NCBI GenBank assembly: GCA_964187785.1
Contig: OZ076410.1
Span: 24,924,001 to 24,988,000 of the forward strand
Direction of reading: 5' to 3'
Origin: Amphiscolops sp. MND2022
Taxonomy: Eukaryota
Length of the DNA: 64,000 nucleotides
This document shows, in pieces, positions 1-64,000 of the stretch; the first letter of the stretch is position 1; each line of letters begins with the position of its first letter. Both the position numbers and the translations under genes were made by a program. The notes below the pieces were generated by a model, which saw nothing but the letters and a program-made list of their open reading frames with translations, was not told the DNA's origin and did not search any database.

Positions 1-110
1 AGATTCTTTCTGTTTATTCTCCTGCTGTTATGTCTTTGTAATGTTTTTGCTGTAATGTAATTTGAGAACTTCCTGAGCCTACAAGATCTCCAATTTTTTC
101 TTACATTTAG

Positions 111-1845
111 GTTAATTCTTGGAATCTCAAACGATCGCAGCTCAGATTTCCCGTCACTCATGCCACTGTTTCTGGGATCAGACGACACGTTTCTACCTAC
201 AACAGTCGATCCAAAATCTGGATACCGAAGCAATGTTCCAGTTCCTTTCCGCACTGACCTACCTGCGACGTCTCTCGTAAGCTACGACGACATACGATGC
301 GTTTGCCCTGATGTAACGCATATGATAACAAGATGTGTCGAAAATGACCTGAAAAAAATTGCACAGAAGCTTGTTGATGACAAGCATCCCAAAGAGAAAG
401 AGTCACTTGCGCGTTTGGAAGAAAATTTGACCAAACGAGATGTGAAAAAACCGCACTTCCAGTTCGATACGACTACCAAATCTGGACAGAAGGTGAAGAC
501 TGTCGGTGCGGTGTCACTTTCTGGGTCGGGAGCACTTACAGCAATTGCCGACAAAAAAGAGTTTGCTGATATGATTCCGGACATGACAAACTTATTCGAA
601 GGTGTATGGAAAGACGAAGAAATATTAATTGGAAGCAATGACAATGAAAACTCCGTCAAGGTGCTGAAACAGATGTATCCGTCATTGTTTTCGAAACCAA
701 ATCCCACGAAGAATGAAAACTATGGGTACATGTCTATTTCAGATGCAGCTGAGCTGTTGAGGGAAAGCCTCAACATGTGCACTATTCTTTTGCGCAGTTC
801 ACGGACCGGTCTTGACATTACAAGTTTCACCAAGTGGTCAGAGACGTATTATCAAGTCTCAATTTTACTTTTTGGCAAAGATAAAGGACTTACGCCTTAC
901 AAGCTGAAGATGCTACTTTATCCACAACTAATTGAAAGCGGACATATTATAACTCCTTGGAATCATATGTGCGAGGGTTTGGAGAAGTCTAACCATAATG
1001 CAAACAAAGCATTCCAGAGCAAGACGATGAGAGGCGGAGGAAAGCAGTCAACCCAGGACCCCCTTTTTTTCGAGCTTCAATTTTCCTTGCTGAAGCTATT
1101 CAGGAAACAATCCCTTAAAGCAAAACAAGTTTCAATTAACGATTTCCTATCGAAAGCCCGAGGAATTGTTGGCATCGCCAATCAATCTGACGAAGAATCG
1201 AAGACTTACAATGATATTTACCTGCAGCCTGTTTCGTGCGCTTCGATTGCTGTCGGTGAGACACGGAACAAGAAAAACCGATTTTTGGGATTGTACTTTT
1301 TTGTAGTGGGTAACTTTGGTTCAAAGAAAAATGAAGATGTCCAAAATGCGATAACAGAGATGGGCGGAACAGTTTGCACCAAAGCAAGTGCTGAAACATT
1401 GTTATTTTCGCACTCAACTTGTCCAAACTGCTTTGTTGTTATGAAGGACGAAAAAGAATTGAGGAAGTCGACGGATACTCTCAAAGAATCAACGAACGAT
1501 AAAGAGTTGATGGACGTGCCAAAGAAGTCTGTATCGGAAAATGCGGCAACTCCAACAGGACTTCTATGTCGCAAATTTGCTGGAGGAGATTGGAAATTCA
1601 TTCACATTTCGTTTGTTTTTGATTCGTTAGAATCAGATCGCATCCTGGATCCGAAAAAGTACGAAATGTTACCCGGACCAAACGTCAAGAAATTGCAAGT
1701 TAAAGATGTTCGCCCTTTGTTAGCGACGCAGTGCAGTGAACAAGGTCAAAAAGTTTCTGCTATCTCAGCCCTGAAGAGCCACAGAAACAAAAGAAAGATC
1801 GAAGAGGAAAAAGCAGCGGATACTGAGGAAACATTATCAACATGA
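111..1845 (+). CDS. RAG1/Transib-like DDE transposase C-terminal half fused to a BRCT-like domain (5' part probably in an upstream exon outside the window)
   Basis: Uninterrupted 561-aa ORF (160-1845) that stays open upstream to a likely splice acceptor (ttttttcttacatttAG at 109-110). CPDVTHMITRC aligns with RAG1 SIDALHCDIG; LTPYKLKMLLYPQLIE with ITNYFHKTLAHVPEIIE; MCEGLEKSNH with ASEGNESGNK (catalytic Glu). The C-terminus has a BRCT-like pattern: FLGLYFFVVGNF...ITEMGGTV...WKFIHISFVFDSLESDRILDPKKY. Confidence 0.6.
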
Positions 1846-2042
1846 ACCTAATTTCGTATGTTTCTTTTTGTTAGTTGTGTAAATGTTCGTTTTCACAACA
1901 TTTTTGTATATTTTGTTCTGTTCAATTGAGTTGTTCACGTACAAACTTATGTCGTTCTTCTTGAAAAGTTGTTGAGGGCAAAATCATGGTTTTTCTGAGT
2001 ATTTGATATGGGAGAGGTCGGTTTCTGCTAGTCGGAAAAAAT

Positions 2043-2455
2043 TGGAGCATTAAACAGTGAATTCCGCTGTTAGCGAGTGTTGCGCTTCACAATTATTGTC
2101 TTCCAAAATCGCAGTGCAGAATTTAGGGACCTATGTTAATACATGTACAGCGGAATCCGCAGGCGAATGTTAATACATTGCGATTTCGGTTTCCTGTACC
2201 ATACCTCAAGAGAATATCCAAATAGGCTTAGTAGCATAAAACAGTGGATTCCGTGGTTAGCGAAAGTGTTGCGCCTCATAACAGCGGAACCCGCTGTTTT
2301 GTATTACAGATTGATGCCTTCCAAAAACGCTGTGCGGAATTTAAGGACAGATAGTAATACATGCACAGCGGAATCCGCAGACGAATGCTAATACATTGCG
2401 ATTTCGATTTCCTGTACCATACCTTAGGAAAATATCCAAATCTACGTAGCAGTTT
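2043..2455 (+). repeat. Tandem array (about 2 units) of a 218-bp palindrome-rich repeat
   Basis: cagcggaatccgcag recurs at 2148 and 2366 (218 bp apart). The unit contains several CAGCGG-N3-CCGCTG-like palindromes. Confidence 0.9.
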
Positions 2456-2577
2456 GAAATCTGCCTAATAGCTGAGAAATTCATAAAATTATACTAATAT
2501 CATCAATTCTCTATCTAATGTATGTTCAATAAAAATCAGTAAAATTAAAAATTTGAAAAATTATTGAAAAGTTCTCA

Positions 2578-5500
2578 TCAGAATCTTCTTTGATGGGAAG
2601 TCCCGGGGGACCCCGAAGGCACTGGGATGTCACAGGAACGCCAGCTAGACATCTGTTCGAATGTAACTCCAAACTAGAAACAAAATTCCTCCATAATGAA
2701 TAGAAACACATATTTTGTTTCACCGACAAGCAACAGGCAAAAAAACAAAAAACTTCTAGTCAGGCAAAGTCAAAAAGTATTATGAAAGTTTGCATGAGAA
2801 TTGCATACTTTCTGGCAAACGGTGTCAATGGAAATTTCGACAGTATGACATTTCGTCTTCTGCACAATTAATGCAGATGTAACTCCATACTAGAAACAAA
2901 ATTCCTCCGTAATAAATAGAAACAAATATTTTGTTTCACCGACAAGCAAAAGGCAAAAAAAAACAAAAACAAAATGCAAAAAACTTCTAGCTAGACAAAG
3001 TCAAAATGTATTATGAAAGTTTGCATGAAAATTACATACTTTCTGGCAAACTGTGGCAATGGAATTTTCAACAGTGTGGCAATTCGTCTTCTGCACTATC
3101 ATAGCAGCGTTGAACAGCTGTTGCTTTTCAAGCTTGCCCACGCATGCAGACGAACTAAAATACAACAACCTCTGTGTTTAGGAATATGATTGTTTCATAA
3201 TTATTTCAAACAGACTATATACAAAACTACATGTATCATGAAAAGTGATTTTATAATTTAAAAAATAATAATGTACCTCATCAAACTCGCAATGTGCGTG
3301 AACAAAAGTCGGGGAAAGTGGGGATAACATTGATCGTAGGGGTCATGCCGGTACCGCTCTTCAGAAAACTCTTCTGCAGCTTTCTTCACGTGCAGGCGGT
3401 GAATGAAGTTGACTCCCAGAGCAACTGACATGCCGAAAGTCTCCACCGCGTGGATCATCTTCGAAGGAAGAATCAGCGCCTGTCCCTCGAAGAGAGTGAC
3501 TTTTGCGCAGCCGCCCATGTCAAGCTCTTCATGGGTGCCAAAAAAGAGGTCTCTTCTAAACAATCAATAACAGTAATAAATTTGTCCCGGTTATCAGTCT
3601 TACATGCATAACAGAGAGAAAAGCACTGTGTAGTGTAAGTATAAACAATTTTACTTGCCTGGGGAGATTCTTGAACGCCTTGAACAAGTCAACGTTTCTG
3701 GCAGTGGGCCTCACAACATGAAAAACTTTAACTCATGTAACAATAGTCCGTCAACCACCAAACACTTGACTTATTTAAAAAAAACACGATTTTCATTTTA
3801 CTTGTACTAAAACCTGTTACCAACCTTTGGCCAGATAATACAAGACACTTGTGGATGAAAAATCCTGGTGGAACCTCGTGATTGCGCCATTTTGTGAAAT
3901 CAGCAAATAATTCGATTCACGCACTGGACGCAATTCTTCAGGTGTCTGTTCCCAGTTCATGTGCCCAAGGGAAACCTCGTCTAGAAAGCTAGGCTTCTTG
4001 AAAGAGGCTCCTGGGCACTTGTTTGCCTCGGCATCGATGACGTTGAAGAATTTGGGGGGGTCACTCTCCATCATCTCGGTAACTCTGTTACCTGGCACAA
4101 CTTTCTTCTCTTCCTAAATAATAAATATCAGGTCAGGTACATGTATTCTCGAATTTATAACAGAGAACAAAATTGTTGTTTGTATCTCTTTTAGCAGTTC
4201 CATTGACTCTCCTAACCTCGAACTTCGTCGTCAAATAACGAAGTGTTACGGGGTTGCCAGTGTAATTCTGCATCATTTGTTGAACAGACGACATTCGGCA
4301 CATCTTCTCTCTGGTTAGCTTCGTGTTGAAGCCGGGGATGGCCAAACCGTCACGGATGACGAAGACATATTCCCCGTCCAAAAAAGCAGGGTCTGACAGC
4401 AGTTCTGGTGTGACTTCTCCTGCTGTTATGTCACGCCGCATCGAGGTAGCATTTGGAATCTAAATTTACTCCATGTTACATTACACAGAAGTCAAAACCT
4501 TATTCGTCAATCCAGAGATTTATATCTAGAGAAAAGACCTAATTCTTAAAACCAGAGATTTAAGTCTAAAGAAGATATCTTATTCGTGAATCCAGAGACT
4601 CAAAACCGATTAGATCTAGAGTCCGGAGAAGAGATTGCATTCTAAGATCCTGAGAAGAGATCTCATTCTTAAATCCAGAGAAGTTCTTACTTGACTCATA
4701 AGGTCACGTAGTTCCCAGATGCTAGCGAACGATTTCATGAGGTTCGTGTTCGTCATGTTCATCCTTCGCATGGTAAGCGTACATCTGGTCAGGTTTGGAA
4801 GTGTCGCTGGCATTCGTGATACACTCTTGTGCAAACGTCGTCGTTTCTGTTGCCACTTTTCCTAAAGCATTATCGGTTTTAGAAGTTTAAATCCCTCCAA
4901 ACCATTATGCTTTTGAAACTAGAAATCCATAAAAATTACACATCCCGAAAAATATTACATGAAACATGAAACAGTCATTCAAAAAAATACATACACATTT
5001 GGGCTCTTCAACTTGAATGTGGTTGACTTCTGCAATCTTGAAGGCTTCCAAAGCTACCATGGAAGCGATTGCCTCTTCTTCTCGCTTGTCCTCCAGAAGA
5101 ACAACAGACTCTTCCACAATAACTTCTTCTGCCTCTGTTGCAAAATGGAGGGTGGAAGAGGAGGAAACAGGCTCAGGCTCCACAAGACTGCTGATTTCCG
5201 GAACCTGTTCAAAAATAAATCATTTGAACTCAAAAATGTGAATCATTCAAAATCAAACAGAACCTATGACTTAATTCTTATTCATGCCCATAAGCTACGT
5301 TTTTATTAAATTTATTTGTTTGATTGAATTACCTCCCACCAGGGTGGTGAAGTCGATGTCGCACTGGTTTCTCGGACTTGGACTTCTCGTTTAACCAACT
5401 TAGATGGTGGCGGTTGGTTAAAGAACTTCCTCGTCCTCCCTTCTGCCGAGAAGGCCTTCTTGCAGCCCGGGTAGGTGTCTCTTACGAGAACAAAGTTTTC

Positions 5501-5761
5501 CAGTGTGGGCTCCAGTAATTTGGCCCGATCTTCCGCTGTTAGTTCATTTCGAGCATTCCAGCATCGGAGTGTCAGCACATGATCAGCAGTCTGCTGCACG
5601 TCCTTGAAGAAGGAGCCATCTGTAGGAGAGCCACAAAACATGCACTTCATTCTTGTGCTGCGCGTCTGCTCTCTTTTACCGCAACTCTGATTCATGTGCC
5701 GGGTTAGATTACCCTTATTTGAGAGGGTCAGTTGGCACGTGGGGCATTGAAATTGGGGCAT
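2578..5761 (-). CDS. Zinc finger (C2H2/C2HC) plus JmjC histone demethylase-like protein, KDM2/KDM7 (JHDM1)-type; 10 exons, about 661 aa
   Basis: Hand-assembled, phase-consistent exons with no internal stop: 5761-5333, 5204-4995, 4861-4691, 4459-4217, 4113-3825, 3731-3659, 3555-3277, 3154-3040, 2889-2809, 2673-2578. JmjC motifs: NYLLISQNGAITRFHQDFSSTSVLYY, KVFHVVRPT, DLFFG, GQALILPSKMIHAVET, LGVNFIH. N-terminal fingers: CPTC-x12-H-x4-C and CMFC-x17-H-x5-C. An acceptor at about 5777 suggests a further upstream exon. Confidence 0.85.
2662..3095. repeat. About 216-bp tandem duplication corresponding to duplicated exon plus intron units of the JmjC gene
   Basis: tgtaactcca...tagaaacaaaattcctcc occurs at 2662 and 2878. 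On the minus strand each unit carries a TTTCTAG acceptor and a CAGAAA|GTATG donor. Confidence 0.85.
4498..4682. repeat. Degenerate short (about 40-bp) intronic tandem repeat
   Basis: Recurring cttattcgt(c/g)aatccagaga and attcttaaa(a/t)ccagag motifs inside JmjC intron 3. Confidence 0.6.
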
Positions 5762-6439
5762 ATTTCCAGAGAGAACCTTCAAACAAAAAAATTTTAGGCC
5801 AAATACAATTTCCTACAATCAATGTCTTAATTGCAGAGGTTGGAAAATAAATACTTCAATAGCATTTGATCTTAGTTTTCAAGAGATTACAGATACTTTT
5901 CCTAAATCCAGAGGTAAGCATCAGTCTTACATGCCGCGCGTGCTGTTGCTTTTCCTACTTCCAGAGATATGCATCAGTCATACATGCAATCATGACACAA
6001 TGCACAAGTTAGTAGGCAGATGTTGCAATCGCAAATGTCCAACGGAAACTGTTACTGAAGCAACTTTACGTGATATTTACTTTATTCGATTTGATCTCAC
6101 TGCACCAACTGCGCCTGAGCATACTGTATTCTCGTTAGATGAAAGTTTCAAACTCTAAATGACATTTCTCTGGGTTTCGGAATGAGCGACTGCTCCCAAG
6201 TACCCTGCGACGACTCCCCAGCCACCTTGGAGGAACGGATCACAAAAGCTTCAGTAGACTAGTTTAGGCACTTTTATAGGCGCTTATAAGACAACTACAG
6301 ACATATAGACACTGATAGAATCTTAAGAGATTCTACTTGACTTCTAGTTAATTAGGATTTCAACCTGGGAAATTTGAGATTACTGGTCCCAAAATGCATT
6401 TTCAAGAGAGGGTTCAAAAAAAATAAAATTCCCAAACAC

Positions 6440-7080
6440 AGTTTCATGCTACTGAGCAGATTTGGATATTTTCTTGAGGTCTGGTACATGAAATGGAAAT
6501 CGCAATGTATTAACATTTGCCTGCGGATTCCGCTGTACATGTATTAACATAGGTCCCTAAATTCCGCACTGCGATTTTGGAAGGCATCAATCTGGAATAC
6601 AAAACAGCGGGTTCCGCTGTTATGAGGCGCATCACTCTCGCTAACCACGGAATCCACTGTTTTATGCTACTAAGCATATTTGGATGTTTTCTTGAGGTAT
6701 GGTACAGGAAATCGAAATCGCAATGTATTAACATTCGCCTGCGGATTCCGCTGTACATGTATTAACATAGGTCCCTAAATTCCGCACTGCGATTTTGGAA
6801 GGCATCAATCTGGAATACAAAACAGCGGGTTCCGCTGTTATGAGGCGCATCCCTCTCGCTAACCACGGAATCCACTGTTTTATGCTACTAAGCATTTTTG
6901 AAAATTTTCTTCAGGTATTGTACAGGAAACTTAAATGGCAATGTATTAACATTTGTCTGAGGATTCCGCTGTACATGTAATAAAATTTGTCCTTAAATTC
7001 CGCACTGTTTCTTTGGGAGGCAATAATATGGAGTATAAAACATTTTGTTGTTATGAGGAAAAAATCGTTTGGTGCTCAAT
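6440..7080 (-). repeat. Inverted tandem array (about 3 units) of the same 218-bp repeat
   Basis: gtattaacataggtccctaaattccgcact occurs at 6541 and 6759. It is the reverse complement of the 2043-2455 unit; the same short spurious ORFs (MYSGIRR..., MEGINLEYK...) recur. Confidence 0.9.
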
Positions 7081-7293
7081 GTTGTTCTAGATTGTGTAAC
7101 ATAGATTGTATTTCATTGTTATAGATAGGGTTTTATTCATATGAGTGTCATTCGGCCAATCCAAGATACATGTGTTTCACGCATTCATCTTTCAAGTCCT
7201 GATGAAAACTTGTCGGGCATTCTTTCGGGCCAAAGAACGAACAATGAGAAAAAGTGCTGATGACTCAAGTCAAATGATATATGAGGTGTGGTT

Positions 7294-7452
7294 TTAACAC
7301 TTCCAAATGATTAAGAACCGCATCAGGCGCTGCCAAAAATTATAATAGAAATAATTATAAAATTATAATCATTATAATTATATAATTACAGTTATTTTCA
7401 TTGGCAGCGTCTGATGAGGCTTTTTTTTAATTTGTCAAAGTGGAAGTGTTAA
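7294..7452. mobile_element. Small foldback MITE with TTAA flanks (piggyBac-like target duplication)
   Basis: TTAA-CACTTCCA...TGGAAGTG-TTAA, with inner arms catcaggcgctgccaa / ttggcagcgtctgatg around an AT-rich spacer. Confidence 0.6.
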
Positions 7453-7604
7453 ATTACTATGGTAGCAATCAGCAGTTAAGTAATTAGCAGTTTCAGTAGT
7501 ATTATAATACTATTCATAATACTATTCATAATATTATAATTTTGATCTACTAGGAATCAGTCAATTTGAATTGTACATCGTTCTATTTCTCGAAAAAACC
7601 TACA

Positions 7605-9570
7605 ATGTCTCTGCAAACGCATCAAATTCAGTCACAACCATTAGAAGATCTTGGAAATTTGACAGAACTTCAATCGCCTCAACTAGTTACCTCAACGCCA
7701 GTGCAACCCGAGACGTTTACACTTACACTACCTCCTCCTCCAGTTCCATCATTAACCCCTCTCTCACGATCGCATGAATATTTGACTACCCCTACCGGAA
7801 AGAGTCCGGCTGCAGTTCGACAATATTCACAACCGTCATATTTTGATTGGAATCAATCGCAATGGCTCAACATGGATGGAATTTCGCACGAACTTCCTCC
7901 GAACATGTTTGGTGAAATTCTTCCACCACCTGAACACTCGCCGGACCTTTTTCTTCCTCCGCTTGAAGCTTCGTCGACTGAGCAGCTTGAAGAAAGCCGG
8001 AAAAGAGCAACTAGCTCTGCAACAATTGATATTCCGGAGGTCAGTTTTTGAATTTCAATTGAAAATTTCAAACTGAAGCGGGAGATTTTCACCTTCTAGA
8101 ACCACATAGAGCACGAAAACAAATTTGTTCATCATAACAGCGGAATCCGCTGTCTTATGTTTCATATCATTGACTTCCAAAAGAGCGTTGCGGAATTTAG
8201 GGGCAAATGTTAACACATGTGCAGCGGAATCCGCAGACAAATGCCAAAACATTGTGATTTCAGTTTTCGGTACCATACCTCAAGAAAATTTCCAGCTGCC
8301 GCCTTGGCTGAGCGGTGACGGATTTCCATTTTCTTTCAGCTTTACTTTCAAGAAAAAAACTCTCAAGAAAAACTTCATATTTCCCAGATTTTAAAATTCA
8401 TTTTGTGTTTGAATTTGAAAACCAATTTGCATATGAATTTGTGATTGAACTTGTTGAGTATTATTTGACTTTCATTCTAATTTTTGAAGTTGTTTTTGAA
8501 ATTTGTATTCAATATATTTAGAAAATATCGAAGACTTCTATCAGGGTTACTTGTGGCGAGACGACTGAAGAAGAACTTGAGATAGCCATCAGGGACATTG
8601 TAGAGCAGTACAAGAAAACGGAAGCTCTGACACAAAAGCAAAGAACAATGCTCTTTCGTGCTTTGGCGTGTTTCCTCTCAAAGCATGCATCACCACCAAT
8701 GATGGACAAAGGTATCATAGAGCTGACAGTGCATGCTGTTACACAGGCCATCGTTTCCTTACAAGAGGACACAGACGATGAAACAGCAGTTGCAGCAGGA
8801 ATCACAATCTATGTTGAGCCTGCTGAATTTTCTCCGATAAGATCGTCGCACACTGTTCCTCGATGGGTAGTGGACGGTTTGAAAACATACTACTGGAGGC
8901 AAGACCGCACTTCCTGCCAAAAGAAGGTCTTGATGTTTTCACCAGGGTTTTCGCAGATGACGAAAGAACAGTGAGAACTTACCGCTTTTTCGTCAATTCC
9001 AATGGCTCAACCCATTTCAAAGTGCGCCAACTATGCGACCAGTTCAAAGACACGGTAAAAACTTAAACTTCAATCTAGAAACACCTAAATTGCTTCAAAT
9101 GTTTCCAGGGTTTACCTAAGTTTGCGTATTTTAGCTTCAGCAGCACATCGATAACCCTCATGAGACCACCCTAGAAAGACATGTTGCGAGTTTTCTGCCG
9201 TTTCGAAGCGATCCAGGTTTCACCATTGGCAAACAGAAGCAAGTAATCAATCAGGTTTTGTTCTTTTTCGTTTGGTAATAAAATATTGACTTTCTAAGCT
9301 TTCGCTTTCAACAAAGGAATGGAAATTCTTTTTTAGGTGAAAAGTCAGACAGAAAAGTATTCCCACAAAGAGGTTTCCAAGGCAGTGAAACACAGACTTG
9401 ACCAATTACGGTACCATCGGCAAACAATTAGAGCGCAACATTGGATCAAGAACAATGGTTGGTTACTGCCAAACTGCAGTGATATGGAGCAGCGCCTGAA
9501 CACCTTTTATGCGAGGATGGGCTGGGACAAATGCGACATCAAGAAAACGATGACTATAGCTTTAAAACAG
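7605..9570 (+). pseudogene. Spliced gene of unknown function, probably disrupted
   Basis: Pro/Ser/Gln-rich first exon ends at GAG|GTCAGT (about 8039). An in-phase acceptor at about 8521 opens KISKTSIRVTCGE... There is an apparent frameshift in a T-run near 8828 (continuing FSDKIVAHCSSMGSGRFENILLEARPHF), a possible in-frame TAG near 9172, and a last visible exon 9337-9570 ending CAG|GTTAGG. Confidence 0.5.
8130..8295 (+). repeat. Third, partial copy of the 218-bp repeat (intronic)
   Basis: cataacagcggaatccgctg...gcggaatttagg...cagcggaatccgcagac...gtaccatacctcaaga matches the unit at 2277-2430. Confidence 0.85.
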
Positions 9571-10322
9571 GTTAGGTTGGGTTACGTCGCGTTCGAGTTT
9601 TTTAGATTGCAGTGTATTAGATTACGGTAAAATTTCCCAATGGCACAAATCGAAAATCGAATGGGGCAAAAAAATCAATTGTTTTGGTGCCATAGGGTAA
9701 GCAACTAAAGAAGTGTTTTGCCTGTCTGGAGCTGCCCAATGCTAAGTGATCGATGGTTATTAGAAAAAATCATTGCGTTTGGATGCTTTGTGTTTTGTAT
9801 AGATGAAGAGCACATCATCACGGACCAGTATAAGCAGGCCTCAGTTCAATCCAATCATCTGCAAAGGAGACAGGTTGTCATACGAAAACCAGATGAGTTT
9901 AAAAGACCGAATTGACAACCATCGTTTCCTTACAAGAGGACACAGACGATGAAACAGCAGTTGCAGCAGGAATCACAATCTTGGGTTACGTTAGGTTAGG
10001 TTGGGTTACGTCGCGTTCGAGTTTTTTAGATTGCAGTGTATTAGATTACGGTAAAATTTCCCAATGGCACAAATCGAAAATCGAATGGGGCAAAAAAATC
10101 AATTGTTTTGGTGCCATAGGGTAAGCAACTAAAGAAGTGTTTTGCCTGTCTGGAGCTGCCCAATGCTAAGTGATCGATGGTTATTAGAAAAAATCATTGC
10201 GTTTGGATGCTTTGTGTTTTGTATAGATGAAGAGCACATCATCACGGACCAGTATAAGCAGGCCTCAGTTCAATCCAATCATCTGCAAAGGAGACAGGTT
10301 GTCATACGAAAACCAGATGAGT
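9571..10322 (+). repeat. Identical direct duplication of about 330 bp next to the gap, with a 63-bp piece of the upstream exon between the copies
   Basis: 9571-9898 equals 9995-10322, and 9918-9980 equals 8748-8810. Confidence 0.85.
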
Positions 10323-10522
10323 NNNNNNNNNNNNNNNNNNNNNNNNNNNNNNNNNNNNNNNNNNNNNNNNNNNNNNNNNNNNNNNNNNNNNNNNNNNNNN
10401 NNNNNNNNNNNNNNNNNNNNNNNNNNNNNNNNNNNNNNNNNNNNNNNNNNNNNNNNNNNNNNNNNNNNNNNNNNNNNNNNNNNNNNNNNNNNNNNNNNNN
10501 NNNNNNNNNNNNNNNNNNNNNN
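10323..10522. other. Assembly gap (200 N)
   Basis: Run of n characters. Confidence 1.
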
Positions 10523-12364
10523 AAAAGTCTTTTTGTCACCAATGCCCTGTTTCTGAAGAGCAAGAGTAAAAACGTAAATGTGATCAGGGACTGGGGAGAG
10601 ACCTTGGGGACGAGAAGAAAGAAGGACACTGAGTTTGAAGTTATTTTTTGCCTCACGATTGTAGTACAATCAGAAAAAAAGCATTCTTTTTCAACTATGT
10701 TAGTCACTAATGTATTTGTTGTTCTGTTTTGAGACACACTGCGTTTAAAATATAAAAGTGCCTATCAACCCGCTCCAGCACCTACAGGGCCCGTTGGCGG
10801 CCACTGAGTATGCGTAATCTCAATGAAAAGATTGCACTCAGGTGACTTCGATAGCCGTTGGGAGGAAAAACCCGATTTTTGTGTTTTTCACTACTACGTC
10901 TCGTAGAGTGTTTTTCAGCAGACCACCGATGTTATGATGGTCCGACCACTGCGCAAATCGCTTCAGCGAGCCATAGCACGTGTGTATAGTGTGAAAGTGA
11001 GGCCATTACAAAGCACTTTTCGATGCTCAGACAGCGGCAACCGAGTAATTTTTGTGCACATATTGCCAAAATCAGCTGTTTTTTCGTCAAAACGCACGTC
11101 CGAGGAAAACAATCAGAATACCCGCAGGGATTTTTTTAATTAGTACTATTGGGGGTACGACTGGGAAGAAGCCAGTAAGGCCTGCAAAACACAAAAACAA
11201 CGAAGTAACCCAGCAGCTGTCGTGGGTACTGCAATCTTTGGGTGAATGGAAGTAGTGCCGCGAACGACGTCACCTCTTCGTCATAGCTGGTGGGGACCTT
11301 CACTCCGCGTCCTCACAGTTCCCATACATGGCAAAGAAGCTGGAATGAGCCCACAAAACCCTTTAAAACATAATCCGGTTAAGCCGGATGGTTAATCTCC
11401 ACAAGAATGAAAAGTGTCAAAACGGTACTTTGCTATTAAACGGTTATTTCTCATCCCAGACCTCGGAAATACGCAGGAAACGCAGGAATTCTGTTAGAAG
11501 AAAGGTCACAAAGCTAGATAAAAGCAATAAAAACAATCTAGGACCCTCCAATTAGTTTTCCTAAATCCGGACCTAACTTGCCGGAAAGCAGGAAAAACTC
11601 CTATTTTGACGCAAAGGTGGAAAAATTCTTTTGTTGGGCGCCATAAAAACTATTCTAGATGTAACGTCAGGCTAGTCAAAGGAACATCAAAGAAGTGGGA
11701 CAATGCCTAGATTGCTTGAACAGGAGACCAGTACTTACTACAACCTAGACATTAGTATATATCCCAAAAAGGTCTCCTGAAATGGACTATTCCATTCGTC
11801 TAAGGAAGCTCCTCAGTTAGAGCTCAAAGGCGACGTGCAGGCGCTCTCAAAGTCCGAACACGCCCCACAAGTCTGTAAAAACAAATCCAGGGGTTCCTGT
11901 GTGTTCCTACATACCTCGGAGGTCCAAATGGTGTTTAGCCAAAGTACATTATATTAAATGAATAACGTCTAAAACAAACAAAAGTAGGGGTCAAACATCA
12001 CCAAATATCTGCAAAAACCACAAATACGGTACAACAGACTGAGGAAGCATCAGGCGTCAGTGTCAGCTAGTCTTGGACCGGCTAGGTGTCACATTCAAAA
12101 TATGCAAACTTCTGAGTTTCTCTATCGCTTGGGCCATTCTTCGGGTTCCGCTGGTAGCTGGGACGTCATCCGAGGGGGATGGCACCACCCGGCGATTTCG
12201 GGGATTTTTCTATGGCGGGGTGTTCTCTCTCGGACTGGGTGGGGTTGTTTTTTGTGTGCGTTTTTTCGCTTCTTCCACGATTTTCGGTACCTGCGTGGTC
12301 GGCTATTTTGAATCGCGCATTTCAAATATTTAATCGAAATTTTGTAATTTTCGTTCGCCGACTG

Positions 12365-12892
12365 CTGAACGTTACATAAGATTCTTACATGTTCGTGAAA
12401 CCCTTGGTAAGAATCTTGGCAAGATTCTCATCAAAAGCGCCAAGAATATGTACGATCTTACAAGATCTTGCAAAGAGTTTCAGGAGAAAAGCTAACACAA
12501 GTGAATGAAAACAAACAAAAACCCACGCCAACTTCGGCGTTATTAGCGTACGTATTCTACCACGGCTGTTTGCGCTTCCAACTAAGCTATCATGTTCTGA
12601 ATTTTAATACTTTGTGTTGTCTTATATACAATACTTCAAAGAATGATAGTGTAGCTGGTAGTGCGAACAATGGCAAAGTACTAATAACCAAAATTGTTGT
12701 TTATTTTACACGTTCCCTATATTATTTTCTTGACACTCTTGATAAGACTCTTAACAAGATTCCTATCAAGAACTTCAAGAGGTTTTTGTAGAGCAAGAAC
12801 AAACAATGTCTTATCAAGGCTTTCAAGAGTAAACGGGTATATGTAAGAATATTCAAGATCTTGGCTAGTTTCAAGATATTTTGCACTGGGTA
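12365..12892. repeat. Fragment of an AAGATCTT-rich non-autonomous element
   Basis: Many aagatctt/aagattct variants. It ends in gcactgggTA, resembling the cccgggTA end of the 14177-15232 element; no matching left end was seen. Confidence 0.4.
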
Positions 12893-12969
12893 CCGATTTA
12901 TACCATACCAACGCGTGTTAGCCAATGCTGGACCATTCATTTTCCGACAAACAACATTGAGCTGAGGAA

Positions 12970-13600
12970 ATTATGGAAAATTGTTAGCAGCATCGAGAAT
13001 GGCATTGTTTAGACGATGAGCACCACAACCAATAAACTCTTGAGTCCCTCATTGCATTGCCATTGCTTGCTACTCAGAATGTTTTGTCATCATCAGATTC
13101 ATTTCCATGCGCATTATAATCTGAAAAAAGTTACTGCTACGAATCATATCGCTGCAGCTATCCGATTGAAAGCCAAACGCTTACACAGGGTCAAGGGAAA
13201 TGGACGAGAGTATTTCTTCTACTTCAATGGATGCTGTTTCTCCATCAATTCTTCCAACAACTTTAAAACCAACCACTTTATATGTTGTTGCCACTGTTCA
13301 TCGATCCATGAAACTATAACTACGAGAACCTTTTCACCTCCAGTGATCAAGTTGAGTACTGCAAAAACGACAGATTTCACTTTTTCAAGGCTTTTAAATG
13401 CCATTTCATGTAAGTCATCTTCAATTGTAATCTGGAACCTTTTCGTAAGAATCAAACTTTCAAGAAATTTTCTATTTTTCTCTCTGACTATGTTCACTGG
13501 TAGAGTTGTTCGCGCAAATGCACTGGTAATCTTTTCGCTTTGATAGAGTTTGTAATTCCGCCACTCCCCGTTATTTTCAATTGATTTTGATTTTCCTTCA
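12970..13600 (-). pseudogene. Degenerate hAT-superfamily transposase fragment
   Basis: VIVSWIDEQWQQHIKWLVLKLL resembles hAT VTAHWIDxxW. A downstream frame gives QEFIGCGAHRLNNAILDA (hAT CxxH motif). Stops and frameshifts are present. Confidence 0.7.
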
Positions 13601-14176
13601 CCTATTCATTGTATTTTTCATCTTGTAATCTTTTTGAATACGATGTGGCATTGTATAACATGTTGTTTTTCTTGATTTTATTTCAGCGATTTGTTATTTT
13701 CCGACCCACATTTTCAATGGGCGAGGAAAATCATGATCTTTGTTGCGTTTTTTTCCAAATTTTGCCCAAACTCCACCTTATACTAACTCCACTTACTCAG
13801 ACTCCCTACTCAGACTCCCTACTAGAGTAAAAATGGGAATAAGATCTGAAGGGAATAAGATCTAAAATTTCATGATGGGAATAAGATCTAAAGGGAATAA
13901 GATGTAAAATCACTTAATTTTAGATCTTATTCTTTAGATCCTATTCCCCCTCCCAAAATAGCTATGGCTCAGTTAGTGAAGGCCAAAAGGGAGGAAAATA
14001 TCCCAGTGCTTAGCGGGCGTCTTGATTATCAAACCTGTATAACAACATGATTTTCTTCAATAAACTTGGACATTATCTCGATTGAACTCCGTTTAGCGCA
14101 CCTTTCACGGCCCATCGTGATATGGAATACGTCTCTTATTTGACAAAATTTGTAACGCAAATACGGAAATTGTATA

Positions 14177-15232
14177 CCCGGGTCTACCCTCCATGGATAT
14201 CTTAGTAAGATCTTGGCAAGATCTTGCCAAGATCTTGGAAAAATCTTAGCTAAGATCGTGACAAGATATTGCCAAGAATTGCAAGATGCCATGGTAAGAT
14301 CTTATCAAGAGAGCCATGTTTCCAAGAAAAACCTTACTAAGAAGCCGAATATGGCAAGAAAAATCTAACTAAGAAGCCGAATATGGCAAGAAAAAAATTG
14401 CTACGAAGTGCTCGATATCGAGAAAAAGTAGAATCAGAAAACCATTAAATTAAGAGTTATGGAAAAATAATAAAGTTTAGACATCACTCAAAACAAAATT
14501 ACTGAATTATTTTTACAACCATTTCGATATCGATATTGTTCTTTCAATGGCAAAACTATCGCCAACAACGGCGTCAGAAAAGCCTTGAGCTGAATCATTA
14601 CCCAAATTAGAGCAATGACCGCCGTTTCTAGCCGTAATAAGGCTGCTGAAACAGGCTCTAAGAAAGCTGAAAATAAGAATTTTACAAAAATTTCCGGATT
14701 TCAAGGTCTTTCCTTTGTAACTTTCCGATAGTGGGTCTGGACGTTTGAGAGCATATTTCTCCGTCTCTGAAATCGACAGAAGTGATAAATTACAAGTTTT
14801 GGAAAGCCCTTGAAATGACCTTTCATTTGGTACATTCGACAGTTTTCAGACTTAAACAGGTGAGGAGTTATTAGGAATCTCGTCAAAATTTCGGAAGCCA
14901 GAATACGTTATCGTAATTTTTCACACATTTTTGCATGCAAAATTTTTTCAGCAGCTTTAAGCATTTTGATTATGAAAACGAGTAGAAATAGTCGTTGTTG
15001 GGTGAAATGAGCCTTTAGATTAAGTCTCGGCTGCTTGTACCGAAGGTATAGTGTTTTTTTATAATCTTAGAATTTTGTCCATCGTGACAAGACACGATCT
15101 TGGAATATAGTACCATCTTAGTAAGATCTTATTAAGAATCTTGCCATGGGATCCATGGTTGCCAAGATGTAGTAAGAATTTGGCAAGATCTTGCCAAGAC
15201 AACCAAGATCCTAGTAAGAGGGTCAACCCGGG
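14177..15232. mobile_element. MITE of about 1.06 kb with CCCGGG termini, TA target duplication and subterminal AAGATCTT repeats
   Basis: TA|cccgggtctaccctc ... gagggtcaacccggg|TA (15-bp terminal inverted repeat, 2 mismatches). Dense aagatcttg repeats at both ends; no transposase ORF. Confidence 0.75.
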
Positions 15233-16054
15233 TACCTACTACAAAGGAGATACATTGTGTATGTATATTACGCCACTTGTTTTGTTAAATAAGCTGCCAA
15301 TTTGACCAAATCTAATTATCTTGACCTATGGTTTTTGTTGACAAAAAAAACAAAACTAACAACTTATTTAACCAAATTCTTCAACCAGTTGTCATTTACT
15401 TGTTAAACTGGCCATCACTAAGATGCAGAAAGTTCCTTAACCGCTCCTAATGAGGAATTTAATATTGTGCCAAAATTACAAAATAATGTTTCACATGAGT
15501 TAAAAAATAGTTCGGAGTTCAAGTTGAAAATTATACTAATAAAGGTAACTTTTTTCAGCGACTATTTTAATTCCAATAGCCTGAGAGTATAATTAGAGAA
15601 AATTTTGGCTAGTTTTTCTTGGAAAGACTTGGCATTGCTGTTGTCATGCCTCACGCATGAGAATATCAAACAAAGTTGTGATGAACTATCCTGATGAAGC
15701 ATCCTGAAAATAATGAGTAATTACATGTGAAGAAAAAGAATGTAGTCGACTGAACCACATCAAGAAACTTAAACTCAAACATTTCCAATGCATCTTTTAT
15801 ATTGATTTTCTAAATGCATTGGCTCTTTCCAGCCATAATCCATACATTTTCCACATGTATTTAAACAAATTTACAATAGTTATTTGCGCACGTAATGTGG
15901 ATGACACACCATCATCAGATTTCATTTCAATTTCAATGCAGCAGCTATTTGTGCACGTGAAGTGGATGGCACATCATCATCAGATTTCATTTCACTTTCA
16001 ATGCAGTTAACCTCATGATTAATGCGTGTCTTAACTGATGCCTCATACAATGTC

Positions 16055-16168
16055 TGGTTCGGTAAAACGTGACTTTTTAGTAACGTAGAATTGAGAAAGA
16101 GTGAACAAAATCAAAAGGTGAAAGAAGTTAACGGAAAGTTTGAAAGTTTAGACTGAACGGCATGAACA
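16055..16168 (-). repeat. BEL 3' LTR
   Basis: Direct repeat of 22828-22941, preceded on the minus strand by a purine tract. Confidence 0.95.
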
Positions 16169-16183
16169 TTTCCCCGCCCCCTT
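16169..16183 (-). promoter_or_regulatory. Polypurine tract of the BEL element
   Basis: AAGGGGGCGGGGAAA lies immediately before the 3' LTR on the minus strand. Confidence 0.85.
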
Positions 16184-16535
16184 GAACGGGTTCAAACCTC
16201 TTTTCCACTGAAACATTTGGGACAAAGTAGCAATTGCAATACCGCAAAAAAAGATTATTTTTTGGTAAAAGGAAAGTATACTAAGCTTGGTTTGTAGACA
16301 ATCTGAACACTACAGCGGTAAACCAGAGAGAAGAGACCCATTACCCATGATAGTGTACAGCAAGAAGGTATAGGAATCTCGAAAGCAAGGGTCAGCCAGA
16401 AGTAGAATATCCCAAAACTGCGAAGCTTATTTAAAAACTTTTTATTTTTTGTAATTTCGGAAATAAGTAAATGATTACTGATTGTTTTGGTTCGAATGGC
16501 TGTAGTAATTGTTTTCTTCAAGAACAATGTCGCTT

Positions 16536-19500
16536 TCATTTTAGTTGTTGGTTAGAGGCTTTGTCTTCAAGCTGCGGTCTTCGGGTCTTTGTTGCATTGG
16601 GTTTCTTCTTGGTTACTAAGTGTATTTCATTTACCTTTGGGTATTGACTTTCTTTGTGACTTGATTCGTTGTTGCGTTCATCCCACTCCTTTGCTGGCAA
16701 AAACAAAGATAACCGATGAACTGGCCGCACGTAGGATCCTCTTCGGGTCCGGATCTCGACGACGCGCGTGATTTGGTCATTTCCTTGGAAAATTTTAGTG
16801 ACCATGGCCATTGGCCACATCAACGGCGGTGTGTTGTCTTCTTTCAGGAAAACGATGTCCCCATCTGCAAGTTTTGTTGTTCTTCTGTCCACTTCTGTCG
16901 TTGTTGTAGCGTTGTTAGGTATTCTTTAGACCATCGCTTCCAGAAGAAGCTCATGGCGTGTTGTCGTTGTTGAAACCTTCGGACAAGCGATACGTCTGCA
17001 GAATCGAGTAGCTCAATATCGGGAACAGCTAGTAGTGGGCGTTCGATTAGAAGATGAGCTGGCGTGAGAGCAGGAAAGTCGTTGGGATCATTGGATGGAG
17101 CTGTAAGCGGACGAGAATTCATTATGGCTTCGATCTGGTTCAGCAACGTAGTCAATTCTTCGAGGGGTAGCGTAGTTCTTCCAGTTGTTTTCATCAGATG
17201 GCGTTTCAAGGATTTGACTGCTGCTTCCCACAGGCCACCGAAATGGGGAGAACGCGGTGGTATTGTGAGCCATTGTATCTTGTGGTACGCAACAAAGGGT
17301 TCCAGGGCGTGGTTGATCTTCTGTTCAGCTAGCATTCTTTGTAGTTCAAGCTCGCTATGGCTTCCCGTGAAGGTGCGCGAGTTGTCGCTGTAGATTGCTT
17401 GAGGCAACCCACGGCGTGCGAAAAATCGTTGTAGGACGGAGAGGCAGGCTTCCTTCGTAAGTGTTTCAACTGGCTCCAAATGTACGGCTTTTATTGAAAA
17501 GCAAATGAAGATGGCGACATAGACTTTCTTACTTTTCGATTTTGTTGAGATTGGCCCACAGTAGTCGAGTCTGGAGTGGGTGAAGGCTGAGGATGGAGAG
17601 ATGCGTTCTTCGGGTAGATCTCCCATTACCGGCTGGCGTTGGCGGCTGTTGAAACGGGCGCATTGAGGGCATCGTCGAATTGTCGATTGTACAATGCGGG
17701 TACCATTTGGTATCCAGACGGTTTGTCGTAAGGTTGACAAAGTCAGTTGCCAACCTCCGTGGAGGCAATGGAGATGTGTTTCGCGGATCAGTGGTGCGAT
17801 GATAACTGACTGTCGAGGAACAATGACGGGAAACTTGAATCCCAGTTGGTAATTGCTTTTGGCTAGACGGTCACCAACTCGGAGGACTTGGGTTTGTTCG
17901 TCGAAAAACAGAGCAAGGGCTTTTAATGAGCTCTTGCGGGGCAAACGTTTACCTTGACGAAGGATTTCAAATTCCGGTAGATGATATCCTTGGACGGTTC
18001 TGAATATCAAAAGTCTAGCTTTTTCAAGTTAGTCGGCAGATGGGGTTGTTATCGGGTTCGGGAAGGACGGACGGCGAGTTCTTCTTTCTTCTTTCGGCTG
18101 TTTTGTTTGTTTCAAATCGGAAACAAACCGAAGGACGAATGCGAACACCTTCACAAGCTTCTTGAAACTCGAAATTTTGTTCGCGGCCTTTAGAATTGGG
18201 TTGTCGGTGTCCCTTGGGTCTTTGTACCTCCAAGTTTGCGGCTGGGCTGGTTTGCAGGTGACTTGATTTCAGGAGGTTTTATTGGAGATAATGGTTTTTC
18301 TTCTTCTTCTTCTTCGTCTTCTTTTTCTCGTTCGTTTTCATCAACAAGGTGGTTGTTGCTTTCCAGTGTTGTTGTTGAATCGAGATGTGTTGAATCTTCT
18401 TGTTGTTTGCAGGCTGGCAGGCAAACAACCGTATGTAATTCGCCTTTTGTGTTATTGTAAGTTTCGTTGCTTACAATAGTTTGGCGGTAGTTCTCAACAG
18501 CTTGATGAGATCTCTTGGATTCTGTGAGGCTTTCTTTCAGCAGACCTATGTCGTTTCTTGGCCACGCGGTAGCTGGCATGCGCAGCCACTCGGGTCCTTG
18601 CCACCAGAGTTGGTGATCTTTAAGCTGTTGAAGCGACATACCTCTGCTGGCACAGTCAGACGGGTTGGAGTCGGTGGGAACGTGGTTCCATTTTTCTGCT
18701 GGGACTGCGTTTTGGATCTTCGCCACGCGATTGGCGACGAAGGTTTTCCAACGACTCGGATGATTTTTTATCCAAGCCAAAGTGACGGTGGAATTGGTCC
18801 AAGCAAAGACATCAAGATTCGAAAATCTTTCGTCTTCGAGAGCGTTACTGATGGATTGAATCAATTGTGCTCCCAAAAGAGCTGCACAGAGTTCTAGTTG
18901 AGGAACACAAATGGCTTTGATAGGGGCAACTCTGGTTTTGGCCACGAGGAGTTGGCACCTGACGAGTCCTTGAGAGATGGGTTGACGGATGTACACGGTT
19001 GCGGCGTAGGCGGTTGTTGAGGCGTCACAAAAGACGTGAAGTTGTAGAGGTTTTTCTTTGAGAGGCGCATTCTTATGCAGAACGCACCTTGGAATCTGGA
19101 CTTCTTCGAATGACTGAAGATGCTGACGGAGGTTCTGATACTGTTGCGACAAATTCTGATTGAGCGGGTCATCCCAGCTCAATTGATCCAACCAAAGTGC
19201 TTGTATAAATGACTTCAACTGGATGACGATTGGCAAAAGGAGACCCAAAGGGTCGAAAATGCGAGTGACTTCGGATAGAATTTGTCGCTTGGTTTGCGGG
19301 GATCCTTCTTATGGTTTGACGTTGTAGGTGAAGATGTCGTGTTTTGGTTTCCAGACGACGCCAAGTGTTTTGATGTAGTATTCTTCGGTTTCTATGTGCT
19401 TGGTGTCTGCTGTTTCCCGATAGCTTTCGGGAAAGCGATCGACAATTGAAATATCACTTGAGGACCACTTGCGGAGTTGGAAACCAGCTGTGGCAAGACG

Positions 19501-22241
19501 TTCGATGAGAAAATCTTGTAATGCTTTGGCTTCCATCTGAGAGGAAGCGCCGGTTAGTAGGTCGTCGACGTACATGTCGAACTTTAGTGCTAAAGAGGCG
19601 GCAGGGTGCTTGGTTGTCTCGGCTAGCTGTACTAAGGGTCGTATGGCATGAAATCCGGCAGATGTCACACCATACGTGTTGCGAGTCATGCGGTAATGTT
19701 TTAACGGAGATGACGGCGATTCCTTCCACAGCAATCTGTGGAAGTCCTTATCTTCTTTATCGAGGAGTATTTGGCGGTACATTTTGGCGATGTCGGCTGA
19801 CAAAGCCACTTTGTGGAATCGGAATCTGATTAAGATGTCAAAAAGATCCTTTTGGACTTTCGGACCGAGCATCACATCATCGTTGAGTGACACTCCGGAG
19901 GTTGTTTTCGCCGAAGCGTCGTAATCTACACGAAGTTTTGTTTTAGTGCTTGATTCCTTCAGGACGCAGTGGTGAGGTAGGTAGAAGTTTTTGCTGGATT
20001 CAATGGGGATTTCGGAATCCGGGATCTTCTCCATGTGTCCCAGATCCAGGAACTCTTCGATGAAGGCTGTGTATCTGGCGTAGAGACTTTCATCTCTAAT
20101 AAGTCGTCGGAGAAGTGTGTCGAGGCGGCGTTTCGCTTGTTGGAAGGAATCGCCCAGAGGTGTGGCGTTTTCTTTGAAGGGTAGTTCGACAACGAATTGT
20201 CCGTTTTGATTGCGTTTGGTCGTTCTCTGGAAGTGTTCTTCACAGGCTTGTTCTTCTTTGGTGAAGTGGCGACTATGTGGAAGCTCTTCTATCTCCCAAA
20301 TTTTTTCAAGGTATCTTCTGAAATCAACTTCATTGAGCTGAAGCATCTTGTGAGCGATTGAATCGGCATTGAAGGCGAACCTCCAATGACAACCCAACCG
20401 AACAAAGAATTACGGTAGGTTATGTTGTTGTTTTCTTTGATTCGGGCGTCCAGCTTGATTGTTTCATACAGCTCCGCTCCAAGAATGAGGTCAATTCCTG
20501 ATGGTGTATTTAATGTCGGGTCGGCAAGTCTGAGGTTTGGAAGATGCTTCCAAGACGTTGTTGAGACTTTGGATGAAGGCAGGACATTAGTGAGCTTTGA
20601 CATTACAAAGGCTCGCACTGGGATGGCTTTCTCGTTCTTCGGCGTGAGGAGGAAATCAGTGGTTCCCTGATGATGTAGCTCATCCTTGGCGCCCAGGCCA
20701 AAGATTCGCGTTTGATGTTTTCGAAGCGGTAGACCTAGTCGCTTGACTAGATTATCAGTGATCAGGTTGCTTTGTGAACCTGAATCCAAAGGTGCTCGGC
20801 AAAAGGTGGTTTCACTATTTGCCAAGATAGGAATCATTGCTGTTTGCAAGAAGATGTTTGCGGTTCCTTGTTGAGAAAATGAGGTGGCAATGATTTGATT
20901 TTCTTGCGGTGACGGCGTTGTAGCAACAGAAGTTTCTTCAGCGGCGAGAGTCGGGTTGTTGTCTTCAACTGTGTTGTTGACGGATCTAGTTGGTCGAGAT
21001 GATTGCAGATGAAGAAGGGTATGATGCTTCAAGTTGAATTGACGGCAGGTTGTTCCTCTGCAGTCTTGTTGTCGATGACCTGCTTTCAAGCAATTGAAGC
21101 AGAGTTTTTTCAACTTGACAAATTCCGCTCTGTTAGGGACAGTGAGAGCTTTGAACTTTGGGCAGAGATGTAGCTTGTGGAAGCCATTGCAACACTCGCA
21201 TTGGACTTCGGATGTTGCGACGTTGACGTTGTAGCTGCGTTGAGATGATTGTGAATGCTGACTGTTCTGACGAGTTGTAAAGCGGGCTTGTGTTGGAGTT
21301 GAAGTTGGCGGCGTTGAGAGAGTACCTGCTTCCAATGCCTGGCATCTGGCGTCAAGGAATTTCTTGAGGTCGTCGTAGGTCTGAGGTTCTGTTCCAGGAG
21401 TTGAAAGTTCCCAGAATTTTCGTGTTTTTGCTGGCAGTTTCTCTGTTATGAGATATACCAGAAAAACGTCTTGTTGATTGACTGGTTGTCCCATATTTTC
21501 CAGGGCTAGGCGGTGTTCTTCTACTGTTTCCAAAAGTTGTCGAAGGTCTTTGGCTGTTTCCTGAGTGAGTGGCTTCTGGACAGCAATTGCGTGCATATGA
21601 GCGCGCAATATCATGCGGTTGTTTTGGTAGCGGTCTCGTAGCATCTTTAGAGCGACTGTGTAGTTAGCATCAGTGATTGTTACCGATGATAAAAGTTTTG
21701 CTGCGTCGCCCTTCAGAGACGCTTTGAGATATTGTAGTTTTTGGCTGTCGAGAAGTGTCGGGTTGTTGTGAACTGCTCCTTTGAAGAGGTCGAAAAACGA
21801 TGTCCAGGTGAGGTAATCGCCAGAGAATGTCGGCAGGTCCAGTTTGGGTAGCTTTGTTGTTGTTGTTGAAGATGGGGTGCTTCTTGTGGATGACGGTAGA
21901 GACAATGATGTTGAGGTTGATGCAGCTGAAGTGTTGGTTTTGATGAAGCGATCTATTTGATCGAGTTGTTGAACCAACTTGTCATCATATTCTTCCGACT
22001 GTAAGATGTCGTCTTCGAGGGTTGCTTCATCGTCGAACTTAGCTTGGATTTTGGAGTTGAGATCGCTGAGAGAGTTTTGTTTCCTGGCGAGGTTTTTGTG
22101 AAGTTAGTCTAAGCGAATTAGGGCATCCTCAAGGGAAACCGAACGTGTCGGCAGAATCAATGATTCTGCTCCTGTCCAGTATTTTGTGGCGACCGCTTTG
22201 TGAGAAGCACGACTTTTCTTTTGCATTTCAATTTCTGTCAT
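16536..22241 (-). pseudogene. BEL/Pao gag-pol polyprotein, broken by stops and frameshifts
   Basis: Gag KLPKLDLPTFSGDYLTWTSF (DUF1759-like) with Cys/His knuckles; protease LDSGSQ; RT YLPHH, DYDAS, DIAKMYRQI, MYVDDLL; Pao RNase H LHVFCDAS, WWQGPEWL; integrase H..H..C..C, LDYCGP, YSDN, WEAAVKS; DUF5641-like FWKRWSKEYL and WPMAMV. Confidence 0.95.
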
Positions 22242-22809
22242 ATTCTAGCAGGTTGGAGTTTTCTTCGGATTCTTTTTTTTCTTTACTCTAGTTTTTTTTT
22301 GTATTGGATGAATTGAGATTTTTCTGGTAGAAGAGGCGTTGAATACTTTGAAATACTTTGGATATCTTTTTACTACTTTTTTGAATTGCAGTGGATATTT
22401 CTGTGATAATCTTTGAATAGGTCTTTTCAATCTCTGAATAGGCCGAAACTTCGGAAAATCTTTCAATTGGTACTTGTGGAATCTTTGGATACTTCAAAAG
22501 TTTTCGGATCGAGGTTGTTCGTCACGAGAAAAATCTCTGAACTGTAATCTTTTCGGGGAATAGGAAATCCTTTGATGAACGGAATTCTTGACTTTCAATT
22601 CTTGGCGTTTTACTGTTTCAAGTTATCACTTTGCTTTGAACTTTGAATGTTCGAGTAGGAAGGAAAGAAAATGCACTTTTTTGTTTATTGTCCGAAAACT
22701 TAAGAATTCAGAACGTCAGCAGTTTTTTAAATAAGCTCGTTTTGAGGTAATTCAGCAAGCTTATTTTCCAAAAAGCATCGATTCGTTTTTCTTTCAAATG
22801 AGAGTTGTT

Positions 22810-22827
22810 AACGTTGGCCACCAAAAA
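22810..22827 (-). promoter_or_regulatory. Putative primer-binding site of the BEL element (tRNA not identified)
   Basis: TTTTTGGTGGCCAACGTT directly follows the 5' LTR on the minus strand; TGG start is typical of a PBS. Confidence 0.5.
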
Positions 22828-22941
22828 TGGTTCGGTAAAACGTGACTTTTTAGTAACATAGAATTGAGAAAGAGTGAACAAAATCAAAGGGTGAAAGAAG
22901 TTGACGGAAAGTTTGAAAGTTCAGACTGAACGGCATGAACA
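22828..22941 (-). repeat. BEL 5' LTR
   Basis: Direct repeat of 16055-16168. Confidence 0.95.
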
Positions 22942-23754
22942 ATGTCAGCAACGTTACTACATTACAATACAAAAACGAGTATACTAATCAGTGAGTCACG
23001 TAATGAATGCAACGCGACTACATTATATTTCGGTGCAATACCAGATTTAGACTCAAATTGCGCAATTACCAACCAAGGTGCGAATTAACATCATCATAAT
23101 GCTGCGATGTGATTGGTCGATATTGGTCACGTGACCAAAATCGGCGTACTCAATTATAGGCAAAAGAACACACACAGAAGAATTGTGATATCTTGAAGTG
23201 AATTTACTAACTACAGCGATACTCATCAAATTGTAAAAAATTCCTTTCAGTATTAATCCTAAATCAATACTTCGACAATTCAATTTGAACCTTGCAAAAT
23301 TCCAGACTTTTTTAATTCTCAATACAAGATCTCAAACAGCAAAGAAAAACTCAGTAAGGACGAGCGGAATGGATAGATATAAAGATGCTGAAAGTGAAGA
23401 TAGTGTACCTGATGTTCTCACGCGAGATCTATTGAACGAATTTGACAATGGAGACTTGTTACATTACCGAAATGATGCTAAGCGGTATGCCGTAAACTGA
23501 AATGAACAAGCAAATCAGTGAATTGACGAACTTGGTCCTATCTTTGACAGAAAAGATATCCGCTAGCAATAGAGAAGGGAATGGATTAAAGACTGTCTAA
23601 ATGAATACGAGACACGCTCCGACAGCTGTGCAGAGTCAAATTTTGTAGCATTAAAAAATCTACAAAATTAATAAGGATCGATTTCATTCATATTAAACCA
23701 TTGTTTTAGTCCCAGTAAAATTCGATCCTAGTTTGAATACAGGACACGTTCCGA

Positions 23755-25855
23755 AATGGCCGACTGCACCTCCTAGTAGACCTCAGAAAGATCAATAACC
23801 TGATCTCCGATGATTACATAAACAATAATCATCCTGTCAGCACGCTAACAGACGCAGCGCAGCACCTCGCTGGCAAGAAGTTGTTTTGTAAGGCTGATTG
23901 CTCACAAGCTTATCACGTACTACAGATGGCAGATCAGAAGTCAGTCCAACTTCTAGGATTCAACTTCGCCAGCAGGACGTTTGCGTACCTCAGGTTGGCC
24001 CAGGGGCTGAGCCGCTCGCTGTCATCGTTTTCAAGCTTCAGGAGGGAGTATCTGGACAAGGCCATAGAGGCGGACACATGCGCCCAATACATGGACGACA
24101 TTGGAATTGCCACAAACACTCCCGAAGAGTTAAAACGAACTCGCAACCGGAGAATTTACCATTCGTCTGCAACATTATCCAAGACCCGGAACAAGAACAA
24201 TGGCGCCATTTACATCATGACATTAATTTCCCGCGCAGCCTGAGACCACACCAAGACCAGGACCCCGTCATCAGAAAGCTCAAACTCAAAATATGAAGGA
24301 GCCATATGACACCCAACTTCTGAATGATGAGAGCAGCAAAATATTTAGCCCAACAGGATCGAATCATCATCAAAGACTGACTCCTGTACAGACAATGTTT
24401 TGGAGATACTGGGAAAGTGAAATTCTTACAAGTGCTGCTCCCCCGACAACTGGTCGACGGATTCATCCAACACCACCATGGCAAATACGGAAAACACCCA
24501 AGCATAGCCAAAACAATCCAACAATGCCGCGAGAAACACTACTTCCCAGGGCTTGCCGCCAGAATAGCTAACCACATCTCACAGTACATGGAATGCGCCC
24601 AGACCAAGAGGACACCCAATAATACCATCACACCACCGCTGATTGATATGTGAAAATAGCAATGGGACCCGAAGACGCACTCCAGATGGACATACTACCA
24701 TTTGACGACCCATCAAGAGGCTACAACGCAGTCAATACGGCGATGGACGTGTTCTCCCGATATCTCTCTGCATACAGCGTCGCTAGAATTGATACCAAAA
24801 CAGTCACCCTGGTCCCAACAGACATCATCACCAGGCACTGCTACCTGCCCACAACCATAATAACAGATAAAGGATCCCAATTTATATCAGAAACAATGTA
24901 ACAAACCATCGCAATCTTGGGAATCCAGCTGAAACACGCTACAGCGAAACATACCCAGACGATAGGCATCCTGAAAAGGACGCACACCTCATTAATAGAA
25001 AGTCTTAAAATCATGACGGGAGATAGACGCACAATGTGGCACCAATTCCTACCGATGGCGGTATTGATCTACAAAACCTCTTACCACACATCCCTGGGTT
25101 GCGAACCCAGCAGAGTTTTTCACGGAAGAGTGCCCTTCAATGTACTTGACCTGAAGTATGGACTTAAACCACAATCCAGTGTATGGACTTAAACCTGAGG
25201 GAGTGTTGCAACAAAAAACAACAGATTCTCAACCAAAGTCAGCAGGAACTGATGCAAACCTACGTCCGTCATAAACGCTATTACGACAAAAAGGCAGCAG
25301 CACACCCACAAGTAGTAAACGACTACTGCTATGCACTACATCCAAAGGCGCATAGCCAAGCGACAAAACTGTCGTTTCGGGAATACCTTTGCACGGGACC
25401 ATATATCGTGGTCAAAACCCAACAATAAGTACCTCATACGAAAACTTCAAACAAACCTCTCACAGATCCTGCACAGAATCTGGTTACGACCCTACGCAAG
25501 CAGCCACAAACTGCCTGACATCTCAGTTCTACACAAAGATTTTCAGCAGGATACCGAGGTAGCCATACAACATGACGACCTCTTCGCAATGCCTTGGCAA
25601 GAACTCTACCAAGAACACCCTGCTCACCTCGAAAATAGCCAGTCACCCGAACCCGAATTGATACAGCTAACTCCAGAAATAGACAATGTTCTCTCCTACC
25701 CCAACCCTTCGAGCCCCGACCCGATGCACGAACTCGGAAACATTAGTAACCACCCAGGAAACCAGGCAGACGACCCAACCTTAGATATTGTCGATGAACC
25801 CGAAGATTATACACCCGTTCCTAAATCCCCCAGAAAATCCCACAACAATCTTTGA
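23755..25855 (+). pseudogene. Ty3/Gypsy pol remnant (RT N-half joined to integrase; RNase H not visible)
   Basis: LLVDLRKINNLISDDYINNNHPV, CKADCSQAY, AQGL, QYMDD; then HHHGKYGKH...ECAQ (integrase zinc finger), LQMDILP, AMDVFSRY, TDKGSQF; many frameshifts. Confidence 0.9.
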
Positions 25856-26299
25856 AGAAACCCAGCTTCAAACTGGAAACCAGATTTCGCATATTACTAC
25901 GCCTTAGATATAAATTCATCAAATTTTGCAAATCTGAACAAAGGCCTGGACGACGGCCCAGAAATACAGATCCTAGCGGACCTCGGCCCAGACGGTGGCC
26001 TGAGATCGGAAAACCAAAAAGCCCTAGGCACTAACCTGGACGGCTATCCTACAGCCTATTTTTGAATCTCTTCAACCTACAATAGCTTTCTCACACACTC
26101 TCTTATCTACGACTTAGATGAAAACAATACAGAGGCGAGGCTAAATGCTAAATTGCAACAGACCCAACGGATAATTGAGTCGCCTCAAATTTTCTATCTT
26201 GCTCCATAAAACCAGAGCAAGTCATTTTTTGTGTCTCTTTTACCTCTCCTTTTCTTTCACTGGACCGACATGCGGAACCGATGATACAAATCGAATAAA

Positions 26300-29200
26300 A
26301 TCAAACATAGCAACAAATAAACGAAGAATCATCTGGATAAAACTCAACAAAGTTTCGAAGCCAGAAAATTTCAAGTCGATTTACCAGGCCGAGGTGCTCT
26401 GGTACTACCTTTCGTTGGTTTGGAAGAAGAACTGGCTGTGCTTTGACCAACCTCCGAAATCGCACTAGAGGAAGCACCAGCAGTTGACATCCGGGCCTCC
26501 ACTCCTCAACTTGCCTCAAATAACATGCTGTGTAACATTGGAATGGACTACGGTAAAAACTCACACGAGGATGACGACTCACATCAGTCCACGAATCAAA
26601 CTCACTACGCGCCCGAAACCGATGCCTAACAGGCAGGTTGACTTTAAGCTCTTCCAAACATCCTACTGTTAGCAAATCACCCGCCATAAACTTAGGATGG
26701 AGCACAAACGACTGTACCGCACCCAGACTAGAACGGATGACACTTGTTGGCATGGAAATGTCAACGGCAGGCATATTAGCAGGAGCAGAACTCACAATGA
26801 CCCGTACAAGCCGAACTATCTGCTTTACATGGGCCCGACCCTGATAGCTCGCGTCATTTTCTAGATAGGCAAACCCATCTCCAATTTGAGATGAATCCGC
26901 TGCTGACGAAGATCTATCACCAACGACTTGAACTCGTTTACAGCTGCTTCCTGATCCACACTATCCAGATAACCAGCTTCCAGGACACAAGCGACTAAGT
27001 CCTGAAACAGCTCCATGACGTAATCAGCACTCCCTCCAAGCAGCAAGGAAGTCTGGCATTCCCGCACGAAGGATCGTAGAGGCGCAACGTCAAAATCGCA
27101 AAATCGCGCAGAGCCCTTTGGAGACACTGAGCGGCAGTAACGTTAGACCAACTCGTTAGAGGCTTGTCGATATAATCAAACCAACGGTCGATGGAGGGCA
27201 GCTGCCTCACTTTTTTCACTTTACTTAGAATCTCGGTAAAAGAAACAGAAGTCAACAACGTTCCTGCAGGCGTAATCCTTAACTGAGTGATCAAATAATT
27301 TCGCACAATTAGTCCGGAAACACAGCAACACAACATGAAGCAACGCAAGACGAGGTAGTCCCAAACGGTCCGACCAAAGCAAAGAATCGAGATCAACCAT
27401 ATCAAAAGACTTCTTCATCAAGAGCACATCATTAGCAAGGCAAATTTTCACATCTGACCAGCTCTCTAATAGTTCCTCCAGAACATCACACAATATCGCA
27501 AAGGGGACAGCACCATCCTCCAGACAGAGACGAAACCATGGCAGATTCAGGAGCCACGCCCGATGGCGAACCCTTTTCAAACGCTGAGCCAGATACTCTA
27601 TAACAGCGATGCATCCACTGACCCAACACACGCGAAGCCAGACTCGTTCACAAGCCCACGCAATCAAGTTCCATCGAAGGACACAGCGACGAAAGGCACA
27701 GGCCCTCCGACTGAGCGGCACTAATCAACGTAACCGTTGAAAAGAACAGGAGGGCAATTGTCGACAGCAACAGGTCCTCGACCATTCGACACCAGTGACA
27801 AGGCCCGAGCCAAACACTCACTGAATCTCAGCCTCACAGGAAACAGCAGCCTGATCCTCGTCCACAATGCAAATTTCGCGGGTAAAATCATCGGTGCAGC
27901 ATCAGACGATGCACCTCACGCCGGAATGCAAAGACTGCAGCACCAAGCTAAAAGGGCTGTCCCCCAGCCATGTTTTAACTCGCTGCAACACACGAGGATA
28001 CAGATTCTGTACCAGTACCACTAAGGTGTCGGTCTTGCTCCAGGTCACGGACGCATAAGGGCTTTCAACTGGCAGTGTGGTCCTGAACTGGTTCCATAGT
28101 CGGCGTAAGAAAACTTGCGATCCGCCACTCCTTAAACGCTCGAGCAAACAACCCACAAGCTTCGAAGGTGGCACACTGGACGAGACGCCAACCAATGAAT
28201 CCACCTCGTCCTCAAAGAATCTGTTCATTTTGCCCAGAGTGATTGGAGGCGTCTTCTCAATTCTTCCTGCAACTCTGCCGATGTTTCATTAACGGGAATG
28301 GCATCGAAACTCTTTGTATATATCACGTCTTCATAGTCGAACGGGTACCTCCGATTCTTCAAAAGTGTCCTTTGCATTTGAAGTGTCTCCAAATGCCTCG
28401 GGGCCCACGGGACAAGAACGAGACATCTGTCTGCCAGACGGCACAATTGAATCTGTTCGGATTTTTGTCGTTGCGTCGGCTGACGAACAAACGCGGGATT
28501 GAATGGCTACACATAGTCTTGGTCAGGACAAGACGTTCAGACTGCCGCTTGACTTTTTCCTCGTCCGAGCCAATTATTTTTACTTCCGCACTTCAACAGA
28601 GTCCAGGATGCGGCCGGGATCAATTTCCTTCGCTTTAGGTAGCCGCGACAACTCCTCGAATTCGAAACACGACAATCTTCAAGCAACAGGCAAATAATAC
28701 CTAACATAAGAAACTGCACACCAACCAATACAACCGAATGACGAATCAACAATCACAGGGAGAACAAAAAAACAGTACAACAAACAGTTGATAGAATAGA
28801 ATTACAGAAATAAAACTTACGCTTAGCAAAAGTGTTATTCGCATTCATGGTCTCAGTCCTTTCGCTCCGCGCAGCACATCGAGCAAGCATTACACACTGT
28901 GCGGCAGATATCACCATGGGGAATCCAGAAGGGACAGACTCCAACCCTGCTAAAAAGGAAAAGCAAACTATAATCATACAACCAACGAAAACCAGGAAAG
29001 GACAACCTACAATAACAGAAAACATTAAACAGCTTCCAGAAAACCAAAAACCACAAGTGTAAACTCAAATAAAGCGCAAAAACAAAAAACTATACCTTTT
29101 TCCCTCTCATTGTGGATGATGGATGGCTCCAGGCCAACTGCAGGACAACCATGCTGCGTCCTCTCGTGTCGCATTTCAAAATCTGGTAAAACTGAGACAG

Positions 29201-32200
29201 TTTCATTTTCGAGAGCAGGAGTATCTAGAGACTGTTCACAGACAAAGACACCACTTTCACCTGATGAAGGCAACACAGCCCGTGACCCAGGATCAACGAC
29301 TACAACACAACAATTACTAAATATGTGAAGAGGGGATATTGAACAAACACAATAAACATATATCCATAAACCTTTGTTGCCTTACAACAAGAAAAAATAT
29401 GGAATACCTACTTTCAAGTGTTCTGGATGCAGAGATAGTGGGAGGCTCATAGTCGTCCCCAGAACTCTCACAGAGTGTTGGAGGCGTACGAACAGTCCCA
29501 GAAATGATTTCGGACAGCTTCACCCGTCTGGCAGGCCCCACGCTCCCAACAGAAGGCACGCGATTGGCACGACGTTTTTTCTTACCCTGTGACCGGGTAC
29601 TGGAAGAAGGACAATAGTCGACATCAAGCTCATCATCAGTCACTAAATAAAAAGTAGAGATCAAAGAACGCGTTCGAACAACCTAGAAGAGGCTGGTCAC
29701 CTATCAATTTCTAGAAAAGATTACCTTTCTTGTCGGCAAGATAGTCAAAACCAAGTCTCAGAATGCAAAGATCCACGAATCAAACTCACTACGCGCCCGA
29801 AACCGATGCCTAACAGGCAGGTTGACTTTAAGCTCTTCCAAACATCCTACTGTTAGCAAATCACCCGCCATAAACTTAGGATGGAGCACAAACGACTGTA
29901 CCGCACCCAGACTAGAACGGATGACACTTGTTGGCATGGAAATGTCAACGGCAGGCATATTAGCAGGAGCAGAACTCACAATGACCCGTACAAGCCGAAC
30001 TATCTGCTTTACATGGGCCCGACCCTGATAGCTCGCGTCATTTTCTAGATAGGCAAACCCATCTCCAATTTGAGATGAATCCGCTGCTGACGAAGATCTA
30101 TCACCAACGACTTGAACTCGTTTACAGCTGCTTCCTGATCCACACTATCCAGATAACCAGCTTCCAGGACACAAGCGACTAAGTCCTGAAACAGCTCCAT
30201 GACGTAATCAGCACTCCCTCCAAGCAGCAAGGAAGTCTGGCATTCCCGCACGAAGGATCGTAGAGGCGCAACGTCAAAATCGCAAAATCGCGCAGAGCCC
30301 TTTGGAGACACTGAGCGGCAGTAACGTTAGACCAACTCGTTAGAGGCTTGTCGATATAATCAAACCAACGGTCGATGGAGGGCAGCTGCCTCACTTTTTT
30401 CACTTTACTTAGAATCTCGGTAAAAGAAACAGAAGTCAACAACGTTCCTGCAGGCGTAATCCTTAACTGAGTGATCAAATAATTTCGCACAATTAGTCCG
30501 GAAACACAGCAACACAACATGAAGCAACGCAAGACGAGGTAGTCCCAAACGGTCCGACCAAAGCAAAGAATCGAGATCAACCATATCAAAAGACTTCTTC
30601 ATCAAGAGCACATCATTAGCAAGGCAAATTTTCACATCTGACCAGCTCTCTAATAGTTCCTCCAGAACATCACACAATATCGCAAAGGGGACAGCACCAT
30701 CCTCCAGACAGAGACGAAACCATGGCAGATTCAGGAGCCACGCCCGATGGCGAACCCTTTTCAAACGCTGAGCCAGATACGCTATAACAGCGATGCATCC
30801 ACTGACCCAACACACGCGAAGCCAGACTCGTTCACAAGCCCACGCAATCAAGTTCCATCGAAGGACACAGCGACCAAAGGCACAGGCCCTCCGACTGAGC
30901 GGCACTAATCAACGTAACCGTTGAAAAGAACAGGAGGGCAATTGTCGACAGCAACAGGTCCTCGACCAGTCGACACCAGTGACAAGGCCCGAGCCAAACA
31001 CTCACTGAATCTCAGCCTCACAGGAAACAGCAGCCTGATCCTCGTCCACAATGCAAATTTCGCGGGTAAAATCATCGGTGCAGCATCAGACGATGCACCT
31101 CACGCCGGAATGCAAAGACTGCAGAACCAAGCTAAAAGGGCTGTCCCCCAGCCATGTTTTAACTCGCTGCAACACACGAGGATACAGATTCTGTACCAGT
31201 ACCACTAAGGTGTCGGTCTTGCTCCAGGTCACGGACGCATAATGACTTTCAACCGGCAGTGTGGTCCTGAACTGGTTCCATAGTCGGCGTAAGAAAACTT
31301 GCGATCCGCCACTCCTTAAACGCTCGAGCAAACAACCCACAAGCTTCGAAGGTGGCACACTGGACGAGACGCCAACCAATGAATCCACCTCGTCCTCAAA
31401 GAATCTGTTCATTTTGCCCAGAGTGATTGGAGGCGTCTTCTCAATTCTTCCTGCATTTCTGCCGATATTTCATTAACGGGAATGGCATCGAAACTCTTTG
31501 TATATATCACGTCTTCATGGTCGAACCGGTACCTCCGATTCGTCAAAAGTGTCCTTTGCATTTGAAGTGTCTTCAAATGCCTCGGGGCCCACGGGACAGG
31601 AACGAGACATCTGTCTGCCAGACGGCACAATAGAATATGTTCGGATTTTTGTCGTTGCGTCGGCTGACGAACAAACGCGGGATTGAATGGCTACACATAG
31701 TCTTGGTCAGGACATGACGTTCAGACTGCCGCTTGACTTTTTCCTCGTCCGAGCCAATAATTTTTACTTCCGCACTTCAACAGAGTCCAGGATGCGGCCG
31801 GGATCAATTTCCTTCGCTTTAGGTAGCCGCGACAACTCCTCGAATTCGAAACACGACAATCGTCAAGCAACAGGCAAATAATACCTAACATAAGAAACTG
31901 CACACCAACCAATACAACCGAATGACGAATCAACAATCACAGGGAGAACAAAAAAACAGTACAACAAACAGTTGATAGAATAGAATTACAGAAATAAAAC
32001 TTACGCTTAGCAAAAGTGTTATTCGCATTCATCGTCTCAGTCCTTTCGCTCCGCGCAGCACATCGAGCAAGCATTACACACTGTGCGGCAGATATCACCA
32101 TGGGGAATCCAGGAGGCACAGACTCCAACCCTGCTAAAAAGGAAAAGCGAACTATAATCATACAACCAACGAAAACCAGGAAAGGACAACCTACAATAAC

Positions 32201-33200
32201 AGAAAACATTAATAACATTAAACAGCTTCCAGAAAACCAAAAACCACAAGTGTAAACTCAAATAAAGCGCAAAAACAAAACACTATACCTTTTTCCCTCT
32301 CATTGTGGATGATGGATGGCTCCAGGTCAACTGCAGGACAACCATGCTGCGTCCTCTCGTGTCGCATTTCAAAATCTGGTAAAACTGAGACAGTTTCATT
32401 TTCGAGAGCAGGAGTATCTAGAGACTGTTCACAGACGAAGACACCACTTTCACCTGATGAAGGCAACACAGCCCGTGACCCAGGATCAACGACTATAACA
32501 CAACAATTACTAAATATGTGAAGAGGGGATATTGAACAAACACAATAAACATATATCCATAAACCTTTGTTGCCTTACAACAAGAAAAAATATGGAATAC
32601 CTACTTTCAAGTGTTCTGGATGCAGAGATAGTGGGAGGCTCATAGTCGTCCCCAGAACTCTCACAGTGTGTTGGAGGCGTACGAACAGTCCCAGAAATGA
32701 TTTCGGACAGCTTCACCAGTCTGGCAGGCCCCACGCTCCCAACAGAAGGCACGCGATTGGCACGACGTTTTTTCTTACCCTGTGACCGGGTACTGGAAGA
32801 AGGACAATAGTCGACATCAAGCTCATCATCAGTCACTAAATAAAAAGTAGAGATCAAAGAACGCGTTCGAACAACCTAGAAGAGGCTGGTCACCTATCAA
32901 TTTCTAGAAAAGATTACCTTTCTTGTCGGCAAGATAGTCAAGACCAAGTCTCAGAATGCAAAGATCCAGTCTCAGCCTGACACTCAGCAACCTCATTGCC
33001 CGCATCATTGTCAAGATCTTTCTCGCCGAAACCACACACTTCTGAAACGGCAGCACTGGCTCCAGCCACTTCAGTTTCATCCTTCTCATCACCTCCAGTA
33101 GCTTCCTTCTCCTCCCGAACGACAGACTCGACAACAGACTCAGTTTCAAATTCACTTTCTACTATCCCAGCACCTCGACTCCGATGCTGAATGACGTTGT
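26300..33200 (-). pseudogene. Antisense, intron-containing gene, probably derived from a hAT-like transposase, with an internal tandem duplication
   Basis: Short GT-AG introns on the minus strand (e.g. AAAG|GTAATC at 32918, TTTAG|TGAC at 32835, GAAA|GTAGGT at 32605). Acidic N-terminus; decayed finger FNCAVWQTDVSF...IWRHFKCKGH; SPFSLVLQS and EAAVNEFKSL...VKQIVRLVRVIVSSAP loosely resemble hAT core and dimerisation segments. Multiple lesions. Confidence 0.45.
26588..32964. repeat. 3.18-kb tandem duplication (26588-29771 and 29772-32964)
   Basis: Near-identical ORF pairs offset by 3184 bp (26861/30045), and by 3193 bp after a 9-bp aataacatt duplication in copy 2. Scattered substitutions distinguish the copies; TCCA microhomology at the junction. 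Confidence 0.97.
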
Positions 33201-33446
33201 CCTCTACAGTAGAACTGATGTTTCAAAAACTTTCTGAAAAATACTACAAAACAATAACACATTGAAGATATGGCGTAAAATCCAGAATTACTACTATGAA
33301 AAGTTATATACTATATAAGGAGAGTTGTTCAGTCTGCCAGCTGAACAATTCACAGCTAAACACAAACGGTGTGTACAATTTAACTAAAGCAACATAAGTC
33401 AGTTGTACTGAACATTGACTAATATACAACTCGCTTTTGCAACTCA

Positions 33447-33752
33447 ATGGAGAATACAATTATGAATGATCAAACAAACGATGATGTTTTTGTTCTCGAC
33501 CGAGACATGCCAGCACAGCTTAGCCAAAGGCCCAGTACACCGCCACCTAATTATAATATAATTACTTCACCGCGGATTAATATTACTTACGAGATTATCA
33601 AGACGCAAGACCAACACGTGGTCTTAGTCCATGAGGAACCGCCAACCGACACTACGAACGCAAAGAATGAAAATGGAGTCATACGACGATTCACCCAGGA
33701 CAATGCGGTAATTCCTGATGACGCCTTCATGAGCCCAGTCAGGGCAGTTTGA
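33447..33752 (+). CDS. Small ORF of unknown function in the Gypsy 3' region
   Basis: 101-aa ATG-initiated ORF just upstream of the putative 3' LTR; no recognisable domain. Confidence 0.25.
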   Translation: MENTIMNDQTNDDVFVLDRDMPAQLSQRPSTPPPNYNIITSPRINITYEIIKTQDQHVVLVHEEPPTDTTNAKNENGVIRRFTQDNAVIPDDAFMSPVRAV

Positions 33753-33971
33753 CAGAGGAAATCCGGCCGTTCCTGAAGTTGGTTTCGACAGTCCTATCAG
33801 ATTTTACAGCAGCTCAGAGGGATTTTACTCTGGCAGCGATTGGGACACAGATTCCTCCTGGAAGTCATACGATTCAATGAGAGACGACCTACTAACATTT
33901 TTCGAGACACCAATTCGCTCAATATCCCAACTCTTTCTCCCAGAGGAGACAGCTCAAAGAAAGCCGAGGAC

Positions 33972-34360
33972 TGTCACAGCCCCAGCTGAGCTGTGACAAC
34001 TGCCACGAAACAAGCGCAGTCTACGGAGAAGGAAAATGGGAGTAAGTTGAAAGAGAAGAACAAGTGAAACAACCGACATATAATTGTTATGTACCACATT
34101 GTTATTAAGAATATAGAAATACCGTAGCTAAAATAATGAATATTTAAATCTAGTGTACCAGTCAATATGGAGCTATTGTGCAGTTGATAGTACAAATACA
34201 GTGCTATATAGTTATTATTAACCAAATTATACCGCTCAGCAAGCGGCCTGAGAAGTCAATGGTGGAACTGCGGCCCGGCAGCCGGCCTCAAATTCTAGCA
34301 GCGAGGCGTCGGCCTGGCGTGCGGTCTGAGAAAAAATACGCTGTACGCTACTAATCAACA
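33972..34360 (+). repeat. Putative Gypsy 3' LTR (partner not in window)
   Basis: Starts TGTCACA after purine-rich aaagaaagccgagga; a plausible end is ...TCAACA. Begins with a 9-bp inverted repeat tgtcacagc/gctgtgaca. Confidence 0.45.
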
Positions 34361-35443
34361 GTAAACGCGGTACCATTGAATGCATATGAACTTTCAGAAG
34401 TGTTTTACATACTTTTTAAATGATCCCACACATGTAAATGTGCAAATGATTAAATAAAAATGATGATTGAACGAAGATCACATACCACGGTCTGGGACAC
34501 GGCCTGAGATCAAAATACATGAAAGTCCAATGAATGAATGGAAAATGCTGATGCTGACGATGATTTCCTTTTCCGCATGGTTTCTAAATCTGTCACCTAT
34601 GAACATGAACGAGAACATTTTGATTGGAGGTCATTTATACCATTATTTTCCATGTAAATCGAGTTAAATGTTAAGACAGCCCAGGCCACGGCCTGGGCTG
34701 GGTTTTGTTGCTTTCATCGAAACTTAATGACTATTAATACCACATGAAATGTATTTCGAACCAATCACTATTTAATTGAACCGTGCCAACCTAAACATAA
34801 TTTCCCGTGCGATTTCAACTCATGTAAATCTCAACTGCAGTTACAACGATTTTATACTGTTGTACTAGTTTTCAAATACACTGAACCACAACCTGGGACA
34901 GTGATTTCCCTACTTTCCATTTTAATGAAGTTAAAAACTTGTTTGCCAGTGTCTCAATATTAATAATATGTTGCGCAGTTTGATTGAAGTTGCTGAATTA
35001 AACTAATTTATCTGTAAATAATGAGTGTCATTGTCAAAGTTTGTGATTTTTTCCATCAACTATAATTGATGAGTCAACCCAACTTTCATTGCCAAGTTCA
35101 GCTTCGGCGTCACGAAAAGGCGGGAATTGGAGGCGAAGCAAAGCGGAGTCGCAACTCAGACAGGAAGTGGACGCTTGCTTTCCCGGGAAGGCATGAACAA
35201 TCTGAGAGTCTGAGGTCGACAAAGCGGAACTGAACTTCCTGTTTCTCCGCCTTGGAAGGACGCCGGACTGAACGAGGTGTGAAAGTATCGCGGATTTTTC
35301 CCGCTTCACGTGTGCGGAAAGTATATATACTTGTAAAATTTGAATTAATTTGAGTTGAAAAATTAATAATCTCAATCGCAAAACAATTTTGTTTCCTTCG
35401 TTTCGAAAATCAATAAACATCAAAACTCCCAAGTTTCTTCAAT

Positions 35444-35713
35444 TTGTTGAATAAAACTAAGTTCTTTGAAAAATCCCGAACAAAAATCCCCGAGAGATCG
35501 TCTAAAAGAAAAGCAAGGAGAGATTCTGTGTGTAGTTCACTAGGTAAACATGAGATTACCAGCCAAAGGACTGAAAACGTACTTAGCATTTCGCACCGAG
35601 ACTTCTCTGAAATATCAGAAAAGATGGAAAAATCCGTCAGTAAGAGGATAAAAGATACCGAGGTTGGACAAAGAGAAATCCTCAAGATGATCGAAAACTA
35701 TCCTCAAAAATAG
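35444..35713 (+). pseudogene. Truncated gag/ORF1-like N-terminal fragment
   Basis: Basic N-terminus followed by a coiled-coil-like EISEKMEKSVSKRIKD...EILKMI, similar in style to the 37666 ORF. Confidence 0.3.
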
Positions 35714-37039
35714 ATTCATCATCTGGTCAGACGCCCAGGACTAAAAACTTGGGAGTAGATCGTGTAGATACTGAGAATCAAACTTCGACGTCTATATCAA
35801 CTGTGATAAACGAGTTGCCCCTATCGGAGGGTCAACACAAATAACATATTAGTTAGTAACAGCCATTGTTGTGAGAATAAAAAAAGTTATCTATTGTAAA
35901 ACTACTGAAGCGTATCGAATCAAAAATGAATGTTTTGGTTAGTACAGAGAAGGAGATGTCTACCTACAGAACGTCGAACCAATTTCATGTAAGTATAGAG
36001 AGGGTCCATCGACGGCAAGTCGAACGGTCTTGCAGGTTAGTAGAAAAAAGATGTACCAATATGAAACATCGCACCTAATTGACTTGTTTAGTACCGAAGA
36101 AATGTCTATCGATATGAAATATTCAACCAAAGGTATTTCGGTTAGTAGAGAAGAAGATCCTACCGAAGAGAGGCCGAACTGGTAGGTTTGTAGAGAAGGA
36201 TTCAGACTTTTAAAGTCCTTGCGTTTGTATTTTGTTTCGCTATAATTTAGATTGTACCCAGTTATGATACAGAAGACGTTACCAGAGCTGCGGACAATTG
36301 GTCTTACGAGCAACTGTAGAGATGAAAAATCTTTTGTCAGTCCGAAGAGATTGTAAATCAGATAGTGTTTGGGTAATATGGTACAGTCTATTGGGTGATA
36401 TTGTAGACAAAGTTTACACGTATACATATTCTACTAACGCGGTAGACAATAAGTATGGTGCACAAAGTATAGGGCATATGTCTAGACTACAATAAACAGA
36501 CGGAGATGAATTGAAATGAGAAGCATATCACGCAACAGGCGCTGTTAGGGTTTCAAGTCCTTTGCCTGTAAGCCATATCGTTAGATTGAAATGGTTCCAA
36601 CTTCTTCACCACCTACGGAAGTTCGGGACAAGCAGCGTCGAGTTCTGTGTCGGACGACTCAATCGAGTAAAAAACAGTGAATTCCTTAATTATAAGATAC
36701 ATCAATTTGTTTCTCTAATGAAAATCGCAATGGGAATAATAATAAACAAACTTCATCAATGTCGGAGCCCCAGCGCTGCGATGTAGCCGTAGTGCAACCC
36801 TGAACAAACAGAAAAGCAGCCAAACCCAACTAAACTTGAAGACTTGTTTTATTTTTTGAAGTCATGTAAATGTTAAATATTTTCTCATTCAAAGACACTT
36901 TGATTTGATGTTAACGTTATATTAGTCTTTTTGTCATGAATATTCAAAATCTTAAGTTGAGTCATCTTTATATGACGTAATTTCGGGGCTATAGTGCTTT
37001 TGCTATCTCATTCATGCAAGTAATGATCTTTTCACTCAA

Positions 37040-37250
37040 TTTGGCAATATGGCATTATACAGTTTGTGGGGTGACGCATGTACGGCATCATACTGATTTG
37101 CACAATGTTGATATGCGGCATTATACGTTTTTAAGAGTAACGCATATGCGTTATTATACGTTTTCTTGCATACGTTATCATACGTTTTCCGAGGTGATGC
37201 ACACACTTTATTATACATTTTCAGCAGGATTAATCACACTGTATTGACAA
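37040..37250. repeat. Degenerate about 30-bp minisatellite
   Basis: Recurring gcat(a/g)(t)(g/a)cg(g/t)(c/t)at(t/c)atac(g/a)tttt units. Confidence 0.65.
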
Positions 37251-37665
37251 TGCATACACGGTGCTGTACATCATTTGGAATACCTTTTACGTCGCTTTAT
37301 AACTACTTTCCAGGGTCCAACAGGACAATTAGGTTCGTTTTAAATGTCGTGTTCTGATGATTGCAGGATATAAATAGAATGACGTCCTTTTGACGTAATG
37401 TTATTTTTGTACTTTTCCTACCGTGATTTTCATAAAAAGCAGTGTCATTCTTTCATTTTTGAAACCAGGAGTGCAATAAGAGAATTCGGGAGAATTGTTT
37501 TCTACCTTCACAGAGTACAGTTGCTTCTTAATCGTATCTCTTTTGCTCAATCTGTAAACTGTTCATCTACAGCTTTGATCATCAACTGTTTGATATTTTC
37601 ACCATTTCACTGAAGAAATTCAACTGTTTTCTCCTTCGCAAACCGATGTTTTCATTCGAGTAAAG

Positions 37666-38050
37666 ATGGGAAATAAGAGAAACAGGCGTTCTAGAAAATT
37701 AGAGACACCTTCCCCTGAGAGAGAAGTCAATAATACCCAGTTAGAAACACCCAACACAGGTAGTGAAACTTTAACTAATTTAAATGAGAATGTACAGGGA
37801 AATATAGGTGATAACGCCTCAGAAAATCAACTAGCTGAACTCAGTCAAACTAGCAACGAAATACAAGTTTGGACGCAGATTTTAGAGCAAAAAAGCAATG
37901 ACAGAATTACCAAAACGAGGGAAGAAATGGACAATAAACTAGAGTCCATCTTAAAAGAAATTAGATCCAATAAAAGCATGTCAACAACAACGAATCCCAG
38001 GTCAGAAGCAGCTGAAGTCCAAAATTCACAACCATCGGGATCCAAGTCTA
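37666..38050 (+). pseudogene. Truncated retroelement gag/ORF1 N-terminus interrupted by the 38053 repeat
   Basis: MGNKRNRRSRKLETPSPERE...NDRITKTREEMDNKLESILKEI (basic plus coiled coil); the frame runs directly into repeat sequence. Confidence 0.45.
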
Positions 38051-38111
38051 TGGGCTGTGTTGTGTTCTTTATTTTCCGACCCACATTTTCAATGGGGAGG
38101 AAAACCATCAT

Positions 38112-39580
38112 CTGTGTTGCGTTTGGAGCAAACGTAGTTATCAAAAAACCCAGTTTCACCAGGCTCTTTCTGCCGTGGTTACTAGTCAAAGAGTAATGCT
38201 TGTAACTAGTGGCAGTTATAGATTGCTCTTAGGCCAGAGAGCATCCTGTAGGACGGTTCCGACTCCTCGGGATCGTCAACCCTTAGGAGGTAAAAAGTGC
38301 CAATGTTGTGTTAGTTTCAGTCCCGGGCCACATCCATGTTGTTAGTTCCTCCAACCTCTTGTTCCGGCTAAACGATCAGCGCTTATCTTTACATGAGAAC
38401 TAATTATTGGCGACTACATAAGGATCGTCTTGGAAGATTTTCCTGAATGGTTTTAAGAGATCTGGCCCGCCGGTATTCAGCGCCATGACAGTTCCGACTC
38501 TGCAGAAGAAAGGAGAGACAGAGTTTTGTTTTTTTAAACAAAAGTGTGTATTCTTGGGAGTTGGAGCGGAATTGATCCAGAAATACCCGCAAAGCGGGTA
38601 AGTATATTGCAGGTAGTAGCGACAGTAGCTAATCGCTACTGATGTTTAACAGGTTTTTGTAGCTATTTTCAGCTTTTTGAGCTATGCAAATGGCGAACTG
38701 GAGTATTGCAGATTGTTGCTTCCCGTTTCTCGAGGAAACGTACAAGAGGGTTGATTTTTGGTTGACAGGATGTGCAAATGCTGATGGTGCTAGTGGTTCA
38801 AACCGGATGTATTTTGTAGAAAACGCGTGGAGAAGGTGTGTCAGCCTCGCACAGAGGTGTCGTTCAGATGGTCATGGTCCGCGGAAAGATTTCAACTTGC
38901 ACTTTTTTTGGGGAATCGTTGGTGCAGGTCAGTAACTTTTTCTTACGATGTAACGACATCCTATGGAAAGCTTTGGAATGAAGAAAACAGGGGTTTTCTA
39001 CGAAAATTGCAATATTCGAGTTTTTTTGGTGTTTTTCTTGGTTGAAGCACCGTTGCACCGTAATTTCAAAGCAAACTTGTAAAAATTGGTTAAAAAGTAG
39101 TCTCGAGCCTCGGAGAGTTGAAAAATGGCGACAGTCTTTAAGGCGCTTTGAGGCATAAACATGTTAGTTTTGTAGTGAAAACTGTACAAAAAGTGGAAAA
39201 AGGTCAAAAAGTTGCTTCTCGAGTAAACCACAACTATGGCGCTGGTAGTAACTTTCATTGCCAGTTTCTTTAACTTTTGGACCGTGGACAAGTGAAAATC
39301 TCGTACTTTGGGCCGTTTTTGGACATTGTAGACTGTATTGAAGAAATCTCTACAGTGCAAGTCCTATTCGCTGTAGGGGAACCTGCGCGTTCTCTTTTTC
39401 TGTTTGTGTGAAGAAAATAACGTGTGAGAGTGAAATCCGCATGTGAAAATTCATTTTTGGTGCTGCGAAAAGTGGAAAAAGCACAGAAAAACACCAATTT
39501 CGACTGAAATCGGACTGTCTTAGTTTCAGAGTTTGGTCATCGATTCCATATACCTACCTTCAAAGTTGCTGAAAATTCTC
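38112..39580 (+). repeat. LTR-like direct repeat of about 1.5 kb, copy 1
   Basis: Colinear with 52152-53620 from ctgtgttgcgtttggagcaaacg to gtcatcgattccata...ttcaaagt; about 95% identical over the first 300 bp by my count, lower afterwards. Confidence 0.8.
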
Positions 39581-40249
39581 AACCACCACCGAAAAAAAAA
39601 GACCAACGACCTCAAAAGGATCTGAAATAGCCAAAAAAGCCAAAACTTCTGGACTGTCGATGCCCTAAAACTATCAAACACAGCAAAATGAGGGCTTGTC
39701 GCTGTGCTGTGGCTAGTGGGGCAACACGTTGGCACTTGTTTGCCTGTCTTAGTTTTTATTGACGTGACCTTCTTAGCCAATTTGTAAAAAAAACGTGACC
39801 AAAAAGACTGGTTTCGCAAACATAGTGTCTGTACCCTGTCGGAACTTTAAGTAAGCCCTCGAGGGTCTGTTGGACCATGGAAACAGCATTGTGGGTGCCC
39901 ACTGACAGTGTATTCCATAATTGATGCCAATTGGTGCAGTACTTCAAAATTGTCGAAAACAGACCGCACAAAAAGAGGTGCTGAAAAAACCAGAGCACTA
40001 ACTCAAAACGGTATTTGGAAATTGTGATATAAGTGTGCAATTTGGCACCTACTTACACATAGGGGTACCACACGTCTGTTTGCAATAGCTACGACCCGAA
40101 GAAGTTACTTCGACCCGCTTGAGACGTGCATATCGTGATTTTGTCTTAAGGACACCGAAACGACTGGAGGTCGCGCAACCTTTCGGGGCCTCTGACAGCT
40201 TTACCAATAATCCGAAGCTCTTTCAGGTATGCCCTTGAGCACGAATTGG

Positions 40250-43200
40250 TAGTTCGCTGTTCAGTGCTGCTCTAGAAGCGGCATCAATTGTGCTGCACTG
40301 AGCCTAGCAGTGCCGTTAGTTGTGATCACTTGTCCGATTGACATGTCCAACATATTGTGAGCCTGCAAAATTGTATTTGCAGTTGTAGAGTCTAGGCTTC
40401 GCTCGCGACTGAACCATGCTACGAGTAGCAGTGCAGCATTGACTGAATCTACAACGCCTGAAACGACCGAAACCATAGAAATATATGTGTTTAGCTCAGT
40501 TCAAGGTGAGAGTTCTGGTAGCAATGAATGGCGACCTGAATCTGCAGACATGGCCGTCTTTGAAGTCTCTAACGAGTGGTGCATTTTTTTCAGGAGCAGT
40601 GTCTGACCGGATAACTACCGAACAGCAACGAAAAGTGGAGCAGGGCCCACTCGCTAGTCTCCGAAGAGCTGATTCGAACTAAGCACTAGATCCAGGAAAT
40701 GCGAGGCGGACAAACTACGTCACACCGCGTTAAGGATTTCTGGCCGAACTCCAATGTAACTATGGAACAAGAAGCTAAAGGGTGCTCGCGGACACCCGAT
40801 GAGATCAGCAGTCCTGGCAGTAAAGACACTGATGCCATATTGCTAAGTATCACCAAAGTGCGTGGTATGATTTATGCACTGTATCGCCTCGAGGAGTCCA
40901 GTCGATCAAAAGTTTTCGGAAAGCACAAGGCGCGACGACCAACTTTGTGTATGTGAGATGAAATGGTTGGTGATTGTTCCGCGGGATTTATCGGCATCGC
41001 AGGATTTTTCCTCATCTGTAGCTTCTCCACAAAAGATCTTCGGCTTATCGAGCCGTTGAGGAGGCTGCGGAGGCTAAGATCGCTTCGTTAGACGCCGACG
41101 CTGAGGCAAAAGAGGCTTTAGCATGATTAGGTGATACCCGTGCAGAGTGTAGCAAGTAGCACAAAGCAATCACCGCTGAAATTGAAGCGGTTCAACGTGT
41201 TGTGCAGGACGGCTTGCGCTCTAGCAGGCAGCAACAATCTGTGCAGTCCAAGAAAGTGGATGCTATGGGTTACAGGACGAGATTAAAGAGCTATTACTCC
41301 AAAGTAAATTGCGCATGGAAGTGCAAATAGCCAAGATCAACAACCAGATGAACGCTCTGGAAGCAGCAGCATGATGGGAAAAGCCTAAGCCAGCTGTATC
41401 TGCGACAGATATCCAAGTGGCGCCTTCGCTCACCATTGGCCCTCCTCTGATGCTGAAGAGAAGACCCAAAATTGTTACCATCCAAGTCCGCCAGAAGCGA
41501 CAAGTCCAGTGCCACGCCATTGCCTTCGCAAACTACTTTGCTGACACGTACTCAAGATAGAGGAGTGCATTCTAACAGTCTGGAATCGTCTACCATAAAC
41601 TTAACTGACACTGAAGCCACAGATCGATCTCACGCCAGCAGTGTGTAGGATAACACCTTCGCCACTGCTCAAGCACAGGTGGTTGAAGCGAGTTCTCTAA
41701 ATTTGATTGCAGATGAGGGGGTGCACGCGGACAATCGTTGTGCCAGTAGCACGTGTAAGAAGACCAAATGTGAGGACTCATCTGTTCAGGCAACCTAACG
41801 AAGCAGGGAAGCTTCGCCTGCATGTAGTGAGGATGACGATGCCATCTCCCCGACCAGTTACAGTTCACCACGACTTCATTCAGAGCTATGTCTAAGGGGT
41901 TAGCTGCTCTCCTAGCTGGCAGCGATCCAGGCCCGCGTGTATTGAGGGTGTAGAGAAGGCTCTATCGAAGGCTTTGATTTGGTAATGCGCCGGTATTTGG
42001 AGCGCACTCAGGCCAAACGTCTCCTGTTGACAAGCTTGGAGTATCATTGGTCATCTGGAAGGTGAGACATATAATTACATCATCAACAACGCTGAGTCAG
42101 AACATGGCACACCTGGAACAAAGTTCGAATTGTTGGCAAGTCGACTCGGTACAGGGGGTAACAGCATGCAAGTGCGGCAAGCCTTCATATCACGATGTCA
42201 ATTGGAGAAGGAATACTGGATGCATCATTTGGACGCTTTAGAAGGGCTGCGAAATCAAGGAATCCCTAAATAGCTATCACCAGCAGACGTTACGAAATCC
42301 TGCAACGCTTCAAAGAAAGGGTTCGCGATCCTACACTACGACGTGAATTGGCTATTATTTATGCTTCTGAAGCTTCAGTGACTCAACAACCTACAGTGGA
42401 ATTTTTGCGATTTACCGCCTCGCAGTTACAACAAAATCGCACAGAGCAGTCACAGCCGTATAATTCCCGTTATGCAATGAGGTCGAAACCCCATCCTTTT
42501 GGTCCATTGCCACCAAACAAGTTGGTATTTCCGTAGGGGAAATTGTCGCCTCCTCCTGCACCCTTTAATGCACGTCTTGCAGCTGCACCACCTGCTGTGC
42601 GCCCGCCATTGGCTGCATGCGTCAACTACCGGCAAGCAGGTCATTTTGCTTGTGAGTGCCCCAACCTATGCACAACGAAGCTGTAAAGGCAACTACCGAT
42701 GATTTTGTGGAAGGTGTCGCGGAGAACTGCTCCGGAATACGCTTCAGTGTGAACTGCGGAACGATTGATCATATAGCTTCGCAGTGAGCAGAAAATCAAG
42801 TGAGCGGTGATTATGCCTATAGTCGATGGTCCGAATTGGACGCGGTTGATGAAGCTGCTCATACGTTGCCCCTAGAGAATGACCGGGTGCTAGTATTGCA
42901 CTCGCCTGAGCCGCCCACCATGTAGACCCCTTCCATCGTAACCTGTGGTGAGAAGCAGATACAAACTAGCTTCGAGCCGACAACAATAAATTCTCAGGGT
43001 CGCACTCGCACTCTGATCTTTTTTCACCAAGCCCTGGCTTGACTTTGCAAAAGCTGTGGGTGGAGCTGGCGGATCGGTACCAAAAGACTAAAATAAAGCG
43101 TCCGAAGGAATAGTGTGTCCCTGGAGAGTCCTCTACGTTGACTGCGTGTTTTCTTGTGTCTGTGTGTGCTACTCTGGACGGGGCGGACATGAAGTTCGAT

Positions 43201-46200
43201 GCATGTGTGATTGTGGATATCTTCGCGCTGTTACAGTCTCAGCAGACAAGAACCCACTGGTGAAGCCCGTATTGACCAGCGTGCGTCACCCGTGGTATCG
43301 TTCGTGGTATCCGATGCAGCACATGTTTCTATAGGAGCGCTGGTTAACACTGGTGCCGGAGAGTGTCTATATTGACGATTTCTGCTTTCAATCGTGTGGC
43401 AGTCCAGACTGTCGCGATGCTGAGACCTTATGGAATTGACTTGTACGCGGCAAATGGCAAAACTATCAAGACGTTCGGTTTAGCGGAGCGTGTGCTCTTC
43501 CAACTAGGCGGTTATGAGTTCGAAACTAACTTCGTGGTCGTGGACAATACCATGAGAGTAGGGGATTTTCTGCTTGGCCGAAACTTCTTTAAATTAAAAC
43601 ATGTTGCGAGTACCCACCCAGGAAAACTATCTGGCATCATACTGACGTCCAGGTAGGTAATCCTGATTTATTGGTCCCTGCTTCTTTGGTCTAACACATT
43701 GTATTGCAACCCACTGAGAGAATAGTGGCCCGCGCCACAGTGGTCACTGACAAACTACTGCCACTTTTCGTTCAGAAGGAAATATTAAATGCTTCCATTG
43801 CGGTCATGAGAAGATGTTGTTTTTTTAGAGGAGGGCGCCCTTCCCCAAATGTTACGGTGCTCACAAACTAATGTGGGCAACGGCCGTACAAATTCTGATT
43901 ATAAAATATAAGTGATGTAAACCTACAAACGGACTCATAATTAACTGCTTCTTCTTCTTCTTCTTTTTCTGAAATTGAGTTTTTGACTTCCACTGACCCA
44001 AGCGAAGTAAGCTTGCAAGACTGGTAAAAAAAACAAACCGGAATGACCTACGTCCCAGCTCCAGGAGGTCAAGGGCCGGTGGGGCTCTGTAGCGAGCGAA
44101 TCGTTTAGCAAAATTCAAACAAAGTATTATGACTTGTTCATGAAGCGTAAAGCCGACATTGGTCGGTGCACCATTGGAAAACACCCTGTGGAGGTAGAGC
44201 CAGGGGCTTCATCGAACCGGGAGGGTAGTGCCCGAGGATCTCTTGATAAGACTGAGCGCGCCAATCAGGAAGTGCGCAACTTGTTGGCACTATGGATGAT
44301 ACAAACCTACTTGTCAACCAGGGCTAGCGGCATTATCCTGGTAAAAAAAAACGTAGAATTGAGCTTTTGCTGTGACTTAACCCGTTAGGCGAAGTGACCG
44401 TCAAAGATGCCTATCCACTGTCGCGCATTGAAGAGAGCTTAGCGCTCCTAGGCAAAGCCAAGATTTACACAAGTATCGATCTGGCGTGGGTCTTTTGGCA
44501 AATCCCCGTGAGGAAATCTAATCGACGGAAAACGGCCTTTGCTTGCGAGCTAGGACTCTTTGAATGCTTCCGCTATAATGCAAAGACCGATAGCTCGAGC
44601 GCTACAAAAACTTGTGAATCGTGAAGAAAGCATGATGTTGGCCTACATTGATGACTTTGTGATCGCCATAGAAACCGTGGAGAATCACGTGGTCTGTTCG
44701 CGCGAGGTCGTGAGATTCGCCTGGCCAAGGGTGATTTCATGAAATCAGAAATCAAGTACTTGTCCTTTGCAGTTTCTACGGGGGCCTGAAGATGATCCTA
44801 AAGGAGTGTCAAAGTTCCGCTATTGGGATATTCCCGCAACAAAACGGAGATGCAAAGCTTCTTATGCTTCGTTAACTACTACCGTGAGTTCATTCCTTGA
44901 CATCCAAAGTTGCACCTTTGCACGCTATCACCGGGTCGAACGCCACATTTGGGGGCCCGTGGCAGCAACAGGCATTTAACGAAGTCAAGAAACAGTGCAA
45001 GTGAGATAACCGCCCGCTCTCAACCCGACTCAGAAGGTGAGTTTGTGCTAGATACTGATGCGAGCGCTGTCGCAATATCTGTTACATTGCACCAGTGGCA
45101 AGGTACTTCAGGGGAAGGAGGCCTCATATCAATTATCTACGGCAGTACAAAAAAGTGACAGCCACTCAAGCCAAGTATGTCGCACCCAAGCTTGAGATGT
45201 ACAAAGCCGACCACCTAATTGTCAAGAATCACATCTACTTGTGTCCCCAAAAGTTTACCTTGAGGGTGAACAATCAGGCACTATATTGGTTGAAAATATA
45301 TTCTACCGATCGAGCCTTTATTGGTCGATGGATCATTTCTTTCGAGAAGTACCATTTTCGTGTTGAGCATCGCCAGATGACACAGCATCGCAAAGCAGAT
45401 GGACTGTCAAAACGAACCAACGACTATCGATGGCGAGAGGAGCAGCTCGAGCCACTGCCACCAGTGGCTTAACGCTTCTCATCACAGGCCGAGTATGAAC
45501 AGTTGCTAACTGCTCATTGGTTTGATGTGCAGTGCTGGGTGATTCCTAAACACCCAGATTTGCCTGCGCATCGGCAGCAGCGGGAACATGCTGCTTCAAA
45601 CTCGGTTCAGTGTATCATCTGCCGAACCCTGCGAGCAAAACGCCGAGAAAGGCAGCAAGAAGCGCTGAGGGTCCCTCAGCAAATCTCGCCCCCTCCTGTT
45701 TCGCATGCTCACGACGAGTTCTATCCTGACTATCCTGAGGATTGAACAGATGTAACGGAGGAAGCAAGTCATGATTACTTGTTACCGACTCATGCTACCA
45801 AAGTGGCCTCGCGGACTACCTAAACTAGCCTAGAATCGTGATGTCTACAATTTAGCTCTAAACAAAATGTTTCTACACGAAACAATTGATCAGTTCATTA
45901 TTTCTGTGGATGTGCGTGCGTTCGCACGTAACTACTTCATACAGAAAAAGATCTTCGGTTCATTACCAAAAATGGACTTTTTGTGCAAAGTACTCCTCTT
46001 CCCAACGCCCATTTGATAAGCGTCATCGTATGATTCTGATAAAACAACTATAAGAGGACCAAAACCTGTTCCGTTCGCATGATGCCATGGGACACCAAGG
46101 CATCACTAAGGTGGTATCCAAGAACGGCATACGTAGCCTGGCATTCTCCGCAGTGTGGTGCAGTTCGTGGGTCAATGCCTCACGTGCCAGCACGTGCGTG

Positions 46201-49200
46201 ACAAGCCAGAGGATGTGCGCTCCCTCTTGAAAAACACTCGGAGTGGTTGTTTCAATGAGTTGTTATTGCATTATGATCACATGGAAAATTACCCCTCAGA
46301 TAAGAATAACACGGGCATCCTGCTGATCATTGATCACATTTCCAAGTTCGCAGACGCCGTGCCCTGCAGACGTGATGAGTATGAGCAATCACCACTTTCA
46401 GGTTGCTCTTGCAAAAGCAGTTTGCCAGACACGGCACGCCTACACGCCACGCCTGCAATCTGATAACCCACCCACCCTGACTGCAGGAGTGTCAAATGAG
46501 TTTATGAAGGTCTCACATGTCACCAAAGTCACTTCTACTGCGGGTCATCCGCTACTCAACGGTTGGCTGAGTGTCAGAACTGCACTCTCCCATCTTGTTG
46601 CGAGTATATAGCACGCAACGTATGGAAGATTGGGATCAGAATTTGCATGAGGTAATAGACGCCTACAGTTCTACTCGGCATGCTACCACAGGACTTTCAC
46701 CCTAAGTGCTGATTCGTGGTCCCGAGAAGGCTATTTCATTGACTTAGCTCTATCTTGAATTTACCGTCAAGTAGTGTGACACACATGAAGTCTACGTGGA
46801 TCATGTTTCGGCTCGCCAACAGGGGATTCACGACTTGATGCGACGTAACACGCATCAGGCTCAGTTGCGAAAAAAGCTAAAGTTTGACCGCGCCATTCGT
46901 GGTGAGGTGAGCTGGTGTGGGTCTTTTGTCATTATACTCCGCGGAAAGGTTCACCTAAATTGATAAGTGCCTGGTGTGGTCCGCAAAGAGTGGTCCACGT
47001 GTTACAGGATGTACGGGTGTCAATCATGACACAGGTCAGATAATACACTTTGAGCGTCTTTAACCGCATTAAAGCGGACCCACTGAGTGACTACTCCCCT
47101 TGACACTTGCGAAATTGTAGTGACAATGGATACTGAGCCTATGCGCTTGGCTGACGCGATTGGTGACGAAATCTCCAAACCATCTTATCGATATGAACAA
47201 CTGCTTTCAGAGGATTCGGATCTGCCATCGCGCAGAAAACGTTGGATGGACACTGGACTGCATACCAAACTCCATGACAGGTTTGTGTTGGACCTGTTTG
47301 CGTGGACCAATATCCACGTGGTCCTACACAACCGCGTGTATATGTCCATGCTCAGTATCGAGGTGCGCGAATAACCTTCTATTTAAACATTAGTTCTTTA
47401 CCCTTTTATTTGATTTCATCTTAATCTTAATTTAACTGAATTGCCTTATGCGCTTCCCCTTTTTCGTGCCTTATGTATTTTCATTTACGTAGGTGGTTAG
47501 TCCTAGTTTTTCCGTGGTAGCTATCACATGTAATGAAGTGGAGCCCCCTTATGCAGCTCGCTTGTTTTAAGTTTTAACCTTGGACTATTAATCATAACTG
47601 AACGAACCTCAAAAAAGAACCATGTGTCTAAGTTTTACCTGTTTCTAGACCTATGCTACCATGACGTGTCCGGAACGGTGTGTGGGATGAGTACAATCTC
47701 ACCCATCAATTCCAGGACGAACGTTCTACCACATTGTACGGGCCGAATTATCATACGGTTTTTGAACAGGAGGCGTCACTGCGTATGTTGCCCTATTTAG
47801 CGACTGCTCAGGCTGTGGCTCCACAACCTTCACAGATGACGATTCAGCTTTATCGTCCGCACCAGCAGCACATGGTGCCAACACTGACAGTGGTAGTGCC
47901 GAATACGCCGAGTCCGTATCCCAGTTCTCCTGCCTCTTCAAACATCTCAACAACCAGTTCTGGAGCTCGAGAGCTGTTAAGTGTCAGAGTTCTCCAGTCG
48001 GCGCTCCTAGAGCGCTTCTGCAAGCTGTTGCCAGTTATCTAGAATCAAGACATTTCGTCAATTTTGCGTCCCACATTATGTCTGGCTTACAGACCCTATT
48101 AGAAGCACCAATGCAGCCCGACAGCTGCGTGCTAGCAACGAACCAAAGCCAGGGGCACAGTACGTTGGCCCTCAGAGCGCTTTCGCATGTGTCTGACGAC
48201 GAATCAGGGCCTAAACGAGCGTCGCTTCATGTGGTGTCTGGTGTGCCTAGCCTCACAGAGAGCCGTCCTCCACCTGACAACCAGTGCCAAAATGAACCCG
48301 CTTTGCATCCACTGTCGGGTACCGATGCCCGGCGCAGCCGCAATTTTCCATGGACGAAGCCGTAGAAATATATGCACCCAATCCGGAGTCCCTGAAGCGA
48401 GCATATTTCCTCCTTCCGAGGATGTATCCGGATCGCTGATCACTCGCTATTCTAAGCGAATCTGGGAAGCCGCTATTTGTTCGATAGGTCAGCATTTTCA
48501 CTATTGCCAGCGTGTCCCCCCTCCCTCTAACCTCGAGCATGCACAAGTGCGAAATTTTTCGATTGCCGCCTATGTAACGCGCTCGCTGAGGCCTCATGGC
48601 GTAGATATAGGCGAACAGGTCATGGTACAACGTGACCGACAAAAATTGCCTCTGACACACGACAGCTAATTCAGACCGTTGTAGCACACCTGTCTGAGCA
48701 GTTCCCCGAGCGATATTCCTTCCATCATGGTAATACTTGAAAGAATACAAGTACGCCCGCAATCTGGAATCGTTGAAACCTAGTTGAATTCCAGAAAACC
48801 TGGTCCAGCGGACAAGGTATTGTGTTATGGTCGATTCCACTTTTCGCTGTGACCTTTCTTTCGACAACATGATGCCTGAAGTGATGGTGGTCACAATGCC
48901 TCTGTCTCGTCTACCAGGATTGGCGGAGCTAGTGGTAGTCCAAGCGATCCCTCAGAAAACGACGAAAAAGTGATCTTCGACAACTTGATTAATCACATAC
49001 CCTGTGTGGGATGGCTGGCGTCTCTGCCCCGGGTTCTACCGACTAAAAACACCAGCGAAACTGACAGAAATGAAACTTCTAGGTTGCTCTACCAAGCAGC
49101 AATAGCCATGGACAAAGCATCCAAGATCTTGCGAGAAAGCCTGAGTGTCCTGGCCATATTCGTGTCTCCGATTGGAATGATGTATTGGAGTCGCGAGTGC

Positions 49201-51600
49201 CAGCAGTTTGTGAACATATTGACTGAGGTATGCCAAGCACAACCTATCAACTTTTCAATCTGTGCCCCCAACTTGCCAGTTGTGAAGGATGAGTTGCGTC
49301 CCGTTGCACTTTCATACCACGCCTACCTAGCCACTGTTTCTCGTGTGGTACAGGCAACTGAACCGCGAGGCAATGCCCAGCTAACGCTGGATGGATGTTT
49401 TGACAATCGAGAGAACCGAATCTGACCTGAAGCAACTATGTCTGAACGTGAGGATGTGTGCCAGTACAACTGACTTGCTTGCGCTGCTCCCATGAGAGGA
49501 GAACTAACGTCCATCATGGATCAGATTAGTCAATGGCCGGTGAATCGAGAGGTGGAGGAAACTACTCTTCAGGAAATAATCAATCTGCCTCTTGGTTTGC
49601 GCTATATCCTATCCCGCGAAGCTAATGTCCTTAAACGGACAGCGCAAGCTCGCGAGCTTACTTACATCCGAGAGCTTCCGAAGTCTGTACCAGCTCTAGC
49701 CACTATTTTCGGCTGAGGCCTAAAACTGCCTTACATGGGCTGAGTGGGGAAAAGTGCAGAAGTTGACTGAATTGGTTGGTGACAAAATGACGGTCGGGGA
49801 AGTGCTGGCTCTAGCCCTAGTGGGTCCAACAAATTTTATGGCAGGCCTTCTGGCTATCCTGATTGACAAGATTGCAGCCTGCAATCTGATCGACTTCTAT
49901 GCGTATCTGATCTGGTGGTAGCTCAAGAAGTAATGAAAAGCTTGATCAGTTCAGGTAAGGTACTGTATATCCGCGACCAGCCAGATTACACAGAACCATT
50001 GGGGAGGCTGCGTGCCTCCCCCCAGTATTGGTTCTATTCCTTCGTGTTATCCGTGGCTTTGCAGGTGCCAACTGTGTCAATCTGCACGTATCTGCACGTT
50101 CCACCTATATTACGAGACACATCCCGGTGAATTGGAACTCAGTCACGCAGCGTAATCTGTTTATTCCATGAAATGGTCAGTCAGCGTAAATTAGTCGAAA
50201 CGGTCTATGCCTGGACGGTGTAACTGTGTCAACGCGCCTAATAGAAAATAGTGTAAACTAGTCAAGGCGCGTAGTTAGTGAAACGTGCTGCTCGTAACCT
50301 ACTGAGCAGTGAAGTACCACAAGCCTACACTACTAAACCTGCGTTTAAGAAAAGAACCTGCTAGCACTGGCGACAACCTGCTTGGGTGTCCAAACAATGG
50401 GCACTAGCCGCTTCTAGCAGAGCTCAGGCCGAAGGTGCTCAGCTTCATAGTATCACCCCAACAAGGGCATTGTCTCTGGAACAGTAATAAACGCCGGCTG
50501 CACCAACTAGCCCAATTGATTCAGCCGAATCTCCGGACCCAGCGATGATATCCGAGCAGTCGGGCCAGAGCGCAGCAGATACAAACCAGCCATGCAGTAA
50601 ATGTAGCGCCAAGCTGGTTGGTGAGCCTGCGAACACACCTAAGGCGCTATCAAGATTGACCTCGAACTTTTGTCACAAAACTGTTTTGTTTTTGTTGCCT
50701 TACCATGCGGTGATTTACATACATGGTGAAAAATTAGTTTTTGTTAAGTAGCTAGCTATATTTATAATATTTGCCGCTGGTTAATGACCAAAGAGTGCGC
50801 CTGCCTCGCGTGCTCGTTGATCTGAACACTAAATAAACTACGGTAATCAAAAGATAACCAGAACAATAACGTTTTTGTTGTTCCTCTGCACCCCGCGCGG
50901 TGTTTACAACATTAGTTCAAGTAGAAATGACAAACTGAAAATTTAACTCCAGCTGTAGATGTATTCTCTGTCTATGATCACATGGACTCTATCGACTATT
51001 GTTGTAGTCATGGAGCCATAGAAAAAAGTTCCAGCAGGCAATAGCGGCAAAAGCGTTTTCACCCGTAGAAATGTCTCAAAATCTGTTGATGCTAAACGAA
51101 GTCCTAGTTCTCGAGCTGGTGCTAAAGAGTAGTCGTCATTTTTTGTGTGAAAACAGAGCGGTCTTAAGGTTGAGAAAAGTAAGATACCAGAGGGTACCAC
51201 TCGGAGTGCATATGGTAAACAAGGATTCCAGCGGTCAAGGAAATTTTCAACATGTCTCAAAAACTCGGTCAAATCTGGCGTGGAAGTTTGAGCATGATTT
51301 GACAAAGTACCTGCCCCCAGAAGCTGTGCAAAATGAAACAGCTAGATGTTGCAAAAGCCACGACGTCTGCCCAAAAAGCTCCGGAAAACATTTCAGCCAG
51401 GTCTTTTTTGGCTGCGAAACCGGTATTGGAGATGGCTGCTTGATGTGTTCGCCCGTCATCGGAGTTGTGCCCAGCTCGAGTCCTGGTGCCTCAACGACCC
51501 AAAATTCCACCGAACTGGACTGAATTATCTTAATTTTGTGTAGCAACTGATGTATTTAGATTAATATGCTCGAGAGCTATTATTGTCATCAGTTACCCCA
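40250..51600 (+). mobile_element. Decayed Ty3/Gypsy LTR retrotransposon internal region (second family)
   Basis: Gag with a decayed knuckle CVNYRQAGHFACECP (about 42620); protease ALVNTGAG (about 43340); RT KDAYPLSRIEE, IDLAWVFWQI, AYIDD; RNase H FVLDTDAS; integrase HDAMGH...CLTCQ, IIDHISKFA. Heavily frameshifted. Confidence 0.9.
47680..50130 (+). pseudogene. Extra ORF region 3' of integrase, possibly SGNH/GDSL-esterase-like
   Basis: Long coding-like fragments after an AT-rich spacer, e.g. VIFDNLINHIPCVG and QFVNILTEVCQAQPINFSICAPNL...DELRPVALSYHAYLATVSRVV; the spacing loosely recalls SGNH blocks III and V. Confidence 0.35.
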
Positions 51601-51624
51601 TTTTCATGGTTTCAAAGAATCCCA

Positions 51625-51787
51625 CTCTGGAGCAAATTCATATATCAAAAGACCCCGCTGGAATAGGTTATTTCTGCCGGGGTTTCTAGTCAAAGAGTAA
51701 TGCTCGTAACTAGTAGCAGCTACAGACTGGTTTTAGCCCGGAGAGCATCGTGTAAGACGGTTCCCCTGCTCGGGATCGTAAACCCTT
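51625..51787 (+). repeat. Diverged, truncated third copy of the LTR-like repeat 5' end
   Basis: tggagcaaa...tttctgccggggtttctagtcaaagagtaatgctcgtaactag...gggatcgtaaaccctta aligns with 38125-38285. Confidence 0.75.
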
Positions 51788-52151
51788 ACATTACTGTGCA
51801 TCTGCAAGCTAAATCGCCACAGACACATTTCTGTGCGTGTATGTCCTCCGATTCCGCAGACATGTCTTAAAGCGTGCAAAATTGGCAATTTAGCACTGAT
51901 TTTGCGGGATCCACGGCACGAAAATCGGCGTTTTTCGGAATCCGAGGGCATGGGTTAATACGTTAGCCGGTTTCAAATTGCGGAAACTGGGACCAAAAAT
52001 ATGCCGACAAATGCCGACAAGATGCCGCAAAATTCGTGTCTTGGATTCCACAAAGTGCATTACAACCAATCAGATGGCTGCAAATTTTAGCGTCTTAGTT
52101 TCCACTTACATTTTAATTAGCTGAAATCAAATTTAATAAGCCAGAGAGAGA

Positions 52152-53620
52152 TCTGTGTTGCGTTTGGAGCAAACGTAGTTATCAAGAAACCCAGTTCCAC
52201 CAGGCTCTTTCTGCCGTGGTTACTAGTCAAAGAGTAATGCTTGTAACTAGTGGCTGTTATAGATTGGTCTTAGGCCAGAGAGCATCCTGTAGGACGATTA
52301 TGACTCCTCGGGATCGTCAACTCTTAGGAGGTAAAATGTGCCAATTCTGTGTTAGTTTCAGTCCCGGGCCACATCCATGTTGTTAGTTCCTTCAACCTCT
52401 TGTTCCGGCTAAACGATCAGCGCTTATCGTTACATGAGAACTAGTTTTTCGGCGACTACAGAGGGATAGTCTAGGACGACTTTCCTGCATGGCTTTTAAA
52501 GATCTGGCCCACCGGTATTCAGCGCCAAGACAGTTTCGACTCTGCAAAAGAAAGGAGAGACAGAGTTTTGCCTATTTCTTAATAATAGTGTGTATTCTTG
52601 GGAGTTGGAGCGGAATTGATCCAGAAGTACCCGAAACGCGGGTAAGTCTTTTGCAGGTAGTAGCGACAGTAGCTCATCGCTACTGATGTTTAACAGGTTG
52701 TTGTAGATGTTTTCAGCTTTTTGAGCAGTGCTAAGAGTGAACTGGAGTCTTGCAGATCGTTGCTTTCCTCTCGAGGAGACGTCCGAGAGGGGTAGTTTTT
52801 GGTTGACAGGATGTGCAAGTGCTGATGGTGCAAATGGTTCAAACCGGGTGTATCTTGTAGAAAACGCGGGGCGAAGGTGTGCCAGCCTCGAACAGAGGTG
52901 TCGTTCAGATGGTTCATGATTCGCGAAAAGTTTTGAAATTACACCTTCTTTCATAGGAAATCGATTGTGCAGTCAGTAATACTTCTCTTTAAGATGCAAC
53001 GACACCCTATGGAAAGCTTGGGAATGAAGAATAGAGTGATTTGCTACAAAAATTGCAATTTTCGAGTTTTTTTGGTGTTTTTCTTGGTTGGAGCACCAGT
53101 GCTCTGTAATTTCAAAGCAAACTTGTAAAAAGTGGTTGAAAAGTAGCCTCGAACCCTGCGAGAGTAGAGAAAAATAATGGCGACAGTCATTAAGGCGCTT
53201 TAAGGCATAAACATGTTAATTTTATGGTGAATATTGTACAAAAATTGGAAAAAGGGTCAAAACGTCGTTTCTCGAGTAAAACACAACTCTAGGGCGCTAG
53301 TAGTAACCTTCATTGTCAGTTTAATTAACTTTTGCTTGGGACCGTGGACAAGTAAAAATCTTGTACTTTCGGCCGTTTTCGGACATTGTAGAGTGTATTG
53401 AAGAAATCTCTACAGTGCAAATCTTATTCGCTGTTGGGGAACCTGCGCGTTCTCATTTTTTTTCTGTTTGTATGAAGAAAATAACGTGTGAGAGTGAAAA
53501 ATGCATGTGAAAATTCCTTTTCGGTGCTGAGAAAAGTGGAAAAACACACAGAAAACTGTCTTAATTTCAGGGTTCGGTCATCGATTCCATAGACCTACCT
53601 TCAAAGTGGTTGAATATTCC
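52152..53620 (+). repeat. LTR-like direct repeat of about 1.5 kb, copy 2
   Basis: Colinear with 38112-39580 and preceded by purine-rich gccagagagaga. Confidence 0.8.
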
Positions 53621-55529
53621 CCAAGTTCTTTCAGTCCGAATTTGAAATACTGAAGCAAATTCAACAAACCTCTTCTTCCGTTGAACTTTGGAAGAAGCCC
53701 AAAGGTCTGGGTCAAAACCTTCTTGGTTTTCATTTTTTGAAAAACCACAGATGAACTGCAAACGTTTCCTAATTCCCTGACTAGATGCCTAGAGGAAAAG
53801 TTGAACTATTCAATTGTTTGGAAAGAAAAAGTACCTTAGTGATTTCAACCAAAATTAACATTCCTAATCTGAAAACAGATTCCTGCAAGTAGGGTTATGA
53901 AGTAGCCATTCCAAACTGTGTAATTCCACTGCCTTCTGCAAAACAAAGTTTGGAATTATAAGGGCTCTAGTTAAAACAATCCGGGAACAGCAAAAGTTAG
54001 AGCCTACCTTGAGACTCAAACAGGTCACGGTTTTTCCATGTGTTCAAGCACAAACTTCGAGAGAAAACTTCATTCACATCCCAGTGCCAAAAAAAAGAGG
54101 GCATCCTTCAGACACAAAAAGTGCTTTTTGTTCTTTTGTTCTTTCCAAACAGAAAAAAAACCTTTGTGTTTTTTTCACATTGTTGTTCGCAAAAAAACGT
54201 TGCATATGTCGGTTCACCTGATGTGGCCGTTCATGCCAGAGCCAGTGGCATACCCTTCCTCAGGTTGAAGGGAAAGCCGTTGAGTTAAGGATGCAAGTAA
54301 AGCCTTGATTTCTCCTATTTCTCAAGATGTCGCAATGCCGTAATTATGCAAATTAGTGTTTCTACACAAATGGGTATGTTTTGCACAATTTTGCACAATG
54401 GGTATGATTCATGAAATGATGAACGGATCAATGGATATTTGGAATTGTGATGTTTTCCCGATGAAAGTCAACATCGGGATGAATTTGGAATTTGCGATGA
54501 ATCAAGTCATAACAACTTTGTCTTAGAGGCCTTGACATCGTTCCTATTGTTTTCCATCCATTGTCGATTAGGCAAGGTTATGGAGAAAGTTTTCACTGGT
54601 GTGATTAGCAGTTTGTTACAGCTGCTTTGGATTGGTAACAGCGCTTGACCAGGGGCTCGTGTAATATATACATATAACATAGCTCATTGCTTGGGGATAT
54701 GAATTATATAAATATCTTAGGGTTGCTCACAACCATTAGCTCCTATTATATGGCTCAATAATGCCGATAAATAAGAATATATGACATAATATGTACGAAT
54801 AAGAACATATGACATAATATATACACTACAAATATTATATAGTGCTATATAGGCATGACAGCATAGTGCCCAAAAAGCAAACGCTGTAACCCCATGCAAA
54901 GGTTCAAAGGTAGTTTTTAATGCCAAAGACGTTCACTATATCAAAGGGGACTCTTTGGTAAATGCACAAGTTTCAAAGTTGCACAGTGCTGACAGATTTT
55001 TTTAAAGTGGACGGACCCTTTGATCTCGTTGATTTTTCGAAAAAAAAGTTAGCACATGAGGGATTCGAATCCACATGCAGCTGCTTCAAGACGCATGCAC
55101 GAACCGGTAGTCTAAATGGAAAGAACTTTTTCAGGGTGCATATAGCAGTGTTAGGTGGACATTTTTAAAAAAAGGAAAGAGAATCCGGGAAAACTAACAT
55201 TCCGTTTCTTCTGAGAACCAAAATCTGTAAACAAAAGGATATACCTTCTATTTAATGATCACACTGTCGCTTCAATTCAGTCTCACCCCAGCACTCCAAA
55301 TCAAGTCTTTTAAACCAAGTAAAGTCGAGAGACGAATTCAAGGAGGAAGCAAAATTTTTTTATCTACGAGCCCTATATCGAGTCAAGTGACCCCAAAAGC
55401 TGCTTTAGTTAAGTGGTTCCAAGTTCATATAATATTTTTGTGTTGAACGGAATCATTTTTTCAGAAATTAGCTACATGTTTTACAATTGGCATGGCCTTT
55501 CCATGGTTTTTACAATTGGCAGTTTTCCT

Positions 55530-58500
55530 TTAAACTTCGCAATCATGAGTGTTTGTTTTCTTCGTATTGTTATTACTGTTAGTACTGTTGTTCAAACTCT
55601 GCTGTCGTTCTTGTCGTGAAAAACATTTGCTCAAGCGGGAAGAGAGCGTTTTGATTGGTCCAAATTCGCCGAGGGCTTCTTTGAATGGCTGGAATTGGAA
55701 TGTATACACGAAGGGGTTGACGATGCTGTTGAGAAAGAAAAACATATACACGATACGCATGAACAGTTCGCTCAGAAATGGAAACTTGGAGTACAGATCT
55801 GCCTCGTTGTCAAATGCCCATATGTGTATTTGGATCTGAAACAGCAAATATCTCGTCAGGGTCGATGTTTCAAAACGTGTTCAGACAAAAGCGCCCCAGC
55901 CAAAAGCGCCTTTTTTACACAGTCATAACCGCCCCAATAAAATGCGCCTCGCTATTTTTTGAGCTGATTTCATTGCCTCTAACTAACTCTAATTGAAGGT
56001 GTTCAAACAATATAATAGTTCACTAGTAATGCCATGTTTAACATTTTCACACCTAACAAATTCTAATTGAAATCGGCTTTGTTAATTTTGGCATTTCTGT
56101 CACCAAAATATTTTTTTCTGAATTAGGGAGAAAATCAGGCAAGACGCGGTTTTAGATTGGAAAACTCATTTTTTAAATTGGCGCGAGAAACTTAAAGTCG
56201 GTGGCGAAAAGAGCCATCAAACTCCATGATTGGGCACTTATGACTGGGGCGCTTCTGACTTCGTATTTTTGGCGCTTCTGTCTGATAATTGTTTCAAAAA
56301 TCAATATTGTTTTGAATGCATGCCTCGTAAAGTCTCTTCAAAAATAAATCATCAAAGTTGAAGGCAAAAATAGCATTTTATACACTTTGTACTGCTTTTG
56401 TCATTGTAGGATTTTTGACTTTTGACCATGTTATGATGTATATTTAAATTTTGTACCTTCAGCAAAATAGATTATTCGGATGTGATATCTGTGAAAGTAA
56501 AGATAACGGTAAGTACTTCAAGTACCTCGCCCTATTGTTTAATTTCAATAATAATGTCATTTATCCCGTTGACAACCAAAAGAAGCACTCCAAGCTGATT
56601 TGAAGCGACAGCGCAACGTATTATTGCTATACGGCCGCCGCCGCCACCACCTGAAACTATGTGTGAAAATGTTAATCGGAAAGAAACTTTGACACCGAAT
56701 TTCTCGACAACTATTGCGAATATAAGAATAATTAAAACGTATAAATATTCCTATTTGACCTCACTACGCGTTGAGTAAACTTTATTGAACTTTTGAGAAA
56801 CGACTTCCTACGAATATAGACTTAGAAGTCACTTGGAACTATGAACTGAATTTCCCTCAAACTACTTGTAACGATCCCTGTTAGGGTCGTTGTTCTGTAC
56901 ATTTCTGATTATTTTTGTTGCGTTTTTGAAGGACATTCTTCTTTTCTAGCTTCTCTTGATGAAAAGATTTTCGGATTTATCAATTTTGAATTGAAATTTG
57001 CAGAGTAATTGTTTTAACAAAGTAGAATTTGATACAAGACAGCAGATTGAATCAGAAATTGAATTGAATAAGTTTACAGGTACAAGCTATATGTACCCTC
57101 CTAGCATCATCTGTTCATACTCGCGTACTTTAATTTCCATCGAGATATTAGTCACTTCCTGTAATTTTGCGGCAAAACTTTGATCTTCGTCAGCATTTCG
57201 TCAATTTTTAAGACACGGCAATTCTAATCTAGTATTAGACATCAATCATGATCATATCATTTCATTCCGACGTCCTTTTGTTTCCTCCCAAGCAGGAAGT
57301 AGATATTACTTCAGTCTGTCAAACCGGAAATACTTCCCCGTTTTTCTGCTTTGGTTCGTAGGAAACCGACGCGGAGATGACGCTGACGTGAACAACTAAT
57401 ACCTGATTTTGAATTTCCACTTGAAGAAAATTATGACTAATTATCTTGATTTAGGCAATTTGGTGATGCTAAGAGAGTGACTGATTTACATGATGCTAAA
57501 TAATTATATATTTCAACATTTGATATATATTTATCTGAATAAAGTTAGGAACAACATCTTTGAGCAACAATAAAAGACGACGTGACATCGTCAAACAGCA
57601 TATGAACTTATGAAATTAGGTAGTCAAAACGTACATTCAAAATCCAGCTTGGACTTCACTTTATTAGCACAAATTGAATATAAACTGTGACTTTTCAATG
57701 TAAATCGTATTAAAACACTGTTATTTTAAGTAAATCTGAAAAATCCTGGCTTAAATACCATATTCCGTTCGAATTGAATCTTAGTCGACGCGATACTGAC
57801 GTAGACTCAAAATTTGGTTTGGTTAGTTAAATTGCGACGTAGTGTTGACGTTGATTCATATTCTAGCTTCGATTAGTTTTACCGTAGTAAAATAAAGCTT
57901 CTTTCAAGTTTAATACAGACTAAAACGCCTAATTTTATAAATTTGGGACGTAGAGTGGACGTAAATTTGGTATTACACTTAGTCCGCCATTATAGTGGAC
58001 GTAGCGTGGACGTAAATGTGGTGTTTTGGATGGATTAAAACAGCTATTTTGATGGATTTGCGACGTAACGTGGATGTACGTATTAGTATTAGAGTTAGTC
58101 CGCCGATATAGTGGACGTAAATTTGGAATGAAAATTAGCTAGCTGCCATAGCTGTGACGTCATATCGTCGTTTGATTTGGAATACTTTCTAGCTAGTTGC
58201 CAAGTTAAACGAGATGCTGACGTCACATTTTGGAATGAAATTCTAGCTAGCTGCCATAGCTGTGACGTAGCGTAGTCGCGACGCAAATTCAATCGTATTG
58301 GCGAAGCGGTGACCTATATTAGTTTTAGTTTGCTTTTAATTCAATTCAGTCCGGGCGCGGACTGTGACACTACTATGTTGATACATGTGTTTGAGAGTGA
58401 AAACTTCACAGCTTGCAGCTCACTAAAGCGTGTCAGAGAGCAAAAGCAATGAAATTAAGAACGCGCTGTGAGTGGCTGTACGCATGGCTAATAAGCAAAC

Positions 58501-61500
58501 GGCCGCCGCACGCTTTGGAATTAACCCCTCTCCCAATTCAGAGTAAAAATCAAAACCCGATTTCTCTAAAACGAAAGAAGATATCAACAAACGGTGTGTT
58601 TTTAGTTTTGGATAGACCGTCCAAAAGGGAGATTTGCTTGAAAATATGAGCCCCGTGCGATAATGAGAACTTGAGCAGGGGAGGCTTCAAAAATAAGTGC
58701 ATGTAAAATTTTGACGAATTTCCTGAAATGACTTTCTTTAAACTTTTTGTGTAATCGCTACAATTGTCAAAAAAGGTTCGGATATGGCTTAAATTAAAGA
58801 AAACTGAATTGTCTAACTTGTGTTAAATGGAGGAAAAATAATACTTCACGTAGAAGCGCACAATAGCCGCCCCCTTTGCAGCGTACTTGACAATTGAAGT
58901 GGATGAGTGAATGAAATAATGAAAAGAGCACTGCGGCGTGCCAGCGAGAGACCCTATAAGTTTGAAGTTATGTTTTCATTTTGCAAATAGGAAGTTCAAC
59001 CTACCAAAATGCTGATCCCCCGCACGTTTTGGGCCATACTGAGCTCAAAGTTTCAGGGTAGACGCACAAGTGTCTGGCGCACAGCGTTTAGCAGGAACGT
59101 TTTTCCGAAAAATGAACTGGTTTTGAGATATTGACCTCTGAAGTTGAAGGTCAGGTCACCAAAAATTGAAAAAATGACTGTTTCCAGAAAAAATGCTACC
59201 AAACTTTGTTGAGAAAATATAAAGATTTCATCTAACGTGCGAACTACTCCTAATGGCTTGGACTAGCGATATATATAAGTCCCCTCCAAAGTTGAGAGTT
59301 TTGCAATTACCGATACCTGATTTCTAACTACTTTAATTTAAGGAGGTTTTTCACCGTGAAGGAGTCGCAATATAAAGACAACGATAGAGAACGTTTTTGT
59401 AGCCCTTTGAATGCCTTTTCAGACGGTGTACTAATGTGTCTGTCGAAAATCGGCCTATTAGGTTGTAAATAAAATCAAATTGCCTTTTAGATCATTGTAA
59501 GTTGTTGGGAATTATTTTCTTCAGCAATATTTCGCTCAAGAGAGTTGTCAGGAGTCGTGTGAGAAAAATAGGAATTGACAAAAAAAGTGAACCTCAATCA
59601 TATACCTGAAGTTAAAGTCGTGTTTCCAAAAGTGAGAAAAATTGAGTCAGTGATACCTGCCTCAAATCTGATTGAAAGCGAAGTAAAACCACTAGTCATC
59701 ATTAACAGAAAAGTAAAACCAGGCCCGACTACTGATGAGAAAACGTTCTTTTGATGAACTTTTAGAACCGAAGTAGGAAAATCTGTATTACTCAACACTT
59801 AGTCAGGCGCCAAAAAAGAATGATGACGAAATACGAATACTTGAATGACTAAACTGCCAAAAAAGTAACATAGGCCGAAGAACGCCCATACGGAAACACA
59901 AAATGAGTTCAACTAAGAAGACGGTTTCCAACTTTACGGATTTTTTATATTCCGCATCAGGCATCGGACTAACAAAATTGCAGAAGTATTTAGCCTAACA
60001 ACTTGAAGCAGCCAGAGTTGTTGCTACTACGCCATACCCTAGTACGAATTTTGACCCGGCAGCAGGGTGGTCTGTTGGCGTATCGTCTCTACATGTACTA
60101 CGGGTTCAGTGGCCCTCGAATTCACTGATTGGTTTAACTCCAAGACCCATAGAGAAGAATTGCGGCGAGTTGCTTTAGTAGATATCTTGCAGATATCACA
60201 CCCTATCCTCACACCAAATCAACACTTTGCTGAAACCCTTGCTTGATGATTGTTGTGTTAGATGCCTTCTAGTATTAGCCGTAACATTCATCGTATTTAT
60301 CGATGTTATCTCATAGTACATTCTTTTATTCGTGATTGTGAAATTGTGTTTGTATCTCTATGTCGTCTTGTTCTTATTGTGTATTATTTGATGTTAAAAC
60401 TGCTTCTTTCCTTCTGGAAAGGGTACCTCAAAACAGTCCAAGAGTGGCGAGACAACCCCAGGGAAAAGAGTGAGATTTCAAAGATAGCTAAAGAGCGTGA
60501 CTTCCTTGTCACACTTACTCTCACCGTCTTCGATTGTTTTTATTCTTCTTTGCCGCCGTCGAAGTTAATAAAAAGTTATGTGGATACTCAGCCAGTTCTT
60601 GTCTCGTGCATGGTACCTACGGGTTTAATTGAGTTGTGGTGGAGCTATTCGCAACTGATAGTTAATGCTACTGAAAATCAAAAATCTTACAGTCATATTG
60701 AAACCCTTTTTTGGATTTCTTGCTACACTATTATCGAATAAGATTAGTAAAGTCTGTTGAGCACTTTTCTCGTGAAACAAACGTTAGATGTTAATGTTTT
60801 ATAGACGGAAAGGCACACAGTTAATTGGCCGAATGTTGACCTTTCATTCATTGTTTACAATTTTTTTTGAAAAATGAAACAATTTCGCAAAAAACGGCCC
60901 GAATCAGTTCCATTAGCGGAAAAATATTTTTGATTGCGATCACTTTGAAAATGAAAAAAGAAACTAAATGTGAGACATTTGTAAGGCATATGCAAAGCTG
61001 TTTCAAAATGCAAAATGAATCTAATAGTTGCAAAAAGAAAATTGAATTTCTAGAGAACGTTAGCGAAGAAACAGTCGAAAAATCAAAAAACTTAGGGAAT
61101 TTCTAGTTTTTTTCCTTAACTTTTTTCGACATTCATTTGAGTACAAACATCTCCTACTTGCAGTGGCAGGAGACAAATAGCAAAAAGCAGCACGACAATC
61201 ATGACAAGTTTGGTGGTCCTTTCGTTTCTCTTGCGAACCGCCAAAGCTTGTGGGTTCTGAAGCTCAGTATTATTATGACATTCATCATGTTTAGCCGTAT
61301 CTGGCTGTTTGTCACAGCTGGCATCTGCACAGTTGGCTTTATTTGGCTGTTCAGAATGTTTGTGAGGATCTCCGAATCTGGCCACTTCCCTCTGTCGAAG
61401 CACGGCCACTATGCGGTAGTAAATAACCACAATAACCGTCAAGGGAAAGATGTACGTCACTATGGCAGTGAAGCCGGCAAATACGCGCAGAACTGAAACA

Positions 61501-61908
61501 CGATAAAAATGAGATCAAGCCTTGAACGACCAAAGGCGCGCCCGCTTAAAGCTCAGCAAACTTTGAGCCTTTCAAATTTTGAGAAGCCTAAAAGATTGTT
61601 GTTTTAGCGAATAGTTTTTGATCCTTTGGTAAGAAGTTCCCGTCAAAAATAATTCACTAGACAGAGTAACGAGGTGAATCATAATTTGCAACATGAAGTC
61701 GTCATCATTATGACGTCATGATACTCACTAAGGGTGCGAGAGATGTGAAGAACGTCCTGCATGGCCTCCCACTCAATGTAACACATGTGGCTGTGGGTCT
61801 GCATGGTGCCCATGTAGAACTGGGGCAGGGAGAATAACAGAGACACTCCCCAGATAATTATGAGAGCAATCAGAGTGTTCTTCGAGGTCCTGAAACGTTT
61901 GAACTGAC
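55530..61908 (-). CDS. Class A (rhodopsin-like) GPCR, neuropeptide-receptor-like; 3' exons only (TM4-TM7)
   Basis: Phase-consistent exons 61908-61729, 61492-61158 and 55835-55530. TM4 IALIIIWGVSLLFSLPQ, ECL2 CYIEW, TM5 TYIFPLTVIVVIYYRI, TM6 KLVMIVVLLFAICLLP, TM7 FLNSIVNPFVY (NPxxY). TM1-3 exons were not found in the window. Confidence 0.92.
55881..56285. mobile_element. Putative MITE of about 405 bp in the last GPCR intron
   Basis: Inverted ends tcagacaaaagcgcc / ggcgcttctgtctga with internal gcgcc repeats; target duplication unclear. Confidence 0.5.
57940..58275. repeat. Degenerate intronic tandem repeats (gacgta-rich and ctagctagctgccatagctgtgacgt units)
   Basis: gtggacgtaaatttgg recurs, and the tagctagctgccatagctgtgacgt unit occurs at about 58136 and 58246 with a variant between. 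Confidence 0.7.
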
Positions 61909-64000
61909 CTTGTATCACAGGAAAGCAGTAAGGTAATACTGCCAAAATTTAAGGACTTATCTGGGTTTTGTAACCACTAGAATAAAGGATATGTTTGCGA
62001 GTGAGTCATTTTGAGTAAAATAGTTGCATATTTGGAAACTATTGCGAAACAAAAGACTGCAGTTTTTGGAGTTCACAAAGACTCAAAGTGGAAAAAATTT
62101 ACAAAAATTTAGTATTTTTGTTTGAAACGTTTTTTGTTGATCTTCCAACTCTCCGAACTGTTCTCTTCGGTTAATTCACCTCTGAACCGAATATACCATA
62201 GCCGCTCTGTTACTGATAGAAATCATTGTTGATACATCAAATCATGGATGTACAAAATGATTCGTATGTACCAATGTTCGTATTCGGTGCAGGTGATTTC
62301 ATACAAATGCGTTTTCAACGTTACTAGTAAGTTGTAGTCATACATTTCTGTCAATCTTAATTACTGTTTCACTCCGTTTTCAACTCACTTCAACTATCAC
62401 AACTCTAACTCGGTTCTGTGATTGGCATGAGCTTACTTTGCGAAGTTCTGTTTTCTCTAGCGACACAGGACCAATTTTCAGCACAAGAGACAAAACGAAA
62501 ATTTCCTTATGAGTCTTTTGACTGAAAAAGGCACGTGAACACAAAGTTCCAAAAGGTCTTTTTTTCTGAGACTCCTTAAAGTGCAAAAAACGTTGCTCCG
62601 GTTTCGGGGACAAAATAACGTTTATCATTTGATAGCTCATTAGAAGGGCTAAAAATCCCTGAAGTTAGCTATTTGAATATTCCACTCCTTCATATTGGAA
62701 AATGCCAATCATGGAGGGGTGATCAACTTTCCTGTCGAAACTTCGTTTGTACGAGCAATTAAAGGTATTTTGCACGTACAAGGATGTACGTCTGTTTTCA
62801 AAATGATTGGAGACTTTTTGTCGAAAGTAGTGAGTTTTTTATTTTCTTACTTCTCCAAAGTTGAGGGTCAAAATCTCAGCACTAGGTAACTTTTCGAAAA
62901 GAAAAACCCTGAGCACTTCTGTAGCTATCACATTTGGGCATCTGCCCAGCAAATTTCAAGCTCATATCGCCCAAATCGTGGGGGGTAGCTGTTGTCGTAG
63001 CTCAATTTTGCAAAAAAATTCTAGAATTGCAAACCTAAATTCTTTGCTATTTTGAGTGCGCGACGACATTTGAATTATTACGTTTTCATTTCAGCATCGA
63101 TGTAGTAACTGCGCCGCTATAGCCGTATACGGCTATAGCGGATGTGGCCTTATTCGTTTAGCAATATGCCATAACATGCGAAAACAGTGTTATTTTGGCG
63201 GTTTCGGGCCGTTTTTAACGATTATTAAAATTGTTCTTGAAACTACTGAACTTTTGTAAATTTGGTTTATACAGGCTAGGAAAGTTAATTATCTTCACTT
63301 TCACTCCTATACCATCTTTTTCCATCTGTTGTAGCACTTACACAAAATATCATTTCGATGGTAAAATTTATACAATGAAATGAAATTATTAAAAAAATTG
63401 CAGTTAAAAACTTCGGAGTAAAAGGTCCAATCTTATTTTTCAAAGACTTCGCTCTTCCTGAAAAATCCGAAATTCACAACTTGACCTATCCTTTGCGCAG
63501 GCGTGCGAATTATGAAAGCTGCTGGTTTTCTTCCTCCATATCCAAGATTTTCACAACTTATTCGCCGGTTTGCAGTAAAAGGAGGTGAACCATTACCTTT
63601 ACGCTCAGACATTCACAGCACGCTCTCAATGGTGTTCCATTCGCCCCGGATCACGCTTTAGCGAATTCATTCTATGCTCACTTCCAACACTAAATTGAGC
63701 TTCACTAGTGCTTACCCTCTAACATGTGTAATACCATAGCTAATTGCTTCAACTACTGATCAAAGCCAAATGGTAATTCTTGATTTTTTTCTCGTAATTG
63801 ACGATCTTTAAACTTCAAAACGGCACATTCACCCGTAGTCAAGAGGCGGTTGATCGTATGAATTACTCACGTGGTAGATTCTAAAAAGATCCTTCTAATT
63901 CGGATGTTGCAATTGTAAATGAATATTGGCCGAGTTCCAAATAGTGGTTCCGTTTAGAACAGTTAATGGTCCATGTCATCTATTTTCCCCCAGGTACACC

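Follow-up and report, generated by a model that had tools for sequence, protein, structure and literature searches.

The locus examined here raises the question of whether a transposase gene and a convergent JmjC gene, lying tail to tail within 64,000 nucleotides of DNA from Amphiscolops sp. MND2022 (the whole stretch analysed, hereafter the window), belong to a single mobile element, and if so, what a chromatin gene might be doing there. A sequence-only reading had proposed an undescribed large DNA transposon of RAG1/Transib affinity or, alternatively, a domesticated gene pair. The explanation that we consider best, and that is probably correct, is an autonomous cut-and-paste transposon of ~19.7 kb, in which a RAG1-fold transposase is combined with chromatin genes that serve the element.

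Copies, ends, and insertion sites of the element

Window positions 1–10322 (+) are the middle of one element copy, the visible part of ~19.7 kb that starts upstream at L010:4579 (window coordinate −5421). The copy is cut off by an assembly gap of 200 N at 10323–10522, in which the rest of it, including the right end, is missing, and the sequence beyond the gap is unrelated to the element; the earlier remark that no element ends are visible in the window was accurate. Six further copies align at ~99% over −5421 to 10322 and have the left boundary in common, and a gap-free copy measures 19,710 bp from end to end. The family comprises at least 40 large copies of 90–100% identity dispersed in the genome, many of which contain stops or frameshifts. 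Across the genomic copies compared, the transposase and JmjC genes were found at the same spacing and in the same orientation, as the sequence-only reading had suggested checking, and their pairing is thus not due to chance.

The element termini are 29-bp inverted repeats (5'-CA...TG-3'), and the end sequence reads CATTACGACGCATAACC..., in which the terminal CA is the sole part in common with the CACNNTG heptamer. Genome-wide, there are 546 occurrences of the 23-nt end sequence (276 forward and 270 reverse), as against none of the reversed control; some of these occurrences are inverted pairs 350–760 bp apart, and miniature derivatives of the element have lengths of 350–760 bp. Insertions are flanked by a 2-bp, non-TA target duplication in eight of nine cases, including five of five miniature copies and three of four full-length copies, and a 5-bp duplication was seen in none. 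The search for CAC-initiated inverted repeats and a 5-bp duplication thus turned up something else, namely ends that read CATTACG and a 2-bp duplication. Overall, the copies, inverted ends, and target duplications define a large multi-copy cut-and-paste DNA transposon, and this part of the original proposal holds.

The window copy itself is probably immobile. Its left terminal CA is replaced by TG, its right part is unassembled, and a private 1-bp deletion near 8893 frameshifts the third accessory gene, whereas six other copies have one base more at this site and a 181-aa open frame. A direct repeat of period 424 (9565–10322), the second unit of which is 100% identical, runs into the gap, and a 200-N run is also present in the same part of the element in five of six other copies.

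Structure and affiliation of the transposase

The transposase gene consists of two exons with 1,072 codons. Exon 1 lies upstream of the window (L010:8461–9944) and is followed by a 166-nt intron with the donor GTGAGC at L010:9945, the 3' part of which occupies window positions 1–110 (+) and ends in an acceptor AG at 109–110. Exon 2 (111–1845, +; stop at 1843–1845) encodes the insertion domain, the catalytic glutamate helix, the C-terminal domain, and a BRCT domain. The exon junction restores the frame (...PFLL-R-LILGIS...), a stretch that is encoded without a break in P0013 and P0011, two homologues lacking introns. The forward-strand frame previously described as uninterrupted is indeed open throughout, from 111 to its stop, and has 72 database homologues, but it represents exon 2 only.

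A D-D-E triad is conserved across 44 sequences and is present in the window copy; the spacing from the first D to E is 370 residues in P0013, as compared with 362 residues in mouse RAG1. According to alignment column counts, the family shows little or no variation at the D, H, R, E, and D of a D-x-x-H...R-x-x-E-x-D motif in exon 2 (CPDVTH...RCVENDL; 304–351, +), and both glutamates of the catalytic motif CEGLEKSNH (970–996, +) are found in 40 of 40 sequences. The BRCT domain is a C-terminal fusion to the transposase (1282–1662, +), which matches Pfam BRCT_2 (E 7.7e-7; 29.8 bits, cut-off 27.3) and is structurally similar, at Z ~10, to the BRCT domains of Rev1, 53BP1, MDC1, BRCA1, PARP1, and XRCC1.

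This BRCT domain was the sole match in sequence searches of Pfam and of the PDB by phmmer and hmmsearch, none of which linked the protein to a named transposase family. The RAG1 family in Pfam (PF12940 and its split models) matched neither exon nor any of 30 homologues, a PF12940 profile search of the genome found nothing, no RAG1 match was obtained among PDB sequences with phmmer or hmmsearch, and Pfam Transposase_21 and DUF4218 were likewise without a match to the transposase. The fold was tested on an AlphaFold model of P0013 (pLDDT 77.9; pTM 0.78), a homologue that shares 43% identity with the window protein. In a Foldseek search of the PDB, the top 49 matches to this model were all RAG1, HzTransib, or BbRAGL (best E 2e-7), and VIA-align gave Z 17.7 over 411 residues (rmsd 4.0 Å) against RAG1 459–1008, Z 15.4 against HzTransib, and Z 15.3 against BbRAGL. 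As modelled, the core fold of the transposase is that of RAG1/Transib, and the suspected likeness was thus recovered by structure search. The agreement in architecture (Z 15–18, ~410 aligned residues) extends over the dimerisation/DNA-binding domain, the RNase H fold, the large insertion domain, and the C-terminal domain. Also shared are the D-D-E triad, the D-x-x-H motif, and, surrounding the catalytic glutamate, an E-G-x-E-x-x-N signature. On the other hand, identity is only ~10–12%, and the present element differs from Transib/RAG1 in its 2-bp duplication, CATTACG end, BRCT fusion, far larger size, and three chromatin genes. As for the zinc motifs, the canonical spacings C(2)C and H(3–4)H are not evident in the alignment, which instead shows partial conservation of a C-x-C (22 and 34 of 42 sequences) and, beside the catalytic E, an H-x-C.

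CACTA transposase clusters match the P0013 model over 430–436 residues, about as extensively as RAG1. The CMCT clade (CACTA-Mirage-Chapaev-Transib) is defined by CA..TG termini and 2–5-bp duplications (Kojima, 2025, PMC12730594), and non-Transib members, e.g., ESTA, have been reported to give HHpred matches to RAG1 (PMC12730594). The CA...TG inverted ends, 2-bp duplication, and miniature derivatives therefore fit this wider group, which also resembles the present element in having a fold detectable against RAG1 and which includes CACTA (EnSpm), Mirage, Chapaev, Plavaka, ESTA, and Lanisha (Yuan and Wessler, 2011; PMC12730594), although the present transposase has no Transposase_21/DUF4218 match and carries a BRCT fusion. 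For CMC elements, duplications of 2–4 bp have been reported, and the 2 bp found here are the lower limit of that range. From the fold, termini, and duplication length, we infer that the element belongs to the CMCT clade. Mirage makes 2-bp duplications, and it is to Mirage-type elements that the present element seems nearest in behaviour, rather than to Transib proper.

A closer affiliation, with a true Transib/RAG-like element of the ProtoRAG type in which the convergent JmjC gene takes the place of RAG2 as a chromatin-reading cofactor, is unlikely. It would account for the restriction of strong solved-structure matches to RAG1, HzTransib, and BbRAGL, and for the tail-to-tail arrangement of the JmjC gene and transposase in the window family, which is that of RAG2L in ProtoRAG; KDM7/PHF8-type enzymes, moreover, normally cooperate with methyl-lysine readers. 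However, CACTA/EnSpm transposases match the model just as extensively, the CATTACG end is without an RSS-like heptamer, and Pfam RAG1 is unmatched in both protein and genome. The 2-bp duplication also speaks against it, although according to a 2026 preprint duplication length is variable even within Transib, and the lack of a 5-bp duplication alone is therefore not decisive. The position and orientation of the JmjC gene likewise differ among relatives, as do gene order and orientation in general: in L050, L030, and L051 the JmjC gene is co-directional with or upstream of the transposase, so the tail-to-tail layout behind the analogy with RAG2 is not conserved. A RAG2-like Kelch-propeller gene, convergent or otherwise, was not found from the left end of the element to position 10322. 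A canonical Transib/ProtoRAG assignment was itself rejected on the duplication (2 bp, not 5 bp), the end (CATTACG, not CACNNTG), the missing Pfam RAG1 match, and the lack of a RAG2-like gene in the visible part.

The JmjC gene and the accompanying chromatin genes

The JmjC gene, which encodes a C2H2 zinc finger and a JmjC domain of the KDM2/KDM7/PHF8 type, extends over 3001–5761 (−), with a putative start at 5761 and the stop at 3003–3001. It is spliced and on the reverse strand, as previously read, but its start is not near 7080; similarly, the two genes are convergent, but with this stop they are 1,155 bp rather than ~730 bp apart. Exon 1 (5333–5761, −) encodes a C2H2-type finger (Pfam zf-C2H2, E 1.6e-4) followed by a Cys/His-rich stretch, and shares 42% identity with the corresponding L050 exon (E 2.7e-23; dN/dS ~0.2). 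The earlier count of ten exons is tentative, as is the exon structure of the acidic linker region (5204–4460). The four core exons (4113–3825, 3731–3659, 3555–3277, and 3154–3001, all −) were checked at their junctions against an unspliced homologue. The first contains the iron-binding H-x-D (TRFHQDF) and aligns to KDM2A 94–192, KDM7, and PHF8; the second ends in a GC-AG intron (donor AG/GCAAGT), at which the joined frame reads PRRDLFFG, as does the homologue in L050, which is unspliced; the third contains the third iron ligand (MIHAVET) and matches PHF8 (E 8.2e-5) as well as KDM2A and KDM7; and the last coding exon of the model contains the stop. Between-subfamily conservation falls just past this exon, at ~2985; at 2583–2985, the 3' end of the gene is duplicated in tandem, in a stretch that subfamilies have poorly conserved.

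The spliced core is colinear with the unspliced homologue (48% identity, E 3e-50) and is 32–48% identical to the JmjC of element relatives, one of which, L045, scores above the Pfam JmjC cut-off (25.8 vs. 24 bits). The Fe(II) ligands H-x-D...H are intact (TRFHQD and MIHAV), and a Lys precedes VFHVV; the aligned Thr and Lys are presumably 2-oxoglutarate binders, as in PHF8/KDM2A, and one residue is absent from the turn preceding the conserved Lys. These ligands, together with the colinear matches of two exons (E 8e-5 and 6e-3) to PHF8, KDM2A, and KDM7A, constitute the likeness to KDM2/KDM7/PHF8/PHF2 (JHDM1-type) enzymes, and by this family resemblance the protein may be predicted to act as a demethylase with a corresponding substrate. 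It differs from them in being transposon-borne and multi-copy and in having no PHD (KDM7/PHF) or CXXC and F-box/LRR (KDM2) modules, the C2H2-type finger being the sole N-terminal domain detected.

The JmjC gene is one of three chromatin genes, which the sequence-only reading had overlooked. Another accessory gene, transcribed away from the transposase, encodes a multi-barrel Tudor/Agenet-like protein. The N-terminal exons of the third, frameshifted in the window copy, lie at 7554–9627 (+), and their 8522–8971 segment matches L047:3160–3477, beside a SET ORF at L047 1589–2353. In relatives, the homologous exon is just upstream of a same-strand SET domain; relatives of the third gene thus appear to end in a SET8/KMT5A-like SET domain, which in the window family would lie beyond the gap.

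Ten divergent loci were compared from three assemblies, and in all ten at least one of the JmjC, barrel-protein, and SET genes adjoins the transposase. Six of these loci belong to an assembly whose source is the same species or one very close to it, and the cross-species support comes from ERZ25071281 and GCA_029980085.1. The transposases of these ten relatives are 31–55% identical. Between subfamilies, dN/dS is 0.13–0.24 for the transposase, 0.08–0.16 for the JmjC core (0.12–0.14 for exon 3825–4113 and 0.11–0.16 for exon 3277–3555), and 0.12–0.42 for the barrel protein, values that represent effectively one subfamily pair, as there is hardly any difference among C5, C1, and C4, and C6 is a decayed copy. 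Judged from these sequence comparisons, the chromatin gene set accompanies highly divergent transposases under purifying selection, and the JmjC gene, rather than being a bystander, belongs integrally to the element and is selected as part of it.

It is very unlikely that the JmjC and other chromatin genes are instead passengers, i.e., host genes captured or trapped between repeats without serving the element. Arrays of a 218-bp repeat flank the JmjC gene in opposite orientations, with three tandem units upstream of it (6437–7090) and ~1.9 element-internal units, inverted relative to these, at 2051–2459, and capture or nesting can produce such a layout. Yet the 218-bp unit, in all of its genomic matches listed, coincides in position with known element copies, and it therefore does not look like an independent repeat; nor is the JmjC segment inverted or missing in any of ~30 copies. 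Synonymous divergence between subfamilies is higher in JmjC (0.3–0.5) than in the transposase (0.12–0.21), a hint of separate module histories. Against a passenger status stand the intact catalytic residues, the JmjC core dN/dS of ~0.1 between element subfamilies, and the retention of the gene set beside such divergent transposases in three assemblies. As for RAG1-like and JmjC genes domesticated as a host pair fixed at one locus, both reading frames are open in the window copy, but this idea can practically be dismissed because the element is multi-copy, with dispersed and often frameshifted or stop-containing copies, inverted ends, target duplications, and miniatures.

Possible roles of the chromatin genes

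In the literature searched, we found no paper describing a RAG1-fold transposase together with JmjC and other chromatin genes, which agrees with the initial view of the element as undescribed, and JmjC, SET, and Tudor-like cargo is unreported there for any CMC/CMCT lineage. Some known elements can be compared with it. In VANDAL21 (Hiun), an Arabidopsis Mutator-like element, the VANC protein, a sequence-specific DNA-binding protein without an enzymatic domain, undoes host epigenetic silencing of the element's own copies. Both would be DNA transposons with dedicated anti-silencing factors, the candidates in the present element being enzymes and a reader. Fungal KDZ, Plavaka, ESTA, EnSpm, and Harbinger-like DNA transposons, some of them also in the CMCT clade, encode a TET/JBP dioxygenase (PMC12730594). 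These are likewise cut-and-paste elements in which a stable second gene encodes an Fe/2-oxoglutarate dioxygenase that can remove a repressive epigenetic mark. However, their mark is DNA 5-methylcytosine and their hosts are fungi, whereas here the enzyme is of the histone-lysine demethylase type, the host is apparently an animal, and genes for a SET-type writer and a Tudor-like reader accompany it.

The chromatin proteins are very probably functional and of some service to the element. Whether this service is anti-silencing or chromatin licensing is nearly evenly balanced, with the balance slightly against. In such a role, the JmjC enzyme would strip repressive marks from the element's own or target chromatin, with H3K9me2, H3K27me2, or H4K20me1 as candidate substrates because of the analogy with KDM7/PHF8; the barrel protein might guide this enzyme, and the BRCT domain might couple excision breaks to host repair. 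More tentatively, a recently active animal transposon lineage may rewrite chromatin at its own copies or targets with a self-contained histone-methylation toolkit, which could combine an eraser resembling KDM7/PHF8, a writer resembling SET8, and a multi-Tudor-like reader with the BRCT-tagged RAG1-fold transposase. If so, the element would itself be actively reprogramming histone marks, whether to evade silencing or to license cutting and integration.

Copies, ends and integrity of the element

The transposase exon has 44 matches in the genome, 14 of them at 99-100% and the others down to 90%, and the JmjC region has matches in these same loci with equal spacing and orientation, in line with the fixed linkage that the sequence-only reading had proposed to test. 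In six copies retrieved with their flanks, alignment with the window locus at about 99% extends from coordinate -5421 (position 4579 of L010, the 10 kb directly upstream of the window) to 10322. Judged from these alignments, the transposase and JmjC genes are one repeat unit and not two neighbours. After 10322 the window runs into a 200-N gap, and the post-gap sequence is unrelated to the element; shortly after the gap, 11105-12376 belongs to a different, unrelated repeat, about 1.2 kb long and present in at least 40 genomic copies at 78-89% identity. The ends are thus outside the window, as had been supposed, with the left one at -5421 and the right one lost at the gap.

All six copies start with CATTACGACGCATAACCCTACAC immediately after unrelated flanks. 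The CATTACGACGCATAACCCTACAC 23-mer is found at 546 genomic sites (276 forward, 270 reverse), and its reversed control at 0. Some of the sites form inverted pairs 350-760 bp apart, and these pairs are miniature derivatives. Five miniatures have 29-bp inverted ends flanked by 2-bp direct repeats (TA, GT, GT, AC, CT). Four full-length copies carry the end again in inverted form (1 mismatch), 18.3-19.7 kb from the left end, the right ends of these other copies being located by the end pattern and as positions only. The gap-free copy measures 19,710 bp between its ends, and a 2-bp duplication is present in three of the four full-length copies (AA, CA, AA). With a chance of 1 in 16 for each insertion, a 2-bp match in eight of nine is far beyond coincidence, and the target cut is staggered by 2 bp. 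The large DNA transposon suspected earlier is borne out by the full-length copy, its inverted ends and its target duplications. As for its termini, inverted repeats are present, but they start with CATTACG rather than with the expected CAC, and the duplication is 2 bp rather than 5 bp. Elsewhere in the genome, two copies lie tail-to-tail within 32 kb (G000:C4:41176932-41208924), with left ends at 41176932 (+) and 41208902 (-).

Among the six near-identical copies, the transposase carries a stop or frameshift in five and an in-frame 30-bp deletion in the sixth; the JmjC core exons are without frameshift in all six, with a single stop in one copy. In the window copy, both transposase exons and the checked JmjC exons are open. 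Its right part is missing, and a private 1-bp deletion near 8893, relative to the six other copies, splits a 181-codon exon of the third gene into two frames. The left terminus (L010:4577-4578; -5423 to -5422) reads TG where all other copies have CA. The two dinucleotides are reverse complements of each other, and the remainder of the 29-bp end of this copy is intact. A 424-bp direct repeat extends from near 9565 into the gap, and this part of the element is evidently hard to assemble, as a 200-N run also interrupts it in five of the six other copies.

Two arrays are built from a 218-bp unit, one at 2051-2459 and the other, in opposite orientation, at 6437-7090; a single further copy of the unit is at 8125-8294. 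It looks internal to the element rather than a separate repeat because the genomic matches listed for it sit at known element copies. The idea that the JmjC segment is a nested independent element was rejected, as the segment is flipped in none of about 30 copies and the matches listed for the 218-bp unit fall at element coordinates.

Farther along the window, a BEL/Pao LTR retrotransposon occupies 16844-21977 on the - strand, with four pol ORFs (DUF1759 gag-like; RVT_1; Peptidase_A17; integrase H2C2/rve/DUF5641), and it accounts for the strong GC skew of 16-22 kb. The skew is opposite at 24-34 kb; no large inverted repeat was found behind this switch within 16-34 kb, and no inverted repeat links the two stretches.

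Transposase gene, fold and clade

The RAG1-like ORF of the sequence-only reading is open on the + strand from 111 to a stop at 1843-1845, but it represents exon 2 only. It is preceded by a splice acceptor of good match (tttag/G at 109-110), and a 495-codon exon 1 starts at an ATG at L010:8461 and ends at a GTGAGC donor at L010:9945. With 9944 spliced to 111, an intron of 166 nt is lost and the joined frame has 1,072 codons; the junction ...PFLL-R-LILGIS... is uninterrupted in two intronless homologues, P0011 and P0013. On this predicted structure, the ORF is the second exon of a complete two-exon gene. Imperfect peptide repeats of VPNNVPINASVPNNV type follow one another in the N-terminal part encoded by exon 1 (L010:8783-9139), a region that varies among homologues and is poorly modelled.

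The RAG1 resemblance lies in the fold and not in what Pfam or PDB sequence searches detect. Both exons and 39 homologues match no Pfam family except BRCT, with BRCT_2 above its cut-off in the window protein. RAG1 was not found by phmmer or profile hmmsearch of the transposase queries against PDB sequences, the RAG1 profile PF12940 gave nothing against the whole genome, and in a protein-atlas feature search RAG1 came up no higher than rank 17 (score 0.76), a weak lead. A profile search of 1.84 billion representatives recovered 604 relatives, and the best 150 of these were all close family, with no bridge to a named superfamily among them. An AlphaFold model was built for full-length P0013, which is 43-44% identical to the window exons, on a 44-sequence alignment that included both of them. 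The model is confident (pLDDT 77.9, pTM 0.78), and its top 49 Foldseek matches in the PDB are RAG1, HzTransib or BbRAGL (best E 2e-7). By VIA-align, it superposes on mouse RAG1 459-1008 with Z 17.7 (411 residues, rmsd 4.0 A), on HzTransib with Z 15.4 and on BbRAGL with Z 15.3, while its residues 714-877 match BRCT domains at Z about 10. D245, D325 and E615/E618 (P0013 numbering), together with D-x-x-H and R-x-x-E-x-D, are conserved in the family, and every one is retained in the window copy. Model and residues identify the predicted enzyme as a DDE transposase with a RAG1 fold.

A RAG1 fold does not by itself mean Transib membership. HHpred finds RAG1 also for non-Transib members of the CMCT clade, whose members have CA..TG termini and 2-5-bp duplications (PMC12730594), and according to a 2026 preprint, Transib canonically duplicates 5 bp of target and CMC elements 2-4 bp, although it also shows that the length can vary. 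In the ESM Atlas, CACTA transposase clusters (Pfam Transposase_21/DUF4218) align with 430-436 residues of the P0013 model, and unannotated eukaryotic clusters match it equally well or better. In AlphaFold DB, its neighbours are transposase-like but uncharacterised proteins of many eukaryotes. The 2-bp duplication and the CATTACG end set the element apart from canonical Transib/ProtoRAG, and it behaves like Mirage-type elements. Therefore, we provisionally place it in the CMCT clade, by fold, termini and duplication length rather than by phylogeny.

Accessory chromatin genes

The JmjC gene consists of open blocks on the - strand, downward from an ATG at 5761. The first block carries a C2H2-type finger, and two others match PHF8, KDM2A, KDM7A and a worm KDM7 homologue at colinear positions in a PDB sequence search. 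Pfam, run exon by exon on the JmjC and right-hand exons, was blank, and conservation between subfamilies was too uniform for outlining exons; the core was assigned by the PDB search and a hand-built splice model, with junctions checked against an unspliced homologue in L050, one of the loci with divergent relatives of the transposase. The core exons are 4113-3825, 3731-3659, 3555-3277 and 3154-3001, with the stop at 3003-3001. The second core intron (3658-3556) is of GC-AG type with a classic donor (AG/GCAAGT), and its junction is borne out by colinearity with the unspliced L050 homologue. Linker exons may lie within 5204-4460. The spliced core of 264 residues shares 48% identity with the L050 ORF (E 3e-50) and 32% with an ORF in L045 that passes Pfam JmjC. 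All its iron ligands are kept (H-x-D plus a later H), as are the Thr and Lys that we take to be the 2-oxoglutarate binders of PHF8/KDM2A. The zinc finger-JmjC gene described from sequence, tail-to-tail with the transposase, is thus present, but the two stops are 1,155 bp apart instead of about 730 bp. The sequence past the JmjC stop is duplicated in tandem and poorly conserved.

On the strand opposite to the transposase and upstream of it, two ORFs, L010:7751-8158 and 6580-7275, make up one gene; its counterpart in L047 is a single 446-codon ORF. The model of this protein has a pLDDT of 61.9 overall and three small beta-barrels at 80-90, which resemble the SETDB1 triple Tudor and plant Agenet H3K9me2 readers and also the FMRP and UHRF1 tandem Tudors and SPT5 KOW repeats (E 7e-5 to 1e-3). 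A protein-atlas search with it gave no match, and with a moderate model "Tudor/Agenet-like" is a fold-level call. Farther downstream, exons of a third gene (7554-9627, + strand) run into the gap, so that its predicted SET part would be hidden here. In L047, the exon that matches its exon 8522-8971 is closely followed by a SET domain. Pfam recognises SET in both L046 and L047, with SETD8/KMT5A as the closest match (E 4e-4).

Ten loci with transposases 31-55% identical to this one were compared, seven in ERZ25074608, two in ERZ25071281 and one in GCA_029980085.1, the first of these being the same or a very near species, since the assembly also contains the 98% copy. At least one of the three chromatin genes lies within 10 kb of the transposase in all ten (the barrel gene in eight, JmjC in seven with one weak case, and SET in four). 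The expected linkage therefore extends to relatives, but not with fixed order and orientation, as both vary among the loci: in L050 the JmjC gene runs in the direction of the transposase, and in L030 and L051 it lies upstream of the transposase. L030 has two copies of the JmjC H-x-D exon 2.8 kb apart (30-230 and 2835-3035), both upstream on the transposase strand.

Between the window's subfamily and one about 85-92% identical, effectively one independent subfamily pair, dN/dS is 0.13-0.24 for the transposase, 0.18-0.21 for the zinc-finger exon, 0.08-0.16 for the JmjC core exons and 0.12-0.42 for the barrel gene. By these comparisons, the chromatin genes of the element appear conserved and under selection, and the dN/dS check proposed at the outset came out in their favour. 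At synonymous sites, the two subfamilies differ by 0.3-0.5 in the JmjC exons (3277-4441) but by only 0.12-0.21 in the transposase (112-1842 and L010:8461-9942). This difference suggests either module exchange between element lineages or unequal rates.

Possible roles and significance

It is highly probable that the accessory proteins serve some function for the element; a specific role in anti-silencing or licensing, drawn by analogy, is a tentative proposal to which we give slightly less than an even chance. The JmjC enzyme would strip repressive methyl marks, with H3K9me2, H3K27me2 or H4K20me1 as candidate substrates by analogy with KDM7/PHF8, and H4K20me1 might be a shared substrate because a SET8-like gene is co-carried. 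The barrel protein would target the enzyme. BRCT domains of end-joining polymerases tie breaks to repair, and that of the transposase would couple excision breaks to host repair.

Literature searches found no paper on "Transib" and "JmjC" together and nothing relevant on transposon-borne JmjC, SET or Tudor genes or on BRCT-fused CMC transposases, which agrees with the element being undescribed. Transposons are mostly viewed as targets of histone silencing, not as carriers of enzymes that write or erase marks. The closest precedents concern enzymes of DNA methylation: the TET/JBP genes of fungal DNA transposons (PMC12730594) and the DNA methyltransferases that some retrotransposons carry. Here, as far as the comparisons of sequence and fold go, a RAG1-fold transposase co-evolves with a histone demethylase, a histone methyltransferase type and a methyl-lysine-reader-like protein. 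Defined ends and copies that agree at about 99% allow assays of transposition and demethylation to be designed directly. If the cargo acts on the element's own chromatin, it would be a directly testable histone-level counter-defence. It would also give a further, independent case in which a RAG1-type cutting enzyme is tied to chromatin marks, and would bear on the origin of RAG's dependence on H3K4me3 reading.
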